Below, piece by piece: positions 1 through 64,000 of a stretch of DNA of 64,000 nucleotides. This DNA is from Bryobacteraceae bacterium (GTDB lineage Bacteria; Acidobacteriota; Terriglobia; Bryobacterales; Bryobacteraceae), in assembly GCA_049508735.1 (NCBI GenBank), contig JBELAO010000025.1, forward strand, positions 8 through 64,007, in the 5' to 3' direction. The position numbers and the translations under genes were made by a program. Below the pieces are notes generated by a model. That model saw nothing but the letters and a program-made list of their open reading frames with translations. It did not search any database and was not told where the DNA came from. Numbering within the stretch: the stretch's first letter is position 1; the number at the start of each line of letters is the position of its first letter.

Positions 1-448
1 CGCAAACTCGAAAGCGTTTGTCCACACCCTCATAGTACGGATTCGCTTCTAACTGTCAAGTACTTTGTGATGCTTCTATCTCCGACAGGCTCTCAGGCTG
101 AGGCGTTTTCGAGGCGCTAGGTGCACCCCCGCCATGACGAGCAAACATAAACTCACGGTCGTTCGGCAACGCACGATACCCTCCTCCTTTGGCGTGGAAA
201 TGCTATACGCGAATAAAAAGTGCAAATACAAGAATCGGCTTGCGCATTTTTCGCGTTGCAGAAAACAGAACACTTCCTGGCTTGCGTGTGAGGAGCCAAA
301 CGCCCGCGAGGCGCGCAGGCGCCGGGGCTGCCGGCAGCCCGGCCGAGTCGGACGCTCGGCCGCATCCGCGGGTAAGGCGTCTAGCGGCCAGTCAGAGGTA
401 GCGCCGAGGCTCCGGGGGTTGCATAATAGCATTCGAGGCCTCTCCATC

Positions 449-2086
449 ATGTGCGTCCGGCTGTTGACCGCGTCAGCCCTGCTTTGTGTTGCTGGGCCGA
501 TGGCGGGTCAAGTGACTCCGGCCGAGCCAGCCAAGACTGGATCCGTCGCGGGAGTCGTCGTTGACGGGAAATCGGGCGACGGCGTCGCGAAGGCTGTTGT
601 CATCCTCCGGCACGATCAGGCGGGCGGCATCGGCGCGATCACAGACTCGGAGGGCAAATTCACGCTGCACGATGTGGATCCGGGAACCTACCTACTTGCG
701 GTCGAGCGGGACGGATATGTGGCCGCGCGCGCACAATCTCAGACCGTGAATGTGCAAGTGGGACAGACTACATCGGACGTGAAGGTGAAGCTGCTGCGCA
801 CCGGCGCCATCTCGGGACGGATCCTCGACGCGGACGGCGATCCGATTTCCGGGGTGGGCATAGTTGTGTCGGCTTCGCGAGCGAAAAAGGACACCCGGTC
901 GGTGAAGGGCTATGCGACCACGAACGACCGTGGCGAGTACCGGGTCTTTCAGATCGCGCCGGGCGAGTACCGGGTGTCGGCAACATCCACGCCGAGAAAT
1001 CAGCTAGACGGAGTCCGCATCGAGCGGCCTGCTGCAAAGACCGGCGCGGCGACCGGAAGCGAGGCTTATCCGACTATCTTCTATCCGGGCACGATAGACG
1101 CCCGGCAGGCGGCCATGGTGAAGGTTGAACCGGGGGCGGAATTACAAGGCTTCGACCTGCAGTTGGTCCGCGCACACGCGGTTCGCGTGCGCGGCCACAT
1201 CGCGGCCACTTCCGGTAGTCCGGCGCTATTCCAAGTGGTTACGCTAGTTCCAATCGGCCAGCCTGATACGCCAGGGCCATCCAATAGTGTCCTGATTCGA
1301 GGTCCCCAGGGCGAGTTCGAATTCCACGATGTATTGCCGGGCACGTATCGCTTGCAGGTTGACGGCGGAGGCTTCAACGAGTCGAACCGGATTTCGGCCC
1401 GGCGCACGCTCGAGGTGGGTGACTCGGACATCGAGGGCATTGAGTTGACTCCAGGCCAATCGCGGAGCCTGAGCGGGCGGATCATCGCGCCGGAGGGCCG
1501 CAAGCTGCAGCCGGGATTGATGGTGGAGCTGGAGTCGCGCGACGCAGGAGATACGCAAGCCGGCGGGGTGGCGCCAGTGGGCGCCGATGGCGCGTTCACC
1601 ATACCGCGTGTCGCACCCGGCGAGTACGATGTGGCCGTAGGTTCCACGACGGATGCGGAGGACGACGCGTACATCCAGGCGATTCGCATGGGCGACGCGG
1701 ACGCGCTGGCGGAAGGCGTGCACATTGGCGAGGGACAGCCACTGCCGCTCGAGATCGTTCTCAAGGCGAACGGCGGCGCCGCGGAATGCACCGTGACCGA
1801 TGACAAGGGCGATCCAGTCCCCAGTGCCAGCGTCCTGGTCGCGCCGGACGCGCCGCGGCAGCGGCAGGCGGCGCTATTTGGCGAATGCCGCACACGGCCG
1901 GATGGGACGTGCAAGGTCGTAGGAATCACTCCCGGCGAGTATCACATTTACGCATTTCCGGCGGGCACGGAGATCGATCGCCGCGACCCGGATGCGCTGA
2001 AGCCGTTCGAGAAGTACGGCCAGGCGGTGAAGTTCGCCGAGGGCGAGCGAAAGCTATTGAATCTGACAGCAGCACCGGCCGAATGA
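449..2086 (+). CDS. Secreted carboxypeptidase-regulatory-like (CarboxypepD_reg) repeat protein
   Basis: Track ORF 134..2086. An in-frame ATG at 449 gives a signal-peptide-like N-terminus, MCVRLLTASALLCVAGPMAGQ. The body has repeated modules such as GVVVDGKSGDGVAKAVV...TDSEGKFTLHDVDPGTYLL and GRILDADGDPISGVGIVV...NDRGEYRVFQIAPGEYRV, typical of this Ig-like fold. The ORF upstream of 449 is Arg-rich junk. Confidence 0.8.
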   Translation: MCVRLLTASALLCVAGPMAGQVTPAEPAKTGSVAGVVVDGKSGDGVAKAVVILRHDQAGGIGAITDSEGKFTLHDVDPGTYLLAVERDGYVAARAQSQTVNVQVGQTTSDVKVKLLRTGAISGRILDADGDPISGVGIVVSASRAKKDTRSVKGYATTNDRGEYRVFQIAPGEYRVSATSTPRNQLDGVRIERPAAKTGAATGSEAYPTIFYPGTIDARQAAMVKVEPGAELQGFDLQLVRAHAVRVRGHIAATSGSPALFQVVTLVPIGQPDTPGPSNSVLIRGPQGEFEFHDVLPGTYRLQVDGGGFNESNRISARRTLEVGDSDIEGIELTPGQSRSLSGRIIAPEGRKLQPGLMVELESRDAGDTQAGGVAPVGADGAFTIPRVAPGEYDVAVGSTTDAEDDAYIQAIRMGDADALAEGVHIGEGQPLPLEIVLKANGGAAECTVTDDKGDPVPSASVLVAPDAPRQRQAALFGECRTRPDGTCKVVGITPGEYHIYAFPAGTEIDRRDPDALKPFEKYGQAVKFAEGERKLLNLTAAPAE

Positions 2087-2147
2087 CCAGCGGCGCGCGC
2101 GCGGGATGATGTCAGGCGCTCGGCCGGGCCTGAACCAGGCCCCGCCT

Positions 2148-4922
2148 TCATTGGCTTGGATGTCCGGCCGCGTCGGCTTTATGTTCGATGAATCCGCTGC
2201 GCTGCGGGTTTCCATCATCCAGCAAAACGTACTCGGCCGGCGCATCCAGGCGCGCGGCCTTCACCGTGCGCAGCGCGTCGTTACCGGCCACCGTGAGCGC
2301 CATGTGCGAAGCGTCGAGAGGGTTACTCGCCGCGTACACCAGCGCTTCCCGCTCCGACGCGTGAGTCTCGCCATCGATCCGGAAGCTCGCGCCCCGGCTG
2401 GTCAGACCGAGTCTTGCGGCCCAGGCCGCGAGGGCCGAGTTCGCCTCCGGCCGGCCGATGAAGACCACGTCGCGATGTCGCAGCAGATCGTCGGACACTT
2501 CGAAGTCCTTGTAGATCGGCACCTGGCTTTCATACTGATTCAGGAAGCGATCCCGCATCTGCTCGGCCGCGTAGCGGTTGGCGCCGGCCTCGCGTACCGT
2601 GCCGTACACGATCGCGGCGGAAGCCAGCCGATAAGAGATGTCGCTAACCAGATAGGCCGGGCCGTCCGCGGGCTCGGTAAACTCGAATTTCGCGCCGGCC
2701 TTGTCGAGGAACGATTGCGCGGTCACGGCCTTCGTCGCATTGGCCGCGAAGTACTCCCGCATCAACTTCAGGAAAGCGTCGTCTCCCATCTTGCGCCGCA
2801 GGGAATCGAGAAACAAAACGCCCCTCGCCTGATCGAGCTGAAACCGGGTCCGGGCATCCTGCGCGCCGAGCTTCAGCCTGCGGTAGGTGGCGCGCTGCGC
2901 GTTCAAGCGGTCCTCCACGTCGTCCGATTCCAGAATCCGGTAATAACCGGCCGAGCCTGCGACAAACCAGGTGTCGGCGCCGGAAGCCGGCAGCACCCAA
3001 CCCTTCCACAGCCGGTCCTTCAGCGACGCCGCCTTGGCGGGCGGTTTTCGATCGGCTTCCGCATTGCCGGCGAGACGCGCGCTTTCATTTTCCCGAATGG
3101 CGGTGCGCAGGCTTTCCGGCTCTTCGGCGTGGAACAGCGCGTAGCCCGCAGGGTACAGCCCGTCGTTCTTGCCGTAGCCGGAGCGCGGAGGCGTCCATTC
3201 GCGCTGGTTCGGCCTGCCGATTTCCGCCCACAACATCATGCGGTTCGCCATGTCCGAAGTGGCGACCTTGGCGTCCATGGTGCTCGAGGCGACCAAAGGC
3301 GCCGTCCGAAAGGCCAGAAATGCGAACTCCTCGTCGATCTCGCCCCGGTGCTCCTGGTACAGATTCAGCCACGTGAGATCGCGGCCGTAGGGGACATAGG
3401 GAATGTATTCCGCCACGCCTTCCGGATCGGGGAAATTCTCCAGCCGGATGTCGAGGTCCTTCGGGTTGTTGTCGCCCCAGTAGAAACCGGGCGTGCCGCC
3501 GAACCATTCGTTCTTCGAGCTGCGCCACAGTCTGGTCTTATTGGTGCCCAGCTCGTACATGGCGACCTCATCGTTCTTCGCGTCGCCGATCAGCCACTCG
3601 TTGGTGTAGAGGCCGTTGTTGCGCGTGCCCAAATACTTTACGACTTCGTCGATGTTGCCTCCGTACTGGATGGCCAGGCGGGCGCGGAAGGCGACCGGAG
3701 TTCCTTGCGCGTTGAACGGCGTCTGGTTGATTGTGGTTTCGGTGAGGACCACGCCGGCGTCGTTCTGATACCAGTCCGTTCCGCTTTCGATGCCGCCGGG
3801 ATAGCTCTGCAGGAGCATGCGATGGCCAGCGGCGGGCTGGATATCCAGCATCACGTTGGTCTGCTCGGCCAGTGTCAGCGGCCACCACGTCACATGGCCG
3901 ATCACCATCTTGCCGTCGCGCGTGGCGGGGCCGGTGGCGGCGAAGGCGCTGCAATGGTCCGTCACCGAATCGCGTTTGCCGCCGTATACAGGTTTGTCGA
4001 AGCTAAGCCCCTCTAGGCCCGTAGCGGTGGTGTCCACCGCGGCTTCGAGCGTGCCCAATTCCACCGTGACGTTAGCCACCACAATGTCCATCAGGTCGAT
4101 GCGGCGGCCGAGCCATTTGGCGCCGGCGTCGGAAGCGCCGTCCGCGATGCCGCGCATCTCCTCCAGAATCTCCCGGTCGAAACCGCGCAGAAAAAGCGCG
4201 TTGGCGGTAGTTCGATATTGGTCCCACTGCTGGCTGGAGCCGAGTTCGGCGGCGCAGCGGTCCAGGTATTCGGGAATTTCGCGCGCCATCAGGTGGCCGT
4301 GCTGGTAGCCGCGTTCGTACGGAGCGCCTTCGATATGCAGGTAGATCCAGCCCGCGGACGGATAGCGGTAGGCGGGGCCGAAGGTCTGGACGGCCTCGCG
4401 CACCGGCCATTCGCCTTCGCCGGATGCTTCCTCCAGACACACGCCCTCAAACCACGCTTTGCCGCGCATGTTCCCGCCCGCGCCGGCAGTGAGCAGAATC
4501 GCGTCCTGCGCGCGGCTGGCCACGAATTCGAGCGAGAGCCGCGTCCACGCTTGCGTTCCGCCCACCGAGACCGAATGGACGTCCCACGGCATGGAAGCCA
4601 TGCCCAGCGCGGCGCCCACCGCGATCGGGGAACGGCCGGGATCTTCGACCGTAAGGCCTTCGGTGAGCACCCAGCCGCTCAGTTCGTATCGTTTGCCGAT
4701 GGTCAGCGCGACCGGCGCCAGACGAACCACCGGTCCAGCACCCGAATCCGCCGCCTCCAGCCGCAATGACTTGCTCTTACCGTGCGGAACCTTCGGGTCA
4801 AGTGTTGCAGTGCCGCTGAGGGCGGTCCATCCCTGGTTGGGTTTATCGAACGAGCTCTGGAATAGCGGCGTCGCGGCGTGGGCCGCGACCGCCACCGCGA
4901 GCGAACACAGCAGACGAGACAT
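2148..4922 (-). CDS. Large secreted protein with a C45/Ntn-hydrolase-like core and a C-terminal helical (M1-peptidase-C-like) region
   Basis: 924-aa ORF with signal peptide MSRLLCSLAVAVAAHAATP. The motif DHCSAFAATGPATRDGKMVIGHVTWW resembles the nucleophile-Cys region of peptidase C45 / acyltransferase Ntn hydrolases. The antisense ORF 2106..4016 is not protein-like. Confidence 0.7.
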   Translation of the reverse strand: MSRLLCSLAVAVAAHAATPLFQSSFDKPNQGWTALSGTATLDPKVPHGKSKSLRLEAADSGAGPVVRLAPVALTIGKRYELSGWVLTEGLTVEDPGRSPIAVGAALGMASMPWDVHSVSVGGTQAWTRLSLEFVASRAQDAILLTAGAGGNMRGKAWFEGVCLEEASGEGEWPVREAVQTFGPAYRYPSAGWIYLHIEGAPYERGYQHGHLMAREIPEYLDRCAAELGSSQQWDQYRTTANALFLRGFDREILEEMRGIADGASDAGAKWLGRRIDLMDIVVANVTVELGTLEAAVDTTATGLEGLSFDKPVYGGKRDSVTDHCSAFAATGPATRDGKMVIGHVTWWPLTLAEQTNVMLDIQPAAGHRMLLQSYPGGIESGTDWYQNDAGVVLTETTINQTPFNAQGTPVAFRARLAIQYGGNIDEVVKYLGTRNNGLYTNEWLIGDAKNDEVAMYELGTNKTRLWRSSKNEWFGGTPGFYWGDNNPKDLDIRLENFPDPEGVAEYIPYVPYGRDLTWLNLYQEHRGEIDEEFAFLAFRTAPLVASSTMDAKVATSDMANRMMLWAEIGRPNQREWTPPRSGYGKNDGLYPAGYALFHAEEPESLRTAIRENESARLAGNAEADRKPPAKAASLKDRLWKGWVLPASGADTWFVAGSAGYYRILESDDVEDRLNAQRATYRRLKLGAQDARTRFQLDQARGVLFLDSLRRKMGDDAFLKLMREYFAANATKAVTAQSFLDKAGAKFEFTEPADGPAYLVSDISYRLASAAIVYGTVREAGANRYAAEQMRDRFLNQYESQVPIYKDFEVSDDLLRHRDVVFIGRPEANSALAAWAARLGLTSRGASFRIDGETHASEREALVYAASNPLDASHMALTVAGNDALRTVKAARLDAPAEYVLLDDGNPQRSGFIEHKADAAGHPSQ

Positions 4923-5072
4923 TCAGCCCTCCCTTGGAACAGAATACACCGTGCCAGGTTGAGAGTGTCCGCGGCGGGGGTGTGAAGACACGAAAGTGGT
5001 GAAACTCTCCAGTGCTAGTGAAGACGCATGAATCTGATCGAAAGCCGCACACAAGGCTCTGGTCTCTCAGGA

Positions 5073-5226
5073 GGCTCTGTATCAGGGCACCGGCTTTAGC
5101 CGTGCCGAAGGATTGGGAGAAAAATGTGGGCTTCAGCCCCTGCGGGCCTAGAAACGTCTCAGCGGCTAAAGCCTTTGGCTACGGATATGTTGCGGCACGG
5201 ACGAATCCGTGCCCTGATACAAAGCC
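5073..5226. repeat. Nested palindromic REP/MITE-like element (family F)
   Basis: Terminal inverted repeats: ggctctgtatcagggcac (5073-5090) and gtgccctgatacaaagcc (5209-5226). Internal complementary pairs: ggctttagcc/ggctaaagcc and ggcacgga-cgaa-tccgtgcc. It lies in the intergenic gap between two minus-strand genes. Confidence 0.75.
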
Positions 5227-5289
5227 AGCCGCCCGGCTCCCTAATCTCGATGTCCCACACCTCCCGCGGCGTCCCAATGCCCCGGATTC

Positions 5290-5772
5290 TCATTCGCCGA
5301 ACAGACCGATCTGCGCCTCGGGCGCCGCCTTTTCCTTGCGGCGTTTGAGCGGACTGCCCACCACCCCCAGCACCTCCACCGAGCGCAAGGCCGGCCGCGG
5401 CAGGAACACCCGCTGTTGCGCACTGTAGGGGTGGGGCGGAATCATGCTGAATCCGTATGGTTCCACCGCTAGCAGGTTGTTGGGCAGGATGCCTTCCAGA
5501 ACCTCCCCATCGCGAAAGGTGAATCGCATCCACAGACCTTCCATCTTCGGGCGATTGAGGAAAACCGGCCGTTCAATCTCCGCCGCGGCGTCAAAGTCGC
5601 GCACGAACGAGACACTCTTGATCTCGGAATAGGGCACGTTGACCACCTGACCCTCCGCCGAAAGCAGTTCGACGCCAGTAGGTTGAAGATAAGAAAGGGG
5701 ATTCACGTAACCAGCGAGACTTTCCCGCTGAAATCGACGGATCACAGCCTTTTTGGTGGTGGATGTGGCCAA
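5290..5772 (-). CDS. Conserved hypothetical protein (no recognisable domain)
   Basis: 160-aa ORF with protein-like composition (…VNVPYSEIKSVSFVRDFD…WMRFTFRDGEVLEGILPNN…). The start as listed is a TTG, so the exact start is uncertain. Divergent from xerD. Confidence 0.65.
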   Translation of the reverse strand: MATSTTKKAVIRRFQRESLAGYVNPLSYLQPTGVELLSAEGQVVNVPYSEIKSVSFVRDFDAAAEIERPVFLNRPKMEGLWMRFTFRDGEVLEGILPNNLLAVEPYGFSMIPPHPYSAQQRVFLPRPALRSVEVLGVVGSPLKRRKEKAAPEAQIGLFGE

Positions 5773-5834
5773 GGGTCGCCCTTTTTTGTCAATTATGTTT
5801 CAATCATTTCGGCGCTTATTGTATCATTGGCACG

Positions 5835-6746
5835 ATGGCGGCAGAAGCGCAGGCGGACGAAGCGGCAGGACTCAAAGGCCATGCGCGCGCGTTTCTCAAC
5901 TATTGCCGTGTGGAAAAAGGCCTGTCCGCCAACTCCATCAGTGCCTATGGCGCAGATCTGGAGCGGTTTATCTTCTCTATCGGCGCTCATGCGGAGCTTC
6001 CCGGACCGGAATCGCTGCGTCTCTATATTGATAGTTTATATCGCGGTGAGTTAAGTAATCGTTCGGTAGCCCGGCACTTGGCCACGCTTCGCTGTTTTTT
6101 TCGGTTTTTATTACAGGAGGGCGTCATCGCCTGGGATCCGGCCCAGGAGCTGCGCCCGCCCAGGCAATGGCAGACCATCCCTAAGTTCCTTAATCTGCCG
6201 GAGATAGAGAAGCTGATCCAGGCCCCCGATACCGCCCGGCCGACTGGTTTGCGCGACCGCGCCATGATTGAGTTGCTCTACGCTTCCGGGCTCCGGGTCT
6301 CCGAATTGTGCCGGGTGGGGGTGGGTGACCTGGATGCCCGCATGGGTTACGTGCGGGTGACCGGCAAAGGTAACAAACAGCGCCTGGTACCGGTGGGGCG
6401 GGAGGCGATTGGTGCCGTCGATCGCTACCTGGCCCAGGGCCGTGCCGGCCTGCTGAAGGGCCGTGCCAGCCGGTACCTGTTCGTGACCGCGCGCGGCGGC
6501 TGCCTCACCCGCCAGGCATTTTGGAAGCTGCTCGCCGGCTATGGACGCAAAGTGCAGATATTCCGCGGCTTAACGCCCCATGTTCTGCGCCACAGTTTCG
6601 CCACTCACCTGCTGGATGGTGGAGCGGACCTGCGTAGCGTTCAGGTCATGCTGGGCCACGCCGACATCTCGACCACCCAGATTTATACTCACGTCATGCG
6701 GTCGAGACTGCGGGAAACGGTTCAAAAGCATCATCCCCGCGCCTGA
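5835..6746 (+). CDS. xerD: Tyrosine recombinase XerD/XerC family
   Basis: N-terminal SAM-like domain (FLNYCRVEKGLSANSISAYGADLERF). Catalytic-domain motifs ELLYASGLRVSEL, HVLRHSFATHLL and LGHADISTTQIYTHV (R..HxxR..Y). Start moved to the ATG at 5835 (MAAEAQ). Confidence 0.9.
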   Translation: MAAEAQADEAAGLKGHARAFLNYCRVEKGLSANSISAYGADLERFIFSIGAHAELPGPESLRLYIDSLYRGELSNRSVARHLATLRCFFRFLLQEGVIAWDPAQELRPPRQWQTIPKFLNLPEIEKLIQAPDTARPTGLRDRAMIELLYASGLRVSELCRVGVGDLDARMGYVRVTGKGNKQRLVPVGREAIGAVDRYLAQGRAGLLKGRASRYLFVTARGGCLTRQAFWKLLAGYGRKVQIFRGLTPHVLRHSFATHLLDGGADLRSVQVMLGHADISTTQIYTHVMRSRLRETVQKHHPRA

Positions 6747-6803
6747 GGATCGCTTTCGGGAATTGGGCGCGGGCCTTGTTGGTAAGTTCGAGAGCGCACT
6801 TCG

Positions 6804-8114
6804 ATGAGCGACTACATCTACATTTTGGAAAGCCACCTCAGCCCGGACCAGAACCAGGTTCTGCACGAGGTGATGGCCGCCGCCGGACAGGCCAACTTCA
6901 ACCTGTTCCTGACCGGCGGCGCGATGCGCGACATGCTGGCCGGTTTGCGGATTCGCGATCTCGATTTCGTGGTGGAAGGCGCGGCCCTGAAGCTCGCCAA
7001 AACGGTGGCCGAACATTCCGGCGCCACCATCGTTTCGGAGGATGAGACCCGCAAGAGCGCGGAACTCGAGTTCCCCAGCGGCGCAACCGCGCAAATCGCC
7101 ATGTCGCGGCAGGAGAAATACCCGCGCGGCGGCGGCAAGCCGCAGGTTTCGCCAGCCACCATTCAGGAAGATCTGCGCGGCCGCGATTTCACCTGCAACG
7201 CGATCGCGCTTTCGCTCAACAAGACCTCGCGCGGGTTGCTGCTGGACCCGCTGAATGGCCTGGCCGACATCGAGCGCCGCGAGCTGCGCGCCGTCAGTGC
7301 CTACGGGTTTTACGACGATCCTTCGCGCCTGCTGCGGCTGGTTCGTTTGGGCGTGCGGCTGGGTTTCGCGACTGAGGAGCGCACCGCCATGCAGGTGGCT
7401 AACGCCCGCGAAGCCGAGGTGGAAAAAGCCATCCCGCCCCACCTGTTGGGAGCGGAATTGAAACTCATCGGGATGGAGGATTCGGCCGCTGGGATCGTCG
7501 AGGCCCTGGCACAGGCCGGATTGCTGGCGCTGTTCTCTCCCGCGCTGGCGGAGAACAACGCGAACCGCGCGGGGCTGGCCAAATTCGACAAGATCGTCCA
7601 TATGCTGCCCGACGACACCGAAGTTCGCGCCGCCCGCCTCGGACCATTCCTGTTCGCCCTGACCGAAAAGCTAAGCCCGCGGGAAAAGCAGGCCCTGGCC
7701 AAGCACCTCGAATTCTCCAAAGCGGACACCAATCAGTGGCTGCAACTGGAACTGCGGTCGAAGAAGCTGGCCAGCGCGCTGCGTGCGCCGCGCATCCGCA
7801 AGCCTTCCCAGGTGTATCAGTTGGTTTCCACCGCCGCGCCGGACCAGGTGATGTTCCTGCTGTATGCTTCGCCGCTGAAGCCGGTGCAGGATCGCCTGCG
7901 CGCCTATTTCCAGAAGTATCTGCCGGCGGTCGAGGAAATCACTCCCGAGGAATGGGCCACCCTGCCGGAAGCCAAGCCATCGCGCCAGCAGAAAGCCCGC
8001 GAAGAATTCATCGCCAACCGGCTGGACCGCCGTCCGCCGCGCAAGCCCGTGGCGGAGCCGGTGCCGCCCCCGCCACCGCCCCCCGAACCCTTCATGGCCC
8101 GCCGCGCGAGGTAA
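6804..8114 (+). CDS. CCA tRNA nucleotidyltransferase / poly(A) polymerase family protein with a Pro-rich tail
   Basis: Head-domain motif LFLTGGAMRDMLAGLRIRDLDFVV, then RDFTCNAIA. The C-terminus is PVAEPVPPPPPPPEP. Confidence 0.8.
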   Translation: MSDYIYILESHLSPDQNQVLHEVMAAAGQANFNLFLTGGAMRDMLAGLRIRDLDFVVEGAALKLAKTVAEHSGATIVSEDETRKSAELEFPSGATAQIAMSRQEKYPRGGGKPQVSPATIQEDLRGRDFTCNAIALSLNKTSRGLLLDPLNGLADIERRELRAVSAYGFYDDPSRLLRLVRLGVRLGFATEERTAMQVANAREAEVEKAIPPHLLGAELKLIGMEDSAAGIVEALAQAGLLALFSPALAENNANRAGLAKFDKIVHMLPDDTEVRAARLGPFLFALTEKLSPREKQALAKHLEFSKADTNQWLQLELRSKKLASALRAPRIRKPSQVYQLVSTAAPDQVMFLLYASPLKPVQDRLRAYFQKYLPAVEEITPEEWATLPEAKPSRQQKAREEFIANRLDRRPPRKPVAEPVPPPPPPPEPFMARRAR

Positions 8115-8173
8115 GAGAATATGCCGCTGGAAGGAGGCTGATGAAAAAATCCGAAGAGACGTTCCAGAGCCGC

Positions 8174-8240
8174 GGATGAACACCGACGAACACGGATAAG
8201 CCAGTTCTTTTCAATCCGTGTTCATCGGTGTTCATCGGTG
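8174..8240. repeat. Inverted-repeat hairpin, REP-like, possibly a terminator for the CCA-family gene
   Basis: Left arm ggatgaacaccgacgaacacggat (8174-8197) pairs with atccgtgttcatcggtgttcatc (8213-8235), with a 15-nt loop. tcatcggtg is tandemly duplicated. A third partial copy, ccaacgatgagcacggatagg, lies at 8292-8312. Confidence 0.6.
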
Positions 8241-8357
8241 GCTAATTCTCAGTGCGCTCTTTTGTGCAATATTTCTCAGGACTATTGCAGGCCAACGATG
8301 AGCACGGATAGGAGAAGTGGGTGGTTGACTTGTCCGCGTAATTTGTGGACTGCGGCC

Positions 8358-8813
8358 CTAACGCGGCTCGGTCAACCCTGACGCTCCGCTCACGCGGGAA
8401 ACCAGCGGCGCCGCCGGCCGTGGACTGGTGGCCAGCACCAATCGCCGCTCCATCATCGCCCCGGCCGTGCGGAATTCATGCTGCACCATGCGGATGGCCG
8501 TACGCCGGCCGTCCGAACGCACAATCTTGCCATACACCAGTAGTTGCAGCGGGGCCACGTTGTGCAGCATCACGGGCCAGGTGACCGACAACTCGACGTT
8601 GAGCCCCAACGGCAGCGGACGCCCGGCATCGAAAAGCATTCCACCGCTCGACACATCCACCGTCCGGCCCTCGCCGCTTTCCAGCAGGCGGCGGCGGCGA
8701 ATCAGCTTCCAGCGCACCTCCAGCTCGAGCCCATAGCGCTTGTCCCGGCGCCGGTCCCCGCCGATCGTGTCGAATTCCTGAAGGGTCTGATCCCAGTCGT
8801 TTGCCGCACGCAT
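8358..8813 (-). CDS. PilZ domain protein
   Basis: RRRDKRYGLELEVRW…GEGRTVDVSSGGMLFDA matches the RxxxR…D/NxSxxG c-di-GMP binding pattern of PilZ. Confidence 0.75.
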   Translation of the reverse strand: MRAANDWDQTLQEFDTIGGDRRRDKRYGLELEVRWKLIRRRRLLESGEGRTVDVSSGGMLFDAGRPLPLGLNVELSVTWPVMLHNVAPLQLLVYGKIVRSDGRRTAIRMVQHEFRTAGAMMERRLVLATSPRPAAPLVSRVSGASGLTEPR

Positions 8814-8995
8814 CGTAGGCTATCTTGGTCCCGTCATCAGAAGTAGTCTACATTATGCGGACATGCGAATCGGCCCTAAAGTCATGGGAGTACGTACCGG
8901 GTAACACGGGTTCTACAACGTTACCTGTTAACCTTGATGCCCAAATATGAGCTGGAGCCCTGCTATCCTCAAAGAAAGTGCAGGAGCGATAAACT

Positions 8996-10510
8996 GTGAT
9001 CGGACACCGTTTAACCCTGGTACTATTGCTCGCGGCCGCTCTCCTCCCCGCGCAAGATCTGAAGGAGTTCGAGAAAAAGGTCACGGAGTTCACCTTAGCC
9101 AATGGTCTACACTTCACCGTCGTGGAGCGTCACGAAGCCCCTGTCGTATCTTTCCACACCCTGGTAAACGCGGGCTCCGCGGACGACCCTTCCGGCGAAA
9201 CCGGCCTCGCCCACATGTTCGAACACATGGCCTTCAAGGGCACCGAGAGCATTGGCACCAACAACTGGCCTGCCGAGAAAAAGGCACTCCAGGATGTGGA
9301 AGACGTTTACGACCGGATGGAAGCCGAGCGCAACAAGGGGCCCAAGGCCGACCAAAGCAAGATCGGTTACCTCGGCATGCAACTCAAACAGGCGATCAAC
9401 GTGGCCCAATCCTACGTGGAGTCGAACGAGTACACGCGCATCATCGAGCAAAACGGCGGCGCCGGTCTGAACGCGGACACTTCCTTCGATTACACGGAGT
9501 ATTTCTATAGCCTCCCTTCCAACCGCATCGAGCTCTGGTTTTTGCTGGAATCGCAGCGCTTTCTGCGCCCGGTATACCGCGAGTTCTACCAGGAACGCGA
9601 CGTGGTGCAGGAGGAAAACCGCATGCGCAACCAGCCCGGTTCGCAGGGCCAGCTTTTGCGCGATTTCGTGGCTACCGCTTTCGCCGCCTTCCCGTACCGG
9701 AATCCGCCCGGCGGCTGGCCCAGCGACGTGGATAACCTGCGGCGCGGCATGGCGCAAGCGTTCTTCGACAAGTATTACGTGCCCGCTAATATCAATCTCG
9801 CCATCGTCGGCGACGTGGATCCGGCGCAGGCCCGGCGCCTGGCCGAGCGCTACTTCGGCCCTCTGCCGGCGCGTCCCCTGCCGCCGCTCGTTCACACCGT
9901 CGAGCCGGCCCAGGATGGTCCCAAGACCGTCGTCGTGGAGTCGCAGAGCCAACCGCTGTTCGTCGCCGGCTTCAAGCGGCCCGGCCAGGACGATGCGGAC
10001 GATCCGGTGTACGAGGTGATCTCGCTCATCCTCTCCGGCGGCCGCACCAGCCTGCTCTACAAGGAACTCGTGCAAGAGAAAAAGATCGCGGTCGAAGTGG
10101 ACGCGCTGGCGACTTACCCATCGTCGCGCTATCCGAACCTGTTCGTCGTCTTCGTGGCGCCCGCGGTGGGGCACACCGTGGAGGAAAACCAAAAGGCGCT
10201 GGAAGGCCTGCTGGCGGGCTTCGCGGCCCGGAAAATCGACGCGGAGACCTTGCAGCGTGTGAAAACCCAGGCTCGCGCGTCGGTGATTCGCCGCCTGGAC
10301 AGCAACTCCGGCCTGGCGTCCTTGCTGACGTCGTACTACGGCAGTTATGGGGACTGGCGGAAGCTGTTCACCCAGCTCGACGACTTGAACAAGGTTACGG
10401 CCGAAGATGTCGAGCGGGTGGCGAGCGGCTGTTTCGTCGCCAAGAACCGCACGGTGGCCTTCACCGTGGCGCCAAGTGCGCTCAGCCGCGGCGGGGAGGG
10501 CCGGCCATGA
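8996..10510 (+). CDS. M16 family (insulinase/pitrilysin-like) zinc peptidase, active subunit
   Basis: HxxEH zinc motif in GLAHMFEHMAFKGT. Signal-like N-terminus. GTG start preceded by AGGAG. Confidence 0.9.
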   Translation: MIGHRLTLVLLLAAALLPAQDLKEFEKKVTEFTLANGLHFTVVERHEAPVVSFHTLVNAGSADDPSGETGLAHMFEHMAFKGTESIGTNNWPAEKKALQDVEDVYDRMEAERNKGPKADQSKIGYLGMQLKQAINVAQSYVESNEYTRIIEQNGGAGLNADTSFDYTEYFYSLPSNRIELWFLLESQRFLRPVYREFYQERDVVQEENRMRNQPGSQGQLLRDFVATAFAAFPYRNPPGGWPSDVDNLRRGMAQAFFDKYYVPANINLAIVGDVDPAQARRLAERYFGPLPARPLPPLVHTVEPAQDGPKTVVVESQSQPLFVAGFKRPGQDDADDPVYEVISLILSGGRTSLLYKELVQEKKIAVEVDALATYPSSRYPNLFVVFVAPAVGHTVEENQKALEGLLAGFAARKIDAETLQRVKTQARASVIRRLDSNSGLASLLTSYYGSYGDWRKLFTQLDDLNKVTAEDVERVASGCFVAKNRTVAFTVAPSALSRGGEGRP

Positions 10511-10617
10511 GCAAATCGAGACCCGATATCGTCCGGACGCCGCTCGCCGACGTGGCTCTCCCCATAAGCGCAAGCTTAAGAGCTTCCCTAACGTTCCCTC
10601 TCTGGTCAATTCTCAAG

Positions 10618-10802
10618 CCCGGAGGGCGAAAGACAGTAGCCCACGGCGCGAGCCGTGGGTCCGAGGTACCCGAATACAGCCCCGGAACGGGGCGTAAGAA
10701 CTCAGTCGGCAGGGAGGCCTTTCGCCCCGTTCCGGGGCTTTCCGACCGTTCACCCGAATCCCAAGGCTTACGCCTTGGGCTACTGTCTTTCGCCCTTCGG
10801 GC
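10618..10802. repeat. Nested palindromic REP/MITE-like element (family E)
   Basis: 26-nt terminal inverted repeats: gcccggagggcgaaagacagtagccc (10618-10643) and gggctactgtctttcgcccttcgggc (10777-10802), one mismatch. Internal hairpins: cccacggcgcgagccgtggg, ccccggaacggggcg…cgccccgttccgggg and cccaaggcttacgccttggg. Confidence 0.8.
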
Positions 10803-10851
10803 TTGCCAGGTCAGTGTTACGTTAGCGCCTATGAGTGTGCCCCTTGGGCAC

Positions 10852-10934
10852 GGCTCCGAGCACCGTGGCGCGGCTTGCCCGTGCGCCATCCGGGGCCGTC
10901 AGGCCTGCGGAACCGAGAGTCATCTCGGCTTTTC
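10852..10934 (+). repeat. Interspersed repeat, family A copy (core ccgtggcgcggcttgcccgtgc.ccatccggggccgtc.ggcctgcgg)
   Basis: Near-identical cores occur at 17829-17890 (+), 54600-54668 (+) and 30811-30882 (-). An internally deleted copy lies at 29512-29561 (-). Confidence 0.85.
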
Positions 10935-10965
10935 TTCCGCCCGCGCGGGCGCGATTTTCAACGAA

Positions 10966-13131
10966 GTGATTTACCGGAAGCTCGCAATTCTGGCGCTGCT
11001 GGCCGCCGGTTGCGTGGCCGCCCAGGCGCCGTTGCCTCAGCAACCCGCGGCGGCGCCGCACAAGAGTGCTGCCGCCCAGGCGCCGAAGTCCGCGCCGCTG
11101 CCATCGTGGAAGGACCTCGTCTACCCGCCGCTCAACCCCGTCTCCATACCTAACGTCGAGACCATCACGCTGCCCAACGGCATGAAGCTTTATCTTCTCG
11201 AAGATCACGAACTGCCTCTGGTCCAAGGCGCGGCCCGCATCCGCACCGGCAACTTGTTCGATCCGCCGGAGAAGATCGGCCTGGCCACGCTGACCGGCGT
11301 GGTGCTGCGCACTGGCGGAACGCGCGCCGAGACGGGCGACCAGCTTGACGAGGAACTGGAGAACGTCGCCGCCAGCGTGGAAAGCGGCATCGACGAGGGG
11401 TTCGGCTCGGTGAGTTTCTCGTGTCTCAAGGAAAACCTGGACGAAGTCCTGACCCTCTTTCATGACGTGCTCACTCAGCCCGAATTCCGTCAGGACAAGC
11501 TCGATCTGGCCCGGACCGGGATGAGCGCCAGCATTGCCCGCCGCAACGACGAGCCCCAAGCGGTCGCCGAGCGCGAGTTCACCAATACGGTGTACGGCAA
11601 GAACACGCCGTACGGCTGGGACGATGAGTACGACACCATAAATCGCGTCACCCGCGCCGACCTGGCCGGCTTCTACCGCCGCTATTTCTTTCCCGCCAAC
11701 ACCATGCTGGCGGTCTGGGGCGATTTCAGCGCGCCGGAGATGAAGGCCCGCCTCGAGAAGCTGTTCGCCGATTGGACCGTCGGGCAGCCGCCCGTACCCG
11801 CCTTTCCTCCGGTTACCGCCAAACCCGCCGCGGGCACCTACCTGGCAGCTAAGTCCGACGTCACGCAGACGTTTTTTTCCATGGGGCAATTGGGCGGTGT
11901 GCTCAACGACAAGGATTATCCGGCGCTGGAAATCATGGCCGACATTTTGGGCGGCGGATTTCAGAGCCGCTTGTTCCGCAAGGTTCGCACCGAGATGGGC
12001 AACGCTTATGAGATCGAAGCCGATTGGGGCGCCAACTACGATCACCCGGGTTTGTTCACCATCTCGGGCAGCACCAAGTCGGTGTCCACCGTGGAAACGC
12101 TCCAGGCGATCCTCGCGGAAGTCGAGCGCATCCGTTCCACCGAAGTGAGCGAAGAGGAACTCAAGACCGCCAAGGATACCGCGCTCAACAGCCTGGTGTT
12201 CGCCTTCGATACGAAGGCCAAAACGTTGGGCCGCATCCTCAACTACGAGTATTATGGATACCCGCGCGATTTCATCCAGCAGTATCAGCGGGCGCTCGCC
12301 GCCGTGAGCCGCGCCGACGTGTTGCGCGTCGCCAAACAACACCTCACCCCGGCGGATTTCACCATCGTGGCCGTGGGCAATCCCGAGCAGTTCGGCCAGC
12401 CGCTTTCCAAGCTCGGCCGGCCTGTCATTCCCATCGACCTCACGATTCCCGATCCCAGGAAAGCGGAAGCGATCCATCCCGATACCGACAGCCTGGCGAA
12501 AGGCCGTGAAATTCTCGAGCGCGTGCAGCGCGCCGTGGGAGGCGCCGGCAAGCTGGCGGCGATCCAGGATTTTACCTTGACCCAGTCCGACCGCTTCGAT
12601 CCCAGCGCAGGGCGGTCCGACGCGAACGAGATCGATCGATGGATGGCCCCCGGTCATTTGCGGCAGGACAGCCGGGAGACCGGCGGGACGATCAGCACGT
12701 ACTGCGACGGCAAGCTCGGCTGGATTTCCAACCCGCGGGGCGCCGGGCCAATGAGGGGTTACCTTTTGCGGGCGATGCGCAACGAAGTGTTCCACGTCTA
12801 TTTCAGCCTGTTGCTGGCCGGCGAGGCGGGCACCAGCGTGGTCGCGGTGGACGACCACACGGTCGAGATCTCGGTTGGCGACGAGATCGCCCGTCTGGTG
12901 GTCGATCCGGCCACCGGGCTGCCGCGGCAACTGCTCTATGATGCGCCCCAGCCCAGCGGTCCGCCGCAAGCGATGGAAGAAGAGTATTCCGATTTTCGCG
13001 AGGTCAATGGAATCCAGGTGCCTTTTCACACGTCGTATCACCAGGGCGGCAAATATCTGGCGGAATCCACGATTAGCCAGCTCCAGGTCAATACCGGCCT
13101 CCATCTGGAGGATCTGGAACGGCGCCCATGA
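10966..13131 (+). CDS. M16 family peptidase, non-catalytic-type subunit, fused to a C-terminal LolA-like / lipoprotein-sorting-like domain
   Basis: Track ORF 10507..13131, but its first ~150 codons run through repeat elements. An in-frame GTG at 10966 gives VIYRKLAILALLAAGCVAAQAP (signal peptide). The M16 fold lacks HxxEH. The last ~240 aa (GREILERVQRAVGGAGKLAAIQDF…YSDFREVNGIQVPFH…) form an extra beta-rich module. Confidence 0.75.
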   Translation: MIYRKLAILALLAAGCVAAQAPLPQQPAAAPHKSAAAQAPKSAPLPSWKDLVYPPLNPVSIPNVETITLPNGMKLYLLEDHELPLVQGAARIRTGNLFDPPEKIGLATLTGVVLRTGGTRAETGDQLDEELENVAASVESGIDEGFGSVSFSCLKENLDEVLTLFHDVLTQPEFRQDKLDLARTGMSASIARRNDEPQAVAEREFTNTVYGKNTPYGWDDEYDTINRVTRADLAGFYRRYFFPANTMLAVWGDFSAPEMKARLEKLFADWTVGQPPVPAFPPVTAKPAAGTYLAAKSDVTQTFFSMGQLGGVLNDKDYPALEIMADILGGGFQSRLFRKVRTEMGNAYEIEADWGANYDHPGLFTISGSTKSVSTVETLQAILAEVERIRSTEVSEEELKTAKDTALNSLVFAFDTKAKTLGRILNYEYYGYPRDFIQQYQRALAAVSRADVLRVAKQHLTPADFTIVAVGNPEQFGQPLSKLGRPVIPIDLTIPDPRKAEAIHPDTDSLAKGREILERVQRAVGGAGKLAAIQDFTLTQSDRFDPSAGRSDANEIDRWMAPGHLRQDSRETGGTISTYCDGKLGWISNPRGAGPMRGYLLRAMRNEVFHVYFSLLLAGEAGTSVVAVDDHTVEISVGDEIARLVVDPATGLPRQLLYDAPQPSGPPQAMEEEYSDFREVNGIQVPFHTSYHQGGKYLAESTISQLQVNTGLHLEDLERRP

Positions 13132-13203
13132 AAACGGCTGCCGATCATCCGATGCGGAGAAGCGACGCGCACCAGTGGCGCAGGTCCCCGACCTGCGAAG
13201 GCC

Positions 13204-13354
13204 CGAAGGTAGGACAGACGATCGGTTTTTGTCGTCTGTCAACGCATCGCACTTTGGCGCGGCACGACAGACCGCCAAAGGCGATGGTCCGTCCTACCGC
13301 GAAGACGCGTCGAGAAGAGTCTCGACGCAGCACGCACGACTGCGTGCGCCACGG
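13204..13354. repeat. Repeat cluster: MITE-like family D (13204-13304) plus double-hairpin family C (13308-13354)
   Basis: Family D has terminal inverted repeats ggtaggacagac…gtccgtcctacc. A near-identical inverted copy lies at 54676-54772. Family C is gtcgagaagagtctcgac + gcacgcacgactgcgtgc + gccac, also found at 17893-17926, 42447-42495 and 54803-54849. Confidence 0.85.
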
Positions 13355-14153
13355 CGCCAAATGGCTTTTCTGCCTGCTAGCCTGTGCGACGCTGGCGGGC
13401 GGCCTCCGGGCTCAGGAGGAAACACGCCAGCAGCGCGGCAAGCGCGTGGTCTCGGAGGCTCTGGCCGCGCTCGGTGGCGACGCTTTCCTGCGCGTCGAGG
13501 ATCGCGTCGAGACCGGCCGCGCCTACTCTTTCTATAACGCGCAGCTTTCCGGGCTCTCCGTGGCCACCGTCTATACCCGCTATCTGGCGCCCGAGCCGGG
13601 CAAACTGGCCCAGCGCGAGCGCGAGAATTTCGGTAGGAAACAGGACGAAGGCTTTGTGTTGTTCAACGAAGGCGGCGCTTGGGAAGTGAACTACCATGGC
13701 GCTAAGCCGCTCGAGGATCAGCGGCTCAAGAACTACCGCGAAGGCGAACTGCTCAACATTCTGTACATCCTGCGCCAGCGGCTCTCCGAGCCTGGCCTTG
13801 CATTTTACTCGCAAGGCTCCGACGTGTTCGAGAATCAGCCGGTGGAAATCGTCGATATCACCGACGGCGACGGCCGCACCGTCACCGTCTACTTCAGCAA
13901 GTTCACCAGGCTCCCGCTGCGCCAGAGTTTTCGGCGCCGCAATCCGACTTATGGCGATTTCGACACCGAAGTGACGGCCTTCTCGAAGTACCACCCTACC
14001 GGTGGAATTCAGTGGCCCTATAATATCCGCCGCGAGCGCAACGGGGACAAGGTCTTCGAGATGTATTCGGAAACCGTGGAGATCAACCAGAGTCTCGGCG
14101 ATGAGTTGTTCACTTTGCCGCCCAACGTGAAGATGTTACCGAAGGACAAGTAG
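13344..14153 (+). CDS. Secreted LolA-like / lipoprotein-sorting-fold protein (stand-alone paralog-like module)
   Basis: Signal peptide KWLFCLLACATLAGGLRA. The layout is the same as the C-terminal domain of the preceding gene (ALAALGGDAFLRVED … FSKYHPTGGIQWPYN … LFTLPPN). The only usable starts, GTG 13344 or ATG 13284, lie inside repeat elements. Confidence 0.7.
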   Translation: MRHGAKWLFCLLACATLAGGLRAQEETRQQRGKRVVSEALAALGGDAFLRVEDRVETGRAYSFYNAQLSGLSVATVYTRYLAPEPGKLAQRERENFGRKQDEGFVLFNEGGAWEVNYHGAKPLEDQRLKNYREGELLNILYILRQRLSEPGLAFYSQGSDVFENQPVEIVDITDGDGRTVTVYFSKFTRLPLRQSFRRRNPTYGDFDTEVTAFSKYHPTGGIQWPYNIRRERNGDKVFEMYSETVEINQSLGDELFTLPPNVKMLPKDK

Positions 14154-14571
14154 CGCGGCGGGGAGGCGTGCCGGTTTCGAGCGCTTCGGTCACCGCCTCT
14201 GTCCAAACTTTTCCCCGCCCGTTTTCAATGGCTTGGCGCGCGGCGCTTTGCCGCCCGGCTTGCCGCGCCGGCTATTCTGAAATCGAAAAAGAGCTGCTCG
14301 CTCGCCAAGACGCAGCCCGTTTCGGAGCCACGTCCGGTGCCTATCCGCCTGCAGGGGGCAATTTGAAACCGGGTCGCGCGGTGCAACGTTCGCATAGGCG
14401 GCCACAGAGGCTTGTACTCCTCCTCGAGAGGAGAAAGGAACCGGTTCCTCGCAGCCCCGGCGCCCCGGTGCCGGCAATTACGCAACATCGCCTTGAAATA
14501 ACACCACGCAAATTACTTCCGAATACGCTCCCCGCCAGCGCGACTGCGTTAGCGGGCGTGACGAATGCCAG

Positions 14572-15387
14572 CTAGCGGTGGAGGATCTCCACCTTGGTCA
14601 CCAGCGTGGCGGCGGGCTTGCTCGAGCCGTTCACCACGTACACCGCGTGCTCCGGCTCATTCCTCGCCGCCGGTCCGGCAGCCCCTCTTACCGCAGCCGG
14701 GTGGGCCGCTGGCTTCGAAACCTGCCGGAATGGAAGCTCTCGCGTGCCAGACTCCTCGGCGATCTTCCCCACCGCGGAGTTGATGCGTCCGGCGGAGGCA
14801 ATCTGATTCGAGCCGGACGATGGTTGCGGCCGATCCCCCGGACCTTTTATGCTCTCGGACAATTCGTAAATGTCGCGGGGGTCCCTCGATAGCACCACGA
14901 ACAAGGTCTCCGTTCCGGGCGGATCGTCGATTTCAAAGCAGGCCCGCCTGGGCATCCGGACGATGCGGCCCGGGTCGATCCCGTTGCTCTGATCCGACAG
15001 TTCCGGCGTGGGGAAAAGCGGAACCCAGTCGCCGCTCGACTGTTTCGACAGCACATACAGATACCCGGACCGGTTCGCCTCCAGCTCGACGGCCACGCAA
15101 TCGCCTTTGTGGAAGTTACGCTCCGGATCCACCGCCTGCCCGCGGTCGCCCGGCGCGTTCACTAGCAACAGGTTGTACCGAAGCCCCAGATGGAGAGCGC
15201 CCAGCCCCGCCTGCGAGCCCGGCGCCGGAGCGGCCTTGGGGCGAACCGGAGGCAGTGCGTCCTTCGGCGCGGCGCCGGCGAAAAAAAGCTCGCGCGCGCC
15301 CTCCGCCGGCGGCTGTTGCGCCATCGAGGCAATTGCCCCGAGCGCCGTCATCAGGATCGGTAATCTTCGCATCCGTCTCCTCTCCAT
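14572..15387 (-). CDS. DUF4384 domain-containing secreted protein
   Basis: Start taken at MERRRMRRLPILMTALGAIASMA (ATG 15387; alternative ATG 15372). The segment FHKGDCVAVELEANRSGYLYVLSKQSSGDWVPLFP…TLFVVLS is the typical DUF4384 pattern. Divergent from a Ser/Thr kinase. Confidence 0.75.
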   Translation of the reverse strand: MERRRMRRLPILMTALGAIASMAQQPPAEGARELFFAGAAPKDALPPVRPKAAPAPGSQAGLGALHLGLRYNLLLVNAPGDRGQAVDPERNFHKGDCVAVELEANRSGYLYVLSKQSSGDWVPLFPTPELSDQSNGIDPGRIVRMPRRACFEIDDPPGTETLFVVLSRDPRDIYELSESIKGPGDRPQPSSGSNQIASAGRINSAVGKIAEESGTRELPFRQVSKPAAHPAAVRGAAGPAARNEPEHAVYVVNGSSKPAATLVTKVEILHR

Positions 15388-15416
15388 CGTGCGTTTCGTT
15401 TCATCCGCATCCGAAC

Positions 15417-15521
15417 GGAGCCGCGACCGAAGGGAGCGGTCGGGCCTGACACTCGAACTCAGCCTCGCAAACGCCTTCTCATCGACGATGCACGCCGGCC
15501 GCTCCCTCTGGTCGCGGCTCC
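15417..15521. repeat. Inverted pair of family B repeats (gagccgcgacc…gggagcgg) in a divergent promoter region
   Basis: ggagccgcgaccgaagggagcgg (15417-15439) matches the reverse complement of ccgctccctctggtcgcggctcc (15499-15521) at 21 of 23 positions. The same motif occurs at 17791-17838 (tandem) and 62642-62667. Confidence 0.75.
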
Positions 15522-15638
15522 GGTTGGCGCCTTCATGTTGTCTCATCCGCGCCCGAAAGCTGTTATGGTATAGTATCGAAAATCGCAGACACACGGGAGA
15601 CCCCGTGATCGGAGCTGCCGGCGATTTCTCTCACACTG

Positions 15639-17309
15639 ATGATGCAACTGCCAGCCCGGCTCGGCAAGTACAAGCTGCAGGAATTCCTCGGCGGCGGGAT
15701 GTCGCACGTCTACCGGGCCTTCGATACGGTCATCGGACGCACCGTGGCGGTGAAGATTCTGGTTGAGCCGGCATCGCAGGATCCCGATGCCCGCGACCGC
15801 TTCCTGGCCGAGGCGCAAACCGCCGCCAAGGTCACCCACGAAAACGTCATCAGCATTTACGATTTCGGCACCGACCCGGAGATGGGCGAGTTCATGGTGA
15901 TGGAGTTCCTGCAGGGCGAAGACCTGCGCCACGCCATCAAGAACGGCCATACCGGCGACTTGCGCGGCAAACTGCGAATCGCGCTGCAGATTGCCCGCGC
16001 TCTCGAGTTCACTCACAGGAACCGGATCATCCATCGCGACATCAAGCCGGAGAACGTTCACATCAACTCGGCCGGCGTGGTCAAGCTGATGGATTTCGGA
16101 ATCGCCAAGAGCGAGGACCTTTCGCGCACACAGCCGGGCTATGTGCTCGGGACGCCCTACTATATGGCGCCTGAACAGGTCCGCGGCGAGCTGCTCACCG
16201 GCCTGGTGGACGTCTACGCCTTCGGGGTTCTGCTGTTTGAACTGTTGACGGGGCAGAAGGTTTTCGTGGCGGATTCGGTGGACCAGATCTTCTACAGCAT
16301 TCTGAATGTCCCCGTGGACGTGACGCCGTTGCGGAATGCGGGTGTTCCCGAACCGGTCATCCAATTGGTGGTGGCCTGCAACGCGAAGGTGCCGGCGGAA
16401 CGGCCGGAGGGTTTTCCTCCCATCATCGCCGAGCTGGAGCGCATGATCGCCGGCCTGTCGGGCGAGGCGCCGGCCGCGGAGCTCCCGCCGCCCGCCCCCC
16501 CGCTGCCAGCCCCTCCACCGCGAAAAAACCGCACTCCCATGCTGGCGGCTCTGGCGGCGCTGCTGCTGATAGGGATGATTGGCGGATACTTTGCCTTCAG
16601 AGCGGCGGCTTCCAGGGCGGTGGAACTGGCCAGCAGCATATCCACTCCCACCGGTGAGATGGTGCTGGTGCCGGCCGGACAGTTCCTTTACGGAGAGAAC
16701 AAGCAGCCCGCGTCTCTTCCCGCATTCTACATGGACAAAACCGAAGTCAGCAACGCGGCGTATGCCCGTTTCTGCCGGGCGACGAACCGGCCGCTCCCCG
16801 AGCACTTTCCCAGCGTCCGGCCGGAGCTTCCGGTCGTCTTCGTGAACATCGATGACGCACGCGAATTTGCCAGATGGGCGGGCAAGCGGCTGCCGACCGA
16901 CATGGAGTGGGAAAAAGCCGCGCGGGGCACCGACGGCCGCACCTACCCGTGGGGCAACACGAGTGAAACCTCGCGGGCCAATACGAACAACACGGGCAAG
17001 TTCCTGCCGGACAGCGCCGATCTGCTGCTGGCGGTCGACAGTTTCCCGTCCGGCGCCAGCCCATACGGCGCTTTGCAGATGGTCGGCAACGCCTGGGAGT
17101 TGGTGGACAAGCGGCGCGCGCCTCCCTCGGACCCAAGTCCGTTCAAGAGCCTGAAGCCGCCCATGCAGCCAGGCGAAGCGTGGTATATGATTCGCGGCGA
17201 GTCCGCCTGGGAATCCCTGGTGGACAACGCGATCTGGGATTCGAACGCGGTTCCCGAACGCTGGAAGGATCTTCGGATAGGATTTCGCTGCGCGAAAGAT
17301 GCGAAGTAA
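15639..17309 (+). CDS. Ser/Thr protein kinase fused to a C-terminal FGE-sulfatase (SUMF1-like) domain
   Basis: Kinase motifs GGGMSHVYRA, VAVK, HRDIKPENV, DFGIAK and APE. A TM segment (MLAALAALLLIGMIGGYFAF) follows. The extracytoplasmic part has MVLVPAGQFLYG…FYMDKTEVSNAAYARF…RLPTDMEWEKAARGTDGRTYPWGN. Confidence 0.9.
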   Translation: MMQLPARLGKYKLQEFLGGGMSHVYRAFDTVIGRTVAVKILVEPASQDPDARDRFLAEAQTAAKVTHENVISIYDFGTDPEMGEFMVMEFLQGEDLRHAIKNGHTGDLRGKLRIALQIARALEFTHRNRIIHRDIKPENVHINSAGVVKLMDFGIAKSEDLSRTQPGYVLGTPYYMAPEQVRGELLTGLVDVYAFGVLLFELLTGQKVFVADSVDQIFYSILNVPVDVTPLRNAGVPEPVIQLVVACNAKVPAERPEGFPPIIAELERMIAGLSGEAPAAELPPPAPPLPAPPPRKNRTPMLAALAALLLIGMIGGYFAFRAAASRAVELASSISTPTGEMVLVPAGQFLYGENKQPASLPAFYMDKTEVSNAAYARFCRATNRPLPEHFPSVRPELPVVFVNIDDAREFARWAGKRLPTDMEWEKAARGTDGRTYPWGNTSETSRANTNNTGKFLPDSADLLLAVDSFPSGASPYGALQMVGNAWELVDKRRAPPSDPSPFKSLKPPMQPGEAWYMIRGESAWESLVDNAIWDSNAVPERWKDLRIGFRCAKDAK

Positions 17310-17330
17310 ACAGGCAGCGGTGGAGGTAAG

Positions 17331-17771
17331 TTGGCCAAAATATCGTTGAGCAAGAGAATCGATGCCACCAAGCTCCACCCGCGGACTCTGGCGCCCGTTG
17401 CCGGCCCGGAAGTGAACATTCCGTTCGGAGCGCTGGTGGAATCGATCGGCGGCGATCACGATCGTGTGAGGTTTCTCTTCCTGGGCGAGCCGTATTCGGT
17501 GCGCCGCGAAGTGTTCCTGGATGCCGCCGGACCAGACGAGGCAGCTCAGGCGCCGGCCGCCGCGCCGGCGGCGGTTGCAACGCCTGCGGAGCCGGAACCG
17601 GTCGCCGCACCCGCTGCCCAGGAGCCCGCGCTGCGGTTCGAACGGTTGGACGCTGGCGGCTATGCCGTGGCGCGCGCCAAGGTTCCCGGCGGATGGCTGG
17701 TAGCCAGCGGCGCCAGTGTAACGTTCTACCCCGATCCGGAACACGGCTGGGACGGCGCGTCGCTCGAGTGA
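17331..17771 (+). CDS. Small hypothetical protein with an Ala/Pro-rich linker
   Basis: TTG start 8 nt after GGTGGAGG, 22 nt downstream of the kinase stop. Two short folded-looking ends are joined by AAQAPAAAPAAVATPAEPEPVAAPAAQEP. Confidence 0.5.
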   Translation: MAKISLSKRIDATKLHPRTLAPVAGPEVNIPFGALVESIGGDHDRVRFLFLGEPYSVRREVFLDAAGPDEAAQAPAAAPAAVATPAEPEPVAAPAAQEPALRFERLDAGGYAVARAKVPGGWLVASGASVTFYPDPEHGWDGASLE

Positions 17772-17790
17772 GCGCTCGTCCGTAAACACT

Positions 17791-17926
17791 GACCGCTCCC
17801 TATGGTCGCGGCTCCGTGGAATGGTCGCGGCTCCGTGGCGCGGCTTGCCCGTGCACCATCCGGGGCCGTCCGGCCTGCGGAGCCGAGAGTGCTCTCGACG
17901 CGGCACGCACGAGTGCGTGCGCCACG
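17791..17926 (+). repeat. Composite repeat cluster: B-B-A-C modules
   Basis: Order of modules: gaccgctccct, then atggtcgcggctccgtgg twice (17802-17819 and 17821-17838), then the family A core, then cgagagtgctctcg and gcacgcacgagtgcgtgc hairpins, then gccac. Confidence 0.85.
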
Positions 17927-17931
17927 TTACT

Positions 17932-18684
17932 TCAGGCTTTTTCCAAAATCAGAAGCGTCCGGGTGCTGGCCAGGCGGCCGAGCGGGCCGGCGATGCGTTC
18001 GCAGCGCTCCGCCATGCGGATGATACCTCCGGGAACGCTGCGCTGCCGTTTGAAACCCAACGTTGCCAGGTAGGCGAGACCCAAGAATGGTTGGCAACGG
18101 ACCAGCTTGAGACCCGCGGCAGGATGGGCGCGCAGGCTCCGCACCAATCGGAATGGGATGGCCGCGTTGCCGTCAAACGCCTGCTTGCCGGTGGAGCGGA
18201 ATGGCTCGGCGATATCGATCGAGAGCACGCAATCCTCGTGGTGGAAGTAGCGGTAGAGAATATACGAGGGCGGAGTGATCCACGGTTCGATCGCCAGCAG
18301 GCGGCCGCCGGGTTTGAGGATTCGCGACACTTCGGAGAGAAAATCGAGCGGCTTAGGCAGATGATGGATGACATCCAGCATCACCACCGCGCCGGCGCTC
18401 GCCGCGCGAAACGGCATGCGGCAACCGTCGCAGACCACATCCACCCAGGGCGTGAAGATGACGTCGGTGGAAATCGACTCGGCGCAATATTCGCGAAAGA
18501 AGCCCGGGCCGGCGCCGAGTTCCACGATCGGCCGCCGTCCGCCGGATGCTTCCAGCAGCGTGTCAAAGAAGCTGTGATAGACGGCTCGCAACTCCGGACG
18601 AAGCGCCCAGATTTCCCGGTGCTGCCGGACATAATCGAGATCGGACGTAGCTCGTTGCGTCACATAGCGATTATACGGACACAA
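17932..18684 (-). CDS. Class I SAM-dependent methyltransferase
   Basis: Motif I VELGAGPGFF. Post-I/II region CDGCRMPFRAASAGAVVMLDVIHHL…LKPGGRLLAIEP. The overlapping plus-strand ORF 17821..18759 is not protein-like. Confidence 0.85.
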   Translation of the reverse strand: MCPYNRYVTQRATSDLDYVRQHREIWALRPELRAVYHSFFDTLLEASGGRRPIVELGAGPGFFREYCAESISTDVIFTPWVDVVCDGCRMPFRAASAGAVVMLDVIHHLPKPLDFLSEVSRILKPGGRLLAIEPWITPPSYILYRYFHHEDCVLSIDIAEPFRSTGKQAFDGNAAIPFRLVRSLRAHPAAGLKLVRCQPFLGLAYLATLGFKRQRSVPGGIIRMAERCERIAGPLGRLASTRTLLILEKA

Positions 18685-18891
18685 ACGGGCAAGCTAAAAG
18701 CGCGCCCAACCTGGGGCGAAGGCTGCGCCGGGCTGCAAGAAGGATCTTTGAACGAGTGAGTTCCCCGCGATCGAGACGCCACTATCGACGGCGACATAGC
18801 CTTTCAACCCAGCGCCGGTCACGCGCCGGCCGCCATCTCAAGGGACCGGCAGTGATACCCGTCCGAATCGATAACAAGCGCTTGATAACCA

Positions 18892-19875
18892 ATGGCGGAC
18901 ATTTCGCGCGCACCCAGAAATTCCAGTCCTAATATGCTCAAGCCGGTCATGGTATTACCGGCCATTGTCCGGCGGAAAGTTATGGACCACTATTTGAATA
19001 GACGCAGGCTTCAATCGCTCAGAGAGGCACAAATGCAAAATGCAGAGATGTCGGAACCGGAGATCTCGATGGACGACAGCGATCTCGCATCGGGGGTCGA
19101 CAAACGCGAAAGGAGCCTCCGCGTGGATCATTCGGGGTCGGCTGCCCCTGGTAACGAAATGGCACTCCAGCGCCTTGATCCGATCAGGCCGGGAACCGAG
19201 GTACTGATCGAATCGCGGGACGGATCCAGCTCGGAGAAGTACTTCGTCCGGCGTAGCAGCCGAAAGGGCGCGATCCAAAGTCTCAGGCTCGTGCGCGGTC
19301 CGTCGATGGAGGGCGAAACCGAACCTGAGGCGGAAGAGCCCAACTACTACGACATTCTGCAGATTGGCGCGGAGGCCGAGGCCGAAACAATCTACCGCGT
19401 CTACCGGATCATGGCCGCCCGTTTCCACCCGGACAATCCGAAGACGGGTGACGTCGAAAAATTCCTGCTTCTGAAGAAGGCCTATGAAGTATTGTCCGAC
19501 CCGGATCAGCGCCGGGAGTATGATACCCGTCGCCAAAAGCAGGAAGCGGAGCCGCTACCGGTTTTCGAGTTGAAAGACTTCGTAACGGGCATTGAGGCTG
19601 AGGCGAACCGGCGTTTGGGAGTGCTGTCCTTGCTGTACAACCAGCGGCGTCAGGATCCGGATCACCCGGCAGTTTCGCTGCTGCTTCTGGAACAGCGCAT
19701 GGCGTTCCCGCGCGAATACTTGAACTTCACGATGTGGTACCTGCGCGCGAAGGGCTTGGTGACGGCGGCCGACAACGCGGATTACGTGATTACGGCCTCG
19801 GGGACCGACTTCGTGGAAGCGAACATTAGCAGAAGCGAGGCTCTGGCACAACTGCTCTTTCCCGGCCGTACATGA
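18892..19875 (+). CDS. J-domain (DnaJ-like) protein with a conserved N-terminal module and a winged-helix-like C-terminal module, paralog 1
   Basis: NYYDILQIGAEAEAETIYRVYRIMAARFHPDNPKTGD…AYEVLSDPDQRREYD with an HPD motif. The start is uncertain: the first ~90 codons are lower GC and not shared with paralog 2. Confidence 0.8.
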   Translation: MADISRAPRNSSPNMLKPVMVLPAIVRRKVMDHYLNRRRLQSLREAQMQNAEMSEPEISMDDSDLASGVDKRERSLRVDHSGSAAPGNEMALQRLDPIRPGTEVLIESRDGSSSEKYFVRRSSRKGAIQSLRLVRGPSMEGETEPEAEEPNYYDILQIGAEAEAETIYRVYRIMAARFHPDNPKTGDVEKFLLLKKAYEVLSDPDQRREYDTRRQKQEAEPLPVFELKDFVTGIEAEANRRLGVLSLLYNQRRQDPDHPAVSLLLLEQRMAFPREYLNFTMWYLRAKGLVTAADNADYVITASGTDFVEANISRSEALAQLLFPGRT

Positions 19876-20152
19876 CTGACCGCGGCCACTGGCGGCCTGC
19901 GGTTGCGGGAACTCAGTAGCCGCTGAGACACGCTGGCTTTCTCCCCACTCTTCGAACCGTAGCCGAGCTTGCACTGAGGTTATCTGCGCTTCAAAAACGG
20001 TTTTCGATAACACATACTTTCCGGTCTCGTTGGCTGGAAAAGTAGTCATAGTACCATCCGGCTATTGCCACGGCGCGGCGTCCAGGCATACTATGTTTGC
20101 CAGAACCGCCGCGGTGGCGCCACTTACTGGGTAATAAGATAGGAAAAATAGC

Positions 20153-20983
20153 GTGCCGTTGGAAACAGAAAACTCAAGGGACGCTGACTGTGTCCAGTCA
20201 GCGATAGAGATGCGCGAAACCGGCCTCTCGACCGAGGACATGGAAGCGGCTGCCCCGATCCACGGAATGGCTCTCCAGCGCCTCGATCTGATCAGGCCCG
20301 GTAGCGTCGTGATGATCGAATCGGGCGATGGATCCCCCTCCGAGAAATACTTCGTCCGGCACAGCAGCCGAAACGGGGCGACCCACAGCCTCCGGCTCGT
20401 GCGCGGCCCATCGGCGGAAGACGCGGCCGAACCCGAAGCTTATGAACTCGACTACTACGACGTTCTGCAGATTGGCCCAGAGGCCGAGACCGAGACGGTC
20501 CATCGCGTCTACCGCATCATGGCTGCTCGTTTTCATCCGGACAATCCGAAGACGGGCGATGTCGAAAAATTCCTCCTTCTCAAGCAGGCCTACGAGGTGC
20601 TGTCCGACCCCGATCGCCGCGGCGAGTACGATGCGCGCCGCAGGAGGCGGGACACCGAGCCGCTGCCGATTTTCGAGCTGAAGGACTTCGTGACCGGCGT
20701 GGAGGCCGAAGCGAACCGGCGTCTGGGGGTGCTGTCCTTGCTATACAACCAGAGGCGCCAGGATCCGGACCATCCGGCAATATCGTTGCTTCATCTGGAA
20801 CTGCGCATGGCGTTCCCGCGCGAGTACTTGTGCTTCACGACTTGGTTTCTGCGCGCGAAGGGTCTCGTGACGGCGGCCGATAACCAGGATTACGTGATTA
20901 CAGCCGAAGGCGCCGAATTCGTGGAAGAGAATGTCGCCAAGAGCGAGATCCTGGGCCAACTCCTCTTTCCCCGCCGCGCATAG
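20153..20983 (+). CDS. J-domain protein, paralog 2 of the preceding gene
   Basis: The last 238 aa are collinear with paralog 1 without gaps (MALQRLD.IRPG … FHPDNPKTGDVEKFLLLK … LGVLSLLYNQRRQDPDHPA … LRAKGLVTAADN). Confidence 0.85.
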   Translation: MPLETENSRDADCVQSAIEMRETGLSTEDMEAAAPIHGMALQRLDLIRPGSVVMIESGDGSPSEKYFVRHSSRNGATHSLRLVRGPSAEDAAEPEAYELDYYDVLQIGPEAETETVHRVYRIMAARFHPDNPKTGDVEKFLLLKQAYEVLSDPDRRGEYDARRRRRDTEPLPIFELKDFVTGVEAEANRRLGVLSLLYNQRRQDPDHPAISLLHLELRMAFPREYLCFTTWFLRAKGLVTAADNQDYVITAEGAEFVEENVAKSEILGQLLFPRRA

Positions 20984-20992
20984 CCGGGCTCG

Positions 20993-22843
20993 TTATGGGG
21001 CGGCCACGGTAAGGAACGCATTGAGCTGCGTTTCGGCGTCGGCCAGCAGGGCTGTGATCAGGTGATCTCCGGACGCTAAGCCGGCCGGCACAACCACGTT
21101 GATCTGATAGAGACCTGGACCTACCAGACCGGCAAAGGTGACCTGGGCTTCCACGGCGTCGATCAGCACGGTTGGCCAAACAGGCAGCGGCAGCGGGGTG
21201 GGGACGATCTGCCCATTCGGAATCGCCGGGGTGGTGGCGCCAAAGCCGGTTGCGTAGATCGCGATGGTCTCGCCGGGCGCGGCCGGGGTGGTGGTAGTCC
21301 CGCTGATCAGGCCGGCGGGGCCGATCAAGGAATAGTCCGCGTGTTCCGCTGCGACGTAAAGATGACCGTTAGTCGCATTAGCGCCGATCTCGAAGAACGC
21401 AGGCGCGGTGAGCAGAGCCGTGGTCGACACCGCGGCGCCGCTAAGTCCGTTGTTAGTGGTCACTATCTTAACCGGGCCGGGGACGATGTCGGCGGGGACC
21501 AGGAAATTGATCTGCGTATTACTAACAAAACTCACCGGAGCGGCTTCGCCGTTTACGGTCACTCCCACACCGCCCACCGTGGTGGGGAGCGTGTTGCCGG
21601 TAAGCGTCCAATTGGCGGGCAGCGGAGCCAAGGCCGCGCCCTTCAGCGCCACCCAGGTGTTGGGGGCGATATCCGAGGCCAGGAAGCTTCCCGCGTTCTG
21701 AATGCCGGTAACCGAAAAGGACGGAACCGGCTGAATACTGCCCAGCAAGCCATGTGACTGTACGGGATCGTTGTTGGGACCTCCTCCAATGCCCGCCGTG
21801 AAGTACAGTGTCCCCGTGTCTTCGCTATCGGCGCCACTGCCGAAAGCCAGGCTCCACAGCCCGGGGTAAGATATCGGCGCGCCGGTAGGATCTTCTAAAT
21901 AGCCGAGCGGGTCACCGCTGATTAAGTTGAAGGCGTTGATCCAGCCATCGCCAAAATTGCCAACCAACAGCGCGCCACCGAACGGAGCGAAGGTGGAGGG
22001 AGCCACCGCCAGCCCCCAGGGCGCATTCAACGCCCCGCCGGCGATCAGAGTAGCCACCAGCTTGCCAGTCTGATCGAAGAGCGCGACGTAGCCATTCCCT
22101 GCCCCAGGCACGGAGACCTTCTGCGTGGTGTCCTGCTTGGCGTAAGCCACGTACACGTTGCCGCCGATGATAGCCACATTATACGGAGCGTAACCCGCGG
22201 GGATGGCTGAGTCGACGAAGGCGCCGGTGTTCTTGACGGGCGTCAGAGTGCCACTGAAGACATCCACGGTCCCGGCGTGAAAGTTGGCGGCAAATAGGAG
22301 GGGAGCGCCGGTTACTCCGCCCAATGCGCAACCTGTGTAGACCGCGCCCGACGCGGAGTTATCGAACAGCACCTCGGCTTCAGTAGTACTTACGCTGGAA
22401 TTCCAGCCGGTGATGAGGCCGTCCAGGGAACAGAACAGGAACGAGGCCGGCTTACCCGCGGCCACGGCGAATTCCGATGTATTGGACGAAAACGTATTGA
22501 AGATCACTCCGGTAACCGGTCCGCCGGTTTTCGCGCCGCCGGCCGCCGGTATGTCGACGATCAACGACTTCGCCGCGCCGGTCCCGTCATAGAGCGTGGA
22601 AGTGCCGGTACCGTTGTTACCGATCCAGAAGGGACTCTGCCCGAAGCCGTTGCCCCAGGGATTCACGAGATTGGGATCCTGGTGATCGGCGACGCCCGCT
22701 AAGTCGGAAACAAACTTGTGCACCAGAAAAGTGTTCGGAGCAGTCTGCGCCATTGCCGACGCACTGAGCGCGGCGGCGACAACCCCTAATCGGTAAGCGG
22801 TGCGCGAGATACGCACTAAGTCAAGCATTCCGTCATGGTTCAT
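20993..22843 (-). CDS. Secreted beta-propeller-like protein (TIGR03118-like) with two C-terminal Ig-like TIGR03437-type (Solibacter C-terminal) repeats
   Basis: N-terminal signal peptide. LVNPWGNGFGQSPFWIGNNGTGTSTLYDGTG matches the TIGR03118 pattern from memory. The C-terminus has GIQNAGSF…VTVNGEAAPVSFVSNTQINFLVP… and …GETIAIYATGFG…QVTFAGLVGPGLYQINVVVP. Confidence 0.8.
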   Translation of the reverse strand: MNHDGMLDLVRISRTAYRLGVVAAALSASAMAQTAPNTFLVHKFVSDLAGVADHQDPNLVNPWGNGFGQSPFWIGNNGTGTSTLYDGTGAAKSLIVDIPAAGGAKTGGPVTGVIFNTFSSNTSEFAVAAGKPASFLFCSLDGLITGWNSSVSTTEAEVLFDNSASGAVYTGCALGGVTGAPLLFAANFHAGTVDVFSGTLTPVKNTGAFVDSAIPAGYAPYNVAIIGGNVYVAYAKQDTTQKVSVPGAGNGYVALFDQTGKLVATLIAGGALNAPWGLAVAPSTFAPFGGALLVGNFGDGWINAFNLISGDPLGYLEDPTGAPISYPGLWSLAFGSGADSEDTGTLYFTAGIGGGPNNDPVQSHGLLGSIQPVPSFSVTGIQNAGSFLASDIAPNTWVALKGAALAPLPANWTLTGNTLPTTVGGVGVTVNGEAAPVSFVSNTQINFLVPADIVPGPVKIVTTNNGLSGAAVSTTALLTAPAFFEIGANATNGHLYVAAEHADYSLIGPAGLISGTTTTPAAPGETIAIYATGFGATTPAIPNGQIVPTPLPLPVWPTVLIDAVEAQVTFAGLVGPGLYQINVVVPAGLASGDHLITALLADAETQLNAFLTVAAP

Positions 22844-23035
22844 AGCAGCAGTGTACAGTGAGAAGCTGTGTGATGGACGTAAACTCGACGTAACACGAGC
22901 ACTTAGTCGGTGACAAAGGATACGTTGGGCGCTTCACACGGGGGCACTCACTCCGCCGCTAAAACTCGAAGAGCCCGGCGCGGCGCCACTCGGATGGCAC
23001 CGTAACCGGGCTCTCTTACTGCCTGGTAATGACCC

Positions 23036-24799
23036 CTACTGGACGTCGCTGACTTTGCCGTTATTGAAAGTCACCTTCATGTCTTTGTAGACATAGATTT
23101 TCTTAGCGCCCAGGTTGACGATCTTCAAAGGAGTTCCCAGCGCCGCGGTAACTTGATCGATGGTCTGCCCGACATCGACGCTAACCGGCTCAGCGGCCGG
23201 CGCGGGAGCGGCATTGGGTCCCGGGCCGCCGCCTGCCGTGTCGGCGGTAGCTTCCTTCTCGGCCTGATCGGCTGCTTGCGATTGCTGATTGATCTCGGCG
23301 GCGACTTCGCTGTCCGGTGGAGGAGGCGGCGCAAGGGCGGCCATGGGGCTCTCGACCGGAGCGGCCTTGGCGGCCGCCGGGGCAGCCGGCAATCCACCTT
23401 GCCCCTGCTTCTTTTGCAGTTCCTGCATGCCCGCATCGATGGTCTCGCGCATGTGGTTCTGCATGTCCTGCAGATCCTGGAGCGCCACGGAAACGACGTC
23501 GCCCTTCGGGCATTCCTTACCGCCCTTGCTGGCCAGTACGGCGAGGTTGGCGGCCTGCGCGTCCGGCGCGACCGAGCCGCGGAGTTGGATGGCGTCGCCT
23601 TCGCTGAGGGCGCACTCGTTGCCCCCGGCGTCGGTTACGTCGAGATCGGTGCCGGCTACGAAGACATGCGCCTTGCCATCGGTGAGCAGGCGCTGAATGC
23701 TGCTGGAGGCGGCGTCCGGCTCGGTGTCCGGTTTGGCGGCGGCGGCCTCGGTGTTCTCGAGGGCAATCTGCTGTTTCACTTCATCGGAGATGAGTTGCTT
23801 CACGTCAGGCGTAAGTGGCGCGGGGTTGGCCATGGCCGCGGCGTTGGCCACATACGCCGCCTGCAGCGACTGCGCGACGAGATAGTCCGTCAGCCAGAAC
23901 GCCGGACCGGCATAGACCGGATAAGGCGTGAAATACGCGCCATAGTATCCGTACCAGGGATTGCCGGCCCAGCCCCAGCCATAAGCAACCGGATTGACCC
24001 ACGGATTGTAGGCCCATCCGTAGAAAGCCGCTCCGTAATAGTAGCTCGGGTAGTACGGGTTCATGTACATGCCATGATAATAGTAGCGTCCATAATAGGC
24101 ATGATAGTAGCGGCCGTCATGATAATACGAGCGCCGGGCATACTCGTGACCGTGATACATATAAGGATGCTGCACATAGCCGCGGCCGCCGCGGCCGACG
24201 AAGACGCGGGAATGATCTCCACGCTCGACCATTACGTGCCGGCTTCCATTGAGACCGTGGTGAACGTCCATGCCGCGCCGGTTGTCATGGAACCCGGCGA
24301 CGTGTCCGTCCGCACGCCTGGTAACGGCGCCATTCCTGGTCTGCATGGTGGTGTGGCCGCGCGGGGCCGGACCGCCATGTCCGCCCGCGGGCCCGCCGTG
24401 GGCCGAGGCGGCGTTGCCGTGTGCGCCAGCCCCGCCGGGCGCGCCGTGCGAAGCGCCGGCCCCTCCAGCGGCGCCGGTGTGACCGGTGGACGTACCTGTT
24501 GCGCCGTGCGTGCCGGCCGTGGAACCGGTGGAGTGTGATGCGCCGCCGGTTGTAGTAGCCGAATGACCGGTGGACGTGGTAGTCGGGCCATGCGATGCCG
24601 TCGACGCGCCGGTGCTGTGGGACGCGCCGGCGCCTCCACTGGCCGGCTTAGCCGCGGCAGCGGGCTTGGCAGCAGCAGGTTTGGCCGCGGCCGGTTTGGC
24701 TTTGTCGGCGCAAAGCGCGGGATAGGCGAACAACAACATCGCCAACGACGCGGTCAGGCATCCGGCGGAAAACGGGGTTCGAACTCCGTGCATACTCAT
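23036..24799 (-). CDS. Secreted low-complexity protein: PAAAK repeats, a His/Gly/Thr-rich tract, a Tyr/Trp/Gly-rich (YxWGxW-like) tract, and a C-terminal BamE/SmpA-like ~50-aa module
   Basis: Signal peptide, then KPAAAKPAAAKPAAAAKP. This is followed by SHSTGASTASHGPTTTSTGHSATTTGG…, then YYHDGRYYHAYYGRYYYHGMYMNPYYPSYYYGAAFYGWAYNPWVNPVAYGWGWAGNPWYGYYGAYF. It ends GQTIDQVTAALGTPLKIVNLGAKKIYVYKDMKVTFNNGKVSDVQ. Confidence 0.8.
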   Translation of the reverse strand: MSMHGVRTPFSAGCLTASLAMLLFAYPALCADKAKPAAAKPAAAKPAAAAKPASGGAGASHSTGASTASHGPTTTSTGHSATTTGGASHSTGSTAGTHGATGTSTGHTGAAGGAGASHGAPGGAGAHGNAASAHGGPAGGHGGPAPRGHTTMQTRNGAVTRRADGHVAGFHDNRRGMDVHHGLNGSRHVMVERGDHSRVFVGRGGRGYVQHPYMYHGHEYARRSYYHDGRYYHAYYGRYYYHGMYMNPYYPSYYYGAAFYGWAYNPWVNPVAYGWGWAGNPWYGYYGAYFTPYPVYAGPAFWLTDYLVAQSLQAAYVANAAAMANPAPLTPDVKQLISDEVKQQIALENTEAAAAKPDTEPDAASSSIQRLLTDGKAHVFVAGTDLDVTDAGGNECALSEGDAIQLRGSVAPDAQAANLAVLASKGGKECPKGDVVSVALQDLQDMQNHMRETIDAGMQELQKKQGQGGLPAAPAAAKAAPVESPMAALAPPPPPDSEVAAEINQQSQAADQAEKEATADTAGGGPGPNAAPAPAAEPVSVDVGQTIDQVTAALGTPLKIVNLGAKKIYVYKDMKVTFNNGKVSDVQ

Positions 24800-24845
24800 T
24801 TGACGATCTCCTCAGTCGGCTCTTTCGAGCCTGCTCCCTTACGGG

Positions 24846-25760
24846 CTACTGCACGTCTGTCACTTTTCCGTTGACGAACGTGACTTTCAAATCCTTGTAA
24901 TAGTAAATATCCTTGCTTCCGACCTTGGCCTTTTTCACGGGCTGGCCCAAAGCCGCTACAACTTGATCGATGGTTTGTCCTTCCGAGACCGACACCGGGT
25001 CGGCCGGCGGCGGAGGCGGAGCTTCAATCGGCGGAGGCGGAGCCTCGACCGGGGCCGGAGCGGCAGGGGCTGCCGCGGGCTGGCTCGGCGCTTCCTGCTG
25101 CCCGCCCTGGGGCGCCGCCTGTCCCTTGTCGCCGCCCTTGTCGTCACCAGCCTTGTCCTTGTCATCGGCGGGGGCAACTTTGATAACTTCGGCGACGGCC
25201 TTCAGGGCTTCTTCGGGCGACGGTGTGATGGCTCCGAACGGAATCAATAGCGAAGTCGCATAGCGCGCGTCGTTAATCGCGTCGGTGAAGAAGCCGAGAA
25301 CGATGCCCGGATCCTTGCCTTCCCTGACTTCGATCTTAGTTACCCAGAACTTCTCTCCGGCTACGAAGGTCCTGCTCGCCGGTGAATCCGGGACGCTGCT
25401 CGCGCCGGGGATCATGCTCGTAAACCTGGAGAACTTTTTCACTTTTTCGTTGGTCCTGCAGGCTGCGCTTTGCGTGACCTTGCCGTCCTTGTAAGTATTC
25501 CGGCACGGGTTGGTGCTGGAGGCCACCAACATCAGCACATTGTCTTTCTGAAGGACCACCACCGAGCCCGCCGTCACAATATCCGACTTGTCAGCGGTCG
25601 TCTTGGTGAGCTGATATTCGCCCTCCAGCTTTTTCTGGATGGCGGCGACTCCCTGTTCGTCGGCGTGGGCCGCCCCAACACACTGGAGTAGGAATACCGT
25701 CGTGCAAAGAGCTGCGTGCGCTCGATAAGAGCGTGCGGTTTTCGAGTTAGTGCCTGGCAT
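24846..25760 (-). CDS. Secreted hypothetical protein sharing the C-terminal ~50-aa module with the downstream gene
   Basis: Start moved to the ATG at 25760 (MPGTNSKTARSYRAHAALCTTVFLLQCVGAAHA), preceded by GGGGAG. The C-terminus is GQTIDQVVAALGQPVKKAKVGSKDIYYYKDLKVTFVNGKVTDVQ. Confidence 0.8.
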   Translation of the reverse strand: MPGTNSKTARSYRAHAALCTTVFLLQCVGAAHADEQGVAAIQKKLEGEYQLTKTTADKSDIVTAGSVVVLQKDNVLMLVASSTNPCRNTYKDGKVTQSAACRTNEKVKKFSRFTSMIPGASSVPDSPASRTFVAGEKFWVTKIEVREGKDPGIVLGFFTDAINDARYATSLLIPFGAITPSPEEALKAVAEVIKVAPADDKDKAGDDKGGDKGQAAPQGGQQEAPSQPAAAPAAPAPVEAPPPPIEAPPPPPADPVSVSEGQTIDQVVAALGQPVKKAKVGSKDIYYYKDLKVTFVNGKVTDVQ

Positions 25761-25961
25761 CTTCAGTTTCTCCCCAAATGCAGGGCGCGTTTCCATATCC
25801 TCTAACGCACCGAATGTTCCCAATGTAGTGCATCTCGCACCGTGAGAGTTTCATGGGAGGCAGCTTCGGAGTGATGGGTGACCCAAATGGACTTGTCGGC
25901 GGAACAGAATAGTGTTGACCATCGGATTCGTCACGCCCCCCGCCGATTCCGCTTCGAAGCG

Positions 25962-25990
25962 ATGGTATCGGAGCCTCGATAGATTGTCAA
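25962..25990 (-). promoter_or_regulatory. Candidate sigma-70 type promoter (TTGACA-17 nt-TACCAT) for the 24846..25760 gene
   Basis: On the minus strand, TTGACA (25990-25985) is followed by a 17-nt spacer and TACCAT (25967-25962). This implies a leader of about 195 nt. Confidence 0.4.
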
Positions 25991-26204
25991 GCTGCCGGGC
26001 AGCATCGTCAAAGCGGGTTCCTTTCTGCCACCGGCGCCGGTAGGGCACGGAGGCTGCCAAAGAGCAACCGTAATTATTTCCTATACTTACAGGCATCCTA
26101 TGCGGCCCGGGAGTGGCCGAAAACCACCAGCGCGGCTGCGTTGGAGCAGGTTTCATCCGCCTCTGGATCGTGAGCGGCGAGTTTGCTCCTAAAAAAAGAA
26201 GGCT

Positions 26205-26236
26205 CAAAAAAGAAATGCTCACCCCGAAGGGTGAGC
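26205..26236 (-). terminator. Rho-independent terminator
   Basis: Minus strand reads GCTCACCC-TTCG-GGGTGAGC, a perfect 8-bp stem with a UUCG loop, immediately followed by ATTTCTTTTTT. Confidence 0.8.
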
Positions 26237-26526
26237 ATTTGTATCCCCCCTGTTCTACCAGGGGGTGATGTTCGATGGGAGAATCAGTTTCGACGGAATC
26301 GCAATCCGCCAAAAACTTTGGTAGTTGGATCTTATTTCCTCCCGGCCTCTGAGTCAAGCGGAAATCCGGGGCGTTTTTTGGAGCCGTAAGCTGCTCGTAT
26401 GCCCCAACTTGCAGCAACGCACGAAATATTACAACGGTAGCGCAAGGGTGGAAAAGGCCTCGAAAAAGGCTGAGGATTTCTCTCCAAGGCACACATATTA
26501 GGTACTTTACAAAAAAGTCAGGCAGC

Positions 26527-27489
26527 TCACTCCAGGTGCAGACTGATCATCACTTCGGGTTCTTCACCGCGGTTCGCCAGGCGAATCAGCACCCGCACGG
26601 CGCCCATCAGGAGGCCGGAGAGAATCGCAAACAGCACCAGTATCCCAATGAGTTTAAAGATGTTTAAGAGTAGGTCCCCGGGGTTGTCCTTTAGCGTGGG
26701 AACGCGCTCATCTTGCGTGACTTCGGCCTGCCAGCGGACCTGGGCCATGAGGCGCTCGGCCTGGTCGCGGTCGGCTGGATTGATGAGTACTGCCACCAGC
26801 GGACCACTGCGTTTGACCATGGCGCCGGGGAGTTGCTCGAAATCGGCCACCTTCCCCATGGCGATTTGCGGCGACGGGTAGTTGAAGATGGCCAGTGGCA
26901 TGATGCCCTTGGGGCTGTGGAAAACTCCCACTTGGGCCTCTGCGTCGAGGTGGAAGCCGGCTACAGAGGGCGGAACGGCGGGGAAAAACTGGGCGAGGCT
27001 GCCCGGGCCGGTGATGTAGCGTTCGCTGTTGGGGACGAGGTTCCCGGCGGGCAGGTAGCCGGGCAAGACCGGCAGCGCGGTAGTATCGACGTTCTTCAGC
27101 GACTGGACGAGCGTGCCCAGCTCGCCGGCCGGCGGCTGATAGCCCGCGAAAGCCAGCAGGTACTGGCCGTGGACAATGAGCAGGCCGTTCCGAGTGGTGA
27201 CCGCGAGCGGAGCCAGCTTGGACGGCTTGGCGTTCTCGGGACGCTGCCAATCGAATGCCGCCAGCGCGGCGGTGGGGTCGCGAAGCTGCCAGGCGGTGAC
27301 GGAGAAGGCGGACGGACCCGGTTTATAAGTTGCGGTCTCCCAGGCCTTGAGGCCGTAATCGTCCCAAACGGCGCGGTCGGTCAGCGTAGGCTGCGACTCG
27401 GCAGTGCGATGCGCGGGGCCGATAGTATCGGGAAGAATGGAGCCGGCGAGCAGGCAGGGAACGGACAGCAGGGCGAGGAAGGACCGCAT
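26527..27489 (-). CDS. Exported hypothetical protein with a C-terminal membrane anchor
   Basis: Start moved to the ATG at 27489 (MRSFLALLSVPCLLAGS). C-terminal TM segment LLLNIFKLIGILVLFAILSGLLMGAVRVLI. Confidence 0.7.
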   Translation of the reverse strand: MRSFLALLSVPCLLAGSILPDTIGPAHRTAESQPTLTDRAVWDDYGLKAWETATYKPGPSAFSVTAWQLRDPTAALAAFDWQRPENAKPSKLAPLAVTTRNGLLIVHGQYLLAFAGYQPPAGELGTLVQSLKNVDTTALPVLPGYLPAGNLVPNSERYITGPGSLAQFFPAVPPSVAGFHLDAEAQVGVFHSPKGIMPLAIFNYPSPQIAMGKVADFEQLPGAMVKRSGPLVAVLINPADRDQAERLMAQVRWQAEVTQDERVPTLKDNPGDLLLNIFKLIGILVLFAILSGLLMGAVRVLIRLANRGEEPEVMISLHLE

Positions 27490-27557
27490 ATATTTATTAG
27501 ACGCCAAAACCGGCTGGCGAAGGCAGCGCCATCGCGGATTTCGAGAGTAAAACACCA

Positions 27558-28286
27558 TCATTTTTTCGACGCCTTGACGATTCTCAAGAGCATTGGCGCC
27601 GCTAGAAGCGAGGCGGAGCGAGCAGTCTCCAGGCCGTGATCTCGAAACGCCTTCATATATTCATCGGTGTACCGGAAGTCGGAAATAAGGGCTACGCCGC
27701 CCGGTTTCAGCAACCGCGCGATTTCGTGGCATGCGGCGGCCCGCCCTGCCGGCGTGGGGATATTGTGGAGACAGAGGTTGGAAAGCACGCGATCGAACGA
27801 GTTGTCCGCAAACGGTGTGTCCCGCGCATCGGCATTCCTGATTTCCACCTTGTCTGCGACGCCCTCGAGTTGGGCATTCCGCATGGCCGCCTCCGGAGAG
27901 TTGTGGGACAGGTCCTTTTCGCGCCAGACGTCAATACCGATGCTCTTGCCGCTGGTCAGCCGCTTGGCAGCGCCGATCATCAGCAGGCCGCGCCCAGTTC
28001 CGACATCGAGAACCTGTTCATCGCCGCGCCATGGCACCATATTCAGCATGCGGTCGCGATGACGGAACTTTTCAATCTTGACGTAAGACGCCATCAACAG
28101 GATCAGGATGATGCCGGTCGGAACCAGGGAGAGGACGATGCTTGCCACAGCCCGGGCCGTTTCACTGGGAGAGCTGCGAAACCCCAGTCCGAGCGCCAGG
28201 CCTGCTGCGACGGCCAGAAGTACGGCCAGGCCGAGACGCGGGGCATCGATGCCGTAGTCCGGCGCTGTCGTAGGCGGCGGGGTCAA
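27558..28286 (-). CDS. Membrane-anchored class I SAM-dependent methyltransferase
   Basis: Two N-terminal TM segments, then VLDVGTGRGLLMIGAAKRL…GIDVW…FDRVLSNLCLHNI…LKPGGVALISD. Confidence 0.85.
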   Translation of the reverse strand: MTPPPTTAPDYGIDAPRLGLAVLLAVAAGLALGLGFRSSPSETARAVASIVLSLVPTGIILILLMASYVKIEKFRHRDRMLNMVPWRGDEQVLDVGTGRGLLMIGAAKRLTSGKSIGIDVWREKDLSHNSPEAAMRNAQLEGVADKVEIRNADARDTPFADNSFDRVLSNLCLHNIPTPAGRAAACHEIARLLKPGGVALISDFRYTDEYMKAFRDHGLETARSASLLAAPMLLRIVKASKK

Positions 28287-28426
28287 GAGATACCTGGTTG
28301 GTTGAGAATGCGTTCGCCGAACGCTCTAACGTCAATTGTAGCAAGGGGATTGTCGGTGGGGCGCGGCACTGGTCGGCGAGAAGGACCTCCCCGCGCGGCG
28401 CTCCGTGCGATGATGGTGTTTCTCGA

Positions 28427-29434
28427 ATGGCGGAACAGGCGGAGAAGCGGGAATGGCTGGCGGCGGCGCGCACGGCCATGGAGATTGAAGCGCGCGCGGT
28501 GACGCAGGCGGCAGCGCGGTTGGACGGCGCGCTGGTGCGCGCGGTGGAGCTGATACTGGCGCATCCGGGCAAGGTGTTGGTGACCGGCATCGGCAAATCG
28601 GGACACGTGGCGCGCAAGCTGGTGGCCACGCTTTCAAGCACCGGAACGCCGGCGGTTTTCCTGCACCCGGCCGAGGCGGCGCACGGCGATATGGGAATCT
28701 ACACGCCGGGCGATCCGACGATTCTGGTGTCGAAGAACGGCAGCTCGGCCGAGCTGCTGGCGCTGGTGCCGCTGCTGCGCGATTTCCATTCGCCGCTGAT
28801 CGGCATACTGGGCGCTGCGTCGTCGCCGCTGGCCGCGCTGGTGGACGTGCTGCTGGATGCAACGGTGGAACGCGAAGCGGACCCGCACAACCTGGCGCCG
28901 ACGGCCAGCGCGATGGCCGCCCAGGCGTTGGGCGATGCGCTGGCGATTGCACTGATGCACGCGCGCGGCTTCACGGCCGAGCAGTTCGGCCGCTACCATC
29001 CGGGCGGCCAGTTAGGGCGCAATCTGCGGACGTCGGTGCGGCAGGCCATGCATGGCGCCGGAGAAGCCGTGATGGTGCCGCCGGAGACATCGTTCAAGGA
29101 GTTGATCATCGCCATGACGCGGCTGCCGCTGGGCGGAGCGTGCGTGGTTACGGCGGACGGACGGCTGGCCGGCTTCATCACGGACGGCGACTTGCGGCGG
29201 GCGCTGGCGCGTCACGATGACATACGCGGATTGCGCGCGGCGGACATCATGACGGCGAATCCGGTGACGATCGGTCCGGACTCCAGCCTGGCGGCCGCGC
29301 TGGAACGGATGGAGCGGCGGGCATCGCAGATTTCCGCGCTGCCAGTGGTGGATGACGACGGCCGCGCGCTGGGCATTCTGCGGCTGCACGATGTGTATTT
29401 GGGATTCCGCAGCGCGACGCCGGCGGGGTCCTGA
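28427..29434 (+). CDS. KpsF/GutQ family sugar-phosphate (arabinose-5-phosphate) isomerase, SIS domain plus two CBS domains
   Basis: GKVLVTGIGKSGHVARKLVATLSSTGTPAVFLHPAEAAHGDMG (SIS domain). The C-terminal CBS pair includes ADIMTANPVTI and LPVVDDDGRALGILRLHDV. Start moved to the ATG at 28427. Confidence 0.9.
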   Translation: MAEQAEKREWLAAARTAMEIEARAVTQAAARLDGALVRAVELILAHPGKVLVTGIGKSGHVARKLVATLSSTGTPAVFLHPAEAAHGDMGIYTPGDPTILVSKNGSSAELLALVPLLRDFHSPLIGILGAASSPLAALVDVLLDATVEREADPHNLAPTASAMAAQALGDALAIALMHARGFTAEQFGRYHPGGQLGRNLRTSVRQAMHGAGEAVMVPPETSFKELIIAMTRLPLGGACVVTADGRLAGFITDGDLRRALARHDDIRGLRAADIMTANPVTIGPDSSLAAALERMERRASQISALPVVDDDGRALGILRLHDVYLGFRSATPAGS

Positions 29435-29511
29435 GCGGTGGGGGGCTTCGACTGGCGGGTTTTGGTTCTAGTGCGATGACCGCTCGGTTGAAAAACACTA
29501 TACGGCGGGAA

Positions 29512-29561
29512 GAAAAGCCGAGATGACTCTCGGCTCGGCAGGCCTGACGGCCCGCGCCACG
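29512..29561 (-). repeat. Family A repeat, internally deleted copy
   Basis: The reverse complement, cgtggcgcgggccgtcaggcctgccgagccgagagtcatctcggcttttc, aligns to both ends of the 10852-10934 copy. The central gcttgcccgtgc.ccatccgg block is missing. Confidence 0.75.
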
Positions 29562-29635
29562 TCGCTTGGTTTCGCGGCTCCGATCGGACTCGGACTACGC
29601 GCGGCCGCGCCGTGTATCATGGTGAAACAGCACTT

Positions 29636-30787
29636 ATGAGAAACTACACACGATACATAATGATGGCGGGTTTGGGACTGGCATGGCTGGCGGCGCCGCG
29701 CGGCAATTTGCTGGCGCAAACGCCTCCGCCGAAGCCGGCGCCCGATGTGCTGGTTCTGAATGACGATGAGAAGCTGGTGGGGCACTTGGTGCGCTCCAAC
29801 GGCGGCGATGTGAGATTCAAGAGCGACATCCTGGGTGAGGTGACCATCCCCTGGAGCAAGGTGAAAGAGCTGCGCGCCAACGGCACGTACACCGTGGTTG
29901 GCAAGGACATCAAGCTGGGCCGCAGCTCGAATACATCCAAGCTGCCGAAGGGCAGCCTGGAAGCGACCGACAAGCAGATCACCGTGACAGGCGCGCCGGG
30001 TGCGGCGCCGCAGACAGTCGCGGTGGCGGAAGCGGCCCACGTGATCGAATCCAGCGAGTTCGAACAGCAGGTGATGCATAGCCCGGGTCTCGGCGAAAAC
30101 TGGACGGGGGCGATCAACGCCGGAGTTACCCTGGTCGAGGCCACGCAGCAGAGCCGCACCTTCAGCGGCGGTATCGCGTTGGCGCGGGCGGTGCCGATGG
30201 AATCGTGGCTCGACCCGCGCGACCGGACGCTGGTGAATTTCAATTTCGCCGACGGTACGGTCAAGCAGCCGGGCGCGGCAGAAATTAAGACCGATATCAT
30301 CCACGGCGGTCTGGAACGCGACGAGTATTTCTCCACGCACCGGATGTACGGATTCGTGCAGGGGACGCTCGATCACAACTATTCGCAGGGTCTGGACCTG
30401 GGAACGCAAGTGGGCGGCGGGATCGGGTGGACGGTGGTGAAGAGCGCGGCGAACGTGCTCGATACCAAAGCCAGCCTGACGTACTTGCATCAGAGCTTCG
30501 CCGGAACGGCAAGTGTGGACCAAAGCCTGGTTGCATCGAACTTTGCCGAGGCGTTCACCCACAAGTTCAAGCACGGCGTAGTGCTGGCGCAAACGGTTTC
30601 GGCGACGCCGACCTGGAACATCACCAACGATTGGCTGGCCAACGCTTCGGTCACGCTGACGGTGCCGGCGTACAAGCGGCTGAACATCGCGCTGGGAGCG
30701 ATCGACAGCTACCTGAATAATCCGCCGCCCAGCTTCAGGAAGAACTCGTTCCAGTTGACCACCGGGCTGACGTATTCGTTCAAGTAG
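29636..30787 (+). CDS. DUF481 family outer-membrane beta-barrel protein
   Basis: Signal peptide. DVLVLNDDEKLVGHLVRSNGGDVRFKSDILGEVTIPWSKVKEL is the typical DUF481 N-terminus. The barrel shows an alternating pattern and ends in …LTTGLTYSF. Confidence 0.8.
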   Translation: MRNYTRYIMMAGLGLAWLAAPRGNLLAQTPPPKPAPDVLVLNDDEKLVGHLVRSNGGDVRFKSDILGEVTIPWSKVKELRANGTYTVVGKDIKLGRSSNTSKLPKGSLEATDKQITVTGAPGAAPQTVAVAEAAHVIESSEFEQQVMHSPGLGENWTGAINAGVTLVEATQQSRTFSGGIALARAVPMESWLDPRDRTLVNFNFADGTVKQPGAAEIKTDIIHGGLERDEYFSTHRMYGFVQGTLDHNYSQGLDLGTQVGGGIGWTVVKSAANVLDTKASLTYLHQSFAGTASVDQSLVASNFAEAFTHKFKHGVVLAQTVSATPTWNITNDWLANASVTLTVPAYKRLNIALGAIDSYLNNPPPSFRKNSFQLTTGLTYSFK

Positions 30788-30810
30788 GGATGAGAACGGG
30801 CACCCAAGAA

Positions 30811-30882
30811 GAATGTCGAGACGACTCTCGACACATCAGGCTTGACGGCCCCGGATGGTGCACGGGCAAGCTGCGCCACGGT
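30811..30882 (-). repeat. Family A repeat copy with tcgaga…tctcga hairpin
   Basis: The reverse complement, ccgtggcgcagcttgcccgtgcaccatccggggccgtcaagcctgatgtgtcgagagtcgtctcgac, matches the other family A copies. Confidence 0.85.
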
Positions 30883-31043
30883 CACTCGATGCGGATGTTG
30901 TCGAGGCTCAGTGCGCCTTCGAGAACGCGGGTCCCATCGAATACGCGGACGCGGTTGATCAACAGCGGTTTGGACGCGGGTTGCGCACCGGCGAGGCCCG
31001 CGCAAACCGTGGCGGCGAGCAGAAGTGGAAACCGTCTCATCAT
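30882..31043 (-). pseudogene. Possible truncated remnant of a secreted amidohydrolase-family gene (N-terminal 53 codons only)
   Basis: My own translation: MMRRFPLLLAATVCAGLAGAQPASKPLLINRVRVFDGTRVLEGALSLDNIRIE-stop. A signal peptide followed by an LLI.N.RVFDG pattern is the usual start of amidohydrolases. The ORF ends where the family A repeat begins. Confidence 0.4.
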
Positions 31044-31078
31044 GCTTTGCTCTCCAAACGTGTTAACCGAATGAGTTT

Positions 31079-31642
31079 CTACTTCGGCTGGAGCCCAATC
31101 GAGGTGACGATGATGCCGAGCTCGCGCCTTTCGGCGCCGGTGGGCGGGATGGCATTATCCAGCGTGAACTGGATGCGCACGGCAGGCTTGCCCAGAGCCG
31201 AAGCCGGAGCGTCGCGCTTGTACTCGTACTGGCCGGCCTTGGTGTAGGTTTCCGGCGGCAGCGGCGAGCCTTCGATGGACGCCGACAGCGTCAGCGACTT
31301 GGCATGATCGATGGCGACCTGGGGCACCGTGAGCGCCATAACGAGCGTGGCTCCGCTTTGCGCGGCGCCGATGGGCGGCCGCAGCACGACGCGGAACTGC
31401 TTGGCGGTCCAGCGCCAGGCGTTCGCTTCGATACTATAAAAGCCGTCGAGGAGCTGAGGCTCCTGGCTGATTTCCGAAGCTCTCACGGTGGAGGCGAGCG
31501 CCGGCGCCTCGCCTTCGGCTGTCGCGACCTTGACGTTCTTAGGCTCGCGTTTGCAGCCCAACGGCGCCAGCGCCAGCGCCAGAACCAGTCCTCCGGCCAG
31601 GAAAGGCAGGCCGGATGGTCTCTTGCTTGTTACCTGTTTCAT
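31079..31642 (-). CDS. Lipoprotein, hypothetical
   Basis: Start at the ATG at 31642 (MKQVTSKRPSGLPFLAGGLVLALALAPLGC) with a lipobox LAPLGC. Confidence 0.7.
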   Translation of the reverse strand: MKQVTSKRPSGLPFLAGGLVLALALAPLGCKREPKNVKVATAEGEAPALASTVRASEISQEPQLLDGFYSIEANAWRWTAKQFRVVLRPPIGAAQSGATLVMALTVPQVAIDHAKSLTLSASIEGSPLPPETYTKAGQYEYKRDAPASALGKPAVRIQFTLDNAIPPTGAERRELGIIVTSIGLQPK

Positions 31643-31831
31643 CGGTAAAGGATTTCTCTCCATTCCATAAACAACTGCCAAACACTTGAGGACGATTATA
31701 CCTTGGAAGACGCCGCGGACTGGCTAGGCGCCGCAAGAGAAGTTCCAATTTTTGTAGAGGGGATTAACGAACGCGAAGGCGCGGCTAGCGGTAACATTCT
31801 CTTACAGGCTATCGCCTAGGAAGGCAGACCC

Positions 31832-34800
31832 ATGGCGGCGAATTACGTTCTTCATCGGATGAGGCGGTGGTTCGAGCGATGCGCCAAGCCGGGCCTGTGG
31901 GCGCTGGCGGCTTATCTATCGGCCGCGTGTTTGCTTGCTTCCGAACATCACGGATGGGTCAAATCGGGCGGGGTTCCGGTGCCTGGGGCGACCATCACGG
32001 CCACCCAAGGCGACAAGAGTTTCGTCACCTCAACCGACGACTTGGGCGCGTATTCCTTTCCAAACCTGCCCGACGGCATCTGGACCCTGCGAATTTCGAT
32101 GCTGGGTTTCGCTCCGGTTGAGCGAGATATTGGAGTAGCGCCGGAGGCACCCAGCCCGAATTGGGATTTGACGGTGCTGACGATGGATGCGTTGCGGAAG
32201 CGGTTGACGCCGGTGGCGCAGGCCGCGGCGGCACCAGCGCCAGCGGCGCCCGCGGCATCGGCGGCCAAGCCTGCCGCCGCGGCACCGGCTGCAACGCAAG
32301 CGGCGGCAGCCAAGCCTGCGGCCGGCAGCGGGTCCACGGGCGGCCGGGGTAACTGGAATGGCGGGCGGCCTTCGCTACGCCAGGGCACGCAACAGGGCGG
32401 TGGCTTTCAACGTCTGGATGTGAATCAATCGGGTGACATGGGCCAGGACAACGGCGGCGAGAGTGTGGCAGCGACGGGGACGGGCGATGTAACGCAAAGC
32501 TCGGACGCTTACGTGGTCAACGGCAGCGTGAATAGCGGTTTGAACACGCCGCAACAGAATGACTGGGGATTCGGCGGGCCGGGCGGTCCTGGCGGCATGG
32601 CCATGGGTGGGCCGGGCGGGCCGGCCGGAATGGGCATCGCTGGAGGCCCAGCGGCGGCAGCCAGCGCTCCTGGCGGACCGGGCGGCGGTTTCGGTGGCCC
32701 CGGCGGACCGGGTGGTGGCTTCGGCGGACGCGGGGGAGGCGGCTTCGGCGGCAATTATGCGGGCGGGCGCGGAGGACGCGGGGGACCGGGCGGCCGTGGG
32801 GGTAACCAGGCTTCCTTCGGCAACGGGCGCCGCAATCCGCGTTCCCATTACAACGCGAACATCGCACTGATCCTGAATAATTCGGCGCTGGATGCGAGGC
32901 CGTTTTCCTTGACCGGCCAGGACACGCCTAAGGCTGCGTTCGCTCAGTTCCGATCCACGGGAATGCTAGGCGGACCGTTGAAGATTCCGCACGTGCTCAG
33001 CGGGCAACGCACTTTTTTCACCATCAACTATCAATTGACGCGCGGGCGCAACGCCACTACCACGACGGCGCTGGTGCCGACCACGGACGAACGGGCGGGC
33101 AACTTCTCGCAGGCGCTCAACGCCGTTGCCAATACGCCGGTTACTATTTACGACCCGCTCAGTGGGGCTCCGTTCGCGGGCAACGTCATCCCATCAACTC
33201 GGCTGGATTCCGCGGCACTGGCGCTGCTCAACTTCTACCCGTTGCCGAATTTTACGGGCAGTTCGCGGTATAACTACCAGGCGCCGATTGTCGGCATCAG
33301 CAATCAGACCAACATCAATTCGCGCGTCAGCGAGACGATCAATGCGAAGAACCAGGTATCGGGGAACTTCGCCTGGCAAAGCAGTAACTCCTCGACGCCC
33401 AACTTGTTCAACTTTATCGATACCACCAAGATGACCGGAATTAACACCGGGGTGCAATGGAATTATCACATCACGACCAGGCTGATCAGCAACCTGCGGT
33501 ATAACTTCAGCCGGTCGGCCACTAACCTGACGCCATTTTTCGCGAATTCGGAGAATGTTTCGGCGGACGCTGGGATTTTGGGAAACGACCAGGCTGCGCA
33601 GTTCTGGGGGCCTCCCTCGCTATCGTTTTCGAGCGGCATTTACGGGTTAAGCGATGGCGCCTACCAGATTAATCACAACAACACGAATGCAGCCGGCGAG
33701 AGCCTGATTTGGGTGCGCGGCACGCACAACGTGACGTTTGGCGGCGACGTCCGGCGGCTCGATTTCAATCAGATCGCGCAGCAGAATGCGCGCGGCAGCT
33801 TTACGTTCACCGGCACCATGACCGGCCTCGCGGGCGCGAACGGTCAGGCCGTCAACGGAACGGGTTTCGACTTTGCCGACTTCCTGCTGGGCCTGCCGGA
33901 CGCCAGTTCCATCGCATATGCACCGAGCGGCGCCGATAAGTACTTCCGCGCCTCGTGGGCGGACACTTATATCACCGACGACTGGCACATGCGCGGCAAC
34001 TTTTCCATTAACTTCGGGCTGCGCTGGGATTTCCAGGCGCCGGTAACGGAACTATACAACCGGCTGGTAAGTCTGGAAGTGGGGCCGGGTTGGACCACCA
34101 CTACGCCAGTGTGTGGGACCAACACCCTCGCGACCGGCACGGTGTCGTGTACTCTGGCCAGCCAAGCCGGACTGCCGGATTCACTGGTGCGCCCGGACTA
34201 TCACGAATTCCAGCCGCGCATCGGCATTGCCTGGCGGCCGTTCCCGAAGCATTCCACGGTGGTGCGGGCCGGATATGGGCTCTACTACAACACCTCGGTG
34301 TTTCAGCCGCTGGCTAACCAGATGTCGCAACAGGCGCCATTGTCGGATAGCGTCAGGCAATCCTACTCGGTGCTGCAAGCGCAGTCCATCTCCGCGGCAC
34401 AACCGGAGCCGCTGTCGCTCGAGAACGCGCTGACGCTGCCGGCCATCAGCACCACGCCCCAGACGTTTGCACTCGACCCGAATTTCCGCATCGGGTACAT
34501 TCACTATTGGCAGGCTTTGGTGCAGCAGAACCTGGCAGGGTCATTCGTGGCGACGTTTACTTACAGCGGCAATAAAGGCACGCACCAGGTGCAGGAGTTT
34601 CTGCCGTGGACATTTCCCGCCGGCGAGCTTTCCAGCGGTTACCCGAGCGGGTATGTGTACGAGACCTCGAACGGCAACTCGAATTACAATGCCGCCAGCG
34701 CGCAGTTACAGCATCGCTTCCATAACGGGTTCCTGGCGAATGCGACATATGTGTTTTCCAAGGCGATCGACGACGCGCAGACGCTGGGTGGCCGCGGGGC

Positions 34801-35398
34801 GGCCGCATCGGCTTACGCGCAGAACTGGCTGGATCTCGAGGCCGAGCGCTCGCTTTCCAATTTCGACCGGACTCACACGCTGAACCTGACACTTCAATAT
34901 TCGACCGGCATGGGGACGCGTGGCGGGACGCTGATTAATGGATGGAAAGGCGTACTGCTGAAGGACTGGACGCTGGGTCCCAGCTTGAGTTTGGGCAGCG
35001 GTCTGCCGGAAACGCCGATTGTGCTCGGCCGCCTGGCCAGCGGAACGGGAGTCACGGGCACAACCAGGGCCGATTACGTGGGAGGGCCGTTGGGCGCGGT
35101 TTTGCCCGGCTACGGTTTCGATACGGCGGTGTTCGAAGCGCCTCCCGAAGGCCAGTGGGGCGACGCGGGCCGAAACACCATCACCGGGCCAATGCTCCTC
35201 GGCCTGAACTTCTCCGCCGGCCGCGTGTTCCGTTTCGGCGAACGGCGCAGCATGGATATCCGGTTCGACGGAACCAACGTGCTGAACCATGTGACCTGGA
35301 CTTCGTGGGACACTACGCTCGGCAATTCGCAATTCGGCCTGCCGACCGCGGCCAACGCCATGCGGAGCATACAGGCCACGGTGCGATTCAGGTTTTAG
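31832..35398 (+). CDS. TonB-dependent-receptor-like outer membrane protein with an N-terminal CarboxypepD_reg domain and a long Gly/Pro/Ala low-complexity insert
   Basis: AGGAAGG RBS. GATITATQGDKSFVTSTDDLGAYSFPNLPDGIWTLRISMLGF is CarboxypepD_reg. The ~800-aa beta-barrel-like C-terminus ends in …IQATVRFRF (terminal aromatic). Confidence 0.85.
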   Translation: MAANYVLHRMRRWFERCAKPGLWALAAYLSAACLLASEHHGWVKSGGVPVPGATITATQGDKSFVTSTDDLGAYSFPNLPDGIWTLRISMLGFAPVERDIGVAPEAPSPNWDLTVLTMDALRKRLTPVAQAAAAPAPAAPAASAAKPAAAAPAATQAAAAKPAAGSGSTGGRGNWNGGRPSLRQGTQQGGGFQRLDVNQSGDMGQDNGGESVAATGTGDVTQSSDAYVVNGSVNSGLNTPQQNDWGFGGPGGPGGMAMGGPGGPAGMGIAGGPAAAASAPGGPGGGFGGPGGPGGGFGGRGGGGFGGNYAGGRGGRGGPGGRGGNQASFGNGRRNPRSHYNANIALILNNSALDARPFSLTGQDTPKAAFAQFRSTGMLGGPLKIPHVLSGQRTFFTINYQLTRGRNATTTTALVPTTDERAGNFSQALNAVANTPVTIYDPLSGAPFAGNVIPSTRLDSAALALLNFYPLPNFTGSSRYNYQAPIVGISNQTNINSRVSETINAKNQVSGNFAWQSSNSSTPNLFNFIDTTKMTGINTGVQWNYHITTRLISNLRYNFSRSATNLTPFFANSENVSADAGILGNDQAAQFWGPPSLSFSSGIYGLSDGAYQINHNNTNAAGESLIWVRGTHNVTFGGDVRRLDFNQIAQQNARGSFTFTGTMTGLAGANGQAVNGTGFDFADFLLGLPDASSIAYAPSGADKYFRASWADTYITDDWHMRGNFSINFGLRWDFQAPVTELYNRLVSLEVGPGWTTTTPVCGTNTLATGTVSCTLASQAGLPDSLVRPDYHEFQPRIGIAWRPFPKHSTVVRAGYGLYYNTSVFQPLANQMSQQAPLSDSVRQSYSVLQAQSISAAQPEPLSLENALTLPAISTTPQTFALDPNFRIGYIHYWQALVQQNLAGSFVATFTYSGNKGTHQVQEFLPWTFPAGELSSGYPSGYVYETSNGNSNYNAASAQLQHRFHNGFLANATYVFSKAIDDAQTLGGRGAAASAYAQNWLDLEAERSLSNFDRTHTLNLTLQYSTGMGTRGGTLINGWKGVLLKDWTLGPSLSLGSGLPETPIVLGRLASGTGVTGTTRADYVGGPLGAVLPGYGFDTAVFEAPPEGQWGDAGRNTITGPMLLGLNFSAGRVFRFGERRSMDIRFDGTNVLNHVTWTSWDTTLGNSQFGLPTAANAMRSIQATVRFRF

Positions 35399-35401
35399 AT
35401 C

Positions 35402-37543
35402 ATGCGAAGAGCGCTTGTCTTATTCTCGATCTGGCTGCTGGCGGTTTCCGCGCAACAGGGTGTTCCGCAAGGCGGCAGCAACTCGACCGGCCTCCCGCGG
35501 GGCACGGTGACGTTCAGCACCACGCGGCAGCTTGTGGTGGAGGACGTAATCGTCAAGTCTCAGAACGGCAAGCCCGTTGACAATTTGAAGGCCAGCGACT
35601 TCGTGGTCACCGAGGATGGCAAGCCGCAACAGATCAGCGTATTCGAGTTTCAGAAGCTGTCCGAGGAGGCGGTGCCGGTTCCGCCGCCCGCTTTACAGAA
35701 GCGGACGGAAGTTGCAGTGGCCGCGGCCGCGCCGGCGGTGAAGCCGCTGACGGCGGTCGAGATCGCGCCGGAAAAGCCGGGCGACCTGAAGTACCGGGAC
35801 AAGCGGCTGATGGTGATGTTCTTCGACATGACCTCGATGCCGATTCAGGACCAGATGCGCGCCCAGGCGGCGGCGCTGAAATTCCTCAACACGCAGATGA
35901 CGGCTTCCGATCTGATGGCGATCATGACGTTTGCGAGCGACATCAAAGTAGTGGAAGACTTCACCGACGACCGCGATCTGCTGACCCAGGACATCAAGAA
36001 ACTGGTGATCGGCGAAGGCCTTGGCCTGGATGAAACGGTTGCCGACGACAGCGCTTCCGATACGGGCGCGGCTTTCCAGCAGGACGATACCGAGTTCAAC
36101 ATTTTCAATACCGACCGCCAGCTTTCGGCGCTGGAATCGGCGGTGAAGATGCTGGCCTCGCTGAACGAGAAGAAGGCGCTGGTATATTTCGCCAGCGGCA
36201 TGACGCGCAACGGGCTGGATAACCAGGCACAGTTACAGGCCACCATCAACGCGGCCATCCGCTCGAACGTGTCGTTTTATCCTATCGACGCTCGCGGCCT
36301 GGTGGCGGCAGCGCCGCTGGGCGACGCCACCAAGGGATCGCCGGGCAGCCAGGCGATGTACTCGGGCAGCTCGGCGCGCGCCGGCGTGAGCAATTTCCAG
36401 GGACAGCAGGAAACGCTCTACACGCTGGCATCCGATACCGGCGGCAAGGCGCTGCTCGATAACAACGACTTATCGATGGGTATCGTGCAGGCGCAAAAAG
36501 ACATTTCGAGTTACTACATCATCGGCTACTATTCGGCCAACGAAGCGCTTGACGGCCGCTTCCGCCGGGTCAAGATTGCGTTGAAAGACAAGGAAACGGC
36601 GGCGCGTGTCGCCAGGCTGGATTACCGACAGGGCTATTATGCGAGCAAGGAATTCGGCAAGCTCAACACGACGGACAAAGAGCGGCAGTTAGCCGAGGCC
36701 TTGATGCTGGGCGATCCGGTAACCGATATTGATATCGCGGTGGAGATCGACTATTTTCGCCTGGCGCACGACCGCTACTTCGTGCCGGTGGTGGCGAAGA
36801 TTCCAGGCAGCGAATTGGAACTGGCGCGCCACGGGGGCGCCGAATCCACGCGCATCGATTTTATCGGCCAGGTGAAAGACTCGGCGGGCAAGATCGTGCA
36901 GAACGTGCGGGATATGGCCGACGTCAAGCTGAAAGGCCAGACTGCTGCCGATCTGGCCAAGCATCCGCTCGAATACGACACCGGTTTCACGCTGGCGCCG
37001 GGTAAGTACAATCTGAAATTCCTGGCGCGCGAGAATGAAACCGGCAAGATGGGAACTTACGAAATCAACTTCGCGATTCCCGATCTTACGGCCGATCAAA
37101 AGCTGCTGCCGATCAGCTCGGTGATCCTCAGCAGCCAGCGGATCGCGCTCGATGCGGCGGTGTTCAGCGCGGAGAAAGACAAGAAGCTGCTGGCCGCCAA
37201 TCCGCTGGTGGAGGGTGGCCAGAAGCTGGTGCCCAGCGTGACGCGCGTCTTCAACAAGAACCAGGAGATGTACATCTACCTGGAAGCGTACGAACCGGCC
37301 GCCAGCGCGACGGAGCCGATCGTCGCCAGCGTGGCGTTCTATCGCGGCAAAACGAAGGCGTTCGAATCGGCGCCGCTCGAAATCAGCCAGGGGCTCAACG
37401 ACAAATCGAAGGCGCTACCGGTGCGCTTCAGCCTGCCGCTGGGCAAACTGCAACCTGGGCGCTACACCTGCCAGGTGAGCGTGCTCAATCCCACCGCGCA
37501 GAAATTCGCCTTCTGGCGCGCGCCGATGGTGCTGGTGCAGTAG
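35402..37543 (+). CDS. VWA domain protein of the Acidobacterial TIGR03436 type
   Basis: N-terminus TFSTTRQLVVEDVIVKSQNGKPVDNLKASDFVVTEDGKPQQISVFEF. VWA MIDAS-like region MVMFFDMTSM…. Starts 4 nt after the receptor gene. Confidence 0.85.
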   Translation: MRRALVLFSIWLLAVSAQQGVPQGGSNSTGLPRGTVTFSTTRQLVVEDVIVKSQNGKPVDNLKASDFVVTEDGKPQQISVFEFQKLSEEAVPVPPPALQKRTEVAVAAAAPAVKPLTAVEIAPEKPGDLKYRDKRLMVMFFDMTSMPIQDQMRAQAAALKFLNTQMTASDLMAIMTFASDIKVVEDFTDDRDLLTQDIKKLVIGEGLGLDETVADDSASDTGAAFQQDDTEFNIFNTDRQLSALESAVKMLASLNEKKALVYFASGMTRNGLDNQAQLQATINAAIRSNVSFYPIDARGLVAAAPLGDATKGSPGSQAMYSGSSARAGVSNFQGQQETLYTLASDTGGKALLDNNDLSMGIVQAQKDISSYYIIGYYSANEALDGRFRRVKIALKDKETAARVARLDYRQGYYASKEFGKLNTTDKERQLAEALMLGDPVTDIDIAVEIDYFRLAHDRYFVPVVAKIPGSELELARHGGAESTRIDFIGQVKDSAGKIVQNVRDMADVKLKGQTAADLAKHPLEYDTGFTLAPGKYNLKFLARENETGKMGTYEINFAIPDLTADQKLLPISSVILSSQRIALDAAVFSAEKDKKLLAANPLVEGGQKLVPSVTRVFNKNQEMYIYLEAYEPAASATEPIVASVAFYRGKTKAFESAPLEISQGLNDKSKALPVRFSLPLGKLQPGRYTCQVSVLNPTAQKFAFWRAPMVLVQ

Positions 37544-37596
37544 GGCCAGCGGTGGCGACGTCGCGCCCTCCGCAAGGATCGAAAACTTGATATGCC

Positions 37597-38508
37597 TTAG
37601 TTCTCGGTCGGTGCCCTTGATGCTTTATCAACAACGAGGCGTTTCGTGTCGACGCGTTCGGGTACCAACTTGAGACCAAGGTCACGCACAGCCGCAAAGA
37701 TCGAAGCCAAACCGGAGTTCTCCGGTGCAGTATCTTCTGCTGACGTCGGCGGTCCGGGTTGTGAGGCTGTCAATTGGCCCGTGGGAGCCGGGAGTCCGCG
37801 AAGAGCAACCACGTCTTGTATGCTCATATTCAGCGTGATGTCAAACTCGCCCGGAAGTTCCGTGCGGTTTGTAACAGGCCGGTCCATCCACTTGGCAAAC
37901 AACCTCGCGAGCCCTTCCATCGTGGCTCCTATCACTTCAACATGACCATCGGGTGTAAACGAAAGGCTTCGGGAAATGGGAAGCACTTGTTCGGTGTCAG
38001 CAGTCGAAGCAGCGGTCGCTTTTGACTTCGTGAGGCGCACGCCATTCTTGCCGATCAACAATGCATATCCCCGAACCTCGTGCGCTTCCAGGTGCGCTGA
38101 CACTTCAAATCGCTCAGTCAGGAGATTCTTCAACATATCTGGGATCTGCTCCTTTCGAGCACCCGGCGGCAGCTTGGCAACAATATCGTAATGCGTGCTG
38201 TCCAGCCATTCGGGCCCGATGACTTCGCTGGGCTGCACCGAATATGCCCTAGCCAATAGGGCCCTCAGCGTTGCGTTGGAATAACTGACGCGACCCGCCG
38301 ACTCAGAGACGATTGCGGCGTCAGTTCGGTGCAGTCCACGGCCCGGATTACTGGAAAGAACAGTTAGTCTTATTGAGGCCACCTCAAACCGCGGCTCTGC
38401 CTCGGACGCCTGGCAGAATGCGGCGCCGGGCAAGTGGATCAGGGCGCAAAGCAGCAGGCAATTCGCCATCAATGCCAGCCGACCATCGAGAACGGATGTA
38501 TGATTCAT
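37597..38508 (-). CDS. TIGR03435-like (Solibacter uncharacterised) family protein
   Basis: FEVASIRL…GRVSYSNATLRALLARAYSVQPSEVIGPEWLDSTHYDIVAKLP…MLKNLLTERFEVSAHLEAHEVRGYALLIGKNG. The GC content is visibly lower than in neighbouring genes. Confidence 0.8.
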   Translation of the reverse strand: MNHTSVLDGRLALMANCLLLCALIHLPGAAFCQASEAEPRFEVASIRLTVLSSNPGRGLHRTDAAIVSESAGRVSYSNATLRALLARAYSVQPSEVIGPEWLDSTHYDIVAKLPPGARKEQIPDMLKNLLTERFEVSAHLEAHEVRGYALLIGKNGVRLTKSKATAASTADTEQVLPISRSLSFTPDGHVEVIGATMEGLARLFAKWMDRPVTNRTELPGEFDITLNMSIQDVVALRGLPAPTGQLTASQPGPPTSAEDTAPENSGLASIFAAVRDLGLKLVPERVDTKRLVVDKASRAPTEN

Positions 38509-38583
38509 ATCAACCTCCCTCGCGTATTCGAAATGTCGAGATGACGCTTTACGAATCCGGTCGGACAGCCCGCGCCACCGCGT

Positions 38584-40092
38584 TTACACTTTTCTGCCGA
38601 TGATGGCGTAATCCAGGCCGCCGAAGAAAGCTTGACGAAACGCGGTGGGCAGCTCCGCTAACGATGGCATCGAATCGACGGCTTGTTCCAGGCGCCGCAC
38701 CTCGAGGTCGCCAATGCCGAACTCGCTCAGATAGAAGCTTAGTAACTTATCGGGCACCGGGCGGGCGTGGGTCGGGTCCAGATAGAAGTAAGTCGCGAAA
38801 ATTGCGAGGCACTCGGGATTGGGCGTTTCGATGACGATGACGCCGTTGCGCGCGAGGCGGGTGGCGGCGAGGCGGATCATCTCCGGCAAGCGATCCGGCG
38901 GAAGGTGCTCCACCACCTGCGCGCAGAAGATGCCATCCAGCTCGCCTTCGCCGAGGCCGCGCAGGTAATCGAACAGGTCGGCGGCTTCGGCCGGCAGTCC
39001 CTTTTCGCGGCAGAGGGCGATCGATTCGAGGCTCGAATCGATGCCGCGCGCCGGCACGCCGGCTTCCCGCATGAGCTCGAGAAACTCACCGCGTCCGCAG
39101 CCGATGTCGAGCACGTTACCGCAATCCTTGAAATCGGCCACGTAGATGCGCTGGCCGGCGCGGACCCGCTCTTCGCTGCCGCGGAAGGCCTCGGCAAAGC
39201 GGGCGTAATCGAAGGCCAGCGAGGCAGCGGGTGGAGATGGCACGAGGGCCGCGCCCGCTTGCGGCACGGTGAGCGACTGAAAAGCGGCTCCGGTTCGCTG
39301 ACGGATGAGGCGCAGCTCCGTGTGGATCAGCTTGTCGAATTCCGCGCGCACGCGCTCCAGGTCGGCCCACAGGCGCTTCTGGATCTCCAGTCCGCGCTGG
39401 TCCAGGCGGACGGTGAAGTCATTGTGCTGGGAGCGCACGGCCTCTCGATAGTTGCTGTCCATTAAGCTGAGGCGGTACTGAAAGGCCCCGTCGAGATCGG
39501 CCACGCTGCGCAGAAACTGCATCTCGTTGGTGGCCAGCTTCTGTTCCCAGCCCACGCGCCATTGGGCCCAATGGTCGCGAATGTCGGAGAGCTCCTGGCT
39601 TTTGTCCCGCTCGCGTTTTTCCAGTTCTTCGACGCGGACCCGTTCGGCGGCAATTTGCTCGCGCAGTCGCTTCTCCAATTCTTCGCGGCGGACCTGCTCG
39701 GATCTTTCCAGTTCTACGCGAAGGCCGCGCTCGGCTGCGAGACGGTTGCCGAATTCGACCAGGGCGCGGTTGGATTGGTTGAGCGCCTCGAGAGCAGCGT
39801 CTACGCATGCGATGGCCTTGCGGTTGAATTCCACCTGCTCCCGCACGTGCCAGTCGAGGACCCGCGCCAACAAACGCTTCCAAGCCTGGACCAAGCGGTT
39901 GAGCAGTCCACCGGCGCGCGGGTTGACGGTACCGATGGCCGCCACCTTGCCAAGTGCGGCGTCGCGTGCGTGCACCAGGTCGTTCAGGTCGGGCAAGGCG
40001 ATATCCGTGCCGCCGGCCGCGGTCTCCGGGTTGCTTGCGCGCACGCGATCGCGCACGTCGCGCAAAATGGCGATCAGCTCAGCGCTTTCCAC
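38584..40092 (-). CDS. Coiled-coil protein with a C-terminal class I SAM-dependent methyltransferase domain
   Basis: N-terminal half is Glu/Arg-rich heptad-like (ELEKRLREQIAAERVRVEELEKRERDKSQEL). C-terminal half has VLDIGCGRGEFLELMREAG…GIDSS…LDGIFCAQVVEHL…LARNGVIVIETPNPE. GTG start overlaps the queF 3' end. Confidence 0.8.
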   Translation of the reverse strand: MESAELIAILRDVRDRVRASNPETAAGGTDIALPDLNDLVHARDAALGKVAAIGTVNPRAGGLLNRLVQAWKRLLARVLDWHVREQVEFNRKAIACVDAALEALNQSNRALVEFGNRLAAERGLRVELERSEQVRREELEKRLREQIAAERVRVEELEKRERDKSQELSDIRDHWAQWRVGWEQKLATNEMQFLRSVADLDGAFQYRLSLMDSNYREAVRSQHNDFTVRLDQRGLEIQKRLWADLERVRAEFDKLIHTELRLIRQRTGAAFQSLTVPQAGAALVPSPPAASLAFDYARFAEAFRGSEERVRAGQRIYVADFKDCGNVLDIGCGRGEFLELMREAGVPARGIDSSLESIALCREKGLPAEAADLFDYLRGLGEGELDGIFCAQVVEHLPPDRLPEMIRLAATRLARNGVIVIETPNPECLAIFATYFYLDPTHARPVPDKLLSFYLSEFGIGDLEVRRLEQAVDSMPSLAELPTAFRQAFFGGLDYAIIGRKV

Positions 40093-40480
40093 TTTTCCGC
40101 CTCCAGACGGCCGTCACCACGGTGCCGAGACCGCCGCGCGGGGCGAAATCGCCAACCACGGTGGCCGATAGCGGGTCGGCCGCTCTCACCACGTCGCGCA
40201 GCACCCGGTTCACGATGTTCTCCTGAAAGATTCCCACCTCGCGATATGCCAACAGGTACATTTTGTACGATTTCAGCTCCAGACAGCGACGCAGCGGAAC
40301 GTAACGCAAGACGATTTTGCCGAAATCGGGCAAGCCGGTCTTGGGACACACCGAAGTGAACTCCGGCATGACGATTTCGATCTCGTACGGCTCGCGGTAT
40401 TGGTTGGGCCAGGTCTCAATTTCGGGGAGTGGAACGCGCGTGCCGGATTCGGCGTGCGCATCGGTGTATTCGCGCTTCAT
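40079..40480 (-). CDS. queF: NADPH-dependent 7-cyano-7-deazaguanine (preQ0) reductase
   Basis: EFTSVCPKTGLPDFGKIVLRYVP…ELKSYKMYLLAYREVGIFQE contains the type I QueF catalytic Cys and QueF motif. Confidence 0.9.
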   Translation of the reverse strand: MKREYTDAHAESGTRVPLPEIETWPNQYREPYEIEIVMPEFTSVCPKTGLPDFGKIVLRYVPLRRCLELKSYKMYLLAYREVGIFQENIVNRVLRDVVRAADPLSATVVGDFAPRGGLGTVVTAVWRRKSGKR

Positions 40481-41697
40481 ACGAGAGCCTTCGAAAGCAA
40501 GTCGAGAAACAAGCCGACATCGGCCACCACGCCCACCGCCTGCCCGGTGCCGCGGTCGCTGACCTTGGTGGCGACGGCGGGATTGATATCCACGCAGACG
40601 ATGCGAACCCAGCTCGGCAGCATGTTACCAGTGGCAATGGAATGCAGCATGGTGCCGAGGCAGAGCACCAGGCCGGCGCCGGCGAGTTCGGCCGCGTAAG
40701 CGTCCTGCGCGGCGTTCATATCGGTGATCGTGTCTGGCAACGGGCCATCGTCGCGCAGGCTGCCGGCCAGCACGAACGGCACGCCCGCCTTCACGCATTC
40801 GTACAATATGCCCGCGCGGAGCCGGCCGGTCTCGACGGCCAGGGCAACCGAGCCAGCGTGGAAAATCGCGTTGATGGCGCGCATGTGGTTGCGGTGCCCG
40901 TGCTCCTCGAGGCGCCCATCGGCCAGGCGAACGCCCAGTGAGGTGCCGAACAGCGCCGCTTCCACGTCGTGAACGCCGAGCGCATTGCCACTCAGCAGGG
41001 CTTGCACGAAGCCCAGCCGGATCAGCGTCGACAATCCTTCCACTCCGCCGGTATGCACCACCACGGGCCCGGCCACCACCACCACTTTGAGGCCGCTCGA
41101 GCGCGTTTGCCGCACCAGTTCGGCGGTCTGGCGCACGGCGGTTTCCACTTGGCGCTCCGACGATATGCCGTTGGCCATGAAGGCGAACGAAAGGCGTCCG
41201 CGCTCTTTCGATTCCGGCACCACGCGAATGCCACGGAGCCCGGCCACGATGCGGTCGCCGCGGCGCAGGTCGCGCAGCCGCCGGCAGCGGGCGCGCCCGC
41301 CTTCCACCACCACCATGGCGTCCATGCGCTGGTTTTCCACCTCGATCCATTGCTCGCCGTGGCGCACATAGGTGCGGTGGTTGGTGGTGGAATAGAAATC
41401 CTCCGGCGCGCAGCGGTCGCGCTCCACTTCGCGGAGCTGGGCGTCGCTAGAGTCCACCGGCGCGCAGCCAAGCAGCAGCAGCGTTTCGATCAGCCGGTCG
41501 AGCGCGATCTGATCGTCGGCGGTTACCTTGAGCCGCAGATAGGACGGCTCGCTGTTGATGCGGCCGATGCGGAATTCCTCCACCTCGAAACGGCCGTGCT
41601 GCTCGACGACCGTATCGAAGATGTTCTCCATGATATGGGAGTCGATCAGGTGGCCTTCCGCTTCGACCACTTCCTGGAATGACATAGAATCTTCCAT
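40477..41697 (-). CDS. TIGR00300 / LOR-SDH conserved-domain family protein
   Basis: EAEGHLIDSHIMENIFDTVVEQHGRFEVEEFRIGRINSEPSYLRLKV…, then a Rossmann-like C-terminal part. Its stop overlaps the queF start (ATGA). The start could be ATG 41697 or 41685. Confidence 0.75.
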   Translation of the reverse strand: MEDSMSFQEVVEAEGHLIDSHIMENIFDTVVEQHGRFEVEEFRIGRINSEPSYLRLKVTADDQIALDRLIETLLLLGCAPVDSSDAQLREVERDRCAPEDFYSTTNHRTYVRHGEQWIEVENQRMDAMVVVEGGRARCRRLRDLRRGDRIVAGLRGIRVVPESKERGRLSFAFMANGISSERQVETAVRQTAELVRQTRSSGLKVVVVAGPVVVHTGGVEGLSTLIRLGFVQALLSGNALGVHDVEAALFGTSLGVRLADGRLEEHGHRNHMRAINAIFHAGSVALAVETGRLRAGILYECVKAGVPFVLAGSLRDDGPLPDTITDMNAAQDAYAAELAGAGLVLCLGTMLHSIATGNMLPSWVRIVCVDINPAVATKVSDRGTGQAVGVVADVGLFLDLLSKALV

Positions 41698-41782
41698 TGT
41701 AGCGTCGGCGGAAGCGGAAACCGGAAACACAGGACAAGTTAAGCGTGCCAACGTCCGCTTGCGGGCGCATGTCGGGCGTTCG

Positions 41783-42337
41783 CTACCGCAGTTTGCGCGC
41801 CCACTCGGCCAGCGCCGCCAGCAAACCCTGGATCGATTTCCCGGTGCGCTCGTCGGTCAAATTCCCCGCCGCGTCGAACTTCTGCGCCGCGCCGCCGATC
41901 ATCACTTCCGGCTTGTTCAGCGCGTGCATGTCGAGGAACACGAAGCACTGGCGCAAATTATATTGCGCCCTCGCCGATCCATACGGACCCGGCGAAGCGC
42001 CCATCACCGCGACCGGCTTGCCCTGCCAGCAACTATCGCCATAGGGCCGCGAGCCCCAGTCAATCGCGTTCTTCAGCACGCCGGGAATCGAGTAGTTGAA
42101 CTCGGGTGTAACGAACAGAATCGCGTCCGCCGCCCGCACCCGCGCTTTCAGTTCGGTGACGCGCGCCGGTGGCGACTCCTCGTCATCCTGGTTGTAAAGC
42201 GGGATGCCGGCGAGATCGAAAATCTCCACCCGCACCCCCTCCGGCGCCAGCGCCTGCGCCGCTCGCAGCGCAGCGCGGTTCAGCGAGCCTTTGCGCAGGC
42301 TCCCCGCAATCCCCAATACGGTCACTGTCGATTCCAT
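41783..42337 (-). CDS. NAD(P)H-dependent FMN reductase family oxidoreductase
   Basis: Start moved to the ATG at 42337 (MESTVTVLGIAGSLRKGSLNRA…). ADAILFVTPEFNYSIPGVLKNAIDW is the family signature. Confidence 0.85.
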   Translation of the reverse strand: MESTVTVLGIAGSLRKGSLNRAALRAAQALAPEGVRVEIFDLAGIPLYNQDDEESPPARVTELKARVRAADAILFVTPEFNYSIPGVLKNAIDWGSRPYGDSCWQGKPVAVMGASPGPYGSARAQYNLRQCFVFLDMHALNKPEVMIGGAAQKFDAAGNLTDERTGKSIQGLLAALAEWARKLR

Positions 42338-42374
42338 CAGTTGACTAAGATGCGCGCTAACACCGAAAAGATGC

Positions 42375-42495
42375 GCCGTGGCGCACGCACTCGTCGGTGC
42401 CGCGTCGGCACTCGTGCCGACGCAGGGCGCCGGCGGAAAAAAGAGGTGTCGAGAAGAGTCTCGACACGGCACGCACGAGTGCGTGCGCCACATGG
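42375..42495. repeat. Repeat cluster (family C double hairpin plus an inverted partial copy) in a divergent promoter region
   Basis: gtggcgcacgcactcgt (42378-42394) is the reverse complement of acgagtgcgtgcgccac (42475-42491). There are also hairpins gtcggcactcgtgccgac and gtcgagaagagtctcgac. Confidence 0.8.
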
Positions 42496-42578
42496 GCGGC
42501 CAGGATTTGGTGTTGGCTATATCGTGGCAAAGCTCCCTCCCAGCCGCGCACGCTATCATAAATAGGAAGACCTCCCGC

Positions 42579-45500
42579 ATGGCTGTCAAACCCGATCCAC
42601 AAATGGGCGTCAATAGCTGGCTCGAAGAAGAACTCTACCGGCAGTACCTTCTCGACCGCTCCGCCGTAGACGAAAGCTGGAAAGAAGTATTTGACTCGAG
42701 CGGCGGCGTCGCTGCCGCGCCGCAGCCCGCGCCTGCCAAGCCTTCCGCCTCCGGAGCGCCGTCGAAACCCGCACTCGAGCCGCCCGCCGGCGGCCAGTTG
42801 CAGCCCTTGCGCGGCGCCGCCGGTCGCATCGCCGAAAACATGGCGGCCAGCGTCTCCATCCCTCTCGCTACCTCGCAGCGCACCATCGCCGTCAAGGTGA
42901 TGGATGAAAATCGCCGCATCATCAACCAGCATCGCGCCGTCCTCGGCCTGAGCAGGGTATCGTACACGCACCTGATCGGCTGGGCGGTGATCAAGGCGCT
43001 CGAGGAGTTTCCCGGCCTCAACCAGGCATACGCGGAAAAAGACGGCGCGGCCTACCGCGTGGTGCATCCGCAGATCAATCTCGGCGTAGCGGTGGACGCC
43101 GCCGGCAAGGATGGCGCGCGCAACCTGCTGGTGCCCAACATCAAGAATGCCGGCGCGCTGAACTTCCAGGAATATCTGAGTAGTTTCGATGACCTGGTGG
43201 CCCGCGCCCGCACCGGCAAACTGGTCACCGCGGATTTTCAGTCGACCACCATTTCGCTGACCAACCCAGGCACGGTGGGTACTATGTCCTCCAGCCCGCG
43301 CCTGATGCTGGGCCAGGGCGCCATCATCGCCACCGGCGCCATCGACTATCCGGCCGAATACCACGGCACGGCCGCCGAAACCCGCGCCACACTCGGCATC
43401 AGCAAGGTGATGACCCTCACCTCCACGTACGATCACCGCATCATTCAGGGCGCCGAATCGGGCGCGTTTCTGGGCAGAGTGCAGGCGTTGCTCGATGGCG
43501 CCGACAGCTTCTACGAAGAGGTCTTCGATCATCTGAAGATTCCGCACCAGCCGGTGCACTGGGAAACCGACCGCCGGCCGGGCCTTCCCGGAGCCGCTTC
43601 CACGCGCACCGCCGAAATCGCCAAGGAAGCCGCCATCATGCAGATGATCAACGCCTACCGCGTGCGCGGTCATCTCATCGCCGACCTCGACCCGCTGGGC
43701 CACGAGCCCAGCTATCACGCCGAGCTCGACCCGGAAACATACGGTCTCACCATCTGGGATCTGGACCGCGAATTCCTCACCGGCAGCCTGGGCGAAGCCA
43801 TCGGCGAAGCCGGCCCCAAGCCACTCGCCACGCTGCGCGAGATTCTCGAGACGCTGCGCGAAACCTACTGCGGCAAAATCGGCTGCGAATACATGAACAT
43901 TCAGGTGCCGGAACAGAAGCGCTGGCTGCAGCAGCGCATGGAGCCGGAGAAGAACCACTGGCCGCTCGCTACCGAAACCCGTCAACGCATTCTGCGCAAC
44001 CTGATCGCCGCCGAAGGCTTCGAGCACTTCCTGCACTCCCGCTTCGTCGGCCAGAAACGTTTCGCGCTGGAAGGCGCCGAAACCGCGCTCGCCATCCTGG
44101 AAGAGATTCTGGAGCGATCGAGCGCCGGCAACGTCAGCGAGATCGTCATCGGCATGGCCCATCGCGGCCGGCTGAACCTGCTCGCCAACGTGGTGGGTAA
44201 GGATCTCAAGCAGATCTTCTCCGAGTTCGAAGGAGACATCGATCCTTCGAGCACCCAGGGCTCCGGCGACGTGAAATACCACCTGGGCGCGCACGGCGTG
44301 CGCCACTGCGAAAACGGCCGCGAGATCACGGTTTCGATCGCCCCCAACCCCAGCCATTTGGAAGCCGTCGACCCGGTGGTCGAAGGCATCGTGCGCCCCA
44401 AGCAGGACCACCTCGGCGACACCGCCCGCGAGCGCGTCATCCCGCTGCTGATCCACGGCGACGCAGCTTTCGCCGGTCAGGGCGTGGTGGCCGAGACGCT
44501 CAACCTCTCGCGGCTGGACGGCTATTCCACCGGCGGCACCATTCATCTCATCATCAATAACCAAATCGGCTTCACCACCTTGCCCGATGAATCGCGCTCC
44601 ACGCCTTATTCCACCGACGTCGCGCGCGGCGTGCAGGCGCCCATCTTCCACGTCAACGGCGATAGCCCGCAGGCCGCTGTCCGCGTGGCGCAGATCGCTT
44701 TCGATTACCGGCAGAAGTTCAAGACCGACGTGGTGATCGATATGATCTGCTACCGCCGCCACGGGCACAACGAAGCCGACGATCCCAGTTACACCCAGCC
44801 CATCCTCTACCGCAAGATCAAAGAGCATCCTTCGGTGGCGACGCTCTACGCCGAGCGCCTGGTGCGCGAGGGCGTGGCGACCGCCGAAGAAGTCGCGGCG
44901 ATCCGCCAGCAGGTCAGCCAGCGCCTGGCCGCCGGTTATGACGCCGCGCAGGAGCAGGCCGAGCGCTACGAGTTGCAGGAACTGAGCGCGGTGACTACGG
45001 GCGATATCTCCAGCTTCTGCCCTCGCACCGCCGTCAACCAGCAAGTGCTGGAGCGGGTGATTCGCGGTATCACCAATTTCCCGGACACTTTCCATGTGCA
45101 TCCCAAGCTGCGCGGCTTCCTCGAGAAGCGCCGCAACGCGATCGCCCAGGCCACCCCGCTCGATTGGGCGCTGGCCGAATCGCTCGCCTTCGGCACGCTG
45201 GCTCTCGAGGGCACCGCCGTCCGCCTCAGCGGCCAGGATTCCGGCCGCGGCACTTTCAGCCAGCGCCATCTCGCGTTCTACGATTTCGAAACCGGCAAGC
45301 GCTATATTCCCCTACAGCATATTTCGCCGGATCAGGCCCGTTTCGATGTCTATGACAGCTCCTTGAGCGAATACGCCGTGCTGGGCTTCGAATTCGGCTA
45401 CAGCGTGGCCGATCCGCTGACACTGGTGATTTGGGAAGCGCAGTTCGGCGACTTCGCCAACGGCGCGCAGATCATGATCGACCAGTTCATCTCCTGCGCC

Positions 45501-46253
45501 GAATCCAAGTGGGGACAGCCGAGCGGCTTAGTAATGTTACTGCCGCACGGCTACGAAGGGCAGGGCCCTGAACATTCGAGCGCCCGCATCGAGCGCTACT
45601 TAGTTCTTTGCGCCGAAAACAACATGCAGGTTTGTAACTGCACCACGCCGGCGCAGTATTTCCACTTACTCCGCCGCCAGATGTATGGCGGCTCCGACCG
45701 CCGCGGTGTGCGCAAGCCGCTGGTCATCTTCACCCCCAAGAGCCTGCTGCGCCATCCGCGCGCCGTTTCCACCGTTCACGATTTCGCGACCGGCGGCTTC
45801 ATCGAGATTCTGGATGACTCCGCCGCCGATCCGCAGCGGATTTCGCGCGTAGTCTTCTGCTCGGGCAAAATCTATTACGACTTACTGCTAGCCCGCGAGG
45901 AGCGCAAAGCCGATCACGTCGCCCTGGTCCGCGTCGAGCAGCTTTATCCGTTTGAATCCAGCCAGGCCGCCGACATCCTAATTAAATACGCGCCCACCGC
46001 CGAGATCGTCTGGGCGCAGGAAGAGCCCAAAAACATGGGTCCCTGGCGCTTCATGCACGAACAGATGCAGCCGCTCGCCGACATCACCCGCCGCGAGATC
46101 CGCTACATAGGCCGCGCCGAATCCGCCAGCCCCGCCACCGGCTCCGGCAAGCGCCATCAACAAGAGCAGCACGAAATCATCGACGACGCGCTAACGCAAG
46201 GGCCGCTGTCGCAAACTAGGCGGGTGAGGCTGGTGGCGAAGCGGAAGAAGTAG
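42579..46253 (+). CDS. sucA: Kgd-type 2-oxoglutarate dehydrogenase E1 (decarboxylase) with an N-terminal E2-like acyltransferase domain
   Basis: Start at the ATG at 42579 (MAVKPDPQMGVNSWLEEELYRQY). The acyltransferase catalytic region is …LTSTYDHRIIQGAESGAF…. The E1 ThDP region includes …GMAHRGRLNLLANVVGK…HGDAAFAGQGVV…. The antisense ORF 42357..45269 was rejected. Confidence 0.9.
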   Translation: MAVKPDPQMGVNSWLEEELYRQYLLDRSAVDESWKEVFDSSGGVAAAPQPAPAKPSASGAPSKPALEPPAGGQLQPLRGAAGRIAENMAASVSIPLATSQRTIAVKVMDENRRIINQHRAVLGLSRVSYTHLIGWAVIKALEEFPGLNQAYAEKDGAAYRVVHPQINLGVAVDAAGKDGARNLLVPNIKNAGALNFQEYLSSFDDLVARARTGKLVTADFQSTTISLTNPGTVGTMSSSPRLMLGQGAIIATGAIDYPAEYHGTAAETRATLGISKVMTLTSTYDHRIIQGAESGAFLGRVQALLDGADSFYEEVFDHLKIPHQPVHWETDRRPGLPGAASTRTAEIAKEAAIMQMINAYRVRGHLIADLDPLGHEPSYHAELDPETYGLTIWDLDREFLTGSLGEAIGEAGPKPLATLREILETLRETYCGKIGCEYMNIQVPEQKRWLQQRMEPEKNHWPLATETRQRILRNLIAAEGFEHFLHSRFVGQKRFALEGAETALAILEEILERSSAGNVSEIVIGMAHRGRLNLLANVVGKDLKQIFSEFEGDIDPSSTQGSGDVKYHLGAHGVRHCENGREITVSIAPNPSHLEAVDPVVEGIVRPKQDHLGDTARERVIPLLIHGDAAFAGQGVVAETLNLSRLDGYSTGGTIHLIINNQIGFTTLPDESRSTPYSTDVARGVQAPIFHVNGDSPQAAVRVAQIAFDYRQKFKTDVVIDMICYRRHGHNEADDPSYTQPILYRKIKEHPSVATLYAERLVREGVATAEEVAAIRQQVSQRLAAGYDAAQEQAERYELQELSAVTTGDISSFCPRTAVNQQVLERVIRGITNFPDTFHVHPKLRGFLEKRRNAIAQATPLDWALAESLAFGTLALEGTAVRLSGQDSGRGTFSQRHLAFYDFETGKRYIPLQHISPDQARFDVYDSSLSEYAVLGFEFGYSVADPLTLVIWEAQFGDFANGAQIMIDQFISCAESKWGQPSGLVMLLPHGYEGQGPEHSSARIERYLVLCAENNMQVCNCTTPAQYFHLLRRQMYGGSDRRGVRKPLVIFTPKSLLRHPRAVSTVHDFATGGFIEILDDSAADPQRISRVVFCSGKIYYDLLLAREERKADHVALVRVEQLYPFESSQAADILIKYAPTAEIVWAQEEPKNMGPWRFMHEQMQPLADITRREIRYIGRAESASPATGSGKRHQQEQHEIIDDALTQGPLSQTRRVRLVAKRKK

Positions 46254-46816
46254 GCAGGATGGAGAGGTTTGGGTCACGCGTGGATCGAGCTGCCATCTGG
46301 CATTCTCAATCCATCGTTTTGTTCGCAAGCTGATCTGTCTTCCGGACCCGTTTCCGAAGTCCCACGGGCGGAGCCACGGGTGCGTTGAGTGGTTTCGGCA
46401 TTAGGCATAAGCGCTCTGGCCGGTAAGCTCAATTTCGTTGAAGGAGGGTAGGTGAATCAGATGAGCCAGTGACTATGAAAAATACCACTTCAGTGCAACA
46501 TGTGAGGCTTCCGACTCGGCAGTGCTTCACTGTCTGCGCGCTCTATGCCAGTGGGCGGAAAGATGGAAGAAGCCCCAAATTGGATGGGGTGGAACCGGCA
46601 AGAGCGACTGGGAAGCATCAGGCCACAGGTTCACCCTGCGCTTCACAGACCCCGATTATCGCCGACATTTCCTGGACAAGGCTGACGAGTTATTGAAGGG
46701 CAGATGGTGTCTCGTCGCGACGAATGACGACGATCCGGCGATGCCTCAGCGGGCGCCCCGGTGAGGCGGGCCGGAGCCGTTCACGTTGGAGAGGACCGAC
46801 CCAGGAGCGACGTCGC

Positions 46817-47581
46817 TCACGCCACCCGCTCACGCTCGAAAAACTGCATCCCGTTCTCCCGGAAGTCATCCAGCGACGTGAACTGTTTGTCGGCGGCGCT
46901 GGTGATGCGGGTGCGGTCCTTTCTGGTGATCCCGCTTTCGAAATCCTGGTGCACCATCACGCTCTTGAACGGCAGGCGGCGCCTCTGGAACTCCAGGCAG
47001 GAAATGGTCGTCAGGCGGGCCTTGTCGCTGTCTTTGACCCCAAAAAGGTATAGCGGCCGTGGGCCGGCGTCGAACTGAAAATCCACCTCATACTCGTCGT
47101 GATCCGGGATGGGCAGCACGTGAGCGCGCGGGTTGTATTCACCCAGTCGATCTTCGATGAACTCCGTCAGTTGCTCGTAAAACAGGCTCTGGATCACTTC
47201 ACGCTTGAAGTACTGCATGCTGGAGATCTTGGCCACCGTCTGCGCAAACTGGAGAATGGCCGGGTATAGCCGTTCCGGCTCCGCTTCGATGTAAAGCCGC
47301 CCGTCCTGCTCCTGGATACGGTTCTCGGCCAGGATGCGATTGAAAATCCGCTGCTTGTTTTCGGTGTCCAGGTCGTAGCTGTACGTCAACCGCATGAGCG
47401 TCATGCCGTGATCGCTGATCCGGACTTTGTTCGAGCCGTTCCGCGATTCGTCGATGAAGATGTCCACCATGTCGCCGTCTTCGTGAAACAGCGGCGCCAA
47501 CACTTGGACCACACCCGGACGGCGCTCCCGGAATGCCACGTGGCCATTGAACTGCTGTTTCAGCAACTCTAGTCCGGTCAT
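46817..47581 (-). CDS. DUF1828/DUF1829-type two-domain protein, function unknown
   Basis: 254-aa ORF with a clean protein-like sequence. I recognise the N-terminal (…VQVLAPLFHEDGDMVDIFIDE…ISDHGMTLMRL) and C-terminal (…YEVDFQFDAGPRPLYLFGVKDSDKARLTTISCLEF…) halves as the DUF1828 + DUF1829 architecture, from memory. Its ATG overlaps the upstream stop (ATGA). The locus has lower GC. Confidence 0.7.
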   Translation of the reverse strand: MTGLELLKQQFNGHVAFRERRPGVVQVLAPLFHEDGDMVDIFIDESRNGSNKVRISDHGMTLMRLTYSYDLDTENKQRIFNRILAENRIQEQDGRLYIEAEPERLYPAILQFAQTVAKISSMQYFKREVIQSLFYEQLTEFIEDRLGEYNPRAHVLPIPDHDEYEVDFQFDAGPRPLYLFGVKDSDKARLTTISCLEFQRRRLPFKSVMVHQDFESGITRKDRTRITSAADKQFTSLDDFRENGMQFFERERVA

Positions 47582-48098
47582 GGGGCTGGTTCCTGTTCGT
47601 CGAAGGGGAGTTTTTCTTGTGCAAGATCGGGGAAGTGAGCGGCTGCGTCGGTAATGTTGGCTGTCCTCAAGAAATACTGGAGCGCCTCTTCATATGACGC
47701 AAAATCCCGGTTCACGGCTGCGGACTTCTCCGGCCGCTGCCCGCTTCCATCATCTCCGCACTGGCGCGATGCACGTGAAAGTCCCAATGCGGGTCGCTCG
47801 GATCGAAGGAGTCATTGAAGCCGCCGTGCGGTCCGTTGCAGCGTAACAGCAGGATCTCGCCAGTGCCGTCCTTGGGGAGGAATGCTAGGCCGATGGAAAA
47901 GTTCTCGGGCAAGTCCTCGCTGCGCCGCATGAAGGCCCGGAATTCGAGAGCGCTGTCACCGGACCTCAACCGCATGTCATTGCGGAGGTGCCCGCGATCC
48001 AGCCTCATTTCGCGTTTCGGCGGTTCCGTGATCGTCTTGGCGCAGCCGATGAGGCCATCGATTTCGTCCTGAGTGTACCGTCGTGGCTCAATTGCCAT
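47578..48098 (-). pseudogene. Unknown protein gene with a frame break, or two small overlapping genes (128 aa plus ~50-69 aa)
   Basis: ORF 47712..48098 (…LLLRCNGPHGGFNDSFDPSDPHWDFHVHRASAEMMEAG…) and ORF 47578..47787 (…VNRDFASYEEALQYFLRTANITDAAAHFPDLAQEKLPFDEQEPAP) overlap by 76 nt in frames offset by one. The second ORF ends in an ATGA overlap with the DUF1828/1829 gene. Confidence 0.5.
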
Positions 48099-48265
48099 GG
48101 CTAGATCGATCTGCCGATATCGAGTAGCATCGGCGCTCCCTTTGTCGTTAGCATAGCATCCGAATCAATGACCGCTTGCCGGTCTGCCTTTCCTGGCGCG
48201 TAAGAATCGCGCCGTCAGCTTTGCCCGTTCCCCATTAAAGAGGTATAGGTGTTATTTTAGGGGCC

Positions 48266-48748
48266 ATGGAAGCATTCATCGACCAGGTGATTGCGAGCCG
48301 CAGTGGCCGTCCCGGGGCGCTGCTGGCCATACTGGAAGCCGTCCAGAACCGTCATCCTCAGAAGTATCTCCCGGAGGCCAGCCTTCGCTACATCGCCACG
48401 GCGATGAAGATCCCGCCGGCGCGGATCTACAGCGTGGCGACCTTCTATGCGCTGTTCAACCTGAAGCCGCAAGGCGAGCACACCATCTGCATCTGCCGCG
48501 GAACGGCGTGCCACACGCGGGGCTCGCGCAGCCTGCTGGAGAGCGTCCGGCTGGATCTGGGCATTAGCGGCGAAGAGGACGAATCGCCCACTTCGCCGGA
48601 CGGAAAATTCACCATTCGCACGGTGGCATGCTTCGGGCAGTGCGCACTGGCGCCGGTGGTGGAGTTGGACCATCGCATCTGCGGCCACGTGAATGAGAGA
48701 CAGCTCTCGCGCGAAGTGGCGGCCATCGCCGAGGGTCACGACCGATGA
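48266..48748 (+). CDS. hoxE: HoxE / NuoE-like [2Fe-2S] diaphorase subunit
   Basis: Four-Cys thioredoxin-like ferredoxin pattern: CRGTACHTRG … CFGQCALAP. Confidence 0.85.
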   Translation: MEAFIDQVIASRSGRPGALLAILEAVQNRHPQKYLPEASLRYIATAMKIPPARIYSVATFYALFNLKPQGEHTICICRGTACHTRGSRSLLESVRLDLGISGEEDESPTSPDGKFTIRTVACFGQCALAPVVELDHRICGHVNERQLSREVAAIAEGHDR

Positions 48749-51700
48749 CGCGAATTCTGGATATCAACGGCTTTAGCGACGTGCGCGAGCGCGGCCTGGC
48801 GAAACTGGTGCCGGCGCGCGCCCGCATCGCGGTGGGCATGGGCACCTGCGGGCGCGGCAACGGCGCCGAGGGCCTCTACCATGCCTTCGCCGAGCAGATC
48901 GACCGCGGCGGCGCGGATGTGTCGCTCTCGAGCGTGGGCTGCCTGGGGCCCTGCTCGGAGGAGCCGCTGGTCTCCGTGCGCCTGCCGGGGCGGCCGCTGG
49001 TGATCCTGCACCGCGTGCAGGCGAGCGATGTGTCGCGCATCCTGCACGATGTGGCGACCTACAACGTGACGCCGGATCTGACGTACTGCAAGATCGAGGA
49101 ATGGGACCACATCACCTCGCACATCAAGTACGGATCCGCCTGGCCGGAGCTGCGCAATTGGGACGAGGTGCCCTTCTTCCGCGGGCAGAAGAAAATCGTC
49201 ACCCGCAACTGCGGCTTCATCGATCCGGACGATCTTGAAGAGTACATGGCGGTAGGCGGCTATCAGGCCTTATATAAGGTACTCATCGAAGGGCACCCGG
49301 AGGCGGTGATCGAGCAGGTCAAGGCGTCGAAACTGCGCGGGCGCGGCGGCGCGGGATATCTCACCGGAAACAAGTGGGAGTTCCTGTCCAAGAACAAGGC
49401 CAGCCAGAAATACATCATCTGCAACGCGGACGAAGGCGATCCGGGCGCCTACATGAACCGCAACGAAATCGAAAGCGACCCGCATTCGTTGATCGAGGGC
49501 ATGATCATCGGCGCCTACGTGATGGGCGCTACCGAAGGCATCGTATACGTGCGCGCCGAATACCCGCTGGCGGTTCACCGGCTGGAACGCGCCATCGAGC
49601 AGGCGCGCGAGTACGGCATGCTGGGCGAGAACATCCTGGGGCGCGGGTTCCAGTTCGATATCTCGCTGGTGGAAGGCGCGGGAGCCTTTGTCTGCGGTGA
49701 GGAGACGGCCCTCATTGCGTCGCTCGAAGGCATGGCCGGGCGGCCGCGGCCGCGTCCCCCATTTCCGGCGCAAAAGGGGTTGTGGGGCAGGCCGACCAGC
49801 ATCAACAACGTCGAGACCTGGTACAACATCGCGCCCATCGTCACCAAGGGTGCGGCATGGTTCACCGAAACCGGCAGCACGAAAAGCGCGGGGACCAAGG
49901 TTTTCTCGCTGGTGGGCAAGATCACCAACTCAGGGCTGGTGGAATTGCCGCTGGGGACGCCGCTGAAGACGCTGGTGTACGACATCGGCGAGGGCGGCAT
50001 TGCCGGGAGGGCGATCAAGGCCGTGCAGACCGGCGGCCCGTCGGGCGGCTGCATCCCGCATGAGATGTTCGACACCGCGGTGGATTACGAAAGCCTGGCG
50101 CAGATCGGCTCCATCATGGGGTCCGGCGGCATGGTGGTGATGGATGAAGACAACTGCATGGTGGACGTGGCGCGGTTCTTCATCGAGTTCACGCATTCCG
50201 AATCCTGCGGCAAATGCGTACCGTGCCGCGTGGGCCTGGATAAAGCGCTGAAGACCCTGGACGCGTTCACCCGCGGGGTCGCCACGCAAGACCAGTTCGA
50301 GGTGCTCGAAGACCTGGGACGGATGATTCGCGACTGCTCCTTGTGCGGCCTGGGCCAGTCGGCGCCCAATCCGGTGCTGACCGCGCTTCGCCACTTCCGC
50401 CATGAATTCGAAGACCACATTGTGGCGCGGCGCTGCCGGGCGGGCGTCTGCGAAGAGCTGGTGCTTTCGCCCTGCGAGAACAGTTGCCCGCTCCACATGA
50501 ACATCCCGCGCTTCCTGCAACTGTATAAGGAAGGCAAGCTGGATGAGGCCTACGAATCGGTGGTGCTCGATAATCCCCTGCCCGCGTCCACCGGCCGGGT
50601 ATGCCAGCACCCCTGCGACAATCGGTGCCGGCGCCAGACGCTGGATGAAGCGGTGAACATGCGCGACGTTCACCGGCTGATTGCCGACTCGGTGTTCGCC
50701 TCCGACCGGTACGAAGAGCTGAATGCCCGCGTGGTGGCGCGGCGATTCGCGCCCAGCGGGCGCAAGATCGCGGTGGCGGGCGCGGGGCCGGCCGGCCTGA
50801 CCGCCGCATACTACCTGGCGATGCTGGGTCACGAAGTCACGGTGTTCGAGAGCAAAGCCGAGGCGGGCGGCATGCTGCGGTATGTGCTGCCGGAGTACCG
50901 GCTGCCGAAAGAGGTATTGCGAAAAGAGATCCAGCTCATTGAGCGGATGGGAGTCAAATTCGTATTCGATACGCGGGTCGGATTCGACCTGCCGCTGCAC
51001 GAACTCGACGACCGGTTCGACGCGGTCTTCCTATCCTTCGGAACCTGGAAGGAATCGTGGGTGTATCTGGCGGGCACCGAGCTGAAGGGCGTGTGGCCGG
51101 CGCTGCCGTTCCTGGAAGCGGTGGCGCGCCAGGAGGAGATCTCGCTCGGCCGCAAAGTCGCCATTATCGGCGGAGGCAATGCCGCCATCGATTCGGCGCG
51201 CACGGTTCTGCGCATGGGAGCCGAGGCGCTGATCGTGTATCGCCGCGAACGCAAAGACATGCCCGCCATCGAAGAGGAGACGCTGGCAGCCGAGGATGAG
51301 GGCGCCAAGATCCTGTTCCTGGCGGCGCCGCACCGCATCATCGGAACGCCCGATGGGCGCGTGAAGGCGCTCGAAGTGGTGAAGACCAAGCTGGGCGAGT
51401 ACGATTCCTCGGGCCGCCGCAAGCCGGTTCCCACCGGCGAGATTCAGCGCTACGAGTGCGACAGCGTAATCCTGGCGGTGGGGGAAGCCGTGGACATGGA
51501 CCTGCTGCAAGCCTCCGGCCTGAAAATCAGCGAGCAGAAAACCATCGAGATCGACCGCTACTCGATGGAGACCAGCCGGCCGCGGTTCTTCGCCGGCGGC
51601 GACGTGGTCAGCGGCGCTTCGAACCTCTCCAACGCGATGGGTTACGGAAAGAAGGCGGCGCGCAACATCGACGAGCGGTTGATGGGCGTGCGCCGTTGGG

Positions 51701-51903
51701 CGAAGCTGTTTCCGGAGTTCGAGTACGCGCAGGAGGCGCCTTTGCTGCCGAGCGAGAGCCGCCGCCACCATCCGGGCCATCTGCCGGCGCACGAACGGGT
51801 GAAGAGCGTCGAGGAAGTGGTGATCGGCCTGACGCTGGAGGAGGCTCACGAGGAAGCGTGCCGGTGCCTGCGCTGTGACGTGAAAGCGGTGGGTGGGAGA
51901 TAA
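48745..51903 (+). CDS. hoxF: HoxF / NuoF-like FMN-NAD(H) diaphorase subunit fused to a GltD/NfnB-like FAD-NAD(P)H oxidoreductase module
   Basis: NuoF part: [33 protein letters not shown] and [13 protein letters not shown]. GltD-like part: [12 protein letters not shown]…[11 protein letters not shown], then [46 protein letters not shown] and [13 protein letters not shown] overlap with hoxE. Confidence 0.85.
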
Positions 51904-51904
51904 C

Positions 51905-52618
51905 ATGGCGCAAAAGAAAATCTCGATCCGGATTGACGGCGAACTGGTGGGCGCCACCGAGGGAATGACGATTCTCGAAGCGGCGCAGGGAGCCGGGAAG
52001 GAAATTCCCACGCTCTGTCACATGGACGGGCTGACCGCGGTGGGAGCCTGCCGGTTGTGCGTGGTGGAGGTGGCGGGCATTGGCCGCCTGCTGCCGGCCT
52101 GCACCACGCCGGCGCAGGACGGCATGTCGGTGACTACGGTTTCGGCGCAGCTTACGCGATACCGGCGGATGGTGATCGAGCTGTTGCTGGTGGAGCGAAA
52201 CCACGTCTGCTCCGTGTGCGTATCGAACGGGCATTGCGAGTTGCAATCGCTCGCCAAATCGCTGGGCGTGAGCAGCGTACGGTACCCGTACAATTATCCG
52301 CGCCTGCCGGTGGACCTCTCGCATAGCCGTTTCGTGCTGGATCACAACCGCTGCGTGCTGTGCACGCGGTGCGTGCGGGTCTGCGCCGAGGTGGAAGGGG
52401 CGCACGTTTGGGAAATCACCAACCGCGGGATTAAGTGCCGGGTGACCAGCGAGATGAACCAGCCGTGGGGATCGGCTGCGAGTTGCACCAACTGCGGCAA
52501 GTGCGTTCAATCGTGCCCGACCGGCGCATTGATCGAGAAAGGGTTCGCGGTGGAAGAGATGACCAAGCGCCACGAAAACATCAGCGCACTGGCGCTCGCG
52601 AAAGGAGCCCGCCCATGA
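51905..52618 (+). CDS. hoxU: HoxU / NuoG-N-terminal-like Fe-S subunit
   Basis: 2Fe-2S motif [20 protein letters not shown]. His/Cys cluster [18 protein letters not shown]. Two 4Fe-4S motifs, [11 protein letters not shown] and [12 protein letters not shown]. Confidence 0.85.
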
Positions 52619-53145
52619 ACCGGCTGAAGCTGGCGACCGTGTGGCTGGACGGCTGCTCGGGCTGCCACATGTCGCTGCTCGATATCGACGCCGCCATCAT
52701 CGACGTGGCGGGCAAGGCGGATCTGGTATACGGCCCGCTGGTGGACGCGCAGGAATTTCCCGAGGGCGTGGATGTCACCCTGGTGGAAGGCGCGGTGAGC
52801 AGCCAGGAAGATTTGAAGAAGCTGCAAAAAATCCGCAGCCGCACGCGGACCCTGGTAGCGCTGGGCGATTGCGCGGTGACCAGCAACGTCTCCGCCATGC
52901 GGAACGGCCTGCCGGTGCAGAAGATGCTGCAATCGATCTACGTCGAGGGCGTGTCGGAATCGAAGGGCGTGCCCACCGATGGCGTGCCGGCGCTGCTGGC
53001 GCAGGCGCGGCCGGTGCGCGAATTCGTCAAAGTGGATCTGCACGTGCCCGGATGCCCGCCCGCTTCCAAGGCCATCCTCAGCGTTCTCAGCGACCTGCTG
53101 GCGGGGCGGAAGCCCGATGCGAGCGCCAAATTGAAATTCGGCTAG
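52615..53145 (+). CDS. hoxY: [NiFe]-hydrogenase small subunit, group 3 type
   Basis: [23 protein letters not shown]…LGDCAV…VPGCPP, the proximal-cluster Cys pattern of short group 3 small subunits. ATGA overlap with hoxU. Confidence 0.85.
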
Positions 53146-53156
53146 GAGACTTGCGG

Positions 53157-54575
53157 ATGAAACGAATCACCATCGATCCCGTAACCCGCATTGAAGGGCA
53201 CGCGAAGATCACCATCCATCTGGGAGACGACGGCAAGGTGGCGCGCACCCAGTTCCACGTGACGCAGATCCGCGGGTTCGAGAAGTTCACCGAAGGCCGC
53301 CCGTTCTACGAAATGCCGGGGATCACTTCGCGGGTGTGCGGCATCTGCCCGATCAGCCATCTGCTGGCGTCTTCCAAAGCGTGCGACGCCATCCTCGCCG
53401 TGCGGATTCCCAAGGCGGCCGCGCTGCTCCGTGAGCTGGTCCATTACGCGCAATTCGTGCAGTCCCACGCGCTGAGCTTCTTTCACCTGTCGTCGCCGGA
53501 CCTGCTGCTGGGTTTCGATTCCGATATGGCGAAGCGCAACGTGCTCGGCGTCATCGAAAAACACCCGGAGCTGGCGCGCGATGGCATCGAGCTGCGCAAG
53601 TTCGGCCAGCACGCGATCGAAATTCTGTGCAAGGAGCGTGTGCATCCGTCCTGGATCGTGCCGGGCGGAATGAAGGAGCCGCTCAGCGCCGCCGGGCGGG
53701 GCGAGATGCTGGCAGGCCTGCCGCAGGCCAAGGAAATCGCGCGCCGGGCGCTCGCGCTTTTCAAGAGCGTGCTGGACCGCTTCGACGAAGAGATCAAGAA
53801 TTTCGGCACCGCGCCGATGATGAGCGCGGGGCTGGTGGACCGCTCCGGCGCGGTCGCGCTGTACGACGGCGGGTTGCGCTTCCGCGACGCCGAGGGCGCC
53901 GTGGTCGAAGACCAGATTCCGGCCGAAGACTACGCGACCTACATCGGCGAAGCGTCGGCGAAAGATTCGTACATGAAGTCGCCATACTTCCGGCCGCGCG
54001 GTTTTCCGGCGGGCATTTACCGCGTGGGTCCGCTGGCGCGATTGAGCGTCGCCGACCGCTGCGGCACGCCGGAGGCCGATAAAGAGCTGGCCGAATTCCG
54101 CGAGCGCTTCGGGCGCACGCCGCGCAGCTCGTTCCTCTATCACTATGCGCGCCTGATCGAGGCACTCTATGCGCTGGAGCGGATGGAAGTGCTGTTGCTC
54201 GATCCGCGCATCCTCGACACTCACGTGCGCGCGCGAGCCGGAGTGAACGCGCTCGAAGGAATCGGCGTGATCGAGGCCCCGCGCGGAACCCTCATTCATC
54301 ACTATAAAGTGAACGAGGACGGCGGCATGGTCTGGGCCAACCTGATTGTGGCCACCGGACACAACGCACTGGCCATCGCCGGCAGCGTGGAAGAGACGGC
54401 CAAGCATTTTGTCGATGGCGGGAAATTGCAGGAAGGCATGTTGAACCGCGTGTCGGCGGTGGTGCGCGCGTATGACCCGTGCCTGAGCTGCTCGACGCAC
54501 GCCGGCGGCGCGACGCCGGTCGCCGTCGAATTACGCGCGCCGGATGGGGCGCTGCTCGATGAGGCACGAACGTAG
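53157..54575 (+). CDS. hoxH: [NiFe]-hydrogenase large subunit, group 3d-like
   Basis: N-terminal RIEGH and [10 protein letters not shown] (L1) motifs. C-terminal DPCLSCSTH (L2) followed by a cleavable extension. Confidence 0.9.
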
Positions 54576-54599
54576 CGGCTGTAGCCAGTGGCCCACGCC

Positions 54600-54849
54600 G
54601 CCGCGGCGCGGGCTGCCCGTGCACCATCCGGGGCCGTCAAGCCTGCAGCGTCGAGAATCGTCTCGACGTTCCTTCGCGGTAGGACAGACCATCGCCTTTC
54701 GTGGTCTGTCATCGCGCCCCAAAGTGCAGCAAGTTGACAGACGACAGAAACCGATCGTCTGTCCTACCTCGGCGCCCCGCCGCCCACTCCGCAGCCAAGC
54801 AACGTCGAGACGACTCTCGACGCTGCACGCAGGAGTGCGCGCGCCACGG
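54600..54849. repeat. Repeat cluster A + D(inverted) + C filling the hoxH-hoxW spacer
   Basis: Family A core at 54600-54668. Family D at 54676-54772; its reverse complement is near-identical to 13204-13304. Family C double hairpin at 54803-54849. Confidence 0.85.
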
Positions 54850-55245
54850 CGCCCGCCATTGATTCTCGGCTACGGCAATTCCCTGCGTGGAGACGACGCC
54901 GTAGGTCCGCGTCTGGCCACCATCCTGGGCGGATTAGCCGTGCAGCAGTTAGTCCCCGAGTTAGCCGAACGCCTGGCCGCCGAGGAGCGCGTCATCTTCA
55001 TCGACGCCCGCACAGACCTGCGGCCCGGTGAAGTGCAAATGATGCCCGTGGATGGCGAGAGCGCATCGACCCACTGGTGCTCGCCCGGATCCCTGCTGCG
55101 CCTGGCACTGGAAGTTTACGGCAAGGCCCCCGAGGCCATCCTGATCGGCATCGGCGGAGAATCCTTCGACCTGGGCGCCCCGATCTCAGAGGCCGCGCAG
55201 CAAGGAATGGAGAAAGCACTGGAGAAGATTCGGGCGATGGGGTGA
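54835..55245 (+). CDS. hoxW: Hydrogenase maturation endopeptidase (HoxW/HybD family)
   Basis: LILGYGNSLRGDDAVGPRLA … VIFIDAR … is the typical GNxxxGDDG-like motif with Asp/His ligands. No ATG is available; candidate starts are GTG 54835 (inside the repeat) or TTG 54859. Confidence 0.75.
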   Translation: MRAPRRPPLILGYGNSLRGDDAVGPRLATILGGLAVQQLVPELAERLAAEERVIFIDARTDLRPGEVQMMPVDGESASTHWCSPGSLLRLALEVYGKAPEAILIGIGGESFDLGAPISEAAQQGMEKALEKIRAMG

Positions 55246-55283
55246 AGTCGGCGCGGGGTGCGCGGGGTGCGCCGCCGGCCGTT

Positions 55284-55358
55284 ACGAAACGGGGTAATTG
55301 GTTACTGTCCCCGCTGGTTCGGCCGAAACGGGGTAATTGGTTACTGTCCCCGCTGGTT
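55284..55358. repeat. Tandem direct repeat, 2 copies of a 39-bp unit, each containing a hairpin
   Basis: cgaaacggggtaattggttactgtccccgctggttc occurs at 55284 and again at 55323 (36 of 36 identical). Each copy has cgggg-N14-ccccg. It lies in the convergent gap between hoxW and the response regulator gene. Confidence 0.85.
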
Positions 55359-55379
55359 CTCCGCAAAACCCCCGCCGCC

Positions 55380-56741
55380 TTACTCCTTCGGCCCGATTCC
55401 CAGCGTTTTCATTTTGCGATACAGGTTGCTGCGCTCGAGGCCTAGTAGCTCGGCGGTTCTGGTGACGTTGCCGGCGGTTTCTTCTAGTTTTCTCAGGATG
55501 TAATCGCGCTCGGCGGCTTCGCGGACTTCCTGCAGGCTGCCGAAGCGGTCGAGCGGGCGATCCTGCGGCTTGCGCGTGCCGGCGAGCGGAATGTGGCGGG
55601 CGTCGACGCGCACTTGCGGATTCAAAATGACGATCCGCTCGATCAGGTTCTTCAACTCGCGCACGTTGCCTGGCCAGTGATATTCGCCGAGCACGCGGTA
55701 TGCCTCGGGGGTCAGCTCCTTGGGCTTGCGGCCGTAAGCGGTGGTGAACTCGCGCAGAAAATAGTCGGCCAGCAGCGGAATATCCTCGCGGCGGTCGCGC
55801 AGCGGCGGAACGGCGAAGGGAATCACGTTGAGGCGGTAGAACAGGTCTTCGCGGAAATTGCCGCGTTCGATCTCCTCTTCCAGATTCTTGTTGGTGGCGG
55901 CGACCACGCGTACGTCCACCTGCACGCTGCCAGGGCCGCCGACCGGTTCGAAGCGCTGCTCTTCGAGCGAGCGCAGCACCTTGGCCTGCGTGCGCAAGCT
56001 CATATCGCCGACTTCGTCGAGAAACAGGGTGCCACCGTCGGCCTTTTGAAACTTGCCGATCTTATCTTCGTGGGCGCTGGTGAAGCTGCCCTTGATGTGG
56101 CCGAACAGCTCGCTTTCGATCAGCTCTTCCGGAATCGCGGCGCAGTTGACCTCCACGAACGGCTCGGCGGCGCGCGTGCTGAGGGCGTGGATGGCGTGCG
56201 CCACCAGCTCCTTGCCGGTGCCGCTTTCGCCATAGATGAGGACGCGGCCGTTGGTGGCTGCCATCAAGGAAAGCTGCTGGCGCAGCGCCTTCATGGGGAC
56301 GCTCTCGCCGATGATGCGATGGCGGCCGCTCGAGTCCTGTTTGAGCTGGCTGTTTTCGAGCGCCAGCGCGTGGTGCCCCAGCGCGTTTTTCACCACCACC
56401 GAGATCTTGTCGATGGAGAGCGGCTTTTCGAGAAAATCGAACGCGCCCAGCTTGGTGGCCTTGACGGCGGCTTCGATGCTGCCGTGGCCGGAGATTACGA
56501 CCACCTCGGGCCGCTCGGCGAACGGGATGGCCTGGATGCGCTCAAGCACCTCCATGCCGTCCATGCCGGGCAGCCAGATATCGAGCAGCACCAGCTCAAA
56601 GCCGGCGCCGGGAAGCGCGTCCAGGCAGGCTTCGCCGCTTTCCGCAGTTTCGGCGAGATAGCCTTCGTCCTCAAGCACGCCGGCCAGCGATCGGCGGATT
56701 TCCGGCTCGTCATCCACCACCAGAATGCGCCGCTGCTTCAT
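55380..56741 (-). CDS. Sigma-54-dependent response regulator (NtrC/NtrX/AtoC family)
   Basis: Receiver domain (ILVVDDEPEIR…LLDIWLPGMDG). AAA+ domain (GESGTGKELVAHAIH, GSFTSA, ESELFGH). C-terminal HTH (AGNVTRTAELLGLERSNLYRKMK). Confidence 0.9.
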   Translation of the reverse strand: MKQRRILVVDDEPEIRRSLAGVLEDEGYLAETAESGEACLDALPGAGFELVLLDIWLPGMDGMEVLERIQAIPFAERPEVVVISGHGSIEAAVKATKLGAFDFLEKPLSIDKISVVVKNALGHHALALENSQLKQDSSGRHRIIGESVPMKALRQQLSLMAATNGRVLIYGESGTGKELVAHAIHALSTRAAEPFVEVNCAAIPEELIESELFGHIKGSFTSAHEDKIGKFQKADGGTLFLDEVGDMSLRTQAKVLRSLEEQRFEPVGGPGSVQVDVRVVAATNKNLEEEIERGNFREDLFYRLNVIPFAVPPLRDRREDIPLLADYFLREFTTAYGRKPKELTPEAYRVLGEYHWPGNVRELKNLIERIVILNPQVRVDARHIPLAGTRKPQDRPLDRFGSLQEVREAAERDYILRKLEETAGNVTRTAELLGLERSNLYRKMKTLGIGPKE

Positions 56742-58852
56742 GCTTTCACCGGCGCGGCGGGCTGCGCCTGCGGTGCGGCGGGCTCGGCCGCTTCGGCGTC
56801 GGCGGCCACTGGAATCTCGATGGTGAAGCGCGCACCGGCCGGCAGATTGTCTTCCACGCGAATGTGCGCATCGTGCTCGGCCACGATGTGGCTGACGATG
56901 GCGAGACCCAGGCCGGTGCCGCGCCCCTTGGTGGAGAAATAGGGCAGGAACAGTTTCTCTTTTTCATCGGGACTGACGCCGCAGCCGGAATCGGCCACCA
57001 CCAGCTCGACCGTGTCGGCGGCGCCAGGCTGGGTGGCCACGTGGAGATTCTTGACCAGCGAATCCTGCATGGCTTCGGCGGCGTTATCCACCAGGTTCAC
57101 CACCACGCGCTGGAACTGCTCGCGGTCCAGATTCACCGGCGGCAGATCGGGAGCGAAGCTGGTGCGCAGGTCGATCGCATCCAGGCGCCCGTGAAAAATG
57201 GCCAGCGCGTCGCGCACAACTTCGTTCAAGTCGGAGCGCACCGGCTGCGCGGCGGGGAAGCGCGCGAACTGCGAGAATTCGTCGACCAGGGTCTTCACCG
57301 ATTCCACCGAGCGGCTGATGGTCTGCGCGCATTCATCGAGGATGCGGCGCGGCGCGGGAGCCAGCTCCAGCCGGTCGATCTGCCGCACGATGCGTTCGGC
57401 GGACAACGCGATAGGGGTGAGCGGATTCTTGATTTCGTGCGCCACGCGGCGCGCCACCTCATGCCAGGCGGCGGACTTTTGCGCACGCAGCAGCTCGCTG
57501 GTATCTTCGATCACGATCACGAAACCGGACGTGACTCTTTCCTCGAGCGCCGCCACCGTAACCGACAGATGGCGGTTGCGGTTTTCCGTGCGCAGCTCCA
57601 ATTGGCTTGAGGCGGCGCCGGTGCGGCGTGCGCGTTTCATGAGGTAATTGATTTCGGCCGTGTCCTCGCGCGAAAACAGGTCTTCCAGGCGGGCAGCCTT
57701 TTCCACTTCCGTAACCGGAAAGATCTGATGGAGCGCGCGGTTGACGCGCTGGATGGCGCCGTCGGCGGAGATGGAGATGACGCCGGTGGGGATGCTTTCG
57801 AGGATGGCTTCGGTGAAGCGGCGGCGGCGGTCGAGCTCGCGGCTGTTGGCCTCCAGTTCCTGCGTCATCCGGTTAAAGCCGCGCACCAGCGACCCCAGCT
57901 CATCGGCGGCGCGCACATTCACACGGTGCGACAGGTTGCCGCCGCGGACCTGGCTGGCGGCTTCGGCCAGCGCGGTGATGGGAATGCTGATCTGCTTGGA
58001 AAGGAACAGCGCGATCCAGGTGGCCACGAACAGCACGAACAGGGTGATCAAGATCATCAGCATCACGCTGACGCGGCGCACCGCGTGGGCGTTGTCGTGG
58101 CTCTCCCGCCACTGGCGGGCCCAGGTACCGACCACGGCTTTCTTTTCCGCCACGCCTCCGGGCACTTCGGCGGTCACGGCGACGAAGCCCAGCCGCCGCT
58201 GCCCCTGCAAAACCGGGTAGGATGCCGCAACCAGACGATCGACTTTGGCGGGCTGCTGGTAAGGCCCCCAGGAATCGAGCGGCGCCCCGCCAGGGGAAGC
58301 GTAAACCGCCGCTGAGGCGAGCTCATAGCTGGCCGCGAAACGGGCCAGGAAGTCCGGCGTGCGCGCGCCGCCCTCGAGCAACTGGCGAACTTCGGGCTGC
58401 GCGGCCAGCAGGGCCGCCTGGGCGTCAGTCTCGTCCTGCATCTCCTTGCCAAGCTGGCGGACGATATTCTCGAAAGCCGTCAACTCATTGCCTGCCGGCT
58501 CTTGAAACCAGTAGGCGATGTTGCGATTCATCACGTAATAACTGAACAGTACGAGGAAGAATACCGGCACGAAGCTGAGGGCGAGCGCGCCGACGACGAG
58601 CTTGGTTTTGATGCGCGAACCTTCGCGCCGGCTCTGACGCTCGACGTACAACTTGACAAACTCGCGGATCAGAATCCAGCCGAGCGTCACCATCAGGAGG
58701 AAAATGAGGCTGGAAACAGCCCAGTAAATCAGCGTCTGATTGGGATTGGCGGGGCGGAAGTTGCCTGGGTTGAACGAGCCTTCCCAGACCACCAGGATGA
58801 CGGAAATCGCCAGCAGGATGGAGAGAGACCCGTAAATCAGCCGCTTCCGCAT
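56738..58852 (-). CDS. NtrY-like sensor histidine kinase (TM-HAMP-PAS-HisKA-HATPase)
   Basis: H-box VAHEIKNPLTPI, N-box NLVDNAAEA, G-boxes DSGCGV and GTGLGLAIV. N-terminal TM segments and a HAMP domain. 4-nt overlap with the regulator gene. Confidence 0.9.
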   Translation of the reverse strand: MRKRLIYGSLSILLAISVILVVWEGSFNPGNFRPANPNQTLIYWAVSSLIFLLMVTLGWILIREFVKLYVERQSRREGSRIKTKLVVGALALSFVPVFFLVLFSYYVMNRNIAYWFQEPAGNELTAFENIVRQLGKEMQDETDAQAALLAAQPEVRQLLEGGARTPDFLARFAASYELASAAVYASPGGAPLDSWGPYQQPAKVDRLVAASYPVLQGQRRLGFVAVTAEVPGGVAEKKAVVGTWARQWRESHDNAHAVRRVSVMLMILITLFVLFVATWIALFLSKQISIPITALAEAASQVRGGNLSHRVNVRAADELGSLVRGFNRMTQELEANSRELDRRRRFTEAILESIPTGVISISADGAIQRVNRALHQIFPVTEVEKAARLEDLFSREDTAEINYLMKRARRTGAASSQLELRTENRNRHLSVTVAALEERVTSGFVIVIEDTSELLRAQKSAAWHEVARRVAHEIKNPLTPIALSAERIVRQIDRLELAPAPRRILDECAQTISRSVESVKTLVDEFSQFARFPAAQPVRSDLNEVVRDALAIFHGRLDAIDLRTSFAPDLPPVNLDREQFQRVVVNLVDNAAEAMQDSLVKNLHVATQPGAADTVELVVADSGCGVSPDEKEKLFLPYFSTKGRGTGLGLAIVSHIVAEHDAHIRVEDNLPAGARFTIEIPVAADAEAAEPAAPQAQPAAPVKA

Positions 58853-59017
58853 GAGCTTGCCCTAGCTCCGATTATACGTGCCTGGCGAGGCGCGTGACCA
58901 AAGAGGCCTCTCGGCGGGAGCGGGACGATGCGAACCGTGGCGGGGGACAACCCAAAAGACGAGCGGTGGAGGCGCAGTTCCGACACCCAGCGCATGTGCG
59001 CGCCCACCTATGCATTG

Positions 59018-59040
59018 TTGGCAGGCGGAAGCGCCTGCCA
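59018..59040. repeat. Palindromic 23-mer ttggcaggcggaagcgcctgcca just 3' of a minus-strand gene
   Basis: Stem ggcaggcg / cgcctgcc. An identical 23-mer occurs at 60901-60923, again just 3' of a minus-strand gene. Confidence 0.8.
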
Positions 59041-59048
59041 CACTGAGC

Positions 59049-59336
59049 CTACTTCACGCTTTCGACTTTGATGGCGCCGTCGGCGACTTCGCCAGTGAGG
59101 GTAACTTTCTTGCCGGCGAAATCCTTGACTTTGCCCTGGTCCGCGATCTTGTGGACCGTGCCATCGTCGGTGACCAGCACCGCGGGCGAGCCGCGCTTGA
59201 TGCAGCTCTGCGCGCAGGTCACGTTGCCCAGCATTTCCTTCTTGCCGGAGCATGCCTCGTCTATGATGTACCCAGTCCACTCCGCCGCCATCGCCGAGCC
59301 GGCAGCCAACGCGGCCAATATCATCAACTTCTTCAT
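59049..59336 (-). CDS. Small secreted hypothetical protein (95 aa)
   Basis: Signal peptide MKKLMILAALAAGSAMA. Strong RBS GGAGGAGAGG 8 nt upstream. Three Cys residues. Confidence 0.75.
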   Translation of the reverse strand: MKKLMILAALAAGSAMAAEWTGYIIDEACSGKKEMLGNVTCAQSCIKRGSPAVLVTDDGTVHKIADQGKVKDFAGKKVTLTGEVADGAIKVESVK

Positions 59337-59486
59337 GTCGTCGCCTCTCCTCCTGCATCCAACAGTATATTATTACCGCCGCGAGCGCGCATGCCGACAG
59401 CCGCTTTACAACTGTCAACTCTGTAGAGGGATCATACGGGACAGTACATTCAGCGTACTTGCCGAAGTGCCTGATTGAGCTGGCAA

Positions 59487-60008
59487 CTAATAAAACAAAT
59501 ACTTCCGCCACTGCGCATCGCTCTTGCCGAGCATCCGCATGAGATGGCGGCTGGTGTGGAGACTGAAAGGACGAGGCTGCCGGGCCAGCCGCATTCCCGC
59601 TTCTTCCGGCGTCCGATTGCCCTTGCGGTTGTTGCAGTGATGGCAGCAAGCCACCAGATTCTCCCAGGCCGATTCGCCCGCCCGCGAGCGCGGGATTACG
59701 TGGTCCAGGGTCAGTTCCCCGGAGGGGAAGGTGCGATGGCAATACTGGCAGGTGTAGCGATCGCGCATGAGGATGTTCTTGCGCGAAAGCGCCCGCGTTT
59801 GATGGGGGATTCTGCGGTATTCGAGCAGCCGGATCACCGATGGCAGGCGCACCGCCGCGCGCGCGGAGTGAATCGCGTGGGCCGATTCTTCTTCCGCGGA
59901 AGCCACGCCTTTCAGGACCAGCACCAGGGCGCGCCGCGCCCCGCAAATATTGATCGGCTCATAGCTGGCGTTCAGCACCAGCACCGGCTTCTGCAGTCGA
60001 TCGGCCAT
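59487..60008 (-). CDS. HNH endonuclease family protein
   Basis: [46 protein letters not shown] is an HNH/Cys4 pattern. Confidence 0.85.
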
Positions 60009-60728
60009 TCAGGATGTTCCTCCCACCACGGATGGAGTTGCTACGTGCGAAAACACAAAACGCCGCTCGGCGCGCGCCACGGTCAGCAGCTCCACGCGCG
60101 CCGCCCCGGCGCGTTTCAGGGCCAGCGCGCAGGCCGCGGCGGTTGCGCCCGTCGTCATCACATCGTCGATCAGCAGGATCTTGCGGCCTGCCGCGCGGTC
60201 CGGCCGGCGGCATTGGAAAGCGGCCGACACGTTGCGCCGGCGGCCGGTATTGCTCAGACTCGCCTGTGAGGCGGTGGAGCGCAGGCGGCGCAACAGGCTT
60301 GTTCGAGGCATGCCGCTACGCCACGCGACCCACCGCGCCAGCAGATCCGCCTGGTTGAATCCGCGCTGCCACCGTCTCCGCCAGTGCAGCGGAACCGCGG
60401 TGACGCAGTCGAAGGCTCCGTCGCGCGGCAGAGCCCGCAGCAACAAATCCCCCAAAGGGCCGGCGAGCGTTCGCACCTTGCGGTACTTATAGAGGTGGAT
60501 CAACTGCCGCAGTACGCCATCGTAGAAACCGAACGAGTAGGCGGCATCGAAGCCGCGCAGCCCGCTGCGGCACAGCGCGCAACGCCCTTCCTCATCGAGC
60601 GGAAACCGGTTTTGAAACGGCGTCCGGCAGGATACGCAGAAGAATTCGGCATCGAGCGGCGCCGGCGCCCGGAGGCAAGCGGGGCACACAGGAACGCGGG
60701 AAATCTGGTTGAGCGGCAGGCCGCACAC
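60009..60728 (-). CDS. comF: ComF family phosphoribosyltransferase-like protein
   Basis: N-terminal Cys pairs (CPACL, CVSCR, CALC). C-terminal PRT motif ILLIDDVMTTGAT. Confidence 0.85.
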   Translation of the reverse strand: MCGLPLNQISRVPVCPACLRAPAPLDAEFFCVSCRTPFQNRFPLDEEGRCALCRSGLRGFDAAYSFGFYDGVLRQLIHLYKYRKVRTLAGPLGDLLLRALPRDGAFDCVTAVPLHWRRRWQRGFNQADLLARWVAWRSGMPRTSLLRRLRSTASQASLSNTGRRRNVSAAFQCRRPDRAAGRKILLIDDVMTTGATAAACALALKRAGAARVELLTVARAERRFVFSHVATPSVVGGTS

Positions 60729-60900
60729 GCGGCAATCATCGGGGAGGAAAAGGGAAAAAAAGGCGCAAGAAGTTGCTCGGAATACCTGGGGACCTACATT
60801 CGAGATTGCGGCTTGCCGGCTACTCGAGAAGACCCACCTCCGCCAAGACTTCTATTGTACCCGAGATGAGGAGCCGCGGGGGAACGAACCACTGAAACAG

Positions 60901-60923
60901 TTGGCAGGCGGAAGCGCCTGCCA
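60901..60923. repeat. Second copy of the palindromic 23-mer ttggcaggcggaagcgcctgcca
   Basis: Identical to 59018-59040. Sits 9 nt downstream of the stop of the CRTAC1-like gene. Confidence 0.8.
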
Positions 60924-60931
60924 ACCCTATT

Positions 60932-62638
60932 TCATTTCAATTGTGTAACGCCCTTGCTTTCGTCGATCAGCACGCGCTGGTTGGCGGCCACGTTTTGGAA
61001 ATGCTGGTGCGTGCCGCTGGGCCAGGCGATCTCGAGATTGGCGGCTGTGTCTTTACCGAGGCCGAAGGTGAGGGCGAGGTCGCTTTGCGAGCAGTAACTG
61101 GAGCCGCTGCGCACCATATTCCATTGCTTGCCGCCGGCACTATCCACGCGCACCACGGCGCCGATGCCATCGCGGTTGGACTTAGTCCCGGCGAGGCGCA
61201 CCGACAACCAGTGGTTACGATTGCCTCCATCATTGCGCAGCAGGTGGGCGGGGCCATTGTTGGTCGATATGACAAGGTCCAGATCGCCATCGTGATCGTA
61301 ATCGGCGTACGCCGCGCCGCGCGCCACCATCGGCTGGGCGAAGCCGGGGCCTAACTGGCCACTTACGTTTTCGAACTTGTGGTTCCCCAGGTTGCGGAAC
61401 AGGAGCAGTAACTCGCGATAGCTCACCTTGGGCTGGACGCGGCCGATCTCGTCTTCGATGTGGCCATTGGCGGCGAAAATGTCGGGGTAGCCGTCAAGAT
61501 CGTAGTCGAAGAAGAAGACGCCGAAGGTGAGCGAAAGCAGGCTGGCACGGCCGACGGTGGAGGAGGGAGCTTCATCGACAAACAAGCCGTTGCCTTCGTT
61601 GTGATAAAGCCCGAGCATCTGGTTGGAAAAGTTGCCGACCAGCAGGTGCTGACGTCCGGAGCGATCGTAATCGCCGGCGTCGGCGCCCATCGCGCCGCGA
61701 GCCACGCCATCCTCGCCGTAAGCCACCCCAGCGGTCATGCCTTCTTCCTTGAACGTGCCGTTGCCCAGGTTGCGATAGAGTTTGTTGGGCTGCGTATCGT
61801 TCGCGACAAAGATATCCGGCCAGCCATCGTTGTTATAGTCGAGGATGGTTACGCCTAACGACTTACTCGTCGGATCGCCCAGGCCGGCGCGTTCGGTCAC
61901 ATCCTCGAAGCGCCCGCCGCCCAAATTATGATACAGACGCGAGCTTGTTCCTTTGTAGGATTCCGGCGTGCAATAGGACTTAGTAGAGCCATCGAGCGAA
62001 CATTTCAGGTCGCCCTTCTCGGTCCATTGCACATAGTTGGCTACGAATAAGTCGAGCTTGCCATCGCGGTCGTAGTCCAGCCAGGCGGCGCTCGAACCGA
62101 AGTTTGCGTTGTGAATGCCGGACTCTTTGGTGACGTCGCGGAATTTGAAATTGCCCTCGTTGTGAAAGAGGTGGTCGCCATCGATCGCGGTGATGTAGAC
62201 ATCGTCGCGGCCGTCGTTATCGTAATCGCCGATGGCCACGCCCATGCCGTAGATTTCGATATCGAGGCCGCTCGCGGCCGTGACGTCGGTAAAGGTGCCG
62301 TTGCGGTTGTTGCGGTAGAGCGCGGCCGTGGTGCGGCGGCCGCGCGGCGTGAAGTCCCTGCCGTTGACGAACAGGATATCCGGCCAGCCGTCGCCATCGG
62401 CGTCGAAGAAAGCCACGCCAGAGCCCAGGGTTTCCGGCAGATACTTCTTGCCGGTGCGGCCGGCGTTGTGTGTGAAGTGGATGCCGGCCTGCGCGGTGAC
62501 GTCAGTGAACACGACGGCCGGACGATCAGGCGCGGTGGCCCAGGCCATGACGCAGGCCGCGGCCAGGGCGAGAAGGCTCAATGCGGCGGAAAGGAGAAGG
62601 CTATGTTTCATTGCTGGACGTCGTGGCGTGGTATCCAT
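60932..62638 (-). CDS. CRTAC1 family protein (FG-GAP/VCBS repeats plus ASPIC/UnbV C-terminal domain)
   Basis: Repeated D.D.DG..D…N motifs (FFDADGDGWPDILFVN, DYDNDGRDDVYI, DYDRDGKLDLFVAN, DYNNDGWPDIFVAN, DYDLDGYPDIFAAN, DYDHDGDLDLVI). The UnbV-like end has NHWLSVRLAGTKSNRDGIGAVVRV…SGSSYCSQSD. Confidence 0.9.
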   Translation of the reverse strand: MDTTPRRPAMKHSLLLSAALSLLALAAACVMAWATAPDRPAVVFTDVTAQAGIHFTHNAGRTGKKYLPETLGSGVAFFDADGDGWPDILFVNGRDFTPRGRRTTAALYRNNRNGTFTDVTAASGLDIEIYGMGVAIGDYDNDGRDDVYITAIDGDHLFHNEGNFKFRDVTKESGIHNANFGSSAAWLDYDRDGKLDLFVANYVQWTEKGDLKCSLDGSTKSYCTPESYKGTSSRLYHNLGGGRFEDVTERAGLGDPTSKSLGVTILDYNNDGWPDIFVANDTQPNKLYRNLGNGTFKEEGMTAGVAYGEDGVARGAMGADAGDYDRSGRQHLLVGNFSNQMLGLYHNEGNGLFVDEAPSSTVGRASLLSLTFGVFFFDYDLDGYPDIFAANGHIEDEIGRVQPKVSYRELLLLFRNLGNHKFENVSGQLGPGFAQPMVARGAAYADYDHDGDLDLVISTNNGPAHLLRNDGGNRNHWLSVRLAGTKSNRDGIGAVVRVDSAGGKQWNMVRSGSSYCSQSDLALTFGLGKDTAANLEIAWPSGTHQHFQNVAANQRVLIDESKGVTQLK

Positions 62639-62650
62639 ACGGACCGCTCC

Positions 62651-64000
62651 CTACGGTCGCGGCTCCGATGGCACCGCGCTTTCGTGGTCGTGGATCGGCT
62701 GGCGCTCGTTGTTGTCTTCGGGGCTTCTCATACGGGCCTTTTCTGTGATGGCTTGCGACGATTCATCCGCCTTGAAGCGGCGGAACAGCGTCTCTTCCCG
62801 CGCTGCTCCAGCGTCGTCGTTCAGACCTCGATAACACAGCATCAGCGTGTAATGCATTTGCACGTCTTCCGGATCCACGGCGCACACCTGCTTCAGAGTT
62901 TCGACGGCGGCAGCATACTGGCGTTTGAGGAACTGGATGCGAGCGATCTGGTTGAGCACCACGCGGTCGCGCGGGTATTTCAAGCGCACCGCTTCGAGCG
63001 ATTGGAGCGCGTCATTGTAATCGCCATCGGCGCGCTGCGCCGCGGCTTTGAAGAACCAGATGCGGCCGAGCTGCGAATCGATCGACATCGCTTTTTCGAT
63101 ATATGGCTTGGCGGCGTCGGTTTCGCCTTCCTGAATCAGCGCCCGCGCCACGTTCAGCCAGCCATCGGCATAACCCGGTTCGGCTTCGGTCACTTTTTGA
63201 AACGCATATTCGGCGCCTTTCAAATCGCCTTGCAGAAGCAGGCCGATGCCCCAATCGTTCCAGCGCTCGCGGTCCTGCTTGCGCACGACAGGCGTCCAGG
63301 TGGGCTGGCCCAGAGGCACGGTGGCGTGCGCTTCGGCGAGGGTGACGATGGGAAGATCCGGGATGCGGCCGCGAATGGCGCCGGAGACATTGGACGGGAT
63401 CGAGGTTGGCAGAAACCGATATTCGAGACCGTTGTGATCGAGGCCCAGCAGCGCCGGATCCTGGCCCGGCGCGGGCTGGCCGGCGTAAGAAAACTGCGTG
63501 TAATACCAGGAGAACTTGCGATAATTCAGGCGCGCCGTGAAACTGATGGGACCGCGCGCGTCCTTCGGCACGGTGACGCGGTAGTGAACCGTGTCGGCCG
63601 CGCCGGGTGGAATCAGGTGCACGTAGAGCACGCTGCGCGACTGCCAGGCGTTGCGTTTGTTAATCGGGTTGGCATTGGCATCGAGCTGGTACGACCGGTA
63701 AAAATGCGCGCCCGGATCGACCGGCCCCTTACCGTTATCCGCCACGTTCCCGCTCCAAAAGACGATTCGGCCATCGGCATCGCGGGCTTCGAGCTCCAGC
63801 CACACGTCGAAGGCGTCGACGGTGCCGGCGGGGAAGAAGTGGCCGATCTTCCGGGTTCGGACTACCACGTCCACACGGGCGGTTTTGCCGGGTTCGAGCA
63901 CCGCTCCCGAGGCGTCGATGGGCGCCGCGATCTTGCCCACTTCGCGAATCAGTGCCGGGGCAGACTGTTCGGACTCCTCGCCCACGGCGAAACTCGTGTT
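62651..64000 (-). CDS. TPR-repeat protein, partial (5' end lies beyond the window)
   Basis: The reading frame is open to the window edge. The C-terminal half has TPR-like repeats (…GDLKGAEYAFQKVTEAEPGYADGWLNVARALIQEGETDAAKPYIEKAMSID…). Its last codons and the TAG stop lie in a family B repeat. Confidence 0.8.
   Translation of the reverse strand, partial: NTSFAVGEESEQSAPALIREVGKIAAPIDASGAVLEPGKTARVDVVVRTRKIGHFFPAGTVDAFDVWLELEARDADGRIVFWSGNVADNGKGPVDPGAHFYRSYQLDANANPINKRNAWQSRSVLYVHLIPPGAADTVHYRVTVPKDARGPISFTARLNYRKFSWYYTQFSYAGQPAPGQDPALLGLDHNGLEYRFLPTSIPSNVSGAIRGRIPDLPIVTLAEAHATVPLGQPTWTPVVRKQDRERWNDWGIGLLLQGDLKGAEYAFQKVTEAEPGYADGWLNVARALIQEGETDAAKPYIEKAMSIDSQLGRIWFFKAAAQRADGDYNDALQSLEAVRLKYPRDRVVLNQIARIQFLKRQYAAAVETLKQVCAVDPEDVQMHYTLMLCYRGLNDDAGAAREETLFRRFKADESSQAITEKARMRSPEDNNERQPIHDHESAVPSEPRP

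Follow-up and report, generated by a model that had tools for sequence, protein, structure and literature searches.

The locus lies in a 64,000-nt stretch of Bryobacteraceae DNA (the window), between sucA and the hox operon, and its ORF coordinates bear out the borders and the strand arrangement given in the initial annotation, both intervening genes being on the minus strand, opposite to their neighbours. The features of the region, in window coordinates, are as follows.

46253: end of sucA (ORF coordinates).
46254 to 46816, no strand assigned: variable spacer from gene B to sucA, without a convincing gene and unique to the window's lineage.
46817 to 47581, minus strand: gene B, 254 aa, intact (Pfam DUF1828 and PADLOC PDC-M24B).
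47578 to 48098, minus strand: gene A, DUF6978-like, 173 aa once repaired, interrupted by a frameshift (merged-query homologs and a single frame in relatives).
47578 to 47715, minus strand: A-C, what is left of gene A in the -1 frame, 45 codons (ORF; JGI gene calls).
47712 to 48098, minus strand: A-N, the remaining 128-aa ORF, with the motif LLLRCNGPHGG...HWDFHVH (ORF).
47739 to 47740, minus strand: site of a 1-nt deletion (alignment against relatives).
48099 to 48211, minus strand: conserved upstream block, the putative promoter or 5' leader of the A-B pair (synteny with relatives).
48266: start of hoxE (ORF coordinates).

The A stop and B start overlap as ATGA at 47578-47581, and this overlap and the 128-aa ORF with its His-rich motif are both present as first described. 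The lower GC content noted earlier was also recovered (58.3% in 46254-48265 vs 62.8% in the whole window, 1st percentile of 2-kb windows), and arises because of 730 nt of non-coding DNA together with codon position 2; GC3 values are 0.80 for B, 0.76 for A, 0.81 for sucA and 0.80 for hoxE. Elsewhere in the window, at about 24.5-25.4 kb, GC is lower still. Scanning the whole window for tRNA and tmRNA gave none, and a repeat search gave only pairs at chance level, none of them coinciding with a synteny break, in agreement with the initial annotation's failure to see tRNAs or clear flanking repeats. The weak resemblance that it did point to (46283-46294 vs 48104-48115, a 12-mer with 11/12 identical positions) is itself at chance level and lies apart from the synteny breaks at 46814 and ~48211. 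An Rfam scan of 45800-48600 (E<=1) and an NCBIfam search found no match, and a sigma-70 promoter and terminator consensus scan found nothing above shuffled sequences, with no promoter in 48099..48211; the sole terminator-like hairpin on the minus strand is inside gene B. The ORF at 46522..46764, doubted from the outset, is probably not a gene, with a GC3 of 0.67, no family match and a surrounding spacer that has no homolog in relatives.

The 128-aa protein and the acidic segment of ~50 aa, initially listed as separate products, are on alignment with relatives two halves of one 173-aa gene, A, separated by the 1-nt deletion. A merged A query retrieved 210 homologs, mostly of 173 aa and at 100% coverage, and in the alignment of A relatives these read ...EMIEAGQRPEKSA.VNRDFASYEE in a single frame, the minus strand at the deletion site being GAAGCGGGCAGCGG in the window vs GAAGCGGGCCAGCGG in relatives. 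Six metagenome contigs, each assembled independently and coming from different samples and assemblers, have the same deletion in identical sequence. A-C opens with a GTG that runs into the new TGA stop (GTGA, 47712-47715) and closes within the ATGA shared with gene B, and the JGI gene calls include a 45-aa gene at A-C. Where two to three coupled small genes had been proposed, the coupling stands and the number becomes two, with A frameshifted. The beta-sheet core is retained in A-N, as is every residue that is invariant in the family (K21, N88, G89, H108 and H110). With A split by the deletion into this core of 128 aa and 45 further codons, the module has most likely been disabled. The dN/dS values were 0.08-0.18 for A and 0.04-0.07 for B, and as the window's A is unrelaxed by this measure, the lesion appears to be recent. 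Programmed ribosomal frameshifting in A was rejected, as the site has no X XXY YYZ slippery sequence and the gene is in frame in relatives.

The AF2 model of an intact A homolog had a pLDDT of 88 and a pTM of 0.83. Foldseek of the A model against the PDB gave no credible match (best E 0.38), its sole match in BFVD was one uncharacterised siphovirus protein, and searches of PDB sequences, by single sequence and by profile, gave nothing credible, so that A has no detectable similarity to a known toxin or enzyme. No membrane segments were predicted in either A or B.

Residues 30-119 of B match Pfam DUF1828 (PF08861; 68.2 bits against a gathering cut-off of 22 bits, E 7.7e-19, model 2-91/91), which upholds one half of the DUF1828 + DUF1829 architecture first assigned to the 254-aa protein; the other half did not hold, with no HMM match to DUF1829 (PF08862) at E<=1. 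We found 1296 homologs of B, and precomputed Pfam annotation of 120 B homologs gave PF08861 only. B (AF2 pLDDT 87) is laid out as an N-terminal DUF1828 domain, a helical linker and a C-terminal alpha/beta domain (150-254), the last of which may be DUF1829-like and, judging by weak Foldseek hits, may have a restriction-endonuclease-like fold. The top Foldseek matches of B include SfsA, BstEII, BbvCI, HincII, T7 endonuclease I and DdmD, all weak (E 0.014-0.6, TM 0.2-0.34 with the two-domain model). The PD-(D/E)xK catalytic set is not conserved in B: across the family position 167 is mostly D, the third strand carries G181-V-K183, and position 183 can be K, R, S, N or L. The invariant residues of B are in the DUF1828 domain. 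When B was compared by hhalign with its counterpart in the Lactobacillus prophage Lj965 only residues 13-170 aligned, from the N-domain through the helical linker into the first strands of the C-terminal domain, and in a full-length alignment of the two A188 and F205 were invariant at an identity of only 20%.

Profile comparison places A and B in a divergent Bryobacteraceae branch of the PADLOC candidate PDC-M24, the DUF6978 + DUF1828/DUF1829 module. B matches the PDC-M24B models (PDLC04539, 2.1e-17; PDLC04540, 2.5e-10; model positions 18-155 of 255), and the adjacency and same-strand arrangement that define PDC-M24 are found in A and B. The PDC-M24A models gave no match at E<=1 for the window's A fragments or for seven intact homologs, and scores against Pfam DUF6978 (PF22398; gathering cut-off 29.6 bits) were below the cut-off both for the window's 128-aa fragment (13.3 bits) and for intact A homologs (12.8-24.9 bits, some spanning the full model). 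The A family profile aligned with the 172-aa protein of phage 5399 at an hhalign probability of 98.7% (E 2.8e-16, 138 columns), and this phage protein scores 46.2 bits to PF22398 and 1.2e-8 to PDC-M24A, the phage 5399 pair matching both family models. Because the direct hhalign comparison of the A family with Lj965 A, a DUF6978 protein, is weak (probability 3%), the link of A to DUF6978 and PDC-M24A runs indirectly via phage 5399 A. The Lj965 pair itself matches DUF6978 (8e-33), DUF1828 (2e-29), DUF1829 (2e-23), PDC-M24A (4e-21) and PDC-M24B (1e-70). The A family comprises 1136 clusters at 50% identity, in Acidobacteriota, Proteobacteria, Firmicutes, Verrucomicrobiota and phages. According to PMC11811056, the PDC-x systems of PADLOC are candidates that have not been published; our searches of the literature on these DUFs, their Pfam/InterPro accessions and PDC-M24 turned up no functional or anti-phage study, and the DUF1829 match in the DefensePredictor paper is to a different architecture, DUF3037+DUF1829 with HipA. 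What the window carries is a decaying copy of an already catalogued defence candidate, and no new type of system.

B comes straight after A at every A-seeded locus with enough sequence downstream, A is present in ~85% of B-seeded loci, and the end of A abuts or overlaps the start of B in most relatives; adjacent genes with translational coupling, as in type II-like toxin-antitoxin modules, are thus present. Conserved co-occurrence among homologs, which the initial annotation had named beforehand as a condition of its proposal, was found, A almost never occurring without B. Across 147 lineages both genes were intact in 90, A was broken with B intact in 17 and absent with B intact in 8, whilst B was broken with A intact in ~1 (binomial p = 1.4e-5 for the asymmetry of loss between A and B). 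The A lesions are independent and comprise frameshifts, three nonsense codons and one in-frame deletion of the His cluster, although some, from long-read MAGs, could be sequencing errors. This asymmetry fits a toxin-like A that would be tolerated only alongside B.

Homologous pairs lie downstream of cI in Pseudomonas phages (in phage 5399 directly downstream and on the same strand), and in prophage Lj965 the pair has the repressor on one side and the sie/integrase genes on the other. Relatives are often inside type I, type III-like or DUF499/DUF1156 restriction-modification operons, and pairs are found within SNF2/MTase/Res operons, with restriction-modification-like neighbours at at least 24 of 85 loci. 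The pair adjoins BrxL at one locus (L024), AbiE at another (L012) and a TIR gene at a third (L015); neighbours match the PARIS, Gabija, Septu, AbiL, Old, DISARM, MADS, Lamassu and AbiE models, with defence-model matches also among genes 6-10 kb away, where a PADLOC near vs far scan found many defence families in both. A-less B genes are found beside BrxL, Res and type I genes, some pairs are beside RepA or integrase genes, and in the window and at one other locus (L008) the pair stands alone. A tblastn search with A and B against PLSDB (72,556 plasmids) found no homolog. The idea of a compact coupled cassette of toxin-antitoxin, abortive-infection or other defence type gains from the PDC-M24B match, from these restriction-modification, BREX and prophage contexts and from the near-constant co-occurrence.

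At the sucA junction of relatives the pair is not missing: together with ~110 nt upstream it adjoins sucA in two related Bryobacteraceae (L015 and L016) at 90-92% nucleotide identity, and its identity follows that of sucA closely (pair vs sucA, 91.6% vs 91.0% for L015 and 89.8% vs 89.5% for L016). Synteny breaks at 46814 and at ~48200-48211, so that the only varying parts are the hox side and the B-sucA spacer, and by this comparison the hox operon is the lineage-specific neighbour. The spacer site is occupied by a TIR-domain gene in L015/L112, no relic of which was found in the window's B-sucA spacer. The horizontally acquired, low-GC island between sucA and hox that was originally proposed could draw on the GC deficit, on the orientation of A-B against both neighbours and on the variable location of the pair family across phyla, but GC3 matches that of the neighbouring genes, the pair comes without an integrase, a tRNA or a repeat, and its divergence beside sucA in L015 and L016 is that of sucA itself; we regard a recent insertion as very improbable. 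The window pair has been inherited vertically, is ameliorated in composition and was disabled recently.

On balance we lean towards a two-gene, toxin-antitoxin-like defence or abortive-infection module in which A would be harmful and B its partner, the window copy having been disabled by the recent 1-nt deletion. From the pairing, the contexts and the pattern of loss we infer toxicity of A, its neutralisation by B and an anti-phage role. A, a small soluble DUF6978-related protein with an invariant Lys, Asn-Gly and His-x-His cluster, would be the harmful component and is probably enzymatic, and B would be needed as long as A is active, as a neutraliser and/or a sensor. Expression of the module may be constitutive and driven by the short block upstream of it, and in prophages by the lysogeny region; in the window the deletion would have disabled A, leaving B intact and still constrained. 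Against this model, the large size of B and its slower evolution compared with A are unusual in an antitoxin, A resembles no known toxin or enzyme, the window's A family is directly below the PDC-M24A and DUF6978 thresholds, and defence-model matches are not confined to the immediate neighbours of the pair. An unlikely alternative is that the gene has undergone fission and not death: as the frameshift is sited in the linker and both the GTGA and ATGA overlaps exist, termination-reinitiation could yield A-N, A-C and B as three coupled working products. Physically, this is the three-gene reading of the initial annotation. Fission would agree with a break between the A catalytic core and the C-terminal helices, with the called 45-aa gene, with the retention of every invariant residue in A-N, with at least four independent frameshifts clustered in codons 119-126 and with the unrelaxed constraint on repaired A. 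It is opposed by ~200 homologs that are single 173-aa proteins and by the nonsense codons, 5' deletions and His-cluster deletion with which other lineages kill A, since loss of A is therefore tolerated anyway; moreover, as a GC-rich quasi-repeat the linker DNA is liable to slip, and the lesion seems to have arisen too lately for any change in constraint to show.

The roles could also be reversed, with B as the effector, in which DUF1828 would control a nuclease-like DUF1829 domain, and A as a sensor or activator whose loss silences the system, B remaining useful alone or with neighbouring restriction or BREX genes. PD-(D/E)xK nucleases among the best Foldseek matches of B, the better conservation of B than of A and the BrxL, Res and type I neighbours of A-less B genes all speak for this, whilst the weakness of those matches, the Gly-Val-Lys with an unconserved Lys at the (D/E)xK position and the location of the invariant B residues in the DUF1828 domain speak against it; it would also leave the near-absence of intact A without B unexplained, and we consider it doubtful. 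Loss asymmetry and tight coupling fit equally well with a selfish addiction module that has no anti-phage role and is kept on mobile elements or islands by post-segregational killing, as does the presence of pairs in prophages and beside RepA and integrase genes. The absence of homologs from the plasmids searched and the frequent position of the pair within restriction operons, and beside sie in prophage immunity regions, make this improbable. Slightly less improbable, but still a long shot, is the boldest combination, in which A would be a new-fold, His-dependent toxic enzyme held in check by B, forming a widespread abortive-infection system within restriction-modification operons and prophage immunity regions, and the window allele would be a functional fission of the toxin at the inter-domain linker by stop-start reinitiation.

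The toxin-antitoxin-like module that we favour can be set beside several known systems. PDC-M24, as represented by Lj965 Ljo_0292/Ljo_0291, shares its gene order, stop/start overlap and sizes (~150-173 aa and ~254-261 aa), a B that matches PDC-M24B and DUF1828 and an A tied by profile-profile homology via phage 5399; it differs in that the acidobacterial A is below the PDC-M24A/DUF6978 thresholds, that the C-terminal domain of the window's B is not recognised as DUF1829 and that the window's A is frameshifted. Positions beside cI or another repressor are typical of genes that are expressed in lysogens and exclude other phages, and the phage 5399 and Lj965 pairs occupy such lysogeny-module positions, as do lambda rexAB and other prophage exclusion genes. 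Unlike rexAB, A and B are without membrane segments, there is no sequence or structural similarity, and the window copy is chromosomal and outside a prophage. AbiE (AbiEi/AbiEii) and similar pairs are likewise two-gene coupled operons with a large two-domain partner in defence islands, and the A-B loss asymmetry would fit a toxin with its neutraliser, whereas homology is lacking, the putative toxin A is upstream, and no nucleotidyltransferase or HTH domain was detected in A-B. In PrrC-EcoprrI an abortive-infection gene is embedded in a type I restriction-modification operon, much as many relatives carry the A-B pair within, or as the last genes of, hsdR-hsdM-hsdS and SNF2-MTase-Res operons, but for A-B the association is optional, given the solitary and prophage pairs, and no anticodon-nuclease domain is present.

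For the window itself this is a modest finding, the recently disabled copy of a candidate module, and the site next to sucA comes out of it as a small, variable spot for defence genes in Bryobacteraceae. Should the inferred roles be right, pairs of the PDC-M24 type would be a real and large defence or toxin-antitoxin family, with an effector, A, that has no structural relative in the PDB, and the pattern of loss, in which A almost never persists without B and has been killed repeatedly, points to residues worth mutating.

The minus strand between sucA and hoxE carries two genes, which we call A (DUF6978-like) and B (a DUF1828 protein with a C-terminal alpha/beta domain), and the features bearing on them are as follows.

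sucA, ends 46253, plus strand: left neighbour of the pair
46817..47581, minus strand: gene B, 254 aa, intact
47712..48098, minus strand: 128-aa ORF upstream of B, the first part of a broken gene A
hoxE, starts 48266, plus strand: right neighbour of the pair

The initial annotation had described two to three coupled genes here. The ATGA overlap was confirmed, and 47578-47581 is where the A stop and the B start normally meet; the 128-aa ORF and the acidic segment following it proved to be a single gene. When fused across a -1 shift these two parts retrieved 210 homologs, mostly of 173 aa, with 100% query coverage and identity of up to 90%, and an alignment of A homologs shows that relatives keep a single frame (...EMIEAGQRPEKSA.VNRDFASYEE...). 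The window reads GAAGCGGGCAGCGG versus GAAGCGGGCCAGCGG in the closest genome relative, a 1-nt deletion at ~47739/47740. The gene count is therefore two, rather than two or three: a broken A (173 aa when repaired, 47578..48098) and an intact B.

At least 22 metagenome contigs encode the identical 254-aa B protein. Of these, six that derive from separate samples and assemblers (ENA ERZ27250198, ERZ27249998 and ERZ27249965; JGI 3300041432, 3300018046 and 3300042090) were all 100% identical to window positions 46100-48400, deletion included, with the same sucA and hox neighbours. The lesion is thus a fixed allele of a peat Bryobacteraceae population and not a one-off assembly error. It is also recent, since pairwise dN/dS between the repaired A and its relatives (0.08-0.11) is no higher than that among intact copies (0.11-0.19). 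Both A and B are under purifying selection where intact.

The DUF1828 plus DUF1829 architecture originally assigned to the 254-aa protein held for its first half: B matches the Pfam DUF1828 (68 bits) and PADLOC PDC-M24B (2e-17) models, and an HMM search returned no Pfam DUF1829 match. A scores only 13-25 bits on DUF6978, under the cut-off of 29.6 bits, and matched no PADLOC model. Phages carry better-matching pairs. In Lactobacillus prophage Lj965 two overlapping genes encode a 152-aa protein (DUF6978, 8e-33; PDC-M24A, 4e-21) and a 261-aa protein (DUF1828, 2e-29; DUF1829, 2e-23; PDC-M24B, 1e-70), and in Pseudomonas phage 5399 the gene for a 172-aa DUF6978/PDC-M24A protein overlaps that for a 258-aa DUF1828/PDC-M24B protein, the latter 33% identical to window B. 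The window A-family profile aligned with the phage 5399 A protein at an hhalign probability of 98.7%. Through these phage pairs and the profile link, the window pair is assigned from sequence to a divergent branch of the DUF6978 plus DUF1828/DUF1829 module catalogued as PDC-M24. Systems named PDC-x are candidates that have not been published (PMC11811056), and our literature search found no experimental work on PDC-M24. The A family comprises 1136 clusters at 50% identity (exhaustive profile search, E<=1e-3), and members among the best 150 of these are mostly ~155-175 aa without extra domains, some being shorter or N-terminally extended.

The lower GC content noted at first sight was confirmed (58.3% versus a window-wide 62.8%, which places the stretch at the 1st percentile of 2-kb windows), and scans of the stretch between sucA and hoxE detected, as first reported, no tRNA and no meaningful repeat, nor any Rfam family. 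The framing as a horizontally acquired island was not supported. Non-coding sequence makes up 730 of the 2012 nt, and GC3 values of B (0.80) and A (0.76) resemble those of sucA (0.81) and hoxE (0.80). In two related Bryobacteraceae MAGs, SPRUCE 663 (locus L015) and SPRUCE 349 (locus L016), the pair also lies beside sucA and matches the window over 48211..46814, which spans A, B and ~110 nt upstream. Identity of the pair to the window (91.6% and 89.8% respectively) keeps step with that of sucA (91.0% and 89.5%). The pair was thus inherited vertically within the clade, next to sucA and at a site that varies locally. Synteny with relatives breaks upstream of the pair at ~48200-48211, where seven relatives share another sequence, and the window lineage alone has the hox operon next to the pair. 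The weak 12-mer resemblance noted at first coincides with neither the upstream break nor the variable spacer edge. The spacer between B and sucA varies as well: in the window it is unique and apparently non-coding (46254-46816, 563 nt), and in L015 and a further locus, L112, it is 1041 nt and contains a 308-aa CAP12/Pycsar-type TIR gene (PF10137, 3e-39):

L015, 10854-11780: TIR gene between B and sucA, PF10137 match
L112, 4040-4963: TIR gene between B and sucA, PF10137 match

Other 2-kb stretches of the window (~24500-25400, ~36400-36600 and ~18200) have GC equally low or lower, with a minimum of 57.0%. The 'sucA' gene (42579-46253, plus strand) has a 2-oxoacid_dh (E2 acyltransferase, PF00198) domain ahead of its E1 domains, as listed by Pfam for the identical gene in locus L001, and probably encodes a Kgd/OdhA-type fused 2-oxoglutarate dehydrogenase; a 970-aa ORF antisense to it (42357-45269, minus strand) is not a gene and represents the usual spurious long ORF of high-GC DNA. 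The hoxF-like gene (48745-51903, plus strand; 1052 aa) fuses an NADH-binding Complex1_51K/NADH_4Fe-4S part to a Fer4_20 plus Pyr_redox_2 (GltD-like) part, and downstream of the hydrogenase genes there is a sigma-54 two-component pair.

Across many phyla the pair's genomic location varies from genome to genome. In the kind of neighbourhood tabulation proposed in the initial annotation, restriction-modification-like neighbours recurred in at least 24 of 85 loci, for example:

L012: hsdR-hsdM-(hsdS-like)-A-B, with AbiE, PIN, RepA and integrase genes nearby
L007: SNF2 helicase - N6_N4 methylase - A - B ... Res endonuclease

Also recurrent are ResIII proteins and the combination of a DUF499 ATPase and a DUF1156 methylase, and B genes without A adjoin BrxL (BREX), Res, HD and DUF2283 genes; at one such locus (L037) a partial second B copy (8824-9288, residues 99-253) lies just upstream of full-length B. 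Neighbours matched PADLOC models for PARIS, Gabija, Septu, AbiL, Old, DISARM, MADS, Hma, Lamassu, AbiE and Cas6e, which is a listing and not an enrichment. In phage 5399 (L104, 2251-4699) the pair lies downstream of cI on the same strand, and in Lj965 (L105, 1675-6339) between repressor/metalloprotease genes and sie (superinfection-exclusion)/integrase genes; both are positions expressed in the lysogen, as is typical of exclusion genes. None of the plasmids searched for A and B homologs carried the pair.

The AF2 model of an intact A homolog (pLDDT 88, pTM 0.83) has an N-terminal helix, a seven-stranded sheet and C-terminal helices; Foldseek gave no match in the PDB (best E 0.38) and one in BFVD, an uncharacterised phage protein. 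Among 53 diverse members K21, N88, G89, H108 and H110 are invariant and R58, E65, R86 and H91 nearly so, a set suggestive of an active site or of metal binding. The B model has two domains (pLDDT 87, pTM 0.57) and weak Foldseek matches, several PD-(D/E)xK nucleases among them; B has Gly-Val-Lys at the canonical (D/E)xK position, the Lys not being conserved, and its family-invariant residues (P30, D37, D57 and G59) all lie in the DUF1828 domain. Both proteins are predicted to be acidic and soluble. The biochemical mechanism of the pair is one that we infer.

B directly follows A in all 80 A-seeded loci with room downstream. De-duplication of loci at 98.5% nucleotide identity gave 147 lineages, of which ~30 are truncated at a contig end or otherwise ambiguous in state, the others being distributed as follows.

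A and B intact: 90 lineages
A broken, B intact: 17 lineages
A absent, B intact: 8 lineages
B broken, A intact: ~1 lineage
A and B both broken: 1 lineage

With targets of 519 nt and 762 nt, finding 17 of 19 lesions in A has p = 1.4e-5. These lesions are independent, comprising frameshifts at differing bases, GAG, AAG and TAC each changed to TAG, and 5' truncations. In one A homolog (P0068, on a 123,966-nt contig, with P0126 as its partner B) an in-frame loss of ~33 codons has removed the whole His cluster (...GGYN joined to AVNRDF...) and kept the frame into B.

At least four independent A frameshifts fall in codons 119-126, an eight-codon linker (EAG-x-RPEK) between the A core and its C-terminal helices:

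Window, 47712-47740: A frameshift
L149 (= P0071), ~364-440: A frameshift
L035, ~240-300: A frameshift
P0067: A frameshift

This clustering may mean that a GC-rich quasi-repeat is a hot spot for slippage, or it may reflect tolerated fission of the gene with reinitiation of translation. Consistent with fission, the shifted frame in both the window and L149 stops at a TGA overlapping the GTG of Val131 (GTGA), an arrangement that would allow reinitiation in these two lineages, and the 45-codon ORF left behind runs into the ATGA overlap with B.

The original observation was largely real, its gene structure and island framing needing correction, and the region is best described, from comparative sequence analysis, as a copy, disabled or split not long ago, of a two-gene defence or toxin-antitoxin system that is catalogued as an untested candidate. 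The simplest reading of the losses across the family is that A would be costly or toxic and keepable only with B, with B retained once A is lost.
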